DNA of 64,000 nucleotides from Kondoa subrosea (GCA_039545335.1 BCIN01000006.1:744001-808000), one strand, 5' to 3'. Counted from the first letter of the stretch, positions 1 through 64,000 are shown. Program-made: numbers and translations. The notes: a model not told the origin generated them from the letters alone.

Positions 1-1807
1 GGCATCAACATCTGGATCTAGGTCTGCCAAACCTTGCAGGACGAGAGCCCGTCCTTGTAATTCTGTTGGCATCATATTCGTCGCGGCTATCGAGTAATTC
101 TTGTTGGAGTTGATCTGCTCAAGTGGATAACCTCTTGGCCAGATATCAGAGCGTCCGAAATGCTTGTAAGGATTGATAGCAGTATCTTCGCGCATGTGAG
201 GGTTGAAGACAGTCTGGTAAAGGGGATCATCTGGGTCGAGAACACGAATTCCTGTCTTGACATCATTGATATCGTTGTCATCGTCCGTATCGAAGATAGT
301 TTCAGCACCCAGAGCAATAGCATACAGGTAACCGAGATTCTTGCGAGTGTAAGCTTTGTAAGGAATGTGACGCGGAGAGTTGAAAGGTAGGCGATATTGA
401 TCTTCGACTGACAAGAAGTAGCATGCTCCATCGTGCCAAGTCGTAGGTGTTTTAGTATCGGCTACAACTACAACATTCTGATAAAAGACGGTCAGAGAAT
501 GTTGTGCTTGCCTGAATCCAACTTACCCAATCTTCGAGAGCACAATAGTGGTCCATCACATCGGTAGGCAAAGCAATTGATGTGACAATAACCCATTGCT
601 TGTTGCCTCTTGTGTCAATTGTGGAGAAATCTAAAGTCGGCTTTGGACCAAAAGCAATGGAAACAAGGAGAAGGAAAGCGTAAAGGGCACCAGATAGCCA
701 AAGACTTCGATTAGAGGCTGGCTGCTTCTCTGCTTCTTGTCGGAAGAAAGGATTGGCCCGTTCGTTTGGAGGTGACAGAAGGAAAGATTCAGCCTCAAGG
801 GATTTGCGTTCGTCGTCATAATTGAAGGTCTTGGGTTCTGCAAAACGGGTAGCAACTTCAGGTGTTCCGAAAGGTAGTGTGGCTTCGGCTCTTTCTTCGC
901 GAATCGAGGCGAAAGGAACAACGAAAGAAATGAGGGCCACTGCTACTAATTGAAGACTGTCATTGGCCAATCTTGTGGAACCTGCAGCCTTCATCTGGTC
1001 CTGCATGAGAGCAAAGAGACTGCACGAATTCAATACGGGAAAACACCACATGAAGAAGTCTTTTACCTGATCAATGCCAGATTGACGTTCCAGCCAACAA
1101 ATGCAGACACTCTGTGTGAGCCGAAGACAGTAGCTATACCGATAATGATGATAATAAAGCACTGCAGCAGGAATCAGCAAGAGGACCTAAATTTGCATAT
1201 TTCAACTGACCTGTAAAACCCAACTTGATTGCTGCCAAAGTATGATGTCTGGAAAGATTGGGACTAGACCAATTGGAAGAGGGATAGCTGGATTGCTGAA
1301 GACGCGCAGGGGCAAAAGAGTGACGAATAGAATGCCTGAGAGATTAGCAATAGCTGTTGACGATGTTGCGAGGGTATTCTTCAGTGATGGTGTTGCGCTT
1401 GCTCGTGCGTTGTCTAGAGCTGAGAGTTGAGCTACAGCAAGTGCTGCCAGAGGTAGATGTGTGAGAAAGATGCTTGCTGTGAGCAGATTCTTCACATCTG
1501 TTTGATAAGCCAAAAGTAGCGCCAGCGCCATTTCCAGTATGCGTAGTGGTGTGATATGAGCGAGCGCCAGCGCTCTTTTGCCAGAATACTTGCGCACCAG
1601 CAGTCCTAGAGTTGTAAGGAAAACCAGTAGAGATGGATCAATCCAGACGAGATATCTCATTGCCAATTGCAGGACAACAAGAGAGGCAAAAGGATAGACA
1701 GCCAAACCAGCGGAGGAGAGCTGAAATGACGGACGCATTCCACAGCACGCGCCTAAACATCCTGCAGCTATGAGCGATCCAGCAAGTGCAGCAAGTGAAC
1801 TGTCCAT
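1..1807 (-). CDS. Multi-pass membrane domain fused to a STELLO/DUF288-like glycosyltransferase (3' end runs off the window)
   Basis: Manual splicing: exons about 1807-1211, 1161-1067, 1019-527 and 477-1, with GT-AG introns and frame preserved. C-terminal part reads KQWVIVTSIALPT...DW|NVVVVADTKTPTTW...RKNLGYLYAIALGAETIFDTDDDN...NPYKHFGRSDIWPRGYPL...QGLADLDPDVDA, which I recognise as STELLO/DUF288 motifs. N-terminal part is hydrophobic with several TM-like segments. Confidence 0.85.
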
Positions 1808-2366
1808 AGTAGGCTGTAAGAATACGTAATAGAGCAAGGAAGAAAACGAGCGAACGCTAAGAAGTCGCGACGAAAGGCAGAGACACCGAACTGATTGTTG
1901 CTTAAATGTCTTGAACGCGTCGGTAACCGCTTGAAACATTAATTCCGAATTAGACCTGATAACGGTTATGCGGCAAGCGTGAGTTAGACAAGGCAATTCA
2001 ACGTAGGCCGCATATTAAGGACGAGTAGCTGAAGACAGTGAATAATGTCAGACGAGCAGGGGGTGGATCAAGTATTGAAATAATTCGGGGGTGAAGCGCA
2101 AGACTCAAAGGCCAAAGGTATCGTACGGGAGAAACTGAGCGAGCAGCCAACTCAACGCTCGAACTCAATGTGTTAAACTTTGCCCGAGAAATACAAGTCG
2201 CTGCCAACGAAATGAGGAACTTAAAAGGGTGAGGCGTGTCCGCTCTTGCCTATACAAAGGCTCTGGTACGAATACAATGAACCTATTCGATATTAATGAG
2301 ACTGTCCAATAATATATCCGTGAAATCACAATTATCCCTATTGTTTCTTTTGCTCTCGATACGATT

Positions 2367-3713
2367 TTAGGTATATCGCTTCCTGTTCACATTTCCCGGA
2401 GATCTCGGTGTAGATGGTTCGCTCTGTTGATCACAAAGCGATATTAGAGTTAGTCAGTAGCTACAAATGTAGGCGAAAAATATCGCACCTCTTCTGCAAT
2501 AGGTGTTGGAGGACCATGACCAGCTCCTTTGATCGCTTCACCCGTCAACAAAGGCGTTGTACCAGGTGACATGGCTCTGTGTCTTCGTGCAGCTGAGGTA
2601 TCTTGTTTCCGATTCGGTGAAACCGCTGTGGAAGTAGAACTTGAAGCTGGAGTGAGATCGTTAACTTTAACTTGGACGCCTGAAGGTAATTCGTAGGAGT
2701 CGAAGAAACGAAGTCGAAGTCGATGAGCTTGTGGTAATTTGGGTAAAAGACCAAAGCATATTACGGTGAAGAGATTGAGGGAGAAAAAGTTTGGATGAAG
2801 ATCGTAGCGCACATAGTGTGTAGATAAGAGGAATCTGTTTGGTACAACGATGCTGGCATCAGCCTGGAAACTGAAGCTCCGTCATGCAGGACGAACAGTA
2901 ATATCGGCAAGGATGTCATGTATTTCCTAGCTGGCGTATGCTGTGCACCATGATCGATTTGTTCCCAAAAGGTCAAGCGATCGAAGGCGCCTCCATTAGC
3001 TGAGAAAGGTGTTCCAGTTGTGCAATGGAATACGACAAAGGTGATCTGCAGCACAAGGTAAGCACATTAAAAGAAGGAGAATGACACAGCTGACCAAGCA
3101 GTATGCTTGTACCACGAAAGTCCATGCTTTCTCTTGCGTCATGCCTGGCACTATATCGACCAAAACTTTCCCAAGCACAATCAAAATGATATGAATGACC
3201 CAAGCTCCTTTGAAGTTGACCCAATCCGCGTTGACTGTGAGTTAGGGTTACTTCCTTAGCTCTGTTGTTGCGACGCACAAGGAGAAACTCACTATTGACT
3301 AGTGCTTCTCGGTCCAAAGTCTCGTCATAAGTCTCCTGGACTTCTTGAACGCTAACAATTGAGCTCGATCTCTTCCTTCCACTTGCCCGTCCAACTGAAC
3401 CAGTTCCAGCAACAGTAGCAGCATTCGAGTCTGTTGATCCAGCTACTTCACTGCTCTCGTGCGACATTTCCGATTGGTTATTCGGGAAGTAATTGGTTGA
3501 ATGAGGGGCTGTGAGGCCGGGCGAGATAGCTGAGGTAGTAGCAGTGTGCAATTGAGCTTTAATAGAATTGTAGGATGGCTGCCGATTGGATAGTCCTCTA
3601 GGGCGAGTCTGCGTGGCAGTGGTGCTTGCTTGGGTTCCACCTGGTTGCGAGAACGACCGAGAAGGAGGCCGTAGCAGGGGAGAGGAGCCTGACTGAGATA
3701 GAACGGATGTCAT
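2367..3713 (-). CDS. ORM1: ORMDL family sphingolipid homeostasis protein
   Basis: Spliced product contains VNADWVNFKGAWVIHIILI, FHCTTGTPF..NGGAFDRLTFWEQIDHGAQHTPARKY, FLLSTHY, LLPKLPQAHRLR and a Ser-rich N-terminus. Confidence 0.93.
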
Positions 3714-4437
3714 GACTGATAGGCAAGATTTCCTTATTGCTGTTCTAGCACTGCGAGTCCGCTGTTGCTTGCAATTGAATCGTGTTCGTGAGGTGACAAG
3801 CAGCACTCAAGCAGATATCGCGGGCAAGTCAGGCGAGATTTGACACGCAACCCCGTTGTTCAAGTAAAACCGAGAGAACGAAAGCAAGCATCATTCAAAG
3901 TTGAATGTGCCACTGGTATATCATGCAAGTCAGCTAGCCTAACAGAGAAGTCCCTCTGCTATCATCCATTGTAATTCATGACTTCCCAGCTGACTGTACC
4001 AAGTCTTACATTCACCGCTTGAATGACCAGCTTTCGACTTTCGTCAATGATCTGCAGGGGTGGAAGTCTTGCAGTGACAGCACAAATTGGGCTAGAGCGA
4101 TAAAGCTAGTCATGGGATGATCGCTTCGGCTTTCGACCAGATTGCGACCGAAGCTTTCAGAATCGGAAGCTGTATCAATCAACTTCTAGTCAGTACATTA
4201 GTGGTGACAAGATTCCATGATACTCACTACCGTACTGTTCTATCTGATCTTGGTATCGAGAAGGGGCCTTGACATGTTGAGAGGAGAAGATGTTGTCTAT
4301 AGATCGGTCCCCATAGATGACTCAGAGGTGAGTACTCCTGGCGCTTTTACGCAGATCTCGTTGGAAGACTTGCAGATATTGCTAATGAGGGAATAAAGGA
4401 TGAGCTGCTACGGGTATAGCAGTTTGAGACTTGAAAT

Positions 4438-5235
4438 TCAGTCGGATCCTTCTTTCTTTGCTCTCTTAGGCTTCGGTTTCTGTTCCTCCTCCGACTCTTC
4501 TTTGACATCTTCCGCTTCGTCTTGCAGATATGGTGTAAGATCTTCGGGTATTTCGAAATCGTCATATTGCTCATGATGTTTCTTCATAAGGTGTGCGTAT
4601 TCAGGATCCTTTTTGATTCGATCCAATACCTCCGCAAAGACTCTACTCATCATCAACACATGTAATTCCCAGAACGGACGGTGCTCACTTTGCACAAGCA
4701 GCTTTCTCAGGATCCTCTACTGCATCTTTAGGCAGCTCGACCTTTCTCACTTCAACTCCTTTTGAGTTCTTCGTGATCTTGATTTTCACTCCTTTGGGCG
4801 CATCTTCGCCTTCTTTGAGAACGCGATACTTCTTGCCTCCAGCTCGATTAGCGTATCTCCTGCGTCGCTCAAATTGAGAATGTAGCTTGATAGTACTAGT
4901 TGAGCTTACCTAGCCCTTGTGACGCCCATCTGTACGAACTTCCTAGTCTGGTCACACGAAGTCAGCCTATAGCTTGACTCCCGGTGTAAATCACTGACCA
5001 TATCACATCCAACAGCGTCTGCTTCCTTTTTATACCTCTCGAAGCGTTCATATAAAGCAGCAGAAGACTTCTTAGAAATAGCAACGGTCTTGAATCTCCA
5101 ATCAGGCAAAATCTCGCTCTTGTAAGGCTCGCAACTGAGCACGCCTTGTTCGCCTATGCCTTGTCGATATAGTTGTGGATGTGTCCGTAGATTGAGACGC
5201 TTGTAAGGAAGATCGTAAGGAAACTTGGGCGCCAT
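4438..5235 (-). CDS. DUF4385 family protein
   Basis: LRTHPQLYRQGIGEQGVLSCEPYKSEILPDWRFKT...GCDM|TRKFVQMGVTRARRYANRAGGKKY, followed by an acidic/basic tail. Confidence 0.8.
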
Positions 5236-5424
5236 TAAGTCAGCTAGATCCGCACAGAAGCATGCAATTGAAGGCGGGGAAGGAGAAGTACAAGTAATTG
5301 CTCTTCGGTCAGTTGAGTGAGCCTTAAGTTGGAGCCGCACAGACAGATACGCTTGGTGATCCAAGAGGCGAAGAATAAGTTGCTCCCCTCTCAATCAGTT
5401 GAGTGAACAACAGCTAAAACCACG

Positions 5425-6870
5425 ATGGAAGCCGAGCAAGTTGCAAGACGGATACTGCTGGATTATACGACCAGATCCAAGCAGACGATTCGCAAGCTGG
5501 CCTTTGCACCAGTCGTCGAAAGTAGCATACTTGCGTTAGGTAGGCAATCGGCGAAACACAGGCTTGTTCGGGCTGAATATCTGCAGGTTGTGACACATGT
5601 CTGGAGCTGGTCCAATTGCTATATAATGAAGCAGGCGTAAGGTCTTGTCGAACTTCACGTCAACAAGTTTATGATGTGCGAATCTAGGAATATGAAGTTG
5701 CGCATCTGAAGACTGTTCTACTCGGCTCTAGAGTCACTGCTCTTGCCTTTACTTCTTCTTCCAATTCTTCTTCATCGAGCAATGCTTACCTCGAGTATGT
5801 TCTTCCTTCTCAGCGAGTATCCTCAAAGATCTCACTTGCTTGCTATTGTGGAATCCTCGTGGCCACTTCTGACAAGCGGCTACGCCTACTGAATCTAGAC
5901 CTGGATTTGACCAAATCTGAGCAAGAAGAAGCTAGCATCGAAAGCATCGCGGGTCCGCTGCAAGGTCAGATCAAGTCGATAGCATGCTGTCGCGCACCAG
6001 GGATGGAGGGTCGGGCAGTGACAGTCGGAGGTAAAATATCGTTTACTCCTCAAGCAGCATCTCATAAGCTCAACGTCTGCCAGATGATGGAAGTTGCATT
6101 GTATGGAACTTGCGAACAACAGAAGAAGAACTTGAGCAGCCTCTTTCATACTCAGTCAGTACTCTTTCATCGTACATCGCTCTTCGGTTAAGTTGGTGAG
6201 ATGCTCGACAGATACCTCATCCCTACCCTGTCAATTCAGCTGCTTTCCACCCAGAAGCAGCCGCTCTCCTTATGACTCACGATTGTCGAAACACAGTACG
6301 ATTACTAGAATGGAATGATGAGAATACGACCGGTCCTCAATTAAGCTTGTTTGATCCGAAAGGTGTAGTATCAACTGGAACTTGTTACAAGGGCGCAGCA
6401 GATTGGAAGCTTACAGATGGAAGCGTGTATGTGGCTTTTTAAGCGTACTCACATGAATCGCTAAGGGTTCAAGCAGATTTGGTGCTGTGACCGAAAATAA
6501 TTGGGTTCTGTGGGATATTAGGCAAGGAAACAAACCGATAGCAAGAGGTGAAGCTTTGGGTCTGTCAGGTAGTGATGGCTTTCTGTGATTTCTCCGTCTT
6601 CTTCAGTCGAAAGCATGCTCATCGTTCTCCAGATGGTCACCTACAAATGCTCGGTTGTTTGCAATATTCTCATCCAGTCCGAAAGCTTCACCGCCTATCA
6701 AAGTTATACACACTTCATTCCCTCAAGCACCGCGAGGCATTCAATTCCCTGGGTCAACTCGAACGGTTGCTGATGTAAAATGGTTACCGCAAGGAGGAAA
6801 AGAGATTTTATGTTGTGCGTTAGGCAATACTGTCGTGCTGGTCCACGGTCAGATGTGATTATAGGTAAGT
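5425..6870 (+). CDS. Probable WD40-repeat protein, orthology unresolved
   Basis: Fragmented exons with a WDIRQ motif (about 6511) and VADVKWLPQGGKEILCCA; boundaries uncertain. Confidence 0.45.
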
Positions 6871-7067
6871 GAATTCACTTCTTGAACAGCTGTCTGACCT
6901 GAACATACATCAAAAGGCTTGAAGCATGCTAGCCTTCGCGGAGTTGCTTCACTGGCAATGTTCTGTCCCTGTATCTTGCCAATTCTACATGCTTGCTTCA
7001 TGGTTCGCTGAAATCCCTCGGATGCATCTTCCGATTGCTTGCTGCGGGCAAATACCGAGATCAATCG

Positions 7068-8390
7068 ATGAATCCGGCTTCTTTCTTCATCTTTCTGGTT
7101 TCTACTCTTCTTCGCGTTTTTCGCTTGTTCCGAATTGATTTCTACTTTGCTATGCGCAAAGATATCGGAGTGAACATAGGTGCTTGCGTCATGACTTTTG
7201 CGATTCCTGCCAATGCAAGTGACACTGACATTGAGATCACTGATGTCCAAGGTGTAGCTTCATACAATTGGCTGGAAGGGCGAGATACTACAATAGCAGT
7301 TCCAGGTGAGTTCCTTGCATAGTCACTTTGTAAAAGCTGATGTCCGAGCGCTTAGGACATCCACCAATCTGGAATGAACCATCTTTACCTAGACGCATTC
7401 TGCCCGACAGAGGTCATGCTTTCATCGATCAGAATGGTGCACGAAGACCTTTGGCACCTCTCGAACCTCTCTTCGCATCAGTCAAGATCATGAATCCTTC
7501 GTTCAAGTTCAACTCATTCGACCTAATCACTGATCGGAACTGTCTGCGCAAGCTGTATCGATTCGTCTCTGCAACAGCTACCAAAGACTTTCGCATCAAT
7601 ATTATCCGGAAACGGAAGACGATCATGCTCTGTCGATGGGATGAGAGGTGTGAGGAAAGGAATGATCCGTTCAAAGGAAATTTCAACGGATTTGGTTTGG
7701 GATTTGAAGCAATGGCAACGAGGACAGAGAAAGGTTTGGAAGGGAGCACAGGTCATCATCGGATCATCCGCTATGTAAGTAGCATCCAAGCTTGCGCGTG
7801 AGGAATCTCATTGGCAGTAACAGGACTTTGGTGGATTGAAGTGTCTAGTCCGTTTTGAGCTGGACGCAGCTCTGTGGACTCCTCTTTCCGTTTTACCTTC
7901 CGTCTCTCCTTCACCAGTGAGTAAGAATCGATCATCTGCTCTTCCATCTCTTTCGAGTCTCTCAGTCCATGCTTCGCCTATCGATGCTGCTGGTCAACTC
8001 AATATCAAGCATCTTGGTAGACTAGCACCTCAACGGCAAGTACTGGAAATCACAAGCCGATCAACCCATAGGCGCGAGAACATGCCTTTCGACGAGTGGT
8101 ATTGTCAGCTGTTCTTCTCTGCGACTCCCAAGCTATACATTGGGTACCATCGTCAAGGCACCTTTCACGAGATACAGAAGCTCAGTGTAGGGGATGTCAA
8201 GTATCAATGCGACATTCAAATGGAAACTTCACTTCGAAAAGCTCGGAAGCTTTTGAGCCAAATCATCGCATTTGCATCGTCAAGTGAAGAAGAACAGATT
8301 GTACTGATTTGCGAAAACGGACGATTGGCGGCGTGCGAGCATCTAGGAGGCCAGTTTGCTGCGAGTGTAGATGGGTTCTTCCACAGGTGA
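7068..8390 (+). CDS. Rai1/DXO-like (PD-(D/E)xK fold) fungal protein
   Basis: Three exons: VASYNW..IAVPG|HPPIW..ITDRNCLRKL..GFGLGFE..GHHRIIRY|DFGGLKCLVRFELDA..LEITSR..WYCQLFFSATPKLYIGYH. Start could be 7068 or 7152. Confidence 0.65.
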
Positions 8391-8571
8391 AGAGTTATGT
8401 TTCTTCTTCTCCCGAACAGCTTGAAGTTCGACCAGCTTAAAGTTCTATAATTTACTAGACTTTGCCATGGCACTATTACAAGATACTAGGCACCGCGCTT
8501 TCACTGGGGCCCATATTTCGACTTTCTGAGTTGCTGAGCTGTTTCCCAAACCGTGACCTTATTTGCTTAGG

Positions 8572-11102
8572 ATGACTTCTAATGATCTGCTACCTCTCTT
8601 CGATCAAGCTGTGGCCGACATGCGACCAGGGCAGATCGTCATGTCGCCCTCTACTTCGGTTTATAACATGATGACAGCCGCGGAAATTGGAGATCCTCGA
8701 GTAGACTCTGGCATGATTAACGATGCACAGAAAGCACAGCCACCTTTCGATCCTCATACCTTGCTGCTGCCTGAGGAGATCTTAGTCGTGATGGACGACT
8801 TGTTGCGCTGCGAAGTAGATCCTTATCGTTTGTGTCTGCTGTTGTCGGTCAGCTCGTTGATGCATTTGAAACAGATGCTATGGCACCAAGGCTATGATCT
8901 GGCTGCTACACTATATACATGTCAATATGTTCATCACCTGGAAGCAACCTCTATTAAGAATCTCGAGAAACGTTGGTCGAGAAGCCAAGATGTCGAGAGA
9001 CCTGTAGAATTGATTAGTGATGTGCTACGTCCGTATGTCATGGCTGTCATTAAGACCTGCGACATCGTCTGGTGCGAATTCGTCAAAGGGCATCTTGTCG
9101 AGGCAAGGCTCGTGTCGACCATCAATCTGTTACGATGCTGACTGCTGGATCAAGGTAGAAGATATTTCGACTGACAAACATGGTCTCAATCTGCTCGAAG
9201 AAATAGAGCCAGACGAAATCATTCAGACACTGGAACATGCTTTAGAATGGTTGAACCAATGGTCTGGGCCTCAACGACACAAGCAAGCCTTGTATGATCG
9301 TGTCTTATGTCGTCTCGTTAGTCTTTTGTATCTTCTTGCAATACTATGGTCTTACTTTCAGGCCCGAAGCATTTCTTCTATGCACTTTGCGTTCTCAATT
9401 CGCCTACACCCGAGACCGCTCCTTCTGTCATGCACAACCTCTACTCCGCGAGAGAGGCGCTGCGAGCTATTTCCGAGTGCAAATCTTCCGAAAAAGCTAT
9501 CGAGAGCGTCAGACTAAAAGGCCTATTCGATCCTCACATGGCGAGGGAGCTACCGACTCGCCAGCCCCCACGAACGCTCGAGCTGCCAGATATGGCTTCT
9601 ACTATCGCTCACATGGATCAAATCATCGATATTCATGGAACTGCCATAAATATGAAGGATGCAGACGGTTGGAATGTATGGTTTGTAAGGCTACCAGGAC
9701 TATAGGAGTAGATTAGGCTATTAACTCCGTTTGCCAGAACTTCTTCATTTACAAGTCTCGTACGGATCTGCTACCCTATTGTCGCTCAATATTGCAAGTG
9801 CGTTGAAATCATTGGTCGTTTTGTCTACAGCTCATGTAACAGATTAGTCCTCCTTTTTGGATCCCAACGAATCAAGTAACCTCATCGTAGGCCGAAGAAA
9901 CCTTTCATGGCTTGCTCAATCTTTTATCTACCAATATACCGGACTATCCATCGAAACCCTGGACAATTTGAAGCGGTCCAAGATAGCTTACTTACCTGGG
10001 AATACAGAGAAGAGTGAGTTGGGCTATAACTTTGGTTTCTGGTTATCAAAATTAGCTGGCGTGAGACTCTTCCACATGAGGACGTTTACGCTTATATGCT
10101 GAAAAGAGAAACAAATAGCAACTCGTCAACTTTACACGCATACTCGGCAACAACAGAGCAAGGCAAAAGAGAAAGCTCTTGCAATGTCTTCCACAGTGGA
10201 GTTCGCTTATCGACTCAGTAAGGGGTTCATCTAGATAAAGCTTCAGGTATAGCGCTGACCGGTTGTTCGTTGCGTTCACAGCTTTCGTCTATGTTGCGTC
10301 ATGTCGAATCACCTATATATCAGCCTATACTATCTGCGCTCGCTTTATTGCGACTGGATATTGCCCTAGAATCGATGATGTCTGGTTTCGACCTTGAATT
10401 ATACAATGAGAACGAATGGCTCTACATTTACTGGATCTGTGAGCGATTGATAGACGGTCAACTTGAAATCTTCTCCGGGATGGCCAACAGTACGATCATG
10501 CGTTTACCTTCTTGGCCCTTGTGCTGATTTAATGGCATAGACGTTGCTGATGAAAAACTTCAAACCTTCATTTCTTCCCGAATGCAATGGGCTTTAGCTT
10601 TGAGAAGCATGTGCAGAGCCTCTATCTCTGTATGATACTGACTGCAAGTATATATCATCGCTAAGATCTTTTTAGATGCTGCTGCTACAGCCTAAACAGC
10701 AAACGATCTTGCGATCAGACGACAAAATGCAAGCAGCTCGTTTTGATCGCAGGCTATCGATACTGCCATTACAGCTTGGTAATTTGGGTAACACGTTGCA
10801 ATACGAAAGATTCATCGCCGATCTGCAGCCAATGGCAACAGCTGTGAGTACATTTCAGTAGTCACTTCACTAGTGGTCTTATGTGCCATACAGAGCAAAT
10901 TCGCCAAGGCACAAGCTCGCGATGCTCTGCTTTGGTCTCAACGCTATCTCTCCAATTGGACAAGGTTTTCTTTCGTCGAGACTGGAACGATACTGTGCAT
11001 TCGCGAGAGTCGGACAGTAAGTATGTTCTATTAGAAGTCAGCGCTGCTGATCTTTGGATTAGCTTGTTGCGCAAATGCAAAGCATTGTTCAGCAGAATCT
11101 GA
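8572..11102 (+). CDS. MAK10: NatC N-acetyltransferase auxiliary subunit (Naa35/Mak10)
   Basis: MMTAAEIGDPRVDSGM, LLPEEILVVMDDLLRCE, WHQGYDLAATLYTCQY, NRARQKRKL, GFDLELYNENEWLYIYW; multi-exon. Confidence 0.92.
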
Positions 11103-11277
11103 ATGCTGTAGAAGGTGCAAGTGTAGATCTCAGACCGATGCTGCAGCCAGGTCACTGGTTCCCGATATTCATAGCATAAATTCGTAAGCGTAAACAAGTA
11201 CAAAATATACCTACACATAAACATATCACGTCAATAATAACATCATAGTACATTTTATCGCAAAGCGGTAGTCTCTT

Positions 11278-13577
11278 CTAGGCGGTCTGACGCTTCGTGA
11301 CCATGAAAGTGCCCTGCAGGTGCAGTGTCAGGCAAGGTGCTATCGCCCAGGCAAAGATCTTACCTCATAGCCTGACAATTCGGCGGGAGTGAATGTCTGC
11401 TTTCACATTAGCAAGTAGCGCATTCAGTCAGGTCTGTGCTCACATCTCTCCAGCGTCCAACCAGGGATGGCCCGTTTGGCGTAACATATCCACGATATAG
11501 CCACTGGCCCAAAATGTTAGCTCAACCTCTGAATCAGCGAACAACACTTACTCGACCTCTGCCATCAGGAGTATATTCCTTCGTTAAGGTGAACAAGCCA
11601 TCCCAGGTTCTGACTCGGCCTTGCAGAACAAATTGACCCCAAGCAGAATGACCCTGATGGTTGAGTCAGCCAGTGCCATTGAGAGCCGAGAGAAGCTTAC
11701 AGTTCCCGACAATAGGATTTCGTAATCTTCCTCAGGATCCAACTCAGCAACTTCATCCACTATAACCTTCCTCAATTCTTCCTCCGATGGACCCAAAGCG
11801 CTCAACATCCTTTGTTTGGCCGAATTGGCGGAAAAGTGGGGCGAGTCTAATCCAATCCTTATCCCGCCAAAAATAGTACGTTGCGATTCAGCAAACCCAG
11901 CATTGAGGACACTTCCATTTCCTCCCTCTCGTACGCCCTTGGGCAATCGAATGATAGTCTCCTCCAATCGCCAAACTTGAGGCTGTGAGCGAAATGGACC
12001 TTCATAGAGTGATCGAACTCGACCAGCAAGCATTTCTCTGTACGAATCGAAATCGAAGAAATTGAAAGTTCCCTCAAAAGTGCCTTTGAAATGACCGCGG
12101 AAAAATTGAACTCCCAAATTGTTCTTCACGTATGGTGATCCACATGCTCGTAGTCGAGTGAACTCACGATCGTATAATTCAGATTCGAGTGTAGCCATAG
12201 GCGTTTCTGGAGCCCGAATGCTGAGACTTTGATTTCGATTGGGGAGACCAGGACCGGGGAAGTTGTGCATTAGGTTTTGTGTCTGCATACGAGGTCCAAC
12301 GAAAGCCATGTTATCGTTTTGTCCCGAGGCTTCTGGATCCCGTTCGACGCGGAGAAAGAAGGAAAAGCAAGCTGCCTGAAAAAGAACAGGAGGAGCGATA
12401 TAGAGATCTTGCGATAGATAGCGCAGCTTCTCACCACGTGCTGATGGTAGTCTTGCAGTACGGCGATCAGACATTGGCGAGAACAATATCGAAGGATCTT
12501 CGGCGGATGACTGTTCTATAGGCAAACTTGGCATTGACCAAGGTGCGTAGTACGCAGAGAACTAATTTGCGAATTAGAGAGAACACCTCATTAGGTCGAC
12601 ACCGAGCTCACTTTGTGCGCTGCGAAGACATAAGGCTTCAAGACAAAGAATTTGGCCTCTGCTTCGTCCTGAACTTCCGAGTCGAGATCAGCTGCATTGC
12701 GTCAGAGAGAATGAGCATCGCTGTGTGCCAGCAAGAGAGATGACGCATACCCCTTGTTGTCAGCAGATAGCTCAGGTGGAGTGCCAGACTGCGATCAGTT
12801 GTTTCCGGCGGATATCCTGGCTTTACAGCAGCCGAAACTAGGAGATCGCTAATCAGTCAAAGAGAAGGCAGGACCAAGCGTTGTGTGGACTTACGCAGAT
12901 AGTGTGCATAATATATCTCCAGATATCGCAATAAACGACCATGCTGATGAAGCTGATTCACATTCTTCTCATCTTTGAGCGGGATTAGGACAACTGCTTG
13001 CTTGCTTGGAAAGAGATTCTGTCTCACCATGCTCCAAGACCATCAAATAGGCCGTCCAAAGATCTTGTGTCATTTGTCTTATACCAGCTTCATCGCTAAC
13101 CTTATACAGTAGCCCTTGATGTCCCAAGTTCCGAATCCTAGTCATTGTAATAACCCTTCTCTGATATTCCTCTGCCAAGGTAGATGCCCTCAATGTATCT
13201 CGGCCAAACCTTCGTCCGATAGCTTCTATATCAAACTTTGCCTTGAAGAGCCTGGCATAGAGTCTGTTGTTGTAGCCCGGCGCGAGAAGGCAATGAAAGC
13301 GTTTGGACAGGGAGAAGAAAGATCTCAGATCCGTTGGCGCTGCGTAAGGCACTTCGAGAGCAATTTCGAAAGCTATATGTTCTAGGATCTCTATAGGCAG
13401 GCAGCCTAGTTCAGGTCGTATCATTGGACCTTCAGGACTTGGACTGCGAGCGGAATGGTTTGAGCTGGCATAGCTACTTGCTGAAGAGTATCCCTCGGCT
13501 GGCGATTTCTCGCGGTAATCCAGGATAGCTAAGGGCTCTATGGTAGAGCAGCGTCGCTTTGACGGCCGTCGAGACAT
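11278..13577 (-). CDS. F-box-like domain protein (fungal conserved family)
   Basis: LGCLPIEILEHIAFEI F-box-like motif, LYARLFKAKFD; C-terminal WGQFVLQGRVRTWDGLFT, WLYRGYV, LVGRWRD, GYEGTF. Confidence 0.7.
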
Positions 13578-13799
13578 TGTGAGTCGTAGTTTGTTGGTAA
13601 GCGAGAACAGCATTTCAACAGACCAGGTTCTCGAAGTAGACTTCGGCACACTTCTGTCTCTCGTTCAAAGTTGTGGGGCACCAACTCCAAATGTTCGAGG
13701 AATGCCACTGCAATGCTACAGCCCAGACATAAAGCAGATAGTGTGCGCTACAGTTCCGCAACAACTTCGGCCCATCTACAGCGAAGATCGACCGACCAC

Positions 13800-15426
13800 T
13801 CAACCTTTCATCACAGCAGTCCGAATTCTGAGCGCAACGTCCAGCATCTGCAACTCTTCATCCGCTCCATCACTCAACATCTTATCCGCTTCAGCCAAAA
13901 TCAAGCCAATAGCAGCTTTAGCTCTTGAAGGCAATTCCGGGTTCAGAATCAAAACATCATGAAGCTGATTCTCTTACATCAGCGTGTCATCGGGGTCGAA
14001 CCAAATAGAGCTCACCTGAGAAATGACTTGTGTAGCAGAATAACCTTCTCTTACCACTTTAGTAACCGCAGCTTGAACTTCTTTGAACCCAGAAACTTTC
14101 TTGCTTCCTGATTCTTCAGCGTTGACTCCCATTGCTTGAGTTAATAGATTCATCAAAGAATCAGGTACTACTCCACCAATTTCCAACACACTAGCTTCAT
14201 CAATCCCACCACTTTCTTCTTCCTTTCTTCCATCCATTTCTACATCTTCATCGTTGTTGTCTTGTTTGTTTTTGATAGATGGTGGAAGAGAAGAAGCTAA
14301 TTTACTAGCGCTTTGCAAAAATGTAATAGCTCTTCTTAAATCACCTTCTGAAATTCTGATCAATGATTCCAATGCAGGAACAGATACGTTGATTCCTTCT
14401 GCTGTACAGATATGTTGCAATCGGGATAAAGCGTTTGATGGATCTAAAGGTTTGAACCTGAATTTTGAACATCGAGAAGTAATAGGTTCAATGATCCTTA
14501 AAAAAATATCATCATTCAGTTCCATGAAATGAAGAATTGAGAAAGAGAGGAGAGAGTGGAAGTGGATTTACCTAGTAACGTAGTTGCAACATAAACAGAA
14601 TCTAGTGATTTTGGAATAGTTTTCCATAATTCTTCTTAAGGCAGACTGAGCATCCGAAGTCATTGAATCCGCTTCGTCCAAAATGATGATTTTGTAAGGA
14701 GGACAAGGATAATCAGGATCAGCTTGAGAAACAGCTACTCTTGCGAAATTCTTAATCTTCTCTCTAACGACTGAAATACCTCTTTCGTCTGAAGCGTTGA
14801 GTTCTAGCACTCGAGATTTGAAAGCTCGTGGTCTTGTCATCTTCGCATAAGCCCGATTGTGAGAAAGTGATGGAATAGCTCACCCAAAGAGTTGTTTGGC
14901 TAAAGCCAGAATGGTAGATGTCTTGCCTGTACCTGGTGGACCGTAGAAGAGCATGTGAGGTAGATTAGCGCTCGCCAAAGTCTTCTGCAAAACTTTGATA
15001 GTGTGTTCTTGAGCTGAGACATCTTCGATCGTCTTTGGTCGACTGGACACATCATCATTCAGTAACGCGTAAAGAACTCCAAGTATAGGATGGACTTACT
15101 ATTTCTCGATCCATGGAACAGCAGTAGGATCAATCGTACGCCTCTCCTTTACGTTAATGATAGGCGGTGGTCCGACAGTTTGGACAGGGTTCTTAACAGC
15201 AGGTGGTGATTTGGCTACACGTTTTCTGGCAGGCTTCTCTGTCGCTTCATCGTCATCACTTGCTCGAGCTGCAGCTTTCGAAGTGCTAGCTTTGGCTGGT
15301 TTAGCTTTCTTGGGTGAAACAGCTTTGGGAGCCGCTGGTGTCTTCCTACCGAGCTGAGCAGTGATAGACGTATATAAGCTGTGTACTTAAGAGGCGTGTA
15401 TAAGTGGGACTCACCCAGGCGTCCAT
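13800..15426 (-). CDS. RFC2: Replication factor C small subunit (yeast Rfc2 / human RFC4)
   Basis: [79 protein letters not shown]. Confidence 0.96.
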
Positions 15427-15487
15427 TGTGTTCGTGGATTCAGCTTGACCTTTAACGATCCTATCATTATATCGGATAGCACTCAGA
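15427..15487. promoter_or_regulatory. Very short divergent spacer between RFC2 and PGK1 (probable shared or overlapping promoters)
   Basis: 61 bp between opposing ATGs. Confidence 0.55.
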
Positions 15488-17640
15488 ATGGTCAGCACTC
15501 AGCTGTAGAGCATTCATAGACAGCCTCACTGATTACACCTTATGCACAGTCTTTGTCAAACAAGCTCTCAATTACAGATGTCGAACTCGCCAACAAGCGG
15601 GTTCTCATTCGGTGTGTATTGCTCTGTCCCTTGGCTGTTCCATAGTGCTGAGATATGTCTTCTCAGCGTCGACTTCAACGTTCCTCTAGATGGTGACAAG
15701 ATCACTAATAATGCTGTTCGCTAATCTCGCTCAATCCCGTCTCGTCATGCACATTCTGATTCGTGATACCAGCGTATCGTCGGTGCTCTGCCGACTATCA
15801 AATATGCATTGGAACACAGTGCGTTGCCGTACAGACGAATCAGCTTGTCGCTGATTACGAGATGTCGGGAGCACAGAGGCCAAAGCTGTTATTCTCATGT
15901 CTCACTTGGGTAGACCAGATGGTCAAGTTCAATCCAAGTACAGTTTGAAACCTATTGCTGCCGAATTAGAAAAACGTGGGCTTCCGATACTTCGATTAAT
16001 GAGCGTGTTGCTCATCCGAAGTTCGCGTTGAGCACAGTTCTAAACAAGAAAATCAACTTCCTTTCAGACTGTGTTGGTCCAGAAGTAGAAAAGACATGCA
16101 AGAACGCTTCAGATGGTGAAATGTGCGTCTGATCAAGCGGTAAAGAAGTTTCCCTTCTAATCGCCCTTGGTCGGTGTACAGCATCCTACTGGAGAACTTG
16201 CGCTTCCATATTGAAGAAGAAGGCTCTTCAAAAGATAAAGAAGGCAAGAAGACTAAGGCTGATCCCAAAAAGGTCGAAGAATTCAGAAAGAGCTTGACCG
16301 TTTGCTACTACCTTCTCAATCTCGTCTGAATACTGACACATCAAACAGGCTCTGGCTGATGTCTGTGAGTTGTGGTGAATATTGAATGTGATTGCACGCA
16401 TTAAGAACACCAATTTCACAGATGTCAACGACGCCTTCGGAACCGCTCATCGCGCTCATTCATCAATGGTCGGCGTTGAGCTCGAACAGAAAGCATCAGG
16501 ATTCTTAATGAAGAAAGAATTAGAATTCTTCGCCAAGTAAGCCTGCGCTGCGGTTTGCAATGTTTCGCTTAACACTCGAACTATTTTTGACAGAGCATTG
16601 GAGAACCCTGAAAGACCTTTCTTAGCTATTCTAGGAGGAGCTAAAGTTTCGGATAAGATTCAATTGATTGAGAATCTTTTGGATAAAGTGGATAAACTCA
16701 TCGTTTGCGGTGGAATGGCTTTCACTTTCAAGAAGACATTAGACAACATGTCGTATGTTTCTCTTCTCTCTCACGAAGTACGATATACTAAGACTAAAGT
16801 GGTCAGCATCGGTAATTCACTCTTTGATAAAGATGGAGCAGGAAAAGTGAAGGATCTCATGGAAAAAGCAAAGAAGAACAATGTGGAAATGATCTTCCCT
16901 GTGGATTACGTTACGGGAGACAAGTTCTCCAAAGATGCCGAAGTTGGGAAAGCGACCGATGCGGAAGGAATTAAAGATGGTTGGATGGGTTTGGATGCGT
17001 GCGTTGAAGTTTCGTTACCCGTCAACAGGGTATTTACTGATTGATGAGTCGATAATAGTGGTGACAAGAGTCGGGAAGCCTTCAAGAAAGCTATTAGCGA
17101 AAGCAAGACTATCTTATGGTTCGTTGGTTCACTTTGTCGTGCTCGATTACGAGCTAAACAAGTCGGGCACGAACAGGAACGGACCTGCTGGTGTCTTTGA
17201 ATTCGAAAACTTTGCTGGTGGTAGCAAAGCTACTCTTGATGCTTGCATTGATGCCGCCAAGAATGGCGCGACTGTAATCATTGGTACATCTCTCCTATTG
17301 TCAGGCGGGAAACATAACTGAAAAGCGATCACAGGTGGTGGTGATACCGCTACCGTTGTTGCTAGTGAGACTTTGTTCAGGCATCAGAAACAAGCGGCGT
17401 TGATGAGTTGTTTTCAGACTATAAGGCAGAAGATCAGCTTTCCCATGTCAGCACTGGTGGAGGGTGAGTGCCGGAGATCGGGATCACTGTCAGTACTGAT
17501 TTGCTGCTCCTTCGTCCACAGAGCAAGTTTGGAATTGCTCGAGGGAAAGGTCAGCTCGATCATTCGGCTTGTATCATTGCTGAGATCTGGGATAGAACTT
17601 GCCCGGTGTGGCTGCACTCTCGGAGAAGAGCAAGCTATGA
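15488..17640 (+). CDS. PGK1: Phosphoglycerate kinase (about 16 introns; first coding exon is ATG only; ends in SKL)
   Basis: [96 protein letters not shown]. Confidence 0.98.
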
Positions 17641-18084
17641 GTTGTTCTTTTCTAAAAATATTAGATGCAAGACAAAAACGGTTTGTTCAGCAGCAGCTTT
17701 CTCCTTGACTTCTTCTTGACCTTGGAGTCTGTTGATACCTCCTCATAGCTTCGTACCATCAGAGTTATCCTTCTCACACTTTAGCTCTTTCGCATCCGCT
17801 GTCTATTAACTATTCATCGAGGCACAGGTCTACTTTCTGCCGATTCTCTCTCTTTCCCTGCTGGCTTTGTGATGCTCATATAATTCTCCGCGTCATAGAC
17901 TGCCACGGCAGACTTATCCTGCTGCAGTTGTTAACAGATAAGTTCGAGCAGGCGCTAGAAGCGGTTGTACGCCAAATTCGAGAGAGACGTATACACAGCT
18001 TAGCTTACACAAATATTACATGACGCTTGGGCATTTCGAGGTATTTTGGGGCCTATCTGAGCACCTATTACATAGATTCGTCAT

Positions 18085-18720
18085 ACCAATTGTAGATGCA
18101 TAACATGGCGGAGCATCGCTATGGGCCTTGGTTAGAAGTATGCAACAAGCGCAAGCAGGTGAAATAAAACTTACCTACATTCCCATCGCTCAAAGGCTAT
18201 ACGATAACCTCCAACAATTGTCTTCATGCCTGGTCCAGGATTTAAGCCATACCGAAGGTCGAGCATCTTGGAAATAGGGACTCCTGAGAACGTGAGCGGT
18301 ATCTGACACTCTGCTTTAGCGACGGAAATTTCGGCGGGGATGACAGTCGTACAGGTCGAAGAGGATGCGAGTCCAAAATGATAATGAGGACATCTATTGC
18401 ATTTCTCAATCAAGGATGAGATGGATTTGGTCCTCAAACACATGACATACCGATAAAAGTATAAACCTGGTTCATCAACAGACATCAGTAAAGCACGCTC
18501 AAGAGAAAGCCTGTCAAAGAAGACATCCGACCTGGAGTTCCTGATCAAGTAGAGGTTTCTGCAACCAACATTTCCTTGCATACATCAGATCCTTCTCCAT
18601 GACTTGCAATTCTTTCCGTTTCCGTTCCAGCACCGACTTCTTCACTTTGAAACCATATATTGTATAAGACCGCGTAGGATGTTGTAGCAGTAAAGATCAT
18701 CTTGAACTTCTGGCATGGCT
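18085..18720 (-). CDS. Hypothetical protein
   Basis: Minus-strand ORF fragments flanked by GT-AG sites; no recognised motif; model uncertain. Confidence 0.3.
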
Positions 18721-18845
18721 GATGGGGTTGAAAGTTATCGTGAGTAAGAGTATCGCGAATTGCGGTGTTCGACCGCTTGAGGCACAACAGGACAGGGCAG
18801 ATTTGGAAAAGTCGGACTGGACCATTGCTGTTCCTCGCGGTTGCA

Positions 18846-19452
18846 TTATGCACTTTCTCCATCGAAAGTCCAACCTGCAGCAATCAATGCTTCTTTTGCC
18901 CTTTCGAACTTGTTCGATTTAACGGCTACGACTGGTTTGCGGCGATCAGGTATAAGCTTTTCTCCTTTGGGTGTCTCATATCGTTTTGTTTTCTGACTTA
19001 CAATCAGTATCGTAAGTTGATTCGGCCATGATTGCTATCTGTGCTTCTTTCAGCACTTTCGTGATTTCATACAGGATACCTATTTTGTATCTCTCAAGTT
19101 CTGTTTGATACGCGTAAGGAAAGAACTTACCGGTCAAAGCTAAATTGAGTGGTCCTCTGATCCGAAAACAAGAGTATGGACCTTCTTCTGCCAGCAGGGT
19201 GTATCTCTCAGATTCATCGAGTTGAATGGAAGTGAATATCGATAGCTCTGTTGGAGTTCTAGTGACTGAAAGGAAGGTAGGCGAAGAGGGCGCGTCTACC
19301 AGCTGGGATTTGGGTAAAGCAGAAGTAGGTGACAATTGATAAAGCCAAAGTTGCTGTGGTAGAGCTGTCAGATGCAATTCGGGTGCAGAAAGCTGTAATA
19401 AGTCCGTTAGATGTGTCGGCTGGGTCTATCAAGGACTTACATCTAGTGACAT
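18846..19452 (-). CDS. Small tandem-ACT domain protein (CASTOR/ACT_7-like)
   Basis: FLSVTRTPTELSI, FRIRGPLNLALTG|ILYEITKVLKEAQIAIMAESTYDTD|FVAVKSNKFERAKEALIAAGW. Confidence 0.82.
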
Positions 19453-19520
19453 GACGTTTGACTCGCTCGACCTGGAGCAAGGTTGTCCTTTAACCAATAC
19501 CTCCGAGACTATTCAGCGAG
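19453..19520. promoter_or_regulatory. Very short divergent spacer between the ACT-domain gene and CMR1
   Basis: 68 bp between opposing ATGs. Confidence 0.5.
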
Positions 19521-21706
19521 ATGGCTACAGATCTAGAGCGTGAGCTTTTCTCGGCATTGGTTCACAGCAGTGCTCAATTGGAATCACGCGTTGCAGAAAT
19601 CCGATTGGACAACATTCGAGCGAATCAAGAGTTACTGGCTTCCTTGAATCTACCTACTCTTGCGCCTGAGAAAAAGCCAAAGAAATCTTCTGCTGCTGCT
19701 GCTAAAAAGCGAAAGGACAAAGAGGAATCTCCAGCTGTACCTAGTAAGTCTCTTATTTATCGCATTCCTCATGCAGGCCATCGATTGACTAGGCATTCCC
19801 TTCATCTAGCCCGTCGGAGTGCTAGACACTCAACTGTCATTCAAACCGATCCAGAAGAAGCTGAAAAGGTTAAGAAACGTCAGCGTGAAGAAGAAGATGC
19901 GATAGAAGCAGCTATAGCAGCAGCGAAACGAGCAAGACATGAGGATCGCACAGTTGAAGTCGTCTACAAGTCTGGTCGGGACTGGAAAACTGAGAACGAG
20001 GAATTGAGAAGTTTGAATTCGCTCAAAGATGTCTTTGCTGGTCTTTTGAAACCAATCAAAACCGAGAAAAGGGAACCAAAGAAAGTCAATAAAGACGTAC
20101 AGTGGTTAACGGATCAAGTCAAAGATCTTGTCTTGAGGAAAACGGAGAAAGTCTGCCCAGAACGATGTTATTCTTTATTGGTGCACCCTACATTGGATAA
20201 AGATCTGGTTTTCTACGGTGATAAATCTGGATCTTTGGGAATATGCGATGCTTTAATGCCTGAACCGGATGAAGAAGATGATGATGAAGCTACAACGGGC
20301 ATAAAATCAAGTTGGGCAATTCGAGCTCATGCGAGATCTTCAATCAGCTGTATCCGCTTGAACCCGAAAAATCCTCGTGTAGTGAGTATCTCTTCCTTTC
20401 TGCCAATTCAGGATTCTAATTGTAGATAGGTCTATACTGCTGGCTATGATTGCACTCTTCGCTCCATTGATTTCGAAACGCATAATACAACAGAAATAGT
20501 TGATGCTGATTTACTGGCTGCTGAACTTTACGGATCGGGAGAAGCCTTACTGAGCGGTTTCGATGTGACTTCGGATGGTAACGAACTTTGGAGTAGGTGA
20601 TCCCAGATATCGAGCTCTTTATAAGCTCAAATTCTATGGTCTCTACAGTCTCTGACAATCGGGGAGGTGTCACGCATCATGATGTACGGCAAAGAAAATC
20701 TGAAGCTGAGCGATGGCAGATCTCAATAAACAAAGTTGGCTGGTGAGCGACTTAAATGCATTTAGTCAAGCTTGACTAAGGCACTTAGTTCATCACAGCA
20801 TATCGCTCAACCCTGCTAACGAGAACCTACTCGTCACGGCGCATCTCAATCGCGATATGAGGTCAGTCGAGGTCTACGAGTATCAGGATTTCCTTCCCTG
20901 ATATTCCAGCACTTCCGGCTGACAGGGTGTATGATGTCCGCAAACTATCTTCTTGTGCGACAGACATGGGTAGGGACGATATCAGCGAACAAAGTGTTTT
21001 GGCAGAATACACTCATGGCAAAGCTTGCTGTAAGTTTCTACGACTGCTGGATTTCTCACATGCTGATCGAGATCTTAGCGTCCGCGTACTTTGATCCTTC
21101 TGGCCGATACATTCTATCTACTTCTTATGATGATAAGATGCGAAGTACGTTGTAACCGCATGCTTTTGCTGAATGCCCAGCTCAGCCAGTGGTCTTCGAT
21201 GTACAGTATGGGATATCAACCCTCAGAAATTCCGTTCTTCTTCAGCCGATGAAGATTTCGAACCAACCCGGACTATCAAGCACGACAATCAAACGGGTCG
21301 CTACGTTTCTGTCTTCAAAGCTCAATGGTCACCTAATTCAAATGTGGTCTCTCATTGGACTAGCGGAAATATGAAACGCTCTATTGATATTTACGCATAT
21401 GATGGAACGGTTTGCGCGCAGTTGTATGATGCTAATCAGATCACCGCTGTTCCGTGAGTTTCCTTTTGAGCCCTGAAGCGGAGTCCGAAGTGATGATTTT
21501 ATGCAGGGCGGTCACGGCTAGTCATCCGATCAGAGTGGATAGAGCCTATGGAGGGTGAGTATTCAAATTCTCGTCAATACATCGCGAATCTCACATGAGA
21601 TTGTAGAAACGGATCAGGCAAGCTTTATGCTTGGGCTCCGGCGGAAGAGAATGAGTTGCTCGAAGAAGCGAAAGCTGAAGAATTAATTAAGGAGGAGATG
21701 GAATGA
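19521..21706 (+). CDS. CMR1: WD-repeat DNA damage-binding protein Cmr1/WDR76
   Basis: RLDNIRANQELLASL N-terminus, KVCPERCYSLLVHPTLDKDLVFYGDKSGSLGI, STSYDD, HDNQTGRYVSVFKAQW, GNMKRSIDIY, ITAVPAVTASHP. Confidence 0.9.
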
Positions 21707-21854
21707 GATTCAGGTCATAGGAGTAGGACCCTCGGAAGGGAGTTCAGTAATGTCCAAAAGCAGCTTCAACTTCAATGTACTATTAATGCAGACCTGAGTG
21801 TTGCTTTGGAAATTACTTCTTGCTTTCGACCGCGAAGATTTGAATGCCTCATGG

Positions 21855-23495
21855 ATGCGCTCAAGCTTCCTGCAATCATTACGCCATGTAGCTCCACCAA
21901 CTCTGAAGCCCACTTTGAGCAAACCTTCAATCCGTAGAAAAGTGCGTGAAGCTATCGTTAAGGGCGAAATCAGACAAGCAGTAGATCTAAGCTTACAAGC
22001 AAAAGAGGGGAAAGATCTAGCACACAATCTGACGACCTTGGCTTCATCTGGACAGAGCGCAGCAACCTTGAAATTATTCTCAGTTTGGCTTGACCGAAGT
22101 CAACTTGGCTCTGTAGCTGCTCCTGATCTAGCGACATGGACAACTGTCTTCCAATTGGGCTTCGCAAGTATCTTATGCGATGGAGAGGCAACTCAATCAA
22201 TTCTTGAGTATTCTTTGAATTGCTGTCGAGAGAAGTCTTGGCCGGATCAGCGATCTTTAGCGCTCGTTATCAATAGATTTGGTCGCTTGATCAAATTCGA
22301 GGAAGCTCAATGGGTCTTTGAAGCCGCAAGGACGAGCTACGGTTTTCAGCTTAAGCCCGAAGTTTGGAAAGCTATGATGACGGTGTATGGCATGCAAGGA
22401 GATTTACCAAAAGTGCAAGAGCTATTTAACATCTGGCGAAAACAGAAGTCAAGACAGGAGAAAGATCCACTTTGCTATTGGGCAATGCTTCATCAGATAT
22501 CTTCCCTCGAACCGTGTAACTCCAAGGCAATCATGTACGTTCTGAGAAGAGCCGATGAAGACGAAGTGGTGCTCAATCAAATAGCACTGGAGACGCTTAT
22601 GTCTAGCTATCTGAAGACGGGGCAACCACAATCTGCCGTCAAGCTGTACCAATACATCATGCAGCTACCAGGCTATCAACCTTCTTCTAGAGTCTTCAGT
22701 AATGCTCTACTAGTCGCCAAGCAAGCTGTGGAAAAGCCCGACATGCCTGATCTTCACAATAATCCTGCTCGCTCGACTTATAACCTGAAAAGAACTCTCT
22801 CGGCTCCCAATAGACTTCCAGTCCTGGCATCTGATCAGTATAGTAGCCAAACATTTACGCCTGCATCGATCATCAAGAGCCTTCTTTCCGCTCACTGTTC
22901 AGCCCATAACTCCAAACCCCATCTTCAAGAAATGTCACTCGTGTATCGCCCTGTTCTAACATCCTCTGTCTTATCCAAAGCCCTATCATTATCTGTCTCG
23001 ATTTCAGATTACCCGGCTTGTTCAGTTCTCATACAATATGCCACGCTGATGAAAATTCCATTCCCTCAATCTCTCATTACCAAGTTCGTAGCAGATATTC
23101 ATAGAGCTTACGTCTTCCATCGAATTGGTTTACCTACTTGGCAAGAAATGGGTCTACCAAAAGGGAATCGGAAATTGGAAAGAAACAAAGCGTTGTTTTA
23201 TTCATTTGCTGAGAAATCAATGGGCAAGAAGAGGGATATGGGACTTTTGGTCAAAGACTGTGCGATTCAGAACCGGTTGGCCAGAAGTGGGGAAGAAAAG
23301 CAAGAATTGGAGGAATTGTGGGAAGAAGCCGTTCAGAAAAGATGGGAAGAATTGGTCCCTTTTGAGCTTATGGATCAATTGAAGAGTAGTGGTGAGAAGA
23401 AGAGGATTGATCTAGGTGAAGCGAAAAGAGGTGCTTTGTATTTGGAAGAGCGAAAAATCAGGTATGTCAAGCTGTGTTCAAGCTCTTGCATGTGA
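21855..23495 (+). CDS. Pentatricopeptide repeat (PPR) protein, probably mitochondrial
   Basis: Intronless ORF with helical repeats such as VWKAMMTVYGMQGDLPKVQELFNIW and ALETLMSSYLKTGQPQSAVKLYQYI; basic presequence-like N-terminus MRSSFLQSLRH. Confidence 0.75.
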   Translation: MRSSFLQSLRHVAPPTLKPTLSKPSIRRKVREAIVKGEIRQAVDLSLQAKEGKDLAHNLTTLASSGQSAATLKLFSVWLDRSQLGSVAAPDLATWTTVFQLGFASILCDGEATQSILEYSLNCCREKSWPDQRSLALVINRFGRLIKFEEAQWVFEAARTSYGFQLKPEVWKAMMTVYGMQGDLPKVQELFNIWRKQKSRQEKDPLCYWAMLHQISSLEPCNSKAIMYVLRRADEDEVVLNQIALETLMSSYLKTGQPQSAVKLYQYIMQLPGYQPSSRVFSNALLVAKQAVEKPDMPDLHNNPARSTYNLKRTLSAPNRLPVLASDQYSSQTFTPASIIKSLLSAHCSAHNSKPHLQEMSLVYRPVLTSSVLSKALSLSVSISDYPACSVLIQYATLMKIPFPQSLITKFVADIHRAYVFHRIGLPTWQEMGLPKGNRKLERNKALFYSFAEKSMGKKRDMGLLVKDCAIQNRLARSGEEKQELEELWEEAVQKRWEELVPFELMDQLKSSGEKKRIDLGEAKRGALYLEERKIRYVKLCSSSCM

Positions 23496-23886
23496 TTGAC
23501 TTCCATGAATACAGACGAAAGATCCAACGCGAAGCTCAACGACTCGCACTGCAGATTAAGTCTGATAGATCTGAAAACACAACACATTGAACTGCAATCA
23601 AGCATCGCGTTCAGCTGACGCAATGCTGCTTGCGGCAGTACGGCCAAGCCCCAGCAATTCCTATTGATCTGCTCATGAGAAGAGCGGGTCGATTAGAGTG
23701 AAAGGCTGAAATGCCAAGACCGGAATGGAAATTCTGTCCAGCTTTAGCTCTGAACTCTGGCTTCGATTCATCTCTTTCCGCAACAACGACCTATTGCTGT
23801 ATTTTCAGGGCAAGCTGGCACAGACCGATTGCGGCTTGAATTGCATCAGCGAAAGACAATATTGATATCTTAATCTTGGGAACAGA

Positions 23887-24279
23887 ATGACTTCACCAAG
23901 TTTTCATCCTCTACATATCGTTCCTCTATCACTAGCTACATCATTCACCAGCGCTATGTTCTGGCCTCTCTTTTCACCTAAGAAGGCAATGCAAGCAGCT
24001 GGCTACACCTCTACTTTCTACGACAATTCCGCAACCCACACACCTTTCTTTCAATACAGCTCTCGAATGACCATACTTGGTATAATCATCTTTTCCGCTT
24101 ACGCCAAAAGTTATTTGGAATTGATTGATGAGATTTTGAGTTTGTGTGTTTTAATGGGAGGATTGGATTGCTGGAACCTGTGGAAGATGTCGAGGAAAGA
24201 AGCGTTGCAGAGATTGGGCTTCGGATTGTTTTTTGGTGCATATGGTTTGGCTGGATTGACGGCAAGAAGCAGGGCTTGA
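23887..24279 (+). CDS. Small multi-pass membrane protein (DUF4267-like)
   Basis: 130-aa ORF with about 4 hydrophobic segments; family assignment tentative. Confidence 0.55.
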   Translation: MTSPSFHPLHIVPLSLATSFTSAMFWPLFSPKKAMQAAGYTSTFYDNSATHTPFFQYSSRMTILGIIIFSAYAKSYLELIDEILSLCVLMGGLDCWNLWKMSRKEALQRLGFGLFFGAYGLAGLTARSRA

Positions 24280-24962
24280 AATTGGACTAGCGAGAGAGAG
24301 CGAGAGAGTCAAGGTACTTTTTATTTTGAGGGAATATGCTTATAGCCTGCTGACATTGATGCTGTTGCCAGGTCGAATGTACCAGAACAAGATAAGAAGA
24401 TCGACGAGAACGTTTGAGACAATTTGCCTGGAGTGATACGATCGAGGGCACCACAATTCAGGAGTAGCATAAACGCAAACTAAGTGGTGCGATATGTGCC
24501 CCTACGCATGAATGATTGACGTGGAATCCCGACTCGGACTTTAAGAATGTCTTTGCCTTATATTTTTTTGCGCTGCTTGTGATGTCAAACCATTTCGGTG
24601 TCAACCAGTTGTCGATCAATTTTGGCTGCGCATAAGCTTCTCAGCTTTGATCATACCCTGCTCTCAGCTGGCATATACCTGCTCGCCCGCTCTTAGCTGG
24701 AATTGCTTATCTCGGATTTATTACCTGATTCATGATCTTCTAAAGCAAGACTCAAGCAAGACGCCAGTGTAGAGCTTTCAAGCAGCTTCAAGCTACCACC
24801 AAAGTCTCACACGATTGAGCACTGCATCCAGGCTTTTGAAGTTAGATCCAGCCTTCTCCCAAATCCGCTAACATGGGCAACGACCGGGCTTTCTCACAAA
24901 GAAGTCGCACTTCTTCTGTTTGTCTTGCTTCTTTCTAGACCTACCAATGCGATACTGATACC

Positions 24963-26999
24963 ATGAAGCAGGAATACTCACTCTTGCCAGGTTCATTGCA
25001 TACAATTGAGATTGCGCAGCACAGAGGCTAATAGACTATATAACACTATAGAGCATCAACCTCCTACACCACCTGCTTATGATATGATGGCAGCTACAAA
25101 TCGAATCTCCTCAAGGCAGCTCAGTCGACTAGTTCTAATATTAGCATTATCAAGCTTGTCCGTTGGCTTCTTTGGTCTGTCTACAGGTCGTCTGGAACTC
25201 TCTTCTCTCAATTCTCTCTTTCAAGCAAACACAACAATACCAGAACTAGAACCAGAAGTATCGCCTATCTTATCCTATGATATAACGACATGGCCGTCCC
25301 CTACGCCTGAACTACCGCTGGATGCTACTCTAGATCAGAGAATAGAAGCATGGGATGAGATGCCGATATCGACAGCTGCAAATTGGGTCAGATATAATGC
25401 GAAAGTCTGCCAACCTTCCAAAACGGATGTCAACAAGCTGGTCAGTCCTGGAAGGTTGTTGTGCTGTGCAGAGCTAAAACCTGAAACCAAACTGACAGTG
25501 GGGCTTCGTGACACCTATTGAACAAGTTAATGGACCATGGGAACGTTTTTGGAAAGATCCGGTGGATGTTGCCAAAATTAGACAAGAGATTTTCCTCTTC
25601 TTGCAAGCTCAAAGGGATGCTGGTTTTTACAATGCAACGTATCATGGAGAAGGACGAGGTATCATTTTCTCTGCTGGTAACTCTGTAAGTCTTCTCGGAA
25701 ACTAATTCGGTATGCACCGACATGGTTTTGTAATGCCTACAGGACACTTTTGATCGAGTTCTTACTACACTGAAATTGCTAAGAAACCACTTCAACACTA
25801 CTCTACCAGCCGAAATCTTCTCTTTCCCAGGCGAATCACCTCCGGCAGCACTTTTACCAGAATTTGAGAAATACAATGCCAAACTTCGATCCTTACCTTC
25901 CATATCCAAAGATCCTTCCCGCACTAAGAATTGGCATATCAAATCTGCTGCTTTGATTGAATGCTCCTTCCGTGAAGTACTCTACCTTGACTCCGACAAC
26001 ATGCCAGCCGCTTCTTTAGAAGGACCTGAATCGATATTTGAAGCACCAGGTTTCAAAAGACTTGGTGTAATGTTTTGGCCTGATTATTGGAGAACAGTTG
26101 CTCATAATCCAGTTTGGCAAATTATTGGAGTCCAGTGCAGAGATGAATGGGAACAAGAAGCGGGTCAGATCTTGATTGATAAAGCAAGACATTTGGATGC
26201 CCTACATCTGACGAATTATATGATGTTGAGGTATAAGACTTGGTTTACTATGTCTGATGGGGATAAAGATTTGTTCAGGTGAGTTATTATTCTTAAATCT
26301 GAAATATTTTGACTGATGTCCTCAACAATCGATCATAGATTCGCTATGCTTGCATTGAGGAAAAGATGGGCCATACCTGGAGCTTTCGTTGGTGCTGCTT
26401 CATGGCCAAAAGAAAGACCTTCGGATTTCTGCGCACATACAATGTTCGTGATTTGGTTCCATTAGCTTTATCTATAGCTAATGTTCACCGATATGGACAG
26501 GTTGCAACATGACCATCTAGGCAAACCGCTCTTCGTACACGCCAATATGCTGAAGAAGCTGCCTTGGACTTTACCGTTTGAAGCCAACTCTCGCGAGAAA
26601 GGCATTTGGGGCGTTACTCGTAGAGCAACTCTAGAAACACCAGAAGATGATCTGGATTGCGATCATCTGGCCAATTCCGATTTACTTGGAAACGCAATCA
26701 AAGCACCTCCCTCTCATGCTGCTCGAAGAAGAGTAGCTCTGGAAAAGGGGTTAAGAACATGGTTCCGCGCAACTAGGGAATACATGTCTTGCATCGATCA
26801 ACGGTGGGATGATCCAAGAACAGAAGATGACAAGCTTATTGACAAGTATATCCGCCAAATGGGTCCACCAGCTGCGGATGCGATCACATTCAATTCACCT
26901 ATGGTTGAAGCACTCTGGACAGAAGATGAACGACTGCAAGGTTTTGAACAGAAGTTCTGGCAATCTGGCGGTCGAACAGGTGGTCTTGGATTCTTCTAG
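24963..26999 (+). CDS. Glycosyltransferase family 71 alpha-mannosyltransferase (MNN/MNT-like)
   Basis: Type II TM anchor; GRGIIFSAGN, LPAEIFSFPGE, IKSAALIECSFREVLYLDSDNMP, MFWPDYW, EQEAGQILIDK, GDKDLFRFA, FCAHTM.Q, PLFVHANMLK. Confidence 0.9.
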
Positions 27000-27466
27000 T
27001 TCAACCAACTTCAAAAACAAAACGAGCAATCTCGACTCAAATCGTCTTCAGCACGTCTTCTCAAGCACATTCTCAGCATCATTCAAAACACAATTTGCAT
27101 TACCCTTTATCTGTCAATACACATATTTAGAAGATGATCCAAACCACCCTTTAGTTTTTATGGGTTTGTTTAGGCTGTACAGGTACACATTTGGACACTT
27201 CTTTATTGTGTATTAAACGCACATCAGCTCCTTGTAGACCACACAATATATCTCATACACGCCCGTTCCGATTTGTCTTCTTCAGTTGCCCACTTTAAAA
27301 GCTGGTCATTGTTTTGAAATTGCAAACGCAGTTTTTCTGTCTTTGTACTTCGACCATCCTTTCTTTCTTGAACGCGTAACCATTTATCGCAGCTTCTGAT
27401 ACTCCAATACTCCTTTCGTGTTATTCAAACGCAGCAAAAGACTCTGTAATTAGCTCAAATCCCATA

Positions 27467-28369
27467 ATGTTTTTCGAGTTTCTACCACTGCTTTTCTTGC
27501 TTTCGGTGCAAGCTACACCAATCGCCAGACAGACTAGAACGGATACGAACGTATGTGCTATCATCTCCTGGGAATACGTAGCTTAACAAGGCAAACAGGA
27601 TGTAACTTGCTTTCAACCTAGTTCGGTCAGTATATCGAAGTAGAAATCGCTGTAAGATTGCTCATTGCATTCGCTAGTCTGGTCAAGCTCGCTTTGGACC
27701 ACCTGTTAAGATCACTCCGTCAAGCGGTGCAGCTTATTGCGGTTGCGCATCAGATGTAAGTACCTCTTGCACAAGCAAGACTCGCGTTGTTTGACTAATC
27801 TCGATTAGATTTCCACTGGATCCGGTTTCGGTTCAGCTTATGAAGAATGTAATACTGTTTACCCTATTTACGGAACGCAAGGTTATTCAGATTCTGGTTT
27901 GAGGCAAAATTCATGTTCACTTGACTCAAGGTGAGCTTTATTTACTGCATGCTTCAGTCATAGACTGAATGATGAAGAAAGTGGTGCACCTCAATGTGGC
28001 ACTATCTGCATACCTAATACTATGTCGTCTTCGAATGGCATGTGTTTGGCGCAAAACAATTCGACGTCTTCTGCCCCTTTGGTCTCAAAGACATCCCCAA
28101 TCTCTTCAATGTCAGCATCAGCTAGTAGTGCTTCAAGTTCTTCTGCATCGTCCATTGAATCAAGCTCGAGTATGCCCTCAAGCCTATCTTCATCAGCATC
28201 ATCGGCAAATCTTACATCAGCTACTTCAAGTCGACGAGCATCTGAAGCAGAATCCAACCAGCCTTCTTCTCTAGCTTCACCCAATATCATTAATGCAACA
28301 AGCGGCGCAGCAACTTTGTTGACTAGTTCAGCTTTGTTCGTCATAGGCATGTTTCTGAGCATCGCATAG
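27467..28369 (+). CDS. Secreted Cys-containing, Ser/Thr-rich, probably GPI-anchored cell-surface protein
   Basis: Signal-like MFFEFLPLLFLLSVQA, short Cys-bearing exons, Ser-rich stalk, hydrophobic end TSGAATLLTSSALFVIGMFLSIA*. Confidence 0.65.
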
Positions 28370-28483
28370 TCCTTCCATTCGTTTGCATAGATACAATTAC
28401 ATCGTAGAGTAATGTACATTAGGGTTTCATAGTGCTATACTGATCTAAACTAGCTATCCACATCCCTTAATAATAACAAAGAA

Positions 28484-31400
28484 TCATGACCAGCATGTCT
28501 CTAATTCTGCTTCTGCTCGGATGTGCGCATCTTCAGGTGTTCTGTCATCTTCTGACAAGATCTCGCTTGACTGCAGTAAAGATCTTCTTAGATTGCTCTC
28601 AAAAGCATGCCGATTCCATTGTTGTTCTTCTTCCTCGACATTCCCTCGAAGCCATGAGACGAGCAAACTCCATTCGGTCCAAGATCGACCATCCGTTCTA
28701 CTTCTCTGTTGGAATTCATCAAGTATTTCCATAAGTGCAACATAGTCTTTCAAAGGTGAATAAGTTGAAGCACGAGCACAAGAGAAGCAGCAAGGGAATT
28801 GATCAGCTCTGAAACTGCCAACTCGATCTTCTTGCTTGGTAGTGAAATGAGCAAGAAATTCTGCATGAACAGAGGAACCCAGATCTTGAGACTCTGGGTG
28901 AGAGAGAAAGCCTGGATGATAGCCTATTGAAAGATCGAGACCAATAGCGCTGCACCGCTGACATGTTTCTTCTTGGCCTTTGGCGCGTTGGTTTAGATAA
29001 AAGCTGGAACAGGAATCAGCTTTGAAAGCTAATCATAGCCTTCAACTCACTTATGCTGTCCCGTGTGAAGTAGCGCTAAAAAGTATGATTGAGGATTCAG
29101 AATAAGGGCTTGTTTAGCCCTCGTTGCAGCAACATAGAGGAGGTTGTGTTCTTCATTCAGATAATATGAAGATCGAAGACGCTGATCAAAGACATCGAAG
29201 TAATCGTTTGCGATGATAACCTGTGACAATAGTAAGACCGACAATAATCACCTCGAAAGATTATATACCTGATTATACTCGAGCCCTTTGAGCTGATGAG
29301 TTACACTTACAGTCACGTCAGACTGCTCTTTCTCTTGTACTATACTTTTTTTGACAGCATCCAAGCGACGAAGGAAATCTGGTAACTGCAATACTTCTTC
29401 CAATTGGACAATGGCTTGAAGTTCTGAATCTGCTTCACTACCGAGGTCTTCGACTTCACTTAAGAAAGCCTCCCAAGTTTTGAAATGAGACAGCTTGCTA
29501 TGCTTCTTCGTTCGTATAAGTTTGCGGGCAAGACAACTCGCATCTTTGTATATATATAAAGGATCAGGTGTCGGTTTCGGTTCCTTTGATTTACGAGGGC
29601 TCTGTGGCTGCTCGTCTGAATCGGCTGGCTTTGTTTTCACGTAAATTCTCCGCTTAGGGTTGAGCAAAGCTATACGTATCAGCGAGCGTATGACACCTAA
29701 GCGACGGTCAAAATGTGTGCATATACCTTATAGCACAAGACTAACCTGCATTAGTTCGATGAATTATTATTGATCCCTTTGGAGGGTCATCATTTGGGCC
29801 AAGAGGTTTGAAGAGGGATCCGCTAGGGCCCATACCATTCGTCATCAGAGTCTCGCCCTTGAGCTTGAGTATGGTGTTGGCGAAGGATGCAATTTCGGGT
29901 CCTGCATACTCATAAGCCTATTTTGGGCCCAAGTCTGCGCTGTTGGGCTGACCAAAACGGAAACATGAAGTCAGGCTCAAGACCTGATCGGTTTCTGACT
30001 TGAGCCAAGTTCCCTGAGCATTACGAAAGCCATAGATCCGTTGATGCCCGTCACCAATCAAGACAACTCGCTGTATTATACAGACTTTAGTATCGCCCAA
30101 TGGCTATTAGATGACTTGACATACAGTATGCGCTTTTAAGCGAGTTATAATGGATAGGTCGGCATCGCTAGCGTCTTGGGCCTCGTCGAAAACCAGTACG
30201 TCAATCTTCTCTTGCTTCAAAAAATGAGGGAAGTGTATGTGCGCGGGATTCAGCTGAACCATTTTAATATGAGCTTCGTAAGGGAACTGGGCGATGTAGT
30301 GTAAGCATATTCGAATGGTGCAGCACGAAGCATAGACTCACAGGTGTTTGAAGATCATTCATGTCGATCACTTTGGCCCAAAGTAGAGAAGCTTGATGAA
30401 GCAGGTGAGAAGCGGGAAGCGCAGGTTTGTCTCTTGGCTGGCGAGCTAGAGCATTCAAATCAGAATTGAAGCATGTACAGATAGAATTGGATTACCAGCA
30501 TGATCTATTCGCACAGGATGAGTATAGGTGTAATAGATCGACCCAATACTCACATAAACGGAAATCAGCGTCAGCAGAGCCAGCAAATTTGGCGAAAGTT
30601 TTCAATACTCTATTTCCATGCGAATGTCTAGATATATTTCCTCTTCTCACCAATGGATCTTTAGGTTGTTCAATATCACCCAGCATGGAAGACAGGCCTA
30701 ACAAATCTGCTACCCTTTTCGGACTCAGTTCACCTAGCGCAGCTTTGGCTTCTGCATCTTGGTTTCCTTTCACAACCAGACCATAGCACAAAGCGTTCAT
30801 TGTCATTACTTGAGTATCGTGCCACCCTAAGTATGCGACCATCTTCTTACCAGCTTCATGAGACATCACTTTGTTGTAGACGAGATAAAGCTTGTTACAA
30901 CCTGTTTGAGCTGAATTCTTTCGGAACAAGCCATAAACGGAAGTTGTTTTTCCTGTTCCCGCTAAGGCTCGGACGATTGTAAGACCTGGTTTAAGAGAAA
31001 TATTGGCTATGGCTGCTTGTTCTGGTGTTGGTAAGTGTTCAGCATTCCATGATTTTACTGTAACGAATGATCTTTTCGCCAAAGGCTTAGGTCGGGTGAT
31101 TGTGAGGTAGCGTTGTAAAGCAGATTGGAGTGAGCGCGCATTTGGCGGCAGAAATGGTTTGGATGGGTCGAGATTAATTTGCTCGAGACTACGCAAGTCG
31201 AGAACTAAAAGAGGTATAGCGAGAAGGTTCCGTATGGACTTGTTATCCCTTGTGTAGAGAGTCATTTGATCTGCCAAAGTTCTGACTGCATCGTAAGTAG
31301 GTGGATTACCAATAAGTTGAGCCAGAAGATGCATTGAGTTGTTCATGTCTGCGGAAGCTTCGATAGCCATCATATGCATCTCCATTTCATAGGCTGCAAC

Positions 31401-32100
31401 AAATATATTATCGGAGATCTGGCAGCAGCAAAGCACGAGCTCACGACCGACATGCACAGGACCATTTGGATTGATGCCAGAACCACTTTTGAGAAGAGCA
31501 TAATAACCGCAGACCAGTATCTCAGCAAGTACTCCCAATTCAAGTGATTGCACAGGAAGACACAACAGCTGTCGAGTGTCCAAATGTAGCCCGATATACT
31601 CCAAACGAAGCTGCCTTAGTTCCTGCGCTTTCTCAGCTTGCTGTTCTTGCGACAGACTGCTCAAGCGTCCTCTCCTTTCACATATCAACAGAGCCTCCCT
31701 CGCTTGCGCCAATTCATGTTGTATAGCTGCCCAATCTACCGCTTCTCTCGGATACAGCATTCACGAAAGAATCAAAACAAAGACCAAGGTATCGAGCAAG
31801 CCCCGGGTTATATCTAAGCACTGGTCATATTTCATGAGAACAGATCTTCATCAAGCATATTTCAAGCCCTTCAATGATGAATTATGGCGGTCAAGAGCAA
31901 GCGTGTCGAAATTTCGCAGCCGCAGGGTTCTTCACCTACCGCGATGATAACAGGCTTCCAAGATGCCCAGAGCAGCCTCGCTATACTCACTCGCTGTTGA
32001 TGACTCTCAATCACAGGCAGTAATACGCCCAGACCTCTTTCTGTCAAATTGCAATGCGACGACATTGTGACTCGTTTGCACGCATTGGATTTCGCCACTG
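28484..32100 (-). CDS. UvrD/SF1 DNA helicase, FBH1-like
   Basis: ALAGTGKTT (Walker A), LYLVYNK, VFDEAQD, LIGDGHQRIYGFRNA, LTSCFRFG, THQLKGLEYNQV, NLLYVAATRAK; 5' exons uncertain and F-box not clearly seen. Confidence 0.85.
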
Positions 32101-32397
32101 TTGCTCTGATTTTGACATCACTGGCGTCGCTAATGTCATCGAAACGCTTCTTCATGATCCTGTGGTGTATATTAGATGATTTCTTGTGATGCCTTGGATA
32201 AATTTCTGCTCAAGTAACCTCGACCATTAATTCGGGCTCTTCAAAGGCCCTTGAATCGACCTTCTGAACCTCGTAGCTATGCCGCTGTCCGTCGAGCGGC
32301 TCGGGCTTTGTCTTCCAAAGTGTCAATGCTTCAAAATTGAAAAGCCTTGTTGCTTGATCTCGAACTATATCCTTCACCCTTTAAAACGACTACAAAT

Positions 32398-33251
32398 ATG
32401 CCTACTGTAAACAGAGCCTTCTCAGCAGATTTCGGTAATGGAGATATTATCCTCATTTCAAGCGATAACAAGAAGTTTGAAACTCATAAAACCTTCTTGT
32501 ACGCGTCTTTCATGTACAAATCCAGCTATGGCTTATGAGAATGCAGATCTGCGAGCTCTCGCTTCTTCATGGATATGTTCGATATAGGTCAAGCGACCCC
32601 CGCGCCGCAAACGAAAGCAGAAATTCAAATGGCCGAAAATGCGGAAGTACTTGAAGCTCTATTGCCTTATTGCTACCCTGGAGCTGTGACTCCGAAATTC
32701 TACAGATGGTCCACCAACAAGCTCAGATCTTTGTATGCAGCGGGCGATAAGTTGCAATTGGAAAGAGCAAAGGAGAATATCGTGTCGATATTAATGAGAG
32801 AGTTGGTCTACGCTCTTGTTGGATGAGTTAAAATGCTGATTGTTGAATCAGTAAGAACCTTCGAAAAGCAACTGTTGTAAACTACGCTTTCGCTTGTCGC
32901 TGCGAAATCAATATACTCAAAACCGCTTTGGTGCAAAAAGTGCATATGGGGACTGTGCTTGGCAATTTGGAAGAACATACAGCTATACTGGGCACCAAAG
33001 CACTGCTTGAGCTGGTCAGTAATCTCTAATCCAGCATTTGTATTTTCTTGACGGGATATCTGCAGCTAAAGTATTGGATCGCCAAAGGCCAACTCATATC
33101 TAAGGAAGATTCTAATAAAGAGAAGGCAACTTTATGCAAGCAACTCTCGGCACATGTCAATGGAATGAATCGGCATAGGCACAATCCAGATACAGAACAT
33201 TACGACAACCATTTGTACGAGGCGGAAGTGCTGCTTGGCATTATACCATAA
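32398..33251 (+). CDS. BTB/POZ domain protein (tandem copy 1)
   Basis: GDIILISSDNKKFETHKTFL|SASSRFFMDMF..IQMAENAEVLEALLPYCYP..AGDKLQL. Confidence 0.85.
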
Positions 33252-33549
33252 CAGGTAACTCTTCATTCTTCCAGCCTCATGTGTTTTCTGATGCATGTTT
33301 AGGGATTTTGATCTGTGATTTTCAGCTCGATCAGTGATTTTGCCATTTGGATAAACCTTTTGAGGGCAAACTGCGCCCGCGCTAGAGAGTCCAAGTTTTT
33401 ACTAAGCCCTACTAGTATGGAAGAGTGTTGCTATCTCGTGTGTTTCATCTGTCCTTTTGTCTCTAGTAGAAATTTGCATGCTATTGTTGCGAGTTTCCCG
33501 TCATTCCTTTCCCTGGTCTCTCTTTCCTATTCCTCTTACACAATTGAAG

Positions 33550-34381
33550 ATGGAGAAAGATACCAGCAAGCCTTTCGAAGCTGAATTTGGACATGGCGAT
33601 ATTGTTCTTATTGCGAAGGATGGAAAGCGGCTTGAGGCGCACAAGAAGTACCTGTCAGTCTGATCGTCACCTGCTAAGCTATTCTATAGACTGACTCTCG
33701 CTGCAGGTCCACGGCATCGTCTGTCTTTTGCGATATGCTCGAATGCTCCGGTGATGCAAAAGTGGTTCCTGCGGAAGTTCAGATGGCCGAAAGCCGAGAC
33801 GATCTCCTGACTCTTCTACCATACTGTTATCCTTCCCTTTCGGAGCCGATCATGACAGCCAATCCAAGTAGTGTTCGCTCCACAGCCACTTTGCGAGATG
33901 TGTTTGTATTGGCAGAGAAGTTTGAACTGGTCAGGGCCATGAGAGAAGTTATGTTGACTATGATGCATCAGTAAGCTCTCCGATGGGTCCTCTGTATTCT
34001 GCAACTGATAGCTGTCAGACAACATCTCCTGGCAGACCCAATTGCCAATTTTGCCTTTGCATGCAAATACAAGCTGAAGCCATTGATGGATGCATTGGTT
34101 CCCTTCGTTCCATGTGATCAAGTGTATGGAAACTTTGATCGGCATGAAACAATGTTCGGCTCGGCTGGGATAATATTCTTGGTGCGCGTTGTGCATCTAC
34201 AAATCCAGCTCGCTCTGATGACACCTAGGTGAAAGGATGGCTATTTCAAGGCCAGCTCGTCAGAAGCTCAGTCGTCCGAGCTTCGCTCGATAAGCTTTCG
34301 GAGGTCTCTGTGCATTCATTCAATAATCAGCACGAGTACGCGCTCAGGCTCGAAAAGCTCCAAGGTCTGGTCAAAGGATGA
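33550..34381 (+). CDS. BTB/POZ domain protein (tandem copy 2)
   Basis: GDIVLIAKDGKRLEAHKKYL|STASSVFCDML..VQMAESRDDLLTLLPYCYP..LAEKFEL. Confidence 0.85.
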
Positions 34382-34611
34382 ATCATGGCATTTGTCGGTA
34401 ATCATATTATCAAGCAAGGCTGTGTTTGCAATTGATAGACTGAACTCGATCTTTTCCCGCTTCTCCCATATAGCGCTGGCCGCTTTCTGCTTCTTTTTCT
34501 ATTCTGCTGGTCAGATTACTCTCTTCGTTGTGCTGTCCCTGGCGGATCTTCCCTCTTTAGTATATCTTCGTTTGCTTCATTTGCACTGCCTTCCACTGTT
34601 ATTTGCGTAGG

Positions 34612-36101
34612 ATGGACTGCCCGGAAGATGACATGGAGCTCAAGTGAGTCTTCAAACCCTGTCTCCACGCTGCGATTGAACAATACGAGAACAGCTGGCC
34701 CATGATCGGAGGAATCATTGGAGGCACTGTAGTCCTATTACTTCTGCTTCTGGCTTGCTTCAGGAAGAGGGTTGACAGTGGTAATAACCTCTTTCAATCG
34801 ATGCTCATGGCCAAAGCGATCAGTCGGCCCGAGGTAAGTCTGACCAAGTAGCATTGATCTTGCTCAAATCTGGAACAGCCTCGATTTGACGAAGAAAGGC
34901 CTGAACCATCAGAGAAAAGACGACCTCTACCACCTAGCGATCCCTACGAAAGTGGCGAGGCTGCTCCAGCTTATGTTGGGTAAGTAGATTTGGCTTTCGT
35001 CTTGCTGCTTTGACAAATAGTCGCAGCGGTAATGCTGGACCGCCTGCCTACCAAGATCAATCAATGATGCAATCTATTACAGCTCCAGGAGACCCTCTTC
35101 TGCAGGCAAACGCGCAACCTCAAGTTTTCGATCCAGCTGGCATGCAGCAACAAGATATGTATGCTGTTCCACAATCTGTCTATCCGGCTACTGCACCTAC
35201 TATAGCTTCTCAGCCTGTTCCAATGTATACACAACCACCGCCTGCATCGAATTTCATGCCTCCTCAGCCAATGCCTTACCAATCCCATCCAGCTACATTT
35301 GTTCCTATTCACGGTTCTTACCCAGCACCACAAGCTTCTCAGATCATCCCCTCAGCATCTGTATACTCTGGTCAATCGTCGCGTCGCAAACCAGCACGAT
35401 CTCGTACGACACCAAGTGCGCCCTCGACTAGTCAATGGAGTGATTCCCGTGCTCCACTCCTAGCACGCTCTCAGACAGATGTAGCATGGTCAGCCTCTGA
35501 TCTGCGCAGTCAAAGCAGTACTTCATCGAGCAAGGGCAGTCGACGACCAGGTCTAGCCAAATCTCAATCAAGCAAGAAAGGTCCTGAAAGCGAAACTTCC
35601 GCATCAGCTTTGCAGCTAAGACCTTCTGATTATACTGGGACTCAATGGACCATGAAGAAGGACGACAAGACTGCATTCACCGCTATCGGAGCTCAGGAAG
35701 CAATACAATTATCCCACAGCGATTTCTCGGGCACTGGCTTCCGACCGCCCACCAAACGAGCTACAAGTGAAGCCTCTATCAAGTCTTCTAAGCCTGTGCC
35801 GTCACGTTCAGCTAGTGATGTCGGATCAGTCAAATCTAGCAAATCGGACCAATCCTTCAAGCGGAGTAAGCGCCAGGCTGCAGTAGAAGATTCAGTAGGA
35901 AGTGAAGTCAGCTTTAAGTCCAGCTCTTCAAAGTCCAGCACATCAAAGTCAAGCGGAAGTGATCGGTCTGAAGACAGCTCAGCACCGCTACTACTGCCTG
36001 AATCGACTGTCTTCAGTACACAGAGCATTAGTGAGGCTGTTATGAAAGGAAAATCAGCCATTTCATCTTCTTCCAGGCGAAGAGCGAGAAATTTGATTTA
36101 A
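34612..36101 (+). CDS. Single-pass membrane protein with Pro/Gln- and Ser/Lys-rich disordered tail
   Basis: MDCPEDDMELN|WPMIGGIIGGTVVLLLLLLACFRKR, spliced to the long 35010-36101 ORF. Confidence 0.65.
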
Positions 36102-36299
36102 TGTTGTACTTTCAACGAAACGCATATGCTATATCAAAGTGTACAAACTATAGCGAACAACCCTGTTACTTTCTTCTCGCCCTTCTTTTGCCAATTAATC
36201 GCCTGTGCTGCTATCTCGGCACATCAATCTGGTCGAAGTCTGGAAAGCTGTGTCAGTTCAGCAATGAGGTGATGATCAATGTCAGCTTACTGCTCATGA

Positions 36300-37715
36300 C
36301 TATCGCTTTCCAAACAAGCCTATATTACTGCTCGGAGCCATACTAGTTCCCTCTTGATACGAGCTCCCTCCGCCCCAAAGTGACTGAGCGGGTGTCGTTC
36401 CATTCCTCTGGGGCACTGATCTTTGAGTTCCTCCCATAGTTGAAGGACCTGAGACAGAACCTAGCGGAACTGTACTTGCAGGGTATCGTTCTGAACCTTG
36501 ATACGAAGAACCGTCTGCATACAAAGTTTTCTGTCTCGTATTCGAAGTAGAAGGAGGATACAGGGATTGAGCGTAAGATGATTGAGGATATTGAGATTGA
36601 GTAGGAGCTGAAGAAGATGGATTAGAAGGTGGTAAGACTTTTCCACCAAAGATGGAAGAATTGGCATCTGATGAACCTGGTTTGTACGAAGAACTATAGT
36701 TGGACGGATTACTTCCTCCTTGCCAAGAAGATCCACCATCACCTTTCCAAGAAGAAGAAGCAGCTACTGTTAGTTTCCCGCTTTGCGATGTGATACCAGA
36801 AACAGAACCTGTAGTGAACGATCTAGCTGGATAACGCGAAGGAGGAGCTGCATTAGATGCGCCAGATTCACGAGTGACTGTGATATTAGGTATAGCTGTA
36901 CTCTTCATTGACCTATCATCGATAGATCTTCCATTAAGCGATTCTGGTACTGTTCCCTGACGTTTTCCAGCTTTGGAAGAAGTTCCTGATTTAGTCGAAG
37001 AAGCAACAGAAACAGTATCGGTGTTGTCTGGTATCGAACGAGCTAAAGAAGAAGAAAGTAAAGGTTGACCTGAATCTTGTCTTGCATGACCTGGTCTATG
37101 TTTCGTCTTTGACACGAAAGCGGATGGAGAGCGAGACGATCCATTATCTGATCCAGCTGCTGTTGTTCCGCCGCCTAAGTAAGAAGTAGCTGGATTACTT
37201 GCTGAATAGATCGACGGTTGAGCGTAAGAACCGTTGAAGATGCCAGCGGAAGCATTATTCGTCGAGTTACCGTAGCCTGATTTGCTATAGTTCGAGTCTA
37301 GAAAACCTGTTCCGCTGAGGCCATAACCGGTAGAAGAAGGCTGTACCGTCTGATCTGCGAATGGATCTGAAGGAAAGGGATTTGACATGGATGGTTGAGG
37401 ATAGAGAGGGGTAGAATTAGAAAGAGAAGATCCGCCAAAGGGTCTCCAACCTCTTGATTTGGAAGAAGAACGAACAGAGCCACCATAGCTAGAAACGCCG
37501 TCTTGGTAGCTGGAAAGATCTGCTGTAGATCCCGATGCAGCTGAACTTCCTTTCCGACTATGACTGAGAGAGGATAGGAAAGCTAGATCTTTGGCTTCTG
37601 ATGATCCAGAACATCTTCTAAAGACAAATATTGCGATAATGAAAGCTACTGTTCCTCCTGCACCAATACCGATGATCGCTGGTAGCGGTAACGGCAGATT
37701 GGAGCAATCAGACAT
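36300..37715 (-). CDS. Single-pass membrane protein with Ser/Gly/Tyr-rich disordered tail
   Basis: MSDCSNLPLPLPAIIGIGAGGTVAFIIAIFVFRR followed by over 400 aa of low-complexity sequence; 3' end may be spliced. Confidence 0.7.
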   Translation of the reverse strand: MSDCSNLPLPLPAIIGIGAGGTVAFIIAIFVFRRCSGSSEAKDLAFLSSLSHSRKGSSAASGSTADLSSYQDGVSSYGGSVRSSSKSRGWRPFGGSSLSNSTPLYPQPSMSNPFPSDPFADQTVQPSSTGYGLSGTGFLDSNYSKSGYGNSTNNASAGIFNGSYAQPSIYSASNPATSYLGGGTTAAGSDNGSSRSPSAFVSKTKHRPGHARQDSGQPLLSSSLARSIPDNTDTVSVASSTKSGTSSKAGKRQGTVPESLNGRSIDDRSMKSTAIPNITVTRESGASNAAPPSRYPARSFTTGSVSGITSQSGKLTVAASSSWKGDGGSSWQGGSNPSNYSSSYKPGSSDANSSIFGGKVLPPSNPSSSAPTQSQYPQSSYAQSLYPPSTSNTRQKTLYADGSSYQGSERYPASTVPLGSVSGPSTMGGTQRSVPQRNGTTPAQSLWGGGSSYQEGTSMAPSSNIGLFGKR

Positions 37716-38139
37716 TGAGATACATGAGAAGAGATCGAAAGAAATTGCGAAAAAAAGGTCCTGCCATGGGAAGCAACAACAAAGGGAATCTGGTAGAATT
37801 TTTGCGCCATTGCCAAGAGCATAGACAAGAACTGAAGGCGACTGCATAGAGCTACTGTAGCGATCGATATTCTATGAGCAAGCTCGCTCGTGTTCGTGAA
37901 GAATCTGATCTGTATACAAGGTTCGGCTTGCAAGATTCATACGTTGGATAATGATCATCGCTCTTGCTGATCTAGAGAGACATACTCTAATGCGAACGCC
38001 GCCGAGTTGCAGGGACGAATTATCGGTTTTGTACTTTGTTTGCTGGACCTTGATGATCACTTCTTGAGTTTTACTAGCAAGTGTCGGCGCATATAACGCT
38101 GGGATACCAGGAGAGTCTTCAAGATAGGACCAGCTTTCC

Positions 38140-38864
38140 TTAGACCACGCCATATTCTTCTCGGTCTAACATGCATTATCAGCATATACTTCTTCAAATT
38201 GGTAAGCTCGCTCAAGCCCACATTTTCGCATAGCTCTGAGATGCTCTTGCATGTCTTCCTTGTCCTCTAAGAAGCCAATGATGTTCTGAAGCGTCATGAC
38301 CGCAATGATAGGTACGCCTGTCTCCTTCTGAATCTCTTGAACAGCGCTTTCTTTCGAGTCTTTCCCTCTCTCTTGCCTATCTAAGCTCTCCGTTATCCCA
38401 ACTAGCTGACCTCCTTCCTGCTTGATTAATTCTATCGCTTCCCTGATTGCTGTACCAGCAGTAATCACATCATCCAAGATCATAACTCTCTTTCCCTTCA
38501 TTGGCGCTCCTACTAATGATCCACCTTCACCATGAGTCTTCGCTTCTTTTCTATTATAAGCAAACCCAACACTTTTGCCCGAAAGTCTTTGCAATTCCAC
38601 AACAGTTATTGCAGCTAAAGCGATTCCTTTATAAGCAGGACCGAAAAGCACATCGAATTCGATCCCAGAATCAATAATTGCTTGAGCGAAACATGTTGCT
38701 AGAGTTGCTAATTGAGAACCAGAGTAAAGTAGACCAGCGTTGAAAAAATAAGGTGAGATGCGGCCGGATTTCAAGGTGAATGAGCCAAATAACAGAACGT
38801 TGCTGTTCAGGCAGGTCTGAATTAGAGCGCTGGTGCTCGCACTGGTGCTTGAGGAGGAAGTCAT
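38140..38864 (-). CDS. URA5: Orotate phosphoribosyltransferase
   Basis: FGSFTLKSGRISPYFFNAG, FGPAYKGI, YNRKEAKTHGEGG, ILDDVITAGTA; one late intron gives YREEYGVV*. Confidence 0.97.
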
Positions 38865-39099
38865 TGTACCGGTGCAAGAGACTTCAATTCGAAATCTCTT
38901 GAATGTTGACTATGTACAGGCGACTGATGTGCTGTAATATCCGTCTATAGCGCTGCTAGACTATATATCCCACGAGCTGCTCCCATACCAGAGACTGGAT
39001 AAGCCTGGCTCTGGACGGTCGAGCATATAAAGAGGTTGCTGCGCTATACCACTGTGGTTTCTTTATGCACTAGCTCGTCACTATAGTCTCAGCGTAGCA

Positions 39100-40762
39100 A
39101 TGCTGCGATCTAGACTTACAATACTGGCTTCGAATCTCCTTCGCAAGCCTGTGCAAGCGAATATTCATGCTGCCAATGTCGTCAAGTCTCCCTATAATTC
39201 TTCTCTTCCGATATTTGGCTCGGCTTGTTTCTCTCTTACTCTAGTCTTTCCCGTATCAGCTAGAAGCTTTAGCACGACGCGTATCTTATCCCAAACCTCT
39301 TCCCAATCATCATCAAATCAAGCTGCAACAATCACCTCAGAACAAGAAGCAGAAGAACCTGATTCTCTTCATATGTTATGTACGATCTTTGATTCTCAAG
39401 GTTCAAAGAAGAACATCAATTCCAAAATCAGTAAAGCAGATCTTTGCGCCAAACATGGTTTACAACCTAGAGATCTAAGGAAAATAGATAGTACAATACC
39501 TAATTCACCAAGAGCTACAATTTTAGCAAGACCTGAATGTATTTTGGTCAATATTAGACAATCGAGAGTACTGATTAAGAAAGATTGCGTTTGGGTTGTG
39601 CATGCGGATTTGGAAGATGGGTCGGAAGATCAAAAGAAATTCAATAAGTTCGTGGTAGCTTTGCAGAGGAAATTGCAAAGTCTAGTTAGGCTGGCTTATG
39701 AACATCGGTGAGTCAAGTTGTCAGACTTCTGCTAGCTTAGGCTGATTCAAAAGTAGAGCATTAGATGCTGTGCTCAGTGCTGCAACTTCGGAACTGGAAG
39801 AAGAGATGCAGGATGTCAGATTGAGAGTATTGAAAGTACTTGATGATTTGGCCGAGACTATGGGTAAACCCCATGATTGATTTATCTTTGGTTTGGCTGA
39901 TGATCGAGTAGTACCTTCGGAGCTTCAAGCCTTGTTGCTTGATACTCGCAAGCTATCGGCTTTCCATAAGTAAGCAAGAACATCGATTGATCGACAAGGT
40001 CTGATTGGATACTTGCAGGAAAGCCTTATCAGTACAAACGGCAATAGACGAAGTGCTCGGTCAAGATGAAGATCTCAATATGATGTACCTCACTGCACCT
40101 CGAGCAGACATCACCGGAACTGATCATCAGGAAATCGAAATCTTGCTGGAATCATATTCTCGTCCGTGCACATCAGTCTTTAGCAGCTTTGTTTGCTTAG
40201 GTTCTGATTATCTGGACAGAACAAGTGGAAGAGATTGTCAATGAAGCTTCAGCACTAGAAGTAAGTTTGCCTTCGATCCTCGAGGTGAATGTAATCGAGT
40301 GATCGCAGGACAATGTTATGCAAACCCGAAGCGTCATAGAACTGCTGCTCGATACTTCTCGCAATAGACTGATCATCTTAGATCTAAGGATATCGTACGG
40401 TTTCTGCTTTTGCCGTTCGAAGTAACCTGAAGGGTATACATTACAGCATCCTGACTATGGGTTTCGGTGCTGGTGCATTAGTAGCAGGACTATTTGGAAT
40501 GAATGTGAGTCTTTTTTCTTCGCTCTCTCACGCATACTCATTCTTTTGATAGTTGACACACGGTTGGGAAGAAGACCCGTCCGCATTCACGCAAGTCACA
40601 GCTGGAGCTCTCATACTGGCTACTCTACTGGTCGCAGCTGGACTAAAGCGACTGCTTGTGGTGGGTAATGTTGGGTTGGGTAGATGGCCTTCGAGGGTAG
40701 CGAAGTTGCAAGAGCGGAGATATTTGGAGAAGAAGAGATTGAATGGTTCCACGACGGTTTGA
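39100..40762 (+). CDS. MRS2: Mitochondrial CorA-family Mg2+ channel (Mrs2/Lpe10-like)
   Basis: Presequence; KADLCAKHGLQPRDLRKID, YEHRALD, DEDLNMMYLT, EIEILLESY, LLDTSRNRL, AGLFGMN|LTHGWEE. Confidence 0.9.
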
Positions 40763-40925
40763 AGAGGTTGAGTTGAATGATTGGATCCAAGCATTAAGAT
40801 ACCCCTACATTTGTCTTGCATAGTGCTCGTCATATTTTGCTTCGGCCGCCTGACTGCTAACAGCAACCTAGCAAATTCAGCTCTGCCCTCTATTCATCAA
40901 ATAGACGTGCCTCTTGCTGCTCAGT

Positions 40926-42647
40926 ATGACTCAGTCCGCTGTCAGCCTTTCACGCTTCCTAATAAATACACAAGAATTGATAAATATGTAATGGTGTACA
41001 GCTGCCTGTGTTCTCAGCTTCGGACTACACCAAGTTCCTCTTGGCTGGCTCAACATGCTGTTTAGCTACTCATGGAGCAAGTGTGTCTTGTCGCTATCTC
41101 ACAATTCTTGAATTCGAAGTTAATAATGCATTTTTGACAGTGACGCCTATTGATGTGAGACCGCACTGCAGCGGTCGTGTCAGATTTCAGCTGATGCGGT
41201 GTGGTTGTGCTCTCACAGGTGATCAAGACAAGGATCCAAATGTGAGTACGGTATTACGGCATGACTGATTAAAGCTCAAGTCTTTCGTAGTGATCCACAA
41301 CACAAAGGGCAGAACATGTTGACAGCTGGAAGGAGTATAGTCGCAAAGTAAGGTGTCAGGCATTCTTAGCTAAGTATATCAGCTTTAGACTGTTTGTTAT
41401 CCACAGAAGCGGACCTTCTGTACTTATGACTGGCTTTGGACCAACAGCAGTCGGCTATCTGTTACAAGGAGGAGCTAAATTTGTATGTCCCGCACTACCT
41501 TATCTTCTCGCTGCTGAAGTGCTATCAGGCTGGATACGAATACTGGTAATCCTGATCCATTTCGCTCTGTTGCTACTCTAAGAATTCGTACAGGAAGCTC
41601 AAGCTCATTCAGTATGCTGGAGGATCAGAAGCAGCTCTACCACATCGGACCGCAATCTACCTGACAGGAGCAGCTCTAGCTGAATTCTTTGCTGATATCC
41701 TGCTTACTCCTTGCGAAGCTGTTCGAATTCGTTTGGTTAGCGGTAGGGCACTGGCGATATGAGCATATGTCCTGTCTGATCGGATCATAGATCCCAAATA
41801 CGCCAGCGGTTTCTTCCCTGCTTTCGCTAGAATGGCCGCAGAAGGCGGAGTCAGAGAATTTTGTGAGTTGAGACGCAGGTGTTGCCCTTTGACACAGCTC
41901 ATGATCTGTCTAGATGCTGGCTTCATTCCAATATTACTAAAACAGGTCTTTCTCGCTTCAAATTTGCAGATGAATTAGGCTGACGGAAGTTAGGTCCCAT
42001 ACGCTCTTGGTCAATTTACAGTAAACGAATGGATGCACGAAACTGGTCAGTAGCTGTCTGCTCGTCAGACAAAAATTGCTAATATATCTTGGATAGTCGA
42101 CAAAAGCATGTCGAAAGAAACCAAAGCTCAATTGGGACCCATCTCAAACAAGCTCATAACGCTCGGATGCGGTGTTGTAGCAGGAACAGCAGCTGCTATT
42201 CTTTCCCAACCTGCAGATACGCTTCTGAGTCAGATCAATAAAGGAAAAGGTGGAAGTGGTTCTGTCGTTTCGAAATTGGTTCAGTTGTCGAAAGAAGCTG
42301 GCCCGATTGGTCTGTTCTCTGGCTTGGGCCCTAGGATGTGCGTTGAGAAGTTCATATCGCAATCATTGACTCATGCCTGTCTCTCAAAAGCGTCATGACG
42401 GCTGGATTGGTTTCTGGTCAAGTAGGTCCTCTTTGTTTGATGTTTCGTCCACGCTTAATGCTCTACTTTCCAGTTCTTCCTGTACCAGGTCGTAAAAGAC
42501 GCGTATGTGTCCAATGTGAATCTGAGATGACGCTAAAGACATACTCTTTTAGTGTTGGCGCAAAACCTGGAGTTGAACGTGAGTAGAATTATTGATTATC
42601 CTATGCTTTTATCTGATGCTGTTATCATAGTACACAAAGTTGCCTAA
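40926..42647 (+). CDS. MIR1: Mitochondrial phosphate carrier (SLC25, Mir1/Pic2 family)
   Basis: THGA.TPIDVIKTRIQ, GFGPTAVGYLLQGGAKF, AEFFADILLTPCEAVRIRLVS, AGFIPILLKQVPY, LSQPADTLLSQINK; many micro-exons. Confidence 0.9.
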
Positions 42648-42897
42648 TCCCCATGCAAGACCGAAATGAAATATCTGCCGAAACACAACTAGATTAGCTA
42701 TCAATTGTATATAGATTCAGAGATGGAATATAGATTCGAGGAATTCAGTAAACGGTTTTCTAGGCCAAAGCATGTCATCAAACGAACGCAATAAGCAATT
42801 CTTAACAGTACCCAGTGCTTTAACGATATCAAATAGATATCGATCATCATATGAAACGACAGAGGAGCAGAGAACAGGGATTTGAAGCAAACTCACA

Positions 42898-44502
42898 CTA
42901 TATCCCAAATGTCGCATTGAATTGAGCAGCCATAGCAGCGAAATTCAAAGGCCGATTTCCTTCTTCCGAGCTTGAAGAGTCGCTACTGTCTGCTCCGTCA
43001 ATCCCATCTCCTTCTTCTTCTTCAGTCGACCACTCATTATCCTCTCCCTCTCCGTGATCATCTTCATCCTCATCGGTTGATCCGTCGGTGCTCGTCATAT
43101 CTTCTGCTTTACCCTTGACGTATATAATCCCTTTCTCTTCACATGCTTCTCTTAAAGTTTCGTGCATTGTCAAGTTTGTTAAATCATCCAGAAAAACGGG
43201 TAAGAAGTACAACTCCTTCAATTGTGGGAATATGTCTTGGTTGATATATCCAATCACATTTTCAATGTGTAAATCTTGGCATTTCGAGAAAGAGATTTCT
43301 TTGACTGCTGATCCTGAGAATCGTTTGAACCATTCAGGTGAAGCGTCCACTTTGACGAAAATGAGGAATTTCAAACAAGGTAGATCAAAAGGTGTGTAAT
43401 CGTTGAGATCATTCTCTTCGCCACTGATTTCCAGGTTGGCTAATTCTAGGACTTGTAGATGTGGACCGTGAAAAGAAATCAAAGAAGTGATTGGGTTCTT
43501 TAATCGATCGTTCTCTCCGCCTACTTCGTCTTCTATATCGTCCAGCCGAAGATGCTTGATCTTGCAAGTCCATTCACGTTCGCTGAATACGATATGAGCA
43601 TGGTACAAGCTATTAATGACATTCAAACCTACACCCAGGACTTGTGAAAGATGTCGCTATCCGTTATATCCAGCGTAGTCAGATGCGCCAGAGTAGGTAA
43701 AACTTCCACGAGCGACGTTGGTATACGTTGCCTTGACGCAGGTCTTTCCCATACAGAATCCAGTTCAAGATGTCGCAAGTGAGGTAAATCGAGAAAGAAA
43801 GTCGCACTCAAACCACAGTCATAAGAATCAACCACCGAGACTACTAGGTTGACAAGACTTGATTTATGTCGATGAATTGCGTTCCTAAGAGCCAAGTAGC
43901 GAGGAGTATGAGGATCTATGTCGATGTTGATAGTTTTGAGATTTTGAAGAATAGATTGCAGAAGTACTATTACTAAAGCCACGCGTTCTTTGGAGACTGG
44001 TGGGTCGTCATCGAAGTCGTCTTCGTCGTCCGAGTCTTCATCTGTCTCATCTCGACCATTGAACATTCGAGCAGTGAAATGCTTGATATATTTCACATAA
44101 GGCCCTGTATCAAACAGCTCCAGAAGATTATATAGAGCAGTGATTCGATTGTCCGTGACATCCAGTGCCTATAATCAAAGTCTGTCAGCCTAGACCTCAG
44201 CTGTAGCTCGACATTGACTCACTTGCCATATCAGCGGTGTACATAAATCATAGAATGCCTTGTTGGTTTCTCTAAGTGACCAAATATCCGCAAAGTCAGA
44301 AACCATATCCTCTGGAAACCTAGCTCAGTTTCAAGAACTTTTCGCAAGATGATTACTTTTTTTTATCGAGCAGCACTCACGCGAAATATTGATCAGGAGG
44401 ACAATCACAGCTGATCTCGTAGGCTGCAATGGCAATATTCTTCCATAATTCAGGCGGTAAGGAGGAGAAATCTGTAGGCTTTCGAGTTATCGAGTCGGTC
44501 AT
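42898..44502 (-). CDS. F-box/LRR-like protein with acidic tail
   Basis: FSSLPPELWKNIA F-box-like start; LRR-like LPHLRHLEL, LAHLTTLDI, LQVLEL, LPCLKFL, FPQLKELY; 3' end may be spliced further. Confidence 0.65.
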
Positions 44503-44541
44503 GGTTGAGAGCAACAAGCGTAGACCCAATTTTTGGGAGCA
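44503..44541. promoter_or_regulatory. Very short divergent spacer between the F-box/LRR gene and the GGQ rescue factor
   Basis: 39 bp between opposing ATGs. Confidence 0.45.
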
Positions 44542-45138
44542 ATGCAAGCAGCTTTCCGGGCTCTGGTACAACTGAGAACAGCTACAAGGGCTGTGTCCAA
44601 CAAGGCTTACTTTGGTCGAATGCCTGCTTTAGTGGAAGCGGATCTCGAAGAATCGTTTGTCAAAGGATCAGGTCCAGGTGGTCAAGCTATCAATAAGAGT
44701 ATGCATCCTGTGCTTGTAGTCGGTTGTAAATACCAATCCAGCTGTCTCTATAGCGAATATCAGTGTTTCTTTGATTCACCGACCGACCGGTACTCGAGTT
44801 CAATGCCATCAAACTAGATCAAGAGAGCGAAACAGAGAGCTGGCGAGAAGGATCTTACGCGAGAAGGTGCTTCTTCTTCTAAAAGCTTGTAGGCTATTTT
44901 ATGCTGAAGTTTACATTAGTTGGACTTGCTATTCAACCCTGGTAATTCAGTAGTAGAGCAGAAATGGGACAAAGAGCGAGCAAAGAAGCTAGCCAAGCTT
45001 AGGAAGACTAAACGGAAATTGAAGCAAAAGACAGAGGGCGAAGAAAGAGAGGGGGAGCTGCCGCCAGAAGGATCGCGAGAAGATAAGAAAGAGGAAGAGA
45101 GCATACCAAGTGAAACAGAGAAAAGAGTTCTGGATTGA
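44542..45138 (+). CDS. MTRFR: Mitochondrial GGQ peptidyl-tRNA hydrolase / ribosome rescue factor (C12orf65/mtRF-R-like)
   Basis: LEESFVKGSGPGGQAINK, LIHRPTGTRVQCHQTRSRERNRELARRIL, basic C-terminal helix. Confidence 0.85.
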
Positions 45139-45286
45139 TTATGTATTTGCTTGCGTTCCTCTATTCTGTTAATATGGCAGGTATTGCCCGATTTCATTTG
45201 AAGATGACATTTCCTCCAATATCCACTCTACATAGCGCGCCATCCTGCAATAAGCTACTGTCAGAATGTTTGACACATACGATAAC

Positions 45287-46313
45287 AAAAGCTAGCTCAC
45301 TTCTGCCTCATACTGATGGTACCACTCTCCCGGTCTGACTTCGATAGCATCTCCAGCAGGAATGTTCGGTCTGGGGAGCTCACCAAAAAAAGTTGCTGCA
45401 GCATAAGGTGTTATTCGCTTAGCAATAAAGTGTTGATCGGCATGTGGAAGAAGTCTCAGGTGGTACTGAGCCGTCTCGGCATTTGAGGGAAGTCTTGCAA
45501 AGGTATAATGGTTAGGCAGCGCATTGCCTGCAGGTCCAACGATAGCTCGCTGATAAGCAACCCAAACCTAAACAGATACAAAGTTGAGTCAGTACTCTTC
45601 CGCTTATAAAGTGGAGGGAAAACAGCTCACTTCTTGAGTATTCGTGATCAAGATACCATCCGCTTTAGGTGGGAAACCTAGAAAGAATGGATGCTCGCCA
45701 GCTATGGTAGTCTTGCCACTTGTGTCGACGCCGCGAGGTGATCCTGGTAATTGTGGTACCAATTCGAGGTCTGAAGGTTTTCGGGTGCTTGCAGAACCAG
45801 GCCCGTATTGTAGCGTACCGAACAATGGCCAGAGCCTCTGCCACTCTGTAGATGCCTTCCTCAGCAATCAATCGATTCGATATGACATACGAAGCTCGCC
45901 TTGAAAAAGAGTACGCCTTTCAGCAGTATTGACATATCTGCTGGTCTCTGGTAATGACACATAGAAAGGTCTTGTTAAAAGGAAAGGGTGAGCCTGAATT
46001 TCTTCTGGTCGATCTAAGAACAGCTGTGAGGATCTCAAAATTGGATTACGACCATGAATCTTACACTGCTGTCGGATACCAGCTTCTCCAACCATTACGG
46101 GTCCGTATAGAGCTACATCTGGCTGAGCGGAATTGAAACCGAAGAAAGGTGCATTTGAGCTAGTTTGGTGCCCAGTGAAAGGCAAAGGTGAACGAGGGGA
46201 AGTGTTAGGCGCAGCTGAGTACGGCTGCAGCGGCTGATAATACACTATTGGAGGATGCACAGGAGAAATAGGTTGATTGCCCGTCGGCCGGTTGGGCTGT
46301 TGAGTAATGGCCA
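45287..46313 (-). CDS. Hypothetical protein
   Basis: Adjacent minus-strand ORFs 45868-46545 and 45604-45867 plus a downstream spliced exon; no recognised domain. Confidence 0.4.
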
Positions 46314-47109
46314 TACTACCTCGCCGAAGATGTGCTCCAGTGTTGATCTGCAATGTCCGATGAGCGGAAGGAACGCTGCTCGAAACCCTGTCTGGATTTT
46401 GGGTCGGTATAAGACCTGTACAAAGGGAAATCACTATTTGTTCTTTATAATTGGAACAACTGCTCGCCTTGTATCTGTTGAGTGGGAGGTACAAGATGCT
46501 TGACTGTCGCATTTGAAATTTGGTTTTGCAACGGATATCCAGCATCTGAAGATCTATTATTACTCATTTGCAAGAAACCCTATTGTACCCAAGGACTTAC
46601 GGCCTGGCATCAATCCAATAGCAGGAGTAGAAAAGGCAGCAGGGTTTGGACTAGGATGCCCGTAAGATCTGCTTTCAGGTCGAATTTCGGAAGTAACAAT
46701 GAGAGGGCTCTGATCGACAGCTTTGGACGTGGGCGGAGACATTGTGGTGATTCGAAAAAGAATAACGAGAGTATGAGGAAAGAACAGAGAGGAAAAGATT
46801 GAAATGTCAGGTCAGCGAAAAAGCTCGATGAAAGGAATCGATCGGACAAGAAGATGTCTTTGCGATAGCATACACTGATGCGTCCATAAGTGCTAAGCGG
46901 ATCTTCGCTGACATCCAGAAAGACTGAGCCGACGGAACAAATGAGGCTGATAATTCAATGAATGAATGGCCGTGCAATAAATAATTTCTACATACGATCA
47001 ACCTGCGATGCTCTGCAGTCATTCGAGCGACGCTTCACTTTACTGGCACGCGAGATTGACCACACACGCCAAAAACACAACAAATGATTCGTTCGACTGA
47101 TCCACGACA

Positions 47110-47634
47110 ATGGCAGCCTCGCCAATAAGCTACGAGCAGCTGAAGTTGCTCGAACCAGGAGTGCTGAGCGAAGGCAAGCTCCCTTCTTGCAACAAGGCAA
47201 GCCAGGAGTTAACAAGGTTCATCAGAAATCAGCAGGCTGCAGAACTCGATAGCGCATCTAGAGGTGGATACTACTGGCTAAGACTTGGAGATCATACTGA
47301 CGACTATCTAGCGATCCAATTTACAGCTGGAAGAAGCGTTCGCAGAAGACCCAGATCCAGTTTGGTCAACCTCTTTGCGAGAGAATCTGGTTGTTATGTA
47401 AGTCCCTCGCCCTGATCGCTATGCCGTCGTAATGATCTTCTCAGTCAGACCCAGCGAGATCGGATAGACTTGATCAAGAAGGCCTTGGACGAAATATGGG
47501 GCATTGACGCATCAAGTCATTATGCAGCTCCGGAGACCATTGTCTCGCCTTCAGTACACACTGCAAACGCGACTCGTATTTCGAATGGTCTGGGAGATAC
47601 TACGCCAGATGAAGACGATGGCATGCATCTTTAA
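47110..47634 (+). CDS. Hypothetical protein
   Basis: ORF 47110-47397 followed by a gtaagt...cag intron and a plausible second exon; no motif. Confidence 0.35.
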
Positions 47635-47868
47635 TTTCCAAGGTGGTCTGCGCACTCGTTGACAATCTCGTGCACATGCTGTGAGCATATGTTGGCCTTT
47701 CAGATAAGGTACGATCTGTTCGATTCTGCTCGTCCGTGAAATAAATCTCAACTGTTAACATCAATGAAAAGTAATGCAAGATTAATAATGCAACCTAGAC
47801 AACCCAATGTATAATAACAAATGTACAAGTGAACATGCTACTCGACACACCTATTCTACCTTTGACTT

Positions 47869-50800
47869 CTAATCGAAACTCATCTGCAGGAATTTCTCTA
47901 GTACTCGTTGTAGCTGCGCAGAATGTCTTTAGCTAATGATGGAAATTAATCCAACGAGACAAGCTTACTTCGTCTCTACTATATGGCTTGCTGATAAAGC
48001 CGTCCATTCCAGATGCGCTCGCTTCATCTGCGAACTGACTTCGAGCATTTGCTGACACTCTGCATACTCCTTGTCAGACCTGTGGTCAGCAGACAGGCTG
48101 GATGCGAATGCTCACGCCACAATATTATGCCGTCCTTTGTAGCTACTCTGTTCTTCCATTTCGCGTATCCGCCTCGTTGCCCCCAGACCTAGAGCTGAAG
48201 TCAGTCTTGTGCAGCAATTTCAACCAAGCGACATACCGCCCAGAATTGGCATTTCCTAATCGCGTAATGAGCCCACATACAGGTCAAACTGAGGTGAACG
48301 ACGACATACCAAGTCCATCAATCTGTAAAATCAATCATTAATACTAGACCTGGTTGAAGTCTGAACCGAAACTTACATTAAATCAAAAGGCGGTTTGCTC
48401 GAGACCAATGCTGCTCTTGCCTCAATTTGATTAACTGCATCTTGCCCATCGTTTGCAGTAACGACCTCGCAATTCATCTTCTTTAGTAATCGAGCCAAAA
48501 CTTTCTGGTTGATAGCATTATCTTCTACTACGAAGACGACTGGCAACGCTAGGACCGATGGAATTGGACTTGGCGTTGGCGATACTCCTTGAATGGGTGG
48601 CGAACGTTGACCATTTACTTGAAGCGGCGAAGAAGCTCTGGAAGAGCTGGTCCGGGTGATTCGAAGACTTGGTTCCGAAAGTTTAGGATCACATCGACGT
48701 GCGTGGATATAAAAGCGGAAGACTTAAACCAGGTTGAGCGATAAGCTAAGACCTGGCTCCGTAATGAGGAACTTACCAGTGCCGACATCTTTAGTGCTTT
48801 GCAGCACTATCTGTCCTCCTTGAAGTTCTACAAGCTGCTTGCTGATCCATAAACCTAAACCGGAACCGCCAAATTCACGATAGGTCTTAGGTGAAGCTTG
48901 TGCGAATCGCTGAAATAAGAGCTTGCGTTCCTCTTCTGTCAGTCCAGGTCCGGTATCGGCTACTGCAACATGCAGCAATAATTCGTCTGTTTCTGGGAGA
49001 GATTCTGGTAGGCCTTCGCAATACGGCAGCAAGTTATTCAGGTCAAATTGATCATGTTCTTGATAGTTCGTAATTGTTGCTGCGTTAAATACTGGTGTAG
49101 CACCAAGGGCGATCTAGGAGCTCTTGTGAGTTGAATCAACCGGCTGTAGATACATCAAGCTTACCTTGATCTCAGGTTGAGAGCTTTGTTCGGTCTGAAT
49201 GAGTATATATTTAATCAGCGACATCGGGATGCAGCCGTAAGAACAGCCTCACAAATTTCAGAGCATTCGATACTAGTGCAATCTATCAGTAGGCAGCGAA
49301 GTCTCGAGCGAATATAGCTCACTGAGATTGACTAAGACTTGTATAAATCTTCCCTGGTCTGCAGATACAGTGGACGCTCGAAGTCTGTCCATTGATGGAT
49401 GCCGCTCGCAGACGAGCTTGATTTGTTTGGCTGAAGCTTCTAGGTTAAACATTCTCATTGTATTATCGACTGCCTCCCAGGCATCAAACGCCGACTTTGC
49501 AAGAACAACGAGTCCTCCGCCTGAATAGATTATTCAGGGCATGCGAGTGGAATTCCTATAAAAGACTCACTGATCTTGGAAATATGAAGTACATCTACCA
49601 GCACATCAGCTTGATCAAGAAAGATTGAAGTGCAAACAGACCATCAGCTATTCGCTTTTGATGCCGACTACAAAGAATGATTGTCTCGACAGCCTCTCGG
49701 CTGTAACTTCTGGATTAGACTTTTGAGAAACAGCTAGCGACAGCATCGCTCACTCTTCCTCTAGCTCTTCAAGCCGCTTTGTTTGCTCTTCCGCAGGCAA
49801 GTGCCCGATTATGTCTTGAGTACCGAGACGCTTAACAGACTCGCCGAGCAGCTCGGCGCAGTGGACAATCGCATTGAGAGGGTTGCGCAATTCGTGACAA
49901 GTCACATCGCTACCAGTTCATATCAGCAACAGAATACCTAGAGAAGAGCTCCCGAACATGAAAATTTCTTGTAATTGACGATTGTTTTCCGCTTCTTCTC
50001 TATAATTTCGGTCAGACCAGGCGGTAAGGGGCACGCAATTGCTCACCTCCTTGATCTCTCCAGATCAACACGCTCGCTTTCTAGCTTTCGAAGTGTTGTC
50101 ACATCGTTGAAAACACCGACAAATCCTGAAATTTCCCCGGACGTGTCGAATTCCGGCTGTAAGTCATACCTATGATAGAGTATTAGCACTGATGGCATTG
50201 TGGGCTGCCTGATACTTACGTGATATCGCAGTGCCCATCCTTCGAATCGACCTGGCTCGTTATGTCAGCAGCTATCGTGCTTGGCATGCGGACAATTGCC
50301 TACATCAATCAGTCGCATTTCAAGCGGCTCACTATAGCCAATTCCCGTTGATACGGTTTCGTGATATGCCGCAAATGCCTTCGCTCGATCAGCTTCAGCT
50401 ATGCGCCTGGTGAGGGAAGTCAGCAATGGCGCCGCTGCTTGAATTTTGAAGGAAGACTTACTTCTCCCAACCGTTCCAATTTCCTTGGTCCATCTTCAAT
50501 ATGGAGAACCATTTCTTGTTCGCCCAACAGAGCGTACCATCTCGCTCTGAACGATGCACACCAACTTGGAGGAGATCAGATAAACGAGACATGACGTCCT
50601 TCTGTGCTTCTAGTTCTTCTGTTCTTTCTATCACTCTGGCTTCAAGCTCTTTACGAACGACACCAAGCTGAAGATGCGTATGCGTCCGTAAGATTAACTC
50701 CTTCGAAGAAAACGGCTAAAGAAGCAAGAATCAGCACAAATATGTAGACAACTACGATAGATCAAACCTTGACAAGATAGTCGTCGGCTCCTAGCCATAG

Positions 50801-53800
50801 ACCTTCTACACTTGCTTCTTCACCAGCTCGAGCAGACAAGAGGATAATTGGCAGACGTTTCACCTTCTCATCGCTACGGATACAGTGCAGAAGCTCGAAA
50901 CCGGTCATATGAGGCATCATAACATCACTTAAGACCAGATCAAATTCTTCCTTCTGTATTCTAGCCCAGGCCGCGCGGCCATCATTAACTGCGAAGATAT
51001 CGAGGAAAGGGGAGAGGATCGATATGATATAAGCTCGCATATCACTGTTGTCGTCAGCAAGCAGCACTCGAGCGCGTTGACGATCGCCAAACAGCAAAGG
51101 TGGAAAGAGGTCTGCGTTGCATGTTAGTCCGAACTCCACCGCGAAACAACTCGAGCTTACCGCTGTGATGCGAAGGTCTACCAGAAGTGTTTGTTACGCT
51201 GCCGCTAGCCATATCAGATTCTGACTCTGACTTGTTGGTGTTCCAAAGGGATACATCTTCCGCCATACTTTCGCCGTAATGCGTTGCATTCTGTTGTAGA
51301 TCTGCTTGCAATACCACTTGTTCTTTGGGTAGATGATCTTTACCCAGAGGTATAACAACCTTGAAAGTGGATCCATGATTCCATTTCGATTGTACGTCGA
51401 TCTTGCCTTTGTGGGCTTTGACTAATTCGAGCGTCAAAGAAAGGCCGATTCCGCTACCTGAAATTAGGAGAATTCGATCATGTGTCTGAAAGTTCATAGA
51501 AAATCGCTAACCTTCCACAGATCGAGCGTTCTTGTTCTCCACTCGGTGAAATCGCTCGAAGATAGAACCTGCATCCGGATTAGCGGATGATCAGGTAAGA
51601 TTGACAAGACATACCCAATTCGTTCGGAGGTACACCAATACCTGTATCGGTCACTGCCATAATGAAGTTCTCGTCTTGAATGTAGGTTTTAACAGTGATT
51701 GAGCCTTCAGACTGGAGAGAGCTTGTCAGACCTAATATCTCAAACAGTGAGAATCCGGCATACAGTATACTTGAAAGCATTGCTAATCAGATTGTAGATG
51801 ATCTTTTCGTATTTCTCTCGGTCAACCCATACAAGAGCTTCCGGACAGGTAGTCTCGACAATGTATTCAATTCCAGCATGCTCGATAGCAGAGCGGAAGG
51901 AGCTTGCTAAATCATGAGTCATGGTCGCCAATGCAGTGGGTTGAAATTGACTGGCGAGTTTTCCTGCTTCTGCTCGAGCGAAATCAAGGATACTATTGAC
52001 TAATCGCAGCAGACGTTTGGCATTCCTGTTGACTAGTTCCAGTTGTCCTCTCTTGTAGCGATCTAGATCTTTCATCCCGAGGATGTCTTTAAGGGGACCA
52101 AGAATCAGCGATAGAGGCGTCCGCCTGGAGGAAATTCATTAGTCAGTGCGTCTTCAAACGAGACATGGGGACATACAATTCATGACTAATAGAAGTAAAG
52201 AAGGACGTCTTCGCTCTGTCTAAGGCAGCCAGCTCTTCATTTCTTTGTATCTCTCCTTCGTAGGATCTAATACCAACAAGACAAGTGCTCAATGTTTGAC
52301 CAGTCATATTGATGAAAGTTCGGAAATCGTCATCGTAAGCCAAAGCCGGATTGAGGAAGAAGACGAAACAGCCAGCTAATTCTTCTCCTGCTGTCAAAGG
52401 AACTAATACAGCTTGCCATGCTATTCGACCTGATATACCACGAGGCGGAACACCTGCCAATAAGTGATTGACATTGGACACCAGAACAGCTCGTTTTGTC
52501 GCGGCTACTTCTGCCATGGCTTTTATCCAAGGATGTGAGTTATCGGCACTCTCAATGGGTTGACTGAGGTTGATGGCTATCCGAGAAGGTGCAGCTGCGG
52601 AATCAAATTCGCATCCCACTGTTTCTTGCAGAGAAAAGACGAGATAGTTATCTACTTCTTCTGTATCGACACTTGATCCAGCTGAAGAGAGGGAAATCGT
52701 GCCACCCATATCTTCATCTTTCGGTCTATCATTCTCACGGCATGTGTAGGATAGACAGAAAGGTAAATCGATTTCTAAAGCGCTGAAGGACTCGCAGGCC
52801 AGCCGACATAGATCGATTGTGCTTCTTGCACTTGCTAGACCGGTAGTCAAAGTCGCCAGAACTTCCATTCTTCGTCCAAATATGATCGTTCTGGCTTCTT
52901 CGTAAAGGACGCTGTCAAAAGAGATCAATTGCAAGTCCGTTCGCTAAGGTATTCCGACTAACTGCATATTAGCTTCTACTACACCTGCACTATTGAACAG
53001 CGGCGTATAACTCCAAGTAGCATAAGTCTCTTCACCAGGATCAGGAGCTCCAGTAAGACGGTTGAAGAAGAGCTGATCTCTTTCTCTATAAACACTCTTG
53101 CCTTGAGTAATGACCGATTCCACATCTGCTTTAATCCAATCCCAAATCTCAAACCAAACCACTCTTGCGGGATGCCCTAAAGCTGCTGGATGTTTGACTG
53201 GACCCAAAACGGTAATGTAGGCGTCGTTATAAATCATATATGCTTCGCTTCCTATATATGCAGACATTGGAAAATTGGATCTCAAGACAGTAGTAACCAG
53301 ATGAACGACGGTATCAGACCATGTAGAAGGATGACCTAAAGGAGTAGTAGTCCAATCATGCTGAATGACTCGACTTGCCATTTCGCCTGAAGAAGTTAAA
53401 ATACCAAAAAGCCTGGTATCGGAAACGAATTGAGATGGTTTAACTTCCTCAATATTGATTTCATCGTCGACGTGTTGGGAATGACGAAATATGTGAGGTC
53501 GAACAGCTCTGACTGGAGAATCAGGTGGAGGTGAAAGTTCGCGAGTCGGAGTAGGTGTACTGCCATCTGTTGTTGGCGAGAAGAGTGACATGGGAGAATT
53601 CTGTGCGGCTAAAAAGACCAGACAGTCTGATGCTTCGTTCAATGAAGTGATTGACCAAGATCGTTCGTGTCTAGATCCATCTGTATTTCGCGAGAGAGTC
53701 GTCGCTGAGCCTTTACTTCCTAACATTTGATGATTCCTAGCTTCGACCGAGAGCTGCGACAGGACAGCATTGTTTGAGTCATGAGACTTGCTAAAGGAAT

Positions 53801-53900
53801 TGAATGCATCGTTGGTGAAGACAATATTCGAGGCATCCAGAATCACAGCAGGTAGAGCATAGGCCGCGAGAAAGTCAACCAGAAGCGTCTTGCTAGGCAT
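47869..53900 (-). CDS. Dual hybrid histidine kinase: PAS-like, GAF-like, HisKA, HATPase, REC, PAS-like, HisKA, HATPase, REC
   Basis: H-box 1 SISHEL|RTPL, NLISNAFKY, DTGIG, GSGIGLS; REC1 LADDNSDMR..LSDVMMPHMTG..GADDYLVK|PF; H-box 2 VTCHELRNPLN, DTGPG, GGSGLGL; REC2 VEDNAIN..LMDL|EMP..GMDGFISKPY. Confidence 0.92.
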
Positions 53901-54308
53901 TCGACCAGAGGACAGCTGTCGGCCCGCCTATGCAACAAGATTCCACTTGATTGTTTCTCTTTCCTCTTGCGGAGTAGATAATCCAGTATTCTCGATCGGA
54001 CTGCGCAAGGATATAAGGTAGCCTGCCTGGGAAGTGTACCAGCAGTCGGATCTCTCGTCGAATCGGGTCAAACCCAAAATACAATTAAATATGCGAAAGT
54101 AGGAACGGGACAGCCAAAAGGCACTCCTTGTATGCGCATAACCTTATCACCCCTGCTCTGGACTCTAACATCAAGCTCAAGCCTTCGTCAGCCTCTGCTG
54201 TGCCATTTCTTAGAACAAGTCTGCGCGTTTCCAAGTCTTCCGCCAAATCTCTCCTTCAGTAATATTACTGAAATACCAGAAGACGAGATCCGCAGAAGTC
54301 CATGTCCA

Positions 54309-55267
54309 ATGTCAACAGATTTTGCTGTATTGATAGGCTTGCAAGAATCCACAGTTGGACTAACATATCGAGATGAGCGAGAGCGCTTCCTCATGCTCGT
54401 CACTCGCTTCATTCCGCGATTAACAATAGAACCGGAAATGCAGCAGCAAGTCTACTTATCACGTTTTTCTGCTTTCTTCCTACCCAAACTCATTGATCAG
54501 TTCTTCAACTTACCTGTTCTTACACCTTTTGAAGCTCGGAATTTACCTGATTGGTCTTTGTCGAACACTCCGACTTATATGCTCGTCTTTCTGAATTCCA
54601 CGCCTCTTTTTGGATATTATCTTCGTATGAATTCAGAAAGAACCAAAAAGATTGCTCAAACTCTTCTCGACCGGTTCTCTGATAAAGCAGTAAGCTTCAA
54701 AGGGCGATTGAATGGTAGTATGGCTCAGTACGGAACTGTTATGGCTGTGGATAGTGTAATTTATGATACGGCGCAATTGTTAGGTAGCTTAAAGCAGTTT
54801 GACCAATGCTTTTCAAGTTCACTCATAAGGTTTAATCCAGGGACAATGCTGCAATTCTGTGATACTGAAGGTCGGAAGGCGGTCACTGCGTCGGAAAGTG
54901 CTCGACACCTAAAACCTTTCTTGCGCGAATGGGTCAAATACGATAAAGGGTCAGATTTCGGTCCTGTTTTGCGTTTGAGAGCTACTTTTGGTGAAAAATC
55001 AGGAGCTGAGATGAGTCGCTTTGTACGAAAGCAATACGTAAGCTGTTTCCTTAATGTCAAGAAACTTCAGAAAAAATGGCTGGTACACGTTCCAATGAGT
55101 AGAAGATGAAATGTGCTATGGTGAATTGTGACAAGACTGAAGATTTGAAGCGGTGTGGGACATGCAAATCTGTAGCTTACTGTGGACCAGAACATCAGCG
55201 CTTGGCATGGAAGAGTCCGTTGACGCAACACAAAGGCCAATGCTTCGCCCCTCAGGGCTTCGAGTGA
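54309..55267 (+). CDS. MYND zinc-finger protein
   Basis: C-terminal CAMVNC...RCGTCKSVAYCGPEHQRLAW....HKGQC. Confidence 0.85.
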
Positions 55268-55602
55268 AGAATCCACTCTTGATTTGCACTTCGCTACCTG
55301 AAGAACAGAAGCGTCTTTACCAAAAGTCGATAATGATGAATACATTATCCTTACATATTTCGGCTTCGTAAGGAATTGTGCTTTGGCTTTGGCTAGGTGA
55401 AGTGCTCTTTCCGCCCTTGGCCAGAAGCGCCTCTTGATCGCTGTTCGTTGATGGCGATTTTCCTTTCTATTAAGATCCGTGCGCTTGCTCCCTCTTGGCT
55501 GCGCGTTGTCATGCCTTCTCTTGTTTGCATCATCTGTGCTCCTGCCTTTCTTTTTCTCTTTGTCCAACCGCGATCTGTCGCTGGAACAGCGCCACGGAAA
55601 AG

Positions 55603-58034
55603 ATGACAGCTTGGAGCTATTCATTCGAAGGCATCACAGTCGAAATGAAGCAGCATCTTATCTTGGACAATGTGCATGGCAGCGTGGATCAAGGAGAATT
55701 ACTCGGTTCGCTTTCATGACTGAAAGCTTTGACAATTCGAGCTGAATCTCCGTGCGTACAGCAATTCTAGGTCCAAGCGGGTCTGGCAAATCAACTCTTC
55801 TTGATTGTATGGCACAAGGGGTCTCTTTGGGAATTGCTGTAAGCTAATGCTTCCATTATAGGTCTCGCATCGAGATTACCAACCGGACTTTCAATCAATG
55901 GCAATATCAATTACGGGAATCAGAAAGCTCAAGCATCGAATGGTCAACCTGGCATAGTAGCTTACGTTCCGCAGCAAGATGATGGCTTGGTCGGAGCGTT
56001 GACAGTGAGGAAAAACCTTGAATATTCTGCTCGACTTCGCATGTCTTCCAAATCAACCAAGCAAGAACGAGAAGACACAGTCAACCGAGTCCTCAAAGAC
56101 TTGGGTTTGGTCGAACAAGCAGATTTGGTTGTTGGTCGACTCTTCAAGAAGCACATCAGCGGTGGACAAAAGAGACGTCTTAGTCTCGGCCTAGAATTGA
56201 CCGGTGCTCCTCAAGTCTTGCTGCTTGACGAAATCACATCCGGTCTAGACAGTACAGCAGCTCTTTCCGTATTAAGAACACTGAAACGATTATGCAAGCA
56301 ACGACGGCTGACCTGCGTTCTGACTATTCATCAACCTTCTCAGCAATTGATAGAGCTGTTCGATAAGGTTCTTTTTCTTAGCAAAGGCAGAGTAGCGCAT
56401 TTCGGGCCAGCAAAGGATTTACCTCTTTGGCTTTCTTCCATTGGGTAAGATATCTCTTCTTTTGAATGCTTATCCGCTGAGTTATGGTCCTAGGCATCCA
56501 TGCCCAGCCTACGTCTCTCCTCAAGACTTCATCATGTCAGCTTTGAACGACTCTTTCTACGAAGAAGGCTCGAGCGGTATGCAAGCTGTACAAGACGCAA
56601 TCTGGGCATCTTATTCGAGCACTGCTTCATCTAGGAGAAATTCAAAAGAGAGCGAAAAGCTCGAGATTACGCTGAACGAGGATAAAGCGATGTCGAATTT
56701 CTCTACCGCGAAAGATCGGCCGACGAGTCTCCAACTCATTTCGGCTCTAACGAAACGCAACTTAGAAAGCAACGCGCTTGATCCAGCTCCATATTGGATC
56801 AGAATATTCGTAAATTATTTCTGCGTTTACCTTTCTCAGACTGACTTTTTGATCAAAAGATCAATGTTTCTGTTTCCGCTTTTGCCGGCGCTGTTTGGGC
56901 TCGATTAACAGACGATGACCGGAACCTAGGCACAGTCTTAGGCTCAGCAAATTTCCTGTTCGTGCTTTCTACTAAATCTGTCTCTCTTCTGAATATTACC
57001 TAGATGCCTCGGATGTGGTTTCAATGGTCTAACTGGAATAGTCACCACTTATGCTTTTAGAGATCTCTTCATTCATGAATACAAGAATGGCGTTTCAAAA
57101 CCTCTACCTTTCTTTTGCTCTATCCTATTGGCCTGTATTCCATTTCTGGTTTTACAAAGTATTCTAGTCGTTCCCGCTTTTTATTGGATGATAGGTTTCC
57201 GCTCAACCGCTACCGCTTACGTACGTTATCCTTTCCTTCTTGACCTGTTGGACCTTGGAAATCGCTAATCACTGTCATGTGCAGTACACTTTCAACCTCA
57301 TTCTATTCTTCGCTACCCTTGTACCTGAATTGTTCATCACTTCTTGTGTCTACATTATGAGGGATAAAGTCTCTGCTAATTCAGTTGGCGTGCTCCTCTT
57401 TGGCGTTTTGATGATCTTGTCAGGAAGGTTCTCACCTGCAGATCGTTTCCGACCATTCTGGGGTCTCTTATGTGAGCTTTGTCCAAACTGTTATATGAGT
57501 AGTGATAACTGACAAAGTTATAGACGATGGCAATTTATACCAAGTCCGTGCCTATCTTCTGCTTTACCTTTGAGCCTAAACTGATATACGGTACAGTACA
57601 CTACGGAGACGACCATGTTCTCGCAATATTCCGGTCAATCAATTTTATGCGTTTCCCAATCAATCGATTGCATAGATGGGTATCTCAATGTCCGTTTCCC
57701 TCCTCTTTCTTTACCCTCAATATCACTGACCCTTATTCCACAGTTCGCAGCTATCCAAGAACGTTTTGATCTACATCTCACTTCTATCCATTCTGGAATC
57801 CTAGCAATGTTCATCATCACCCTTATCGCCTGTACAGCTCTATTACTACAAATCATCCTATTGGGACTGGAATGTAAAGGAAAACTACCTATTCCGAATT
57901 TGGCCTGGGTCAAGGAAATCAAGATTATCAAAGACAAAAAGAGAAGAGTGGAATTGGTGGATTCTCCTAGACCTCTGTTTAGTCATACGAACTCGGATAC
58001 ATCGGTCAATAGTAGTAGCAAAGAGGAGGTGTGA
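55603..58034 (+). CDS. ABCG (White-family) half-size ABC transporter
   Basis: ILDNVHGSV, AILGPSGSGKSTLLD, YVPQQD, ISGGQKRRLS, LLLDEITSGLDS, TIHQP, followed by a TM domain (NBD-TMD order). Confidence 0.92.
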
Positions 58035-58244
58035 GACTAGAGCAGGAGAACAGAACGGATCTTCGGGATATTGCTTACTTGTCCATCAGTGTTGTAAGGT
58101 GTGAACCTCTTGTTACAATCTGTGAAGATATCAACTTTGCTGTGACTTGCTCGCGCTGCTCTGACTGGGACTGTATCTTTTAAGCTGAGGGCTAATGTCG
58201 TCCTCATGTGTTATGTACCTCCATTTGTCAATGCAGTGATGGAA

Positions 58245-58904
58245 TTAAGCCAAAGATCTAACAAAGCTCTGTGACGTATCATCAGCTTCGACACAGATAC
58301 ACAGATAAGGCAATCGTACCTTCTCTATTCCTTCACAAGCCTGTTTGAACTGGGCTACTTCCCTCCAGCAATCCAAAGGTTTACTCAGATTGCCTTGATA
58401 ACACTTTTCCAGTGCTTCTCTGCTGTCCTTCATCTGATCTTCTAAACCTTGTCTAGTCTTTCTGTTCTTTTGTACCCTTTTCGTAATCTCCTCTACATCC
58501 CTTTCCATAGTCACGCTGTTTGAAGAACTTCCTTCGCTTTCATTCGCTTGACTTAATTCTCGATCCAAGTTCTCCTTTTCTAGAGCTGCTTCAACTTGGG
58601 AAACGATTTCTGCTTCTTCTGATTTCAAGCGTTCGAGTTCTGCTTTGATTCGAGATTGAATGTGTTCGTCCAAGGTTGACTGACGTTGTGAGTTGGGTGC
58701 ATTATCCGAGGATGGTGAAGGTAGATCTGAGATGCGGTTGATCAGACTGGGAGCGAACTGCATTGTGTATAATAATCAGCATCCAAGTTTGGGTTGGATT
58801 CTGGAAAAGGGGACACTTACAGTGATTGGCGTGTCTCGTTCTGCGTAGACTGTCTTGGAATTATCCGTCTCATCCACATCTACTCGACTTGAAGCTGCTC
58901 CCAT
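58245..58904 (-). CDS. MIC19: MICOS subunit Mic19 (DUF1690)
   Basis: MGAASS myristoylation-type start, RQSTLDEHIQSRIKAELERL, LEKENLDRE, CYQGNLSKPLDCWREVAQFK. Confidence 0.88.
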
Positions 58905-59128
58905 GTTATCGTGCAGGATCAACCCCATTGTCGAGTTCCGCTCGTTATGTCTTAGACGGCCACAGAAGCCTTTCTCGACTACATTCTGTGCCTCTGTAGA
59001 CTCTATGCTACTGTAGCTGTATTCCTGTCCGTCCCAGAATTGCCTGTTGTCGAAGTGTCCAAGACTTCGGTACATCACCTCATTCGATGAACCTATGTCA
59101 CCACTGCTGAATATGCATTGAGCAGATT

Positions 59129-60158
59129 ATGTCTTCCCTTCCTCGAACTACTCCAGCTACCTTTTCTTCCCTCGCTTTACATGCTTTATCTGTAGCAGTC
59201 TTCAGTAATGGTTTCCGCTTATTGCTTGCTCCTGGACCAATGGCAGACTTCATGAATAAGAATACAGGTGGTTGGACTGTCTATTTAACCAAGCGAGTGT
59301 TCTGCAGCACTGCTTTTACTCGAATACTCACTGAGAACATCAGTATCGGTTTAGCTATATCATTAGCTTACAGTTGGAGTGCATTAGCGAAAGATCTTCT
59401 GCCATCTGTAAAGTGTATGTGCATAAATCTCCTACTATCGCTGTTTCTTATTATTATAACAGCCCTCGACTGGCTTAAAACTGGGTTCGGAGTGGTTGCT
59501 ATACCTCTCTCAGCGGTCATTTCGCTTCTCTACTGGTCAATCATCTTCTATTCTCCCGTTAGTCGGAATCACCTCTTTCTTCTCTCGCAGCTAAGGGGAT
59601 CATAGGAACTAATGATTCCTCCTGATTTGGACGCATCGAATTTCTTACCTCGATCACTCGATTTGAGTATACATGCAGCTCCTGCTATATTACTATGGAG
59701 TAAGTGTTGTATTTCAAGCATTTGTAAATTTGAGACTGATCACTAATGTGAAATAGTCGACTTTCTGTTCTTCTCACCGCCTTTCAGTAATAGAATTAGA
59801 CCATTTGCAATCACTTGTAAGTCTTATTTTTGCTTCGCATAGTTGCATGCTTAAACATTTGTCTCGATCAGGTGTCGTGACATTGCTTTACGTTACATGG
59901 ATAGAACGTTGCGCATCAATCAATGGCTTCTGTATGTTCCTTACTTTTCGTCAGACCGTCTCTCTGATAATTGGGGCAGTTCCTTACCCTTTCCTCACTA
60001 TGGCGAACTTACCTACTCGTATTGCCATCTATACCGTCGCAGCACTGATGAACTTGGGTTTGTTTCATCTGGCCAACAAGATACATTTTCGGGTCGATGG
60101 ATTGCTTGGTCGGGATGTGAGTAGAAGCAAGAAGCAAGCAGAAGGGAAAAGTACATAA
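59129..60158 (+). CDS. FAR-17a/AIG1-like membrane protein
   Basis: GGWTVYLTN|IGL, ISLLYWSI, DLSIHAAPA, YVTWIERCASING.FPYPFL. Confidence 0.85.
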
Positions 60159-60216
60159 GAAAAATTGGTAAATGGCATATATAGTACAATGTCTATGATG
60201 TTACGGAGCTAGGTCT

Positions 60217-61537
60217 TAATGTCGCCCTACTGCAGAATGCAAAGTTCCTGCGACAGTTTGGTGTCCCGCTAATACTGGAGCGACTTGCTGAGGCGAATCA
60301 TGGAAGGAAGCACGACGCTGTCTGACGATTGTAGGATGAGCCACTTCGAAAGCAATGCTCGTTTGCCGCTTTTGCCAGTAGCGATATCGAACAAAGCAGA
60401 ACAGCTAGTCAAACAAAATGAGCCTGAATAATGAGAGTGTAAAACGCATCAACTCACATATTCCCGGATCTTTTCCAGATTGTTGACGGCAACGTCTACT
60501 CGCCAGCGCAACTCTAAGGCCGCCGATTGTGCCTGTTTAAGATCTTCCTCTAGTAACTTCAGCCCTTGATTTACTCTATCGCCTCGTCTTTCAGTCATTC
60601 GCTCTATTTCTGCTTGTCGTCTCTTCACAAGCCCTTCCTTGGTTCGCAGCTCTTTCTTGAGTCCCAACCTCACTAATTCCTGCTTTAATTCATCCAAACT
60701 CCTAAGCAGGTAGAAAATCAGAAGATGTTTGAAACTTCAATTATCCACTGACTGCTCTCGGAGACGTATCCAAAGCAAAAACCAAAGCCAAACAGGATGG
60801 ACGCCTCCTTTGACTAAAGATAGACCAGGCGCAACCTTATCGAGGTGTGCTACCATTCTTTGTTTTAATGGACCATACTTCTCAGATGCGTGTGAAGCGA
60901 GAGTGGAGTCTGTTCTCGCGAGAAAACCTGGCTGAATGAAATTGTCGATGCTTACAACGTTTCCGAGTTCGACGTCTGTGACTTCGGTACGAGTGCCGAG
61001 AGGATGATCCAGTTGCTTCGAGAATGAGACTATTGCTTTGTAAGCGGGTGTTTGTTCGCTGCTTAATTCTGGAGTCAAGTCCAGTACGCCAGATTTGGCG
61101 AAATATGCTTCGACAGCTGTAATCTTGAAGTCCAAGAGAGTTTCAGCTTCCACATTCCGCACGAGGTTGTTGATTAGCCTGAGAGGTTTTTCAATGGATA
61201 GCCAACTCTTGTCACGGTCGATTCGCTCCCCCGTCGTCTCGGCAGGAGCAATACGGTAGGAAATTGGCATATCTGTGCCATATTCTTCTCGGTATTTCAG
61301 ACGCAACTTTTCCACCTCGGAAAGGCCTCCTGTAGTTGTCTTGTAAGATTGCAGAGCTTGAAGGGATTCGTGATTCAGGCGCGGGAGGATTGTCTCCCTT
61401 ATCGTATACTCGGTACTACCCGTAGAGGTCGACATCCGCGCGTTCGTTTGTCCAGGGGCAGAGGCTGGACTAGTTGTTTGACCAACAATAGCAGCTCCAT
61501 GGCCTGTATTGGCATGGAGAGTAGGACGAACAGCCAT
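60217..61537 (-). CDS. Hypothetical protein with C-terminal coiled coil
   Basis: Minus-strand ORFs 60737-61597 and 60449-60697 with intervening splice signals; ends uncertain. Confidence 0.5.
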
Positions 61538-61865
61538 ACTATGCCCAGAAGTTCCAGAAGTGATTGATCCGTTGCAGCAATAGCAGTTTTTCAGCATCGT
61601 TGGTAACTGAAGAAAGACGTAGGAAGACGAAGAGATAGAAGAGATAGAAATGCAACATCAATTAGAACAGATGCAATATTCCAAAGGAGCACAAAGGGAA
61701 AATCCTCTTCATGAATATCCTCCAATTGGATGTCCTAGAGGATGCTCATTTGTGAGAGGATGTTGCAGAAACTGAAAAGATTAGTGCAGCGTAATGGAAG
61801 ATTACCAGCATCATTCTGTGAGGCAGACATGACACCGGGTCACGCGTTTCACTTAGCTGTAATTC

Positions 61866-63487
61866 CTATATTACAATCGCTCTCTCCCTTTGGCTAGCTC
61901 TGGGCGGTTCCCAATCGAAAGGACTGAGGTTGAGCAACTTCTGTCGGTCTTCAACGCTTTGTTCAGGCAAATCTGACACTTGATCTTCCATTTCTTCTTC
62001 TTCTTCTTGTTCAGGGTGTTCGATGACTTCAGGTATAGTAACAATGACTTGAAACGGATCAATTTCTTCTACATGCATAGCTTCATCTTCATTCTCTTCT
62101 TCTTGATGCAATTCATCCAAATCAGGCTCATCTTCTGAAGAAGGAGAATTAGAGGATGCTGTGAGATCTTGTTGCATCGGTTTTGCTTCTTGCAAAGGAG
62201 AAGTCAGATCTAACCTCTCTTCTTGTTCTTCCTCATTTTCTTTCTTTTCAACTTTCGAAGAAGCAGAAATTTGTCTTGCTCGCATACTCTTTTCCAATTC
62301 CGCAAATTGTCCTCGATTCTTCTTCTCATGTTCTTGTAAATCCAGCTTCTCGCCATTAGCATTGACATAAGCTTGACGTTCAGCTTGCAACAATTGGACA
62401 CGAAGATCTTTCAACGGTTTGCGCAAAGATTCGGAAGCGTCCAGATTAGCATTGTGTAGATTGATGTACTGCTTGTGCCTTGTTTCAAGTTGATCTTTCG
62501 AAAGGTTCTTGTCTCTTTTGGAGTCGTACAGTTCCAGATCCTGTTCAGTTCCGCCAAAATATCAGTATGAAAAAATACCATAGAGTCAAGCGTATACGAA
62601 CGCTGAGTAAATCGCGCAAGCCTTGAAGATTCAACATGCTGTACATAGGTTTCGAGATCCTTTTAGCCAGATCAACTCCTCCTTTCTTCTTCGATCTGTT
62701 GGAGGAATGCATAACTATCAGCATATAGCTTGATAGCTTGAGCACTAGTACCAACTTTGTTCCACCAGTCATCATTGCCGAAAAAGCATCTCCGTTCTTA
62801 GCTTTCTTACTACTGCTTGCTTTAGGTTCTGGATGTGCTCGAGCGAGATGGGATAAGACTTGTTCGTTCCGCATACTTTCTTGACAAACAGGACATGCAA
62901 CGATAGCTTTAGCTGTGCTCACCCCAATCTCTAATTAGCTCAAGGCTAATTTGGAATAGTGATAAACGCACGATTGGTAGGATCCACAATCATTTCAATA
63001 TCCGAATCACTTCCTTCTTCTTTAGCTTTCCCTTTACTCTTCTTCTTCTTCTTATCAACATCAGAACTGTCTGAACTTTTACGTTTCTTCTTGTTTGCGG
63101 CGGTTGTATTACGTAAGACCAATAAATCAAGTAAAGCAGGACGAGCTTCCTTCCAACGAGTGACAATCTCTTCTACTACTGGTAATCGTTTAATGTGCGA
63201 ATCGTTTGCTTTCACAGAACAGGAAGGACAAGAATCATGAGATTGCAAAGAAAGGTGTTCTCGAATGCACTGTTTGCCAATATCAGTCAGCTTTAAACAT
63301 AACAGCGACACAGAATAGCGCAACATACCTTGGAACAGAAGGAATGAGAACAGCCAGAGAGCAAGACTGGCGCTTGATAGAATTCTTGACAAATCGTGCA
63401 TCGCAATGAACGATCCAAAGCTGCTAAAGCTGGCAAGTTGAAGTCTTCAGGTGAATCCACATCCATCAAAGCAAGACCTGGCGCCAT
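61866..63487 (-). CDS. RAD18: Postreplication repair E3 ubiquitin ligase Rad18
   Basis: RING LDRSLRCTICQEFYQAPVLLSGCSHSFCSK|CIREHL..CPSC; UBZ-like VACPVC..SHL; SAP-like KPMYSMLNLQGLRDLL; RHKQYINLHNANLD; 3' end uncertain. Confidence 0.92.
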
Positions 63488-63728
63488 CGCTTGCGCGCGA
63501 AGACTTGAGTATCGATGTTTGAGTCTGAGGATCGCAAAAAGAAAACAGTCGGCTGTTATGCGTGTCAAAAGTGGAGAGACAACAAGCAACGAATTCTATG
63601 CAATCAATGCAGACAATGCTATGCAAATATGCTCTCTACGGGAGAAATAAAGGAATGTGGGTTTACTATGTAAAGGTTAAGGGGAAATGCGAACGTCCAT
63701 ATATCGTCTTTACTTCCTCTGCATACGC

Positions 63729-64000
63729 TTAAGCGAGAGCGTAGCCAACCAATCCGGTCAGAGCGACGAGAGAGCCAGTCAGGGTCAAAGCTGAAGCTCC
63801 AGATTCGGGTGTCCTAGATAAGTGTGATCAGGTGCTGACACATAGACACGGCAAGTTGTGCACTCACTTGGATGCAGCAGCGGCGGCAACTGGTTTGTTG
63901 GTTGCCGCTGAGCCTAGATTGCAAATCGGCATGAGACTAGCATGAGCTATCGGAAATTCGTCGAACATACCGACTGAACTGGCTCCTGCAGATGAAGCTC
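63729..64000 (-). CDS. 3' end of a probable GPI-anchored protein (gene starts beyond the window)
   Basis: Spliced ASSAGASSV|GSAATNKPVAAAAASK|TPESGASALTLTGSLVALTGLVGYALA*. Confidence 0.6.

What the first reader, a model, noticed from the sequence alone, without database searches (positions are those of the whole stretch)
620..1807. Multi-pass membrane module fused in frame to the STELLO-like enzyme (candidate transporter-glycosyltransferase unit)
Seen: ATG 1807 (MDSSLAAL...) can be spliced through two ordinary GT-AG introns (1210-1162 and 1066-1020) into the frame encoding SLFALMQDQM...KQWVIVTS. This gives one polypeptide with roughly 280 hydrophobic residues in several TM-like segments, then a charged linker, a type II-like TM anchor (SLWLSGALYAFLLLVSIAF) and the catalytic domain. 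Established: plant STELLOs have a simple type II layout. Inference: the N-terminal module may be a degenerate nucleotide-sugar transporter (DMT fold) that supplies donor substrate or localises the enzyme in the Golgi. I could not see a diagnostic transporter motif, so this identity is a hypothesis.
Basis: partly seen in the sequence, partly recalled or inferred. Interest (0 to 1): 0.75.

Follow-up and report, generated by a model that had tools for sequence, protein, structure and literature searches.

The report
Multi-pass membrane STELLO-like glycosyltransferase gene
A fungus-like gene really does join a nine-helix membrane module of unknown kind to a STELLO-type sugar-transferring enzyme in one protein, but nothing tested shows that the module is a nucleotide-sugar transporter.

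Summary
On the minus strand, ATG 1807 and three short GT-AG introns (1210-1162, 1066-1020, and a third at 526-478) give one open frame of 554 codons that runs off the window start.

An environmental protein, P0094, confirms the model. It has 1034 aa on a 3187-nt contig, which is too short to hold the introns. It aligns to the spliced model with no gap at any of the three junctions.

The layout is about 9 hydrophobic helices (aa 1-270), a charged 66-aa linker, a type II-like anchor (aa 337-355), then the STELLO-like domain. Lys/Arg counts place the linker in the cytosol and the enzyme in the lumen.

The transporter reading is not supported. The module has no Pfam, PDB-sequence or ESM-feature match. 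The same tests do recognise an SLC35/EamA-like module fused to STELLO in an unrelated environmental eukaryote, P0095. Both AlphaFold models were unusable, so the fold is untested.

The module diverges about as fast as the linker (64% against 93% identity). I therefore favour a lineage-restricted scaffold or retention domain. The nearest named relative, from Mixia osmundae, has a similar layout.

The parts
1211..1807 (-). Exon 1 (aa 1-199): start codon at 1807-1805 and hydrophobic helices 1-6, plus a Pro-rich hydrophobic loop (aa 171-195)
   Evidence: The start is conserved: P0094 and P0093 begin at the equivalent Met.
1162..1210 (-). Intron 1, 49 nt, GT..AG, CTGAT branch-like site
   Evidence: The junction is gapless against P0094. 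P0093 loses similarity here.
1067..1161 (-). Exon 2 (aa 200-231, phase 2 at its 3' end): helices 7 and 8
   Evidence: 14/32 identical to P0094, no gap.
1020..1066 (-). Intron 2, 47 nt, GT..AG
902..1019 (-). First part of exon 3 (to aa 270): end of helix 8, loop 8, helix 9. This is the end of the multi-pass module.
704..901 (-). Charged linker, aa 271-336 (10 K/R, 13 D/E), inferred cytosolic. It contains an 18-residue stretch identical in P0094.
647..703 (-). Type II-like anchor helix, aa 337-355
   Evidence: Relatives with a single TM have it at the equivalent place.
527..646 (-). Short stem and start of the STELLO-like domain (aa 356-395)
   Evidence: BLASTP to Mixia P0004: 15/31 identical, E=7e-10. 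Alignment to P0094.
478..526 (-).
   Evidence: P0001 begins 3 residues after this junction.
1..477 (-). Exon 4 (aa 396-554 and onward), the STELLO-like catalytic region with an acidic DTDDDN motif. It runs off the window start, and about 480 more residues are expected from P0094.
   Evidence: 92 relatives, 81 of them carrying PF03385; 148/159 identical to P0094. PF03385 on P0094 residues 608-720.

Best explanation
This is one intron-bearing fungal-type gene for a polytopic membrane protein of about 1030 aa in the secretory pathway.

Shown: the exon structure; the continuous frame; a relative's uninterrupted ORF with the same order of parts; and membership of the C-terminal part in the STELLO (PF03385) family.

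Inferred from hydropathy and the positive-inside rule: nine helices with the N-terminus on the luminal side, a cytosolic charged linker, and a tenth helix that acts as the usual type II anchor. This places the STELLO-like domain and its C-terminal extension in the Golgi/ER lumen, as in plant STL1/2.

Inferred from rates: the nine-helix module is a lineage-restricted membrane domain that evolves about as fast as the linker. It most likely serves as a membrane scaffold that holds, sorts or oligomerises the enzyme, or docks it to a membrane partner. It is less likely to be a substrate-specific transporter.

My odds: the fused architecture is real, about 0.9. Given that, the module is a scaffold/retention domain rather than a transporter or other catalytic membrane domain, about 0.5.
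For: Gene model:
- three GT-AG introns of 47-49 nt and a 554-codon open frame.
- P0094, 1034 aa on a 3187-nt contig, is gapless at all three junctions.
- P0001 is identical to the tail of P0094 and starts just after junction 3.
- P0093 matches exon 1 only, and all three proteins share the same start Met.

STELLO identity:
- 92 hits, 81 with PF03385, including a protein that a source names 'probable glycosyltransferase STELLO1' (Nematostella).
- PF03385 at 73.4 bits on P0094, against a cut-off of 27.8.

Topology (K+R in odd against even loops):
- 18 against 3 in the window's protein.
- 15 against 3 in P0094, and 6 against 1 in the exon-1 part of P0093.

Rates, (window against P0094):
- Module: 171/268 identical (64%).
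- Linker: 44/66 (67%).
- Catalytic part: 148/159 (93%).
- Invariant positions are not enriched for charged or polar residues: 8/19 charged against 39/107 aliphatic.

Lineage restriction:
- A phmmer search of 1.84 billion representatives found only P0093.
- In the STELLO-domain tree, P0094+P0002 are sister to Mixia P0004 (SH-aLRT 97). P0004 also has a long multi-helix N-terminus, a linker and an anchor.
Against: - No transcript from the window's own organism was seen. No RNA run was listed.
- Helix count and topology come from my own Kyte-Doolittle windows and hand-set boundaries, not from a trained predictor. The Pro-rich hydrophobic stretch at aa 173-191 could be a tenth helix or a re-entrant loop.
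- Several polar or charged residues inside predicted helices are invariant in all three sequences (D57, R89, E92, H117, Q102-T103-D104). That is also what a transporter or membrane enzyme would show.
- A different lineage fuses a recognisable SLC35-like module at the same position, which favours a donor-supply logic.
- Fast divergence is an argument from only three sequences.
Confidence: 0.55

Rival explanations
1. The N-terminal module is a highly diverged nucleotide-sugar transporter (DMT/SLC35 fold). It imports the donor for the luminal STELLO-like domain fused to it.
For: - The layout is what such a fusion needs: polytopic module, cytosolic linker, one more helix, luminal enzyme.
- An independent STELLO-family protein, P0095/P0053, carries at the same position an N-terminus that resembles SLC35/EamA. 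Pfam EamA gives E=0.0048 at 17.6 bits, below the 28.2 cut-off. GDP-mannose transporter 5oge gives E=1.3. ESM features score 0.98-0.96 to TPT/EamA/UAA/Nuc_sug_transp clusters, with 10 of the ten best sharing a clan.
- NSTs and Golgi glycosyltransferases are reported to form complexes (PMC6453868 and PMC9368800; I saw the search listing and the start of the abstracts only).
- Invariant intramembrane polar residues.
Against: - No DMT-clan Pfam hit at E<=10.
- No PDB sequence hit to any transporter.
- No ESM-feature hit.
- No similarity to P0095's module.
- No internal 5+5 repeat signal (z=-0.40; low power).
- 9 helices with an N-out topology rather than 10 with N-in.
- The module diverges as fast as the linker, whereas NSTs are recognisable across eukaryotes (my own knowledge).
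Confidence: 0.1
2. The module is some other working membrane domain of a fold not yet catalogued. It might handle an acceptor or a lipid-linked intermediate, or dock to a polysaccharide synthase, as plant STLs bind CesA.
For: - Invariant motifs in and next to helices across three sequences of 48-68% identity.
- Plant STLs interact with membrane CesA proteins (passages of PMC4906169).
- The module persists in at least three sequence-distinct relatives, and a similar 9+1 layout with the same charge parity (24 against 5) can be drawn for Mixia (segments set by hand).
Against: - No family match of any kind.
- Homology to Mixia's N-terminus is not significant: hhalign E=0.68; Smith-Waterman z=1.2-2.2, with 13-35 of 300 shuffles reaching the score.
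- No preferential conservation of polar residues.
Confidence: 0.25
3. The fusion is a gene-model artefact. In this reading there are two genes: a small multi-pass membrane protein ending at the TGA inside 'intron 1', and a STELLO-like type II protein starting at a Met near 1003-991.
For: - The exon-1 frame does reach a stop 9 nt into intron 1.
- A Met lies at aa 236/240.
- No RNA from this organism was available.
Against: - P0094 reads through all junctions in one frame with conserved sequence on both sides.
- Only about 200 nt would separate the two genes.
- The first of the two Met residues is not conserved in P0094.
- Exon 2 would be non-coding, yet it aligns without a gap at 14/32 identity.
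Confidence: 0.04

Closest known systems
Arabidopsis STELLO1/2 (STL1/STL2; DUF288/PF03385, GT75-related), Zhang et al. 2016, PMC4906169
   Same: Same Pfam family in the luminal part. A hydrophobic anchor lies directly before the catalytic region. The inferred orientation, with the enzyme in the lumen, is the one shown experimentally for STL1/2 (passages read).
   Different: Plant STLs have a single N-terminal TM (type II). This protein has about 9 further helices and a 66-aa charged linker in front of the anchor. The function in fungi is unknown. That paper describes the fungal proteins only as distantly related.
Mixia osmundae IAM 14324 uncharacterized protein L969DRAFT_87927 (P0004, 1148 aa)
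   Same: Nearest named relative of the STELLO domain: 53% identity to the window's exon 4, and sister to P0094+P0002 with SH-aLRT 97. It also has a long multi-helix N-terminus, a charged linker, an anchor helix, then the STELLO domain.
   Different: Its N-terminal region shows no significant sequence similarity to this one. It carries a long acidic insert after helix 1 and a longer linker. Common origin of the two modules is plausible but not shown.
Environmental eukaryote proteins P0095/P0053 (1156/1083 aa): SLC35/EamA-like module fused to a STELLO domain
   Same: Same order of parts: polytopic N-terminal module, charged linker, anchor helix, STELLO domain.
   Different: Its module is recognisably DMT/SLC35-like, and ours is not. 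Its STELLO domain falls in a different, non-fungal clade, so this is an independent fusion.
Non-covalent NST-glycosyltransferase assemblies in the Golgi (e.g. SLC35A3 with MGATs; PMC6453868)
   Same: A polytopic membrane protein and a type II glycosyltransferase acting as one unit.
   Different: Those are separate polypeptides with a known transporter. Here the two are covalently joined and the membrane part is of unknown kind. I saw only the search listing and the start of the abstract.

Membership tests
STELLO glycosyltransferase family (Pfam PF03385, formerly DUF288) | Match to PF03385 above the gathering score | tested here: met
   Met on the close relative P0094: 73.4 bits against 27.8, at residues 608-720. 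That stretch lies beyond the window's edge, which is why the window's own pieces give no Pfam hit. The in-window part (exon 4) is 93% identical to P0094. It retrieves 92 proteins, 81 of which carry PF03385.
STELLO glycosyltransferase family (Pfam PF03385, formerly DUF288) | Conserved acidic DxD-like motif in the N-terminal (GT75-related) part of the domain | tested here: met
   DTDDDN is present in exon 4. The same motif, or a one-residue variant (DFDDDN), is seen in all 12 relatives printed. Its catalytic role in this protein is not tested.
STELLO glycosyltransferase family (Pfam PF03385, formerly DUF288) | Single-pass type II layout (as in plant STL1/2) | tested here: not met
   There are 9 hydrophobic segments before the anchor. 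This is a feature of the plant proteins and not of the Pfam family. Of the 94 family proteins in hand, 85 have 0-1 strong hydrophobic 19-mers and 4 have 3 or more. Many of the 94 are fragments or prokaryote-style gene calls.
STELLO glycosyltransferase family (Pfam PF03385, formerly DUF288) | Golgi localisation with a luminal catalytic domain | not testable with these tools
   Only inferred from Lys/Arg distribution and by analogy to PMC4906169.
DMT superfamily / SLC35 nucleotide-sugar transporters | Sequence match to a DMT-clan family (EamA, TPT, UAA, Nuc_sug_transp) | tested here: not met
   0 families at E<=1 for exon 1 and exon 3 products. 0 families at E<=10 for P0094 residues 1-393. Positive control: P0095's N-terminus gives EamA at E=0.0048 in the same call.
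DMT superfamily / SLC35 nucleotide-sugar transporters | Ten helices with both ends cytosolic | tested here: inconclusive
   Hydropathy gives 9 helices, and K+R parity favours a luminal N-terminus (18 against 3; 15 against 3). A tenth helix at aa 173-191 cannot be excluded. No trained topology predictor was available.
DMT superfamily / SLC35 nucleotide-sugar transporters | Internal 5+5 inverted repeat | tested here: not met
   Half 1 against half 2 gives Smith-Waterman score 30, with a shuffle mean of 32.2 (z=-0.40, 190 of 300 shuffles reach it). Power is low, because DMT halves are often unrecognisable by sequence.
DMT superfamily / SLC35 nucleotide-sugar transporters | DMT fold | not testable with these tools
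   AlphaFold2 on a 4-row alignment gave mean pLDDT 33.0 and pTM 0.20. Mixia's module folded alone gave pLDDT 46.4. No fold search was run, because such models give meaningless matches.
DMT superfamily / SLC35 nucleotide-sugar transporters | Language-model or solved-structure resemblance to NSTs | tested here: not met
   ESM Atlas features gave no usable hit for P0094 residues 1-275. For P0095 residues 1-275 they gave scores of 0.98-0.96 to SLC35-type clusters. The PDB profile search returned only an antitoxin at E=1.1.

The most novel reading that the evidence does not exclude
The nine-helix module is a transporter or donor-delivery domain of a fold not yet catalogued, or a DMT diverged beyond recognition. 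On this reading fungi of this lineage (and perhaps Mixia) and an unrelated protist lineage (P0095, with a recognisable SLC35 module) independently welded donor import to a luminal STELLO-type enzyme. That would be a natural 'Rosetta stone' for transporter-glycosyltransferase channelling in the Golgi.
Probability: 0.12. Interest if true: 0.7.

Novelty: new variant of a known kind. Interest (0 to 1): 0.42.

Why it matters
Golgi glycosyltransferases are almost all single-pass type II proteins. A STELLO-family enzyme with nine extra helices is an unusual architecture, and its membrane part has no relatives among 1.84 billion representative proteins beyond one environmental sequence.

If the module only anchors or sorts the enzyme, this is a modest curiosity of one fungal lineage. 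If it handles substrate, then together with the SLC35-STELLO fusion seen in P0095 it would be genetic evidence that donor import and transfer are physically coupled. It would also give a handle on the still unknown biochemical activity of STELLO proteins.

Two literature searches listed no paper whose title or abstract opening concerns a fungal STELLO-like protein or a natural transporter-STELLO fusion. These were 15 of 104 papers listed; 25 of 51 listed. I read listings only, apart from passages of PMC4906169.

Tried and rejected
- Whole genome of the window: none is held, so the rest of the gene and any paralogues could not be read.
- RNA evidence: no RNA holder was listed for window 1-2400, so read laying could not be used.
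- Relatives' DNA: two metagenome scans confirmed no locus, one with the exon-1 alignment A1 and one with P0094. Intron positions in relatives and the intron-less state of P0094's contig therefore rest on protein and contig lengths only.
- Word-based protein searches for the module: none at E<=0.001 among longer proteins, and none at E<=0.1 for P0094 residues 1-345.
- ESM Atlas on P0094 residues 1-275: no usable hit.
- Structure: both AlphaFold2 jobs gave unusable models, with pLDDT 33.0 and 46.4. I did not send them to fold search.
- hhalign in global mode gave a meaningless 5-column alignment. The local-mode run is the one I use.
- Alignment A2 misplaced the 31-aa exon-2 row, so it was replaced by A3 without that row.
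- Homology of this module to Mixia's N-terminus was considered, because a short shared WNV...M(R/Q)DQ...RLAN pattern appears in the local alignment. It is not accepted: hhalign E=0.68 and z=1.2-2.2.
- Functional clustering with neighbours is rejected. The 60 kb upstream holds ordinary eukaryotic genes (ORMDL-like, DUF4385, Mak10, an RFC lid, PGK, PPR, Mannosyl_trans3, PRTase, MRS2-like, HATPase_c, ABC, DUF1690) and no DMT-clan (NST) Pfam match among the ORFs scanned (stop-to-stop ORFs of 110 aa or more up to 20 kb, 150 aa or more beyond).
- Earlier findings of this scan: nothing by place or by sequence.

Full report
**What is in the sequence**

Reading 1-3000 on the minus strand shows ATG at 1807-1805. 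An open frame follows to a stop 9 nt inside a 49-nt GT..AG interval (1210-1162).

A script that removed the three intervals gave 1662 nt, or 554 codons, with no stop.

An in-frame ATG 44 codons upstream (1939-1937) also exists. Both relatives described below begin at the Met equivalent to 1807.

**Independent support for the spliced model**

No whole genome is held for the window and no RNA run was listed, so the support comes from proteins.

- The exon-4 product retrieved 92 relatives. The best, P0001, is 93% identical.
- P0001's 90% cluster holds a second member, P0094: 1034 aa on a 3187-nt JGI/IMG contig. A 3105-nt ORF on a 3187-nt contig cannot also hold about 145 nt of introns, so that ORF is uninterrupted.
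- P0094 aligns to the window's spliced translation from Met1 to the window edge. There is a single 2-residue gap at residues 20-21 and none at the three junctions. Identity is 134/197 in exon 1, 14/32 in exon 2, 111/164 in exon 3 and 148/159 in exon 4.
- P0001 is letter-for-letter the last 638 residues of P0094 and begins 3 residues after junction 3. That is what a prokaryote-style gene caller would give on an unspliced copy.
- A more distant relative is represented by P0093 (223 aa). It was the only hit of a phmmer search of exon 1 against 1.84 billion representatives, at E=4.5e-41 and 49% identity. Its similarity stops at the exon-1 end.
- P0002, the STELLO part at 73% identity, has the same listed contig length as P0093, 55,810 nt.

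I could not fetch any of these contigs. 'Spliced transcript' is therefore an inference from lengths. I take the fused reading frame as real with about 0.9 confidence. The two-gene alternative is left at about 0.04.

**Anatomy**

Kyte-Doolittle windows give nine strong hydrophobic segments within aa 1-270. The stretch aa 171-195 is Pro-rich and hydrophobic, and I treat it as a loop. A 66-residue linker follows (aa 271-336; 10 K/R, 13 D/E), then the anchor at aa 337-355, then the STELLO-like region.

Lys+Arg counts in odd against even loops favour one orientation:
- 18 against 3 in the window's protein.
- 15 against 3 in P0094, and 6 against 1 in P0093's exon-1 part.

By the positive-inside rule the N-terminus is luminal, the linker is cytosolic, and the enzyme is luminal after the tenth helix. 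That is the orientation shown experimentally for plant STL1/2, which have a single TM (passages of PMC4906169).

The helix boundaries are my own, and no trained predictor was available.

**The enzyme part**

PF03385 (STELLO) matches P0094 at residues 608-720 with 73.4 bits, against a cut-off of 27.8. That region lies beyond the window edge, which explains why the window's own pieces have no Pfam hit. Of the 92 relatives, 81 carry PF03385.

I built a quick IQ-TREE tree of 37 rows chosen from the 95 proteins in hand. The rows were the named eukaryotes, long environmental proteins and four short bacterial-type rows as outgroup. It used 498 columns and SH-aLRT support only.

- P0094+P0002 form a pair (support 100).
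- That pair is sister to the Mixia osmundae protein P0004 (support 97).
- They sit inside a fungal group with Gonapodya and Mortierellomycota (support 96).

The 58 rows left out were mostly short, unnamed environmental proteins.

**What the membrane module is**

Every family-level test on the module was negative.

- Pfam at E<=1 on the exon products and on whole P0094 and P0093.
- Pfam at E<=10 on P0094 residues 1-393.
- A profile search of PDB sequences, which returned only an antitoxin at E=1.1.
- ESM Atlas features.
- Two word-based searches.

Both AlphaFold2 runs were unusable. The 4-row alignment gave pLDDT 33.0, and Mixia's module alone gave 46.4. No fold comparison was made, so the fold remains unknown.

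The transporter idea can still be weighed against a positive control that turned up by chance. P0095/P0053 is an environmental STELLO-family protein from a non-fungal clade, and it has the same order of parts. Its N-terminus is picked up three ways:
- as EamA, at E=0.0048 (below the gathering score);
- weakly as GDP-mannose transporter 5oge, at E=1.3;
- by ESM features, at 0.98-0.96, to TPT/EamA/UAA/Nuc_sug_transp clusters, with ten of the ten best in one clan.

Our module shows none of this. It is also not similar to P0095's module (hhalign E=0.33; z=0.29) and shows no internal repeat (z=-0.40).

**Rates**

Between the window and P0094 the module is 64% identical (171/268), the linker 67% (44/66), the anchor and stem 75% (44/59) and the catalytic part 93% (148/159). 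The module is thus about as free to change as the linker.

Invariant columns among the three exon-1 sequences are no richer in charged residues (8/19) than in aliphatic ones (39/107). Several intramembrane polar residues are nevertheless invariant.

Mixia's N-terminus also admits a 9+1 helix drawing with the same charge parity (24 against 5, with segments set by hand). Its sequence similarity to ours is not significant (BLASTP; hhalign E=0.68; 13-35 of 300 shuffles reach the score). Given the sister position in the tree, a common origin is plausible but not shown.

**Reading**

I commit to a single polytopic, luminally oriented STELLO-type enzyme. Its nine-helix module is a lineage-restricted, loosely constrained membrane scaffold that acts in retention, oligomerisation or docking. 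I put this at about 0.5 given that the architecture is real.

The other readings are a non-catalogued working membrane domain (about 0.25), a diverged NST (about 0.1) and a gene-model artefact (about 0.04).

How rare the layout is:
- Of the 94 STELLO-family proteins in hand, 4 have three or more strong hydrophobic 19-mers: P0004, P0094, P0053 and P0095. These represent three genes. A further 85 have none or one.
- Of the 39 proteins in which my motif for the domain start was found, 35 have 0-1 hydrophobic segments before it.
- Many of these proteins are fragments or prokaryote-style gene calls that would miss upstream exons. The rarity is therefore an upper-bound impression, not a measured frequency.

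**Surroundings**

The 60 kb upstream holds ordinary eukaryotic genes with small introns. They include an ORMDL-family gene directly upstream on the same strand, DUF4385, Mak10, an RFC lid domain, PGK, PPR, a Mannosyl_trans3 (fungal-type) gene, a PRTase, MRS2-like, a histidine-kinase ATPase piece, ABC and DUF1690. None of the ORFs scanned there matched a DMT-clan (NST) family, and nothing suggests a functional cluster.

**Literature**

One search found 104 papers and listed 15. One search found 51 and listed 25. One search found 7 and listed all 7. None of the listed titles or abstract openings concerns a fungal STELLO-like protein or a natural transporter-STELLO fusion. Apart from passages of PMC4906169, I read listings only. 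Supplementary Fig. 1b of that paper (the phylogeny with fungal relatives) was not seen.

Noticed in passing
not in the window; proteins P0095 (1156 aa, ENA) and P0053 (1083 aa, JGI/IMG): An environmental, non-fungal STELLO-family protein carries an SLC35/EamA-like nucleotide-sugar-transporter module at its N-terminus, followed by a charged linker, an anchor helix, the STELLO domain and a weak Glyco_tranf_2_4 match. It appears to be a natural transporter-glycosyltransferase fusion. None of the listed results of my three searches describes such a fusion.
   Followed up: partly
window 2365-3806, minus strand: The gene directly upstream ends with an ORMDL-family match (E=2.2e-05, just below the gathering score). 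It seems to carry a long Ser/Thr-rich N-terminal extension, seen in the ORF at 2973-3806. Its exon structure was not worked out.
   Followed up: no
window 1937-1939, minus strand: An in-frame ATG lies 44 codons upstream of the ATG at 1807, with no stop between them. The relatives P0094 and P0093 start at the equivalent of 1807, so this is probably a leader or uORF-type ATG. An N-terminally extended isoform is not excluded.
   Followed up: partly
window 704-901, minus strand (linker, aa 271-336): Inside an otherwise fast-changing linker, 18 consecutive residues (an acidic, Ser-containing stretch starting NYDDER) are identical between the window and P0094. This could be a sorting or phosphorylation signal.
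   Followed up: no
protein P0002 (395 aa, on a 55,810-nt environmental contig): Its last ~60 residues lose all similarity to P0094 right after a conserved motif of the C-terminal domain. This suggests a further intron in that relative which a prokaryote-style gene call read through.
   Followed up: no
window 25734-26279, plus strand: An ORF matches Mannosyl_trans3 (PF11051, E=4.4e-22), a fungal-type Golgi mannosyltransferase family. This fits a fungal origin for the window.
   Followed up: no
proteins P0094 (about 790-1034), P0006, P0007 and P0090: The region after the PF03385 match is conserved from this lineage to Mortierellomycota and to diatom-like sequences, but has no Pfam family. It is a second uncharacterised luminal domain of long STELLO proteins.
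   Followed up: no
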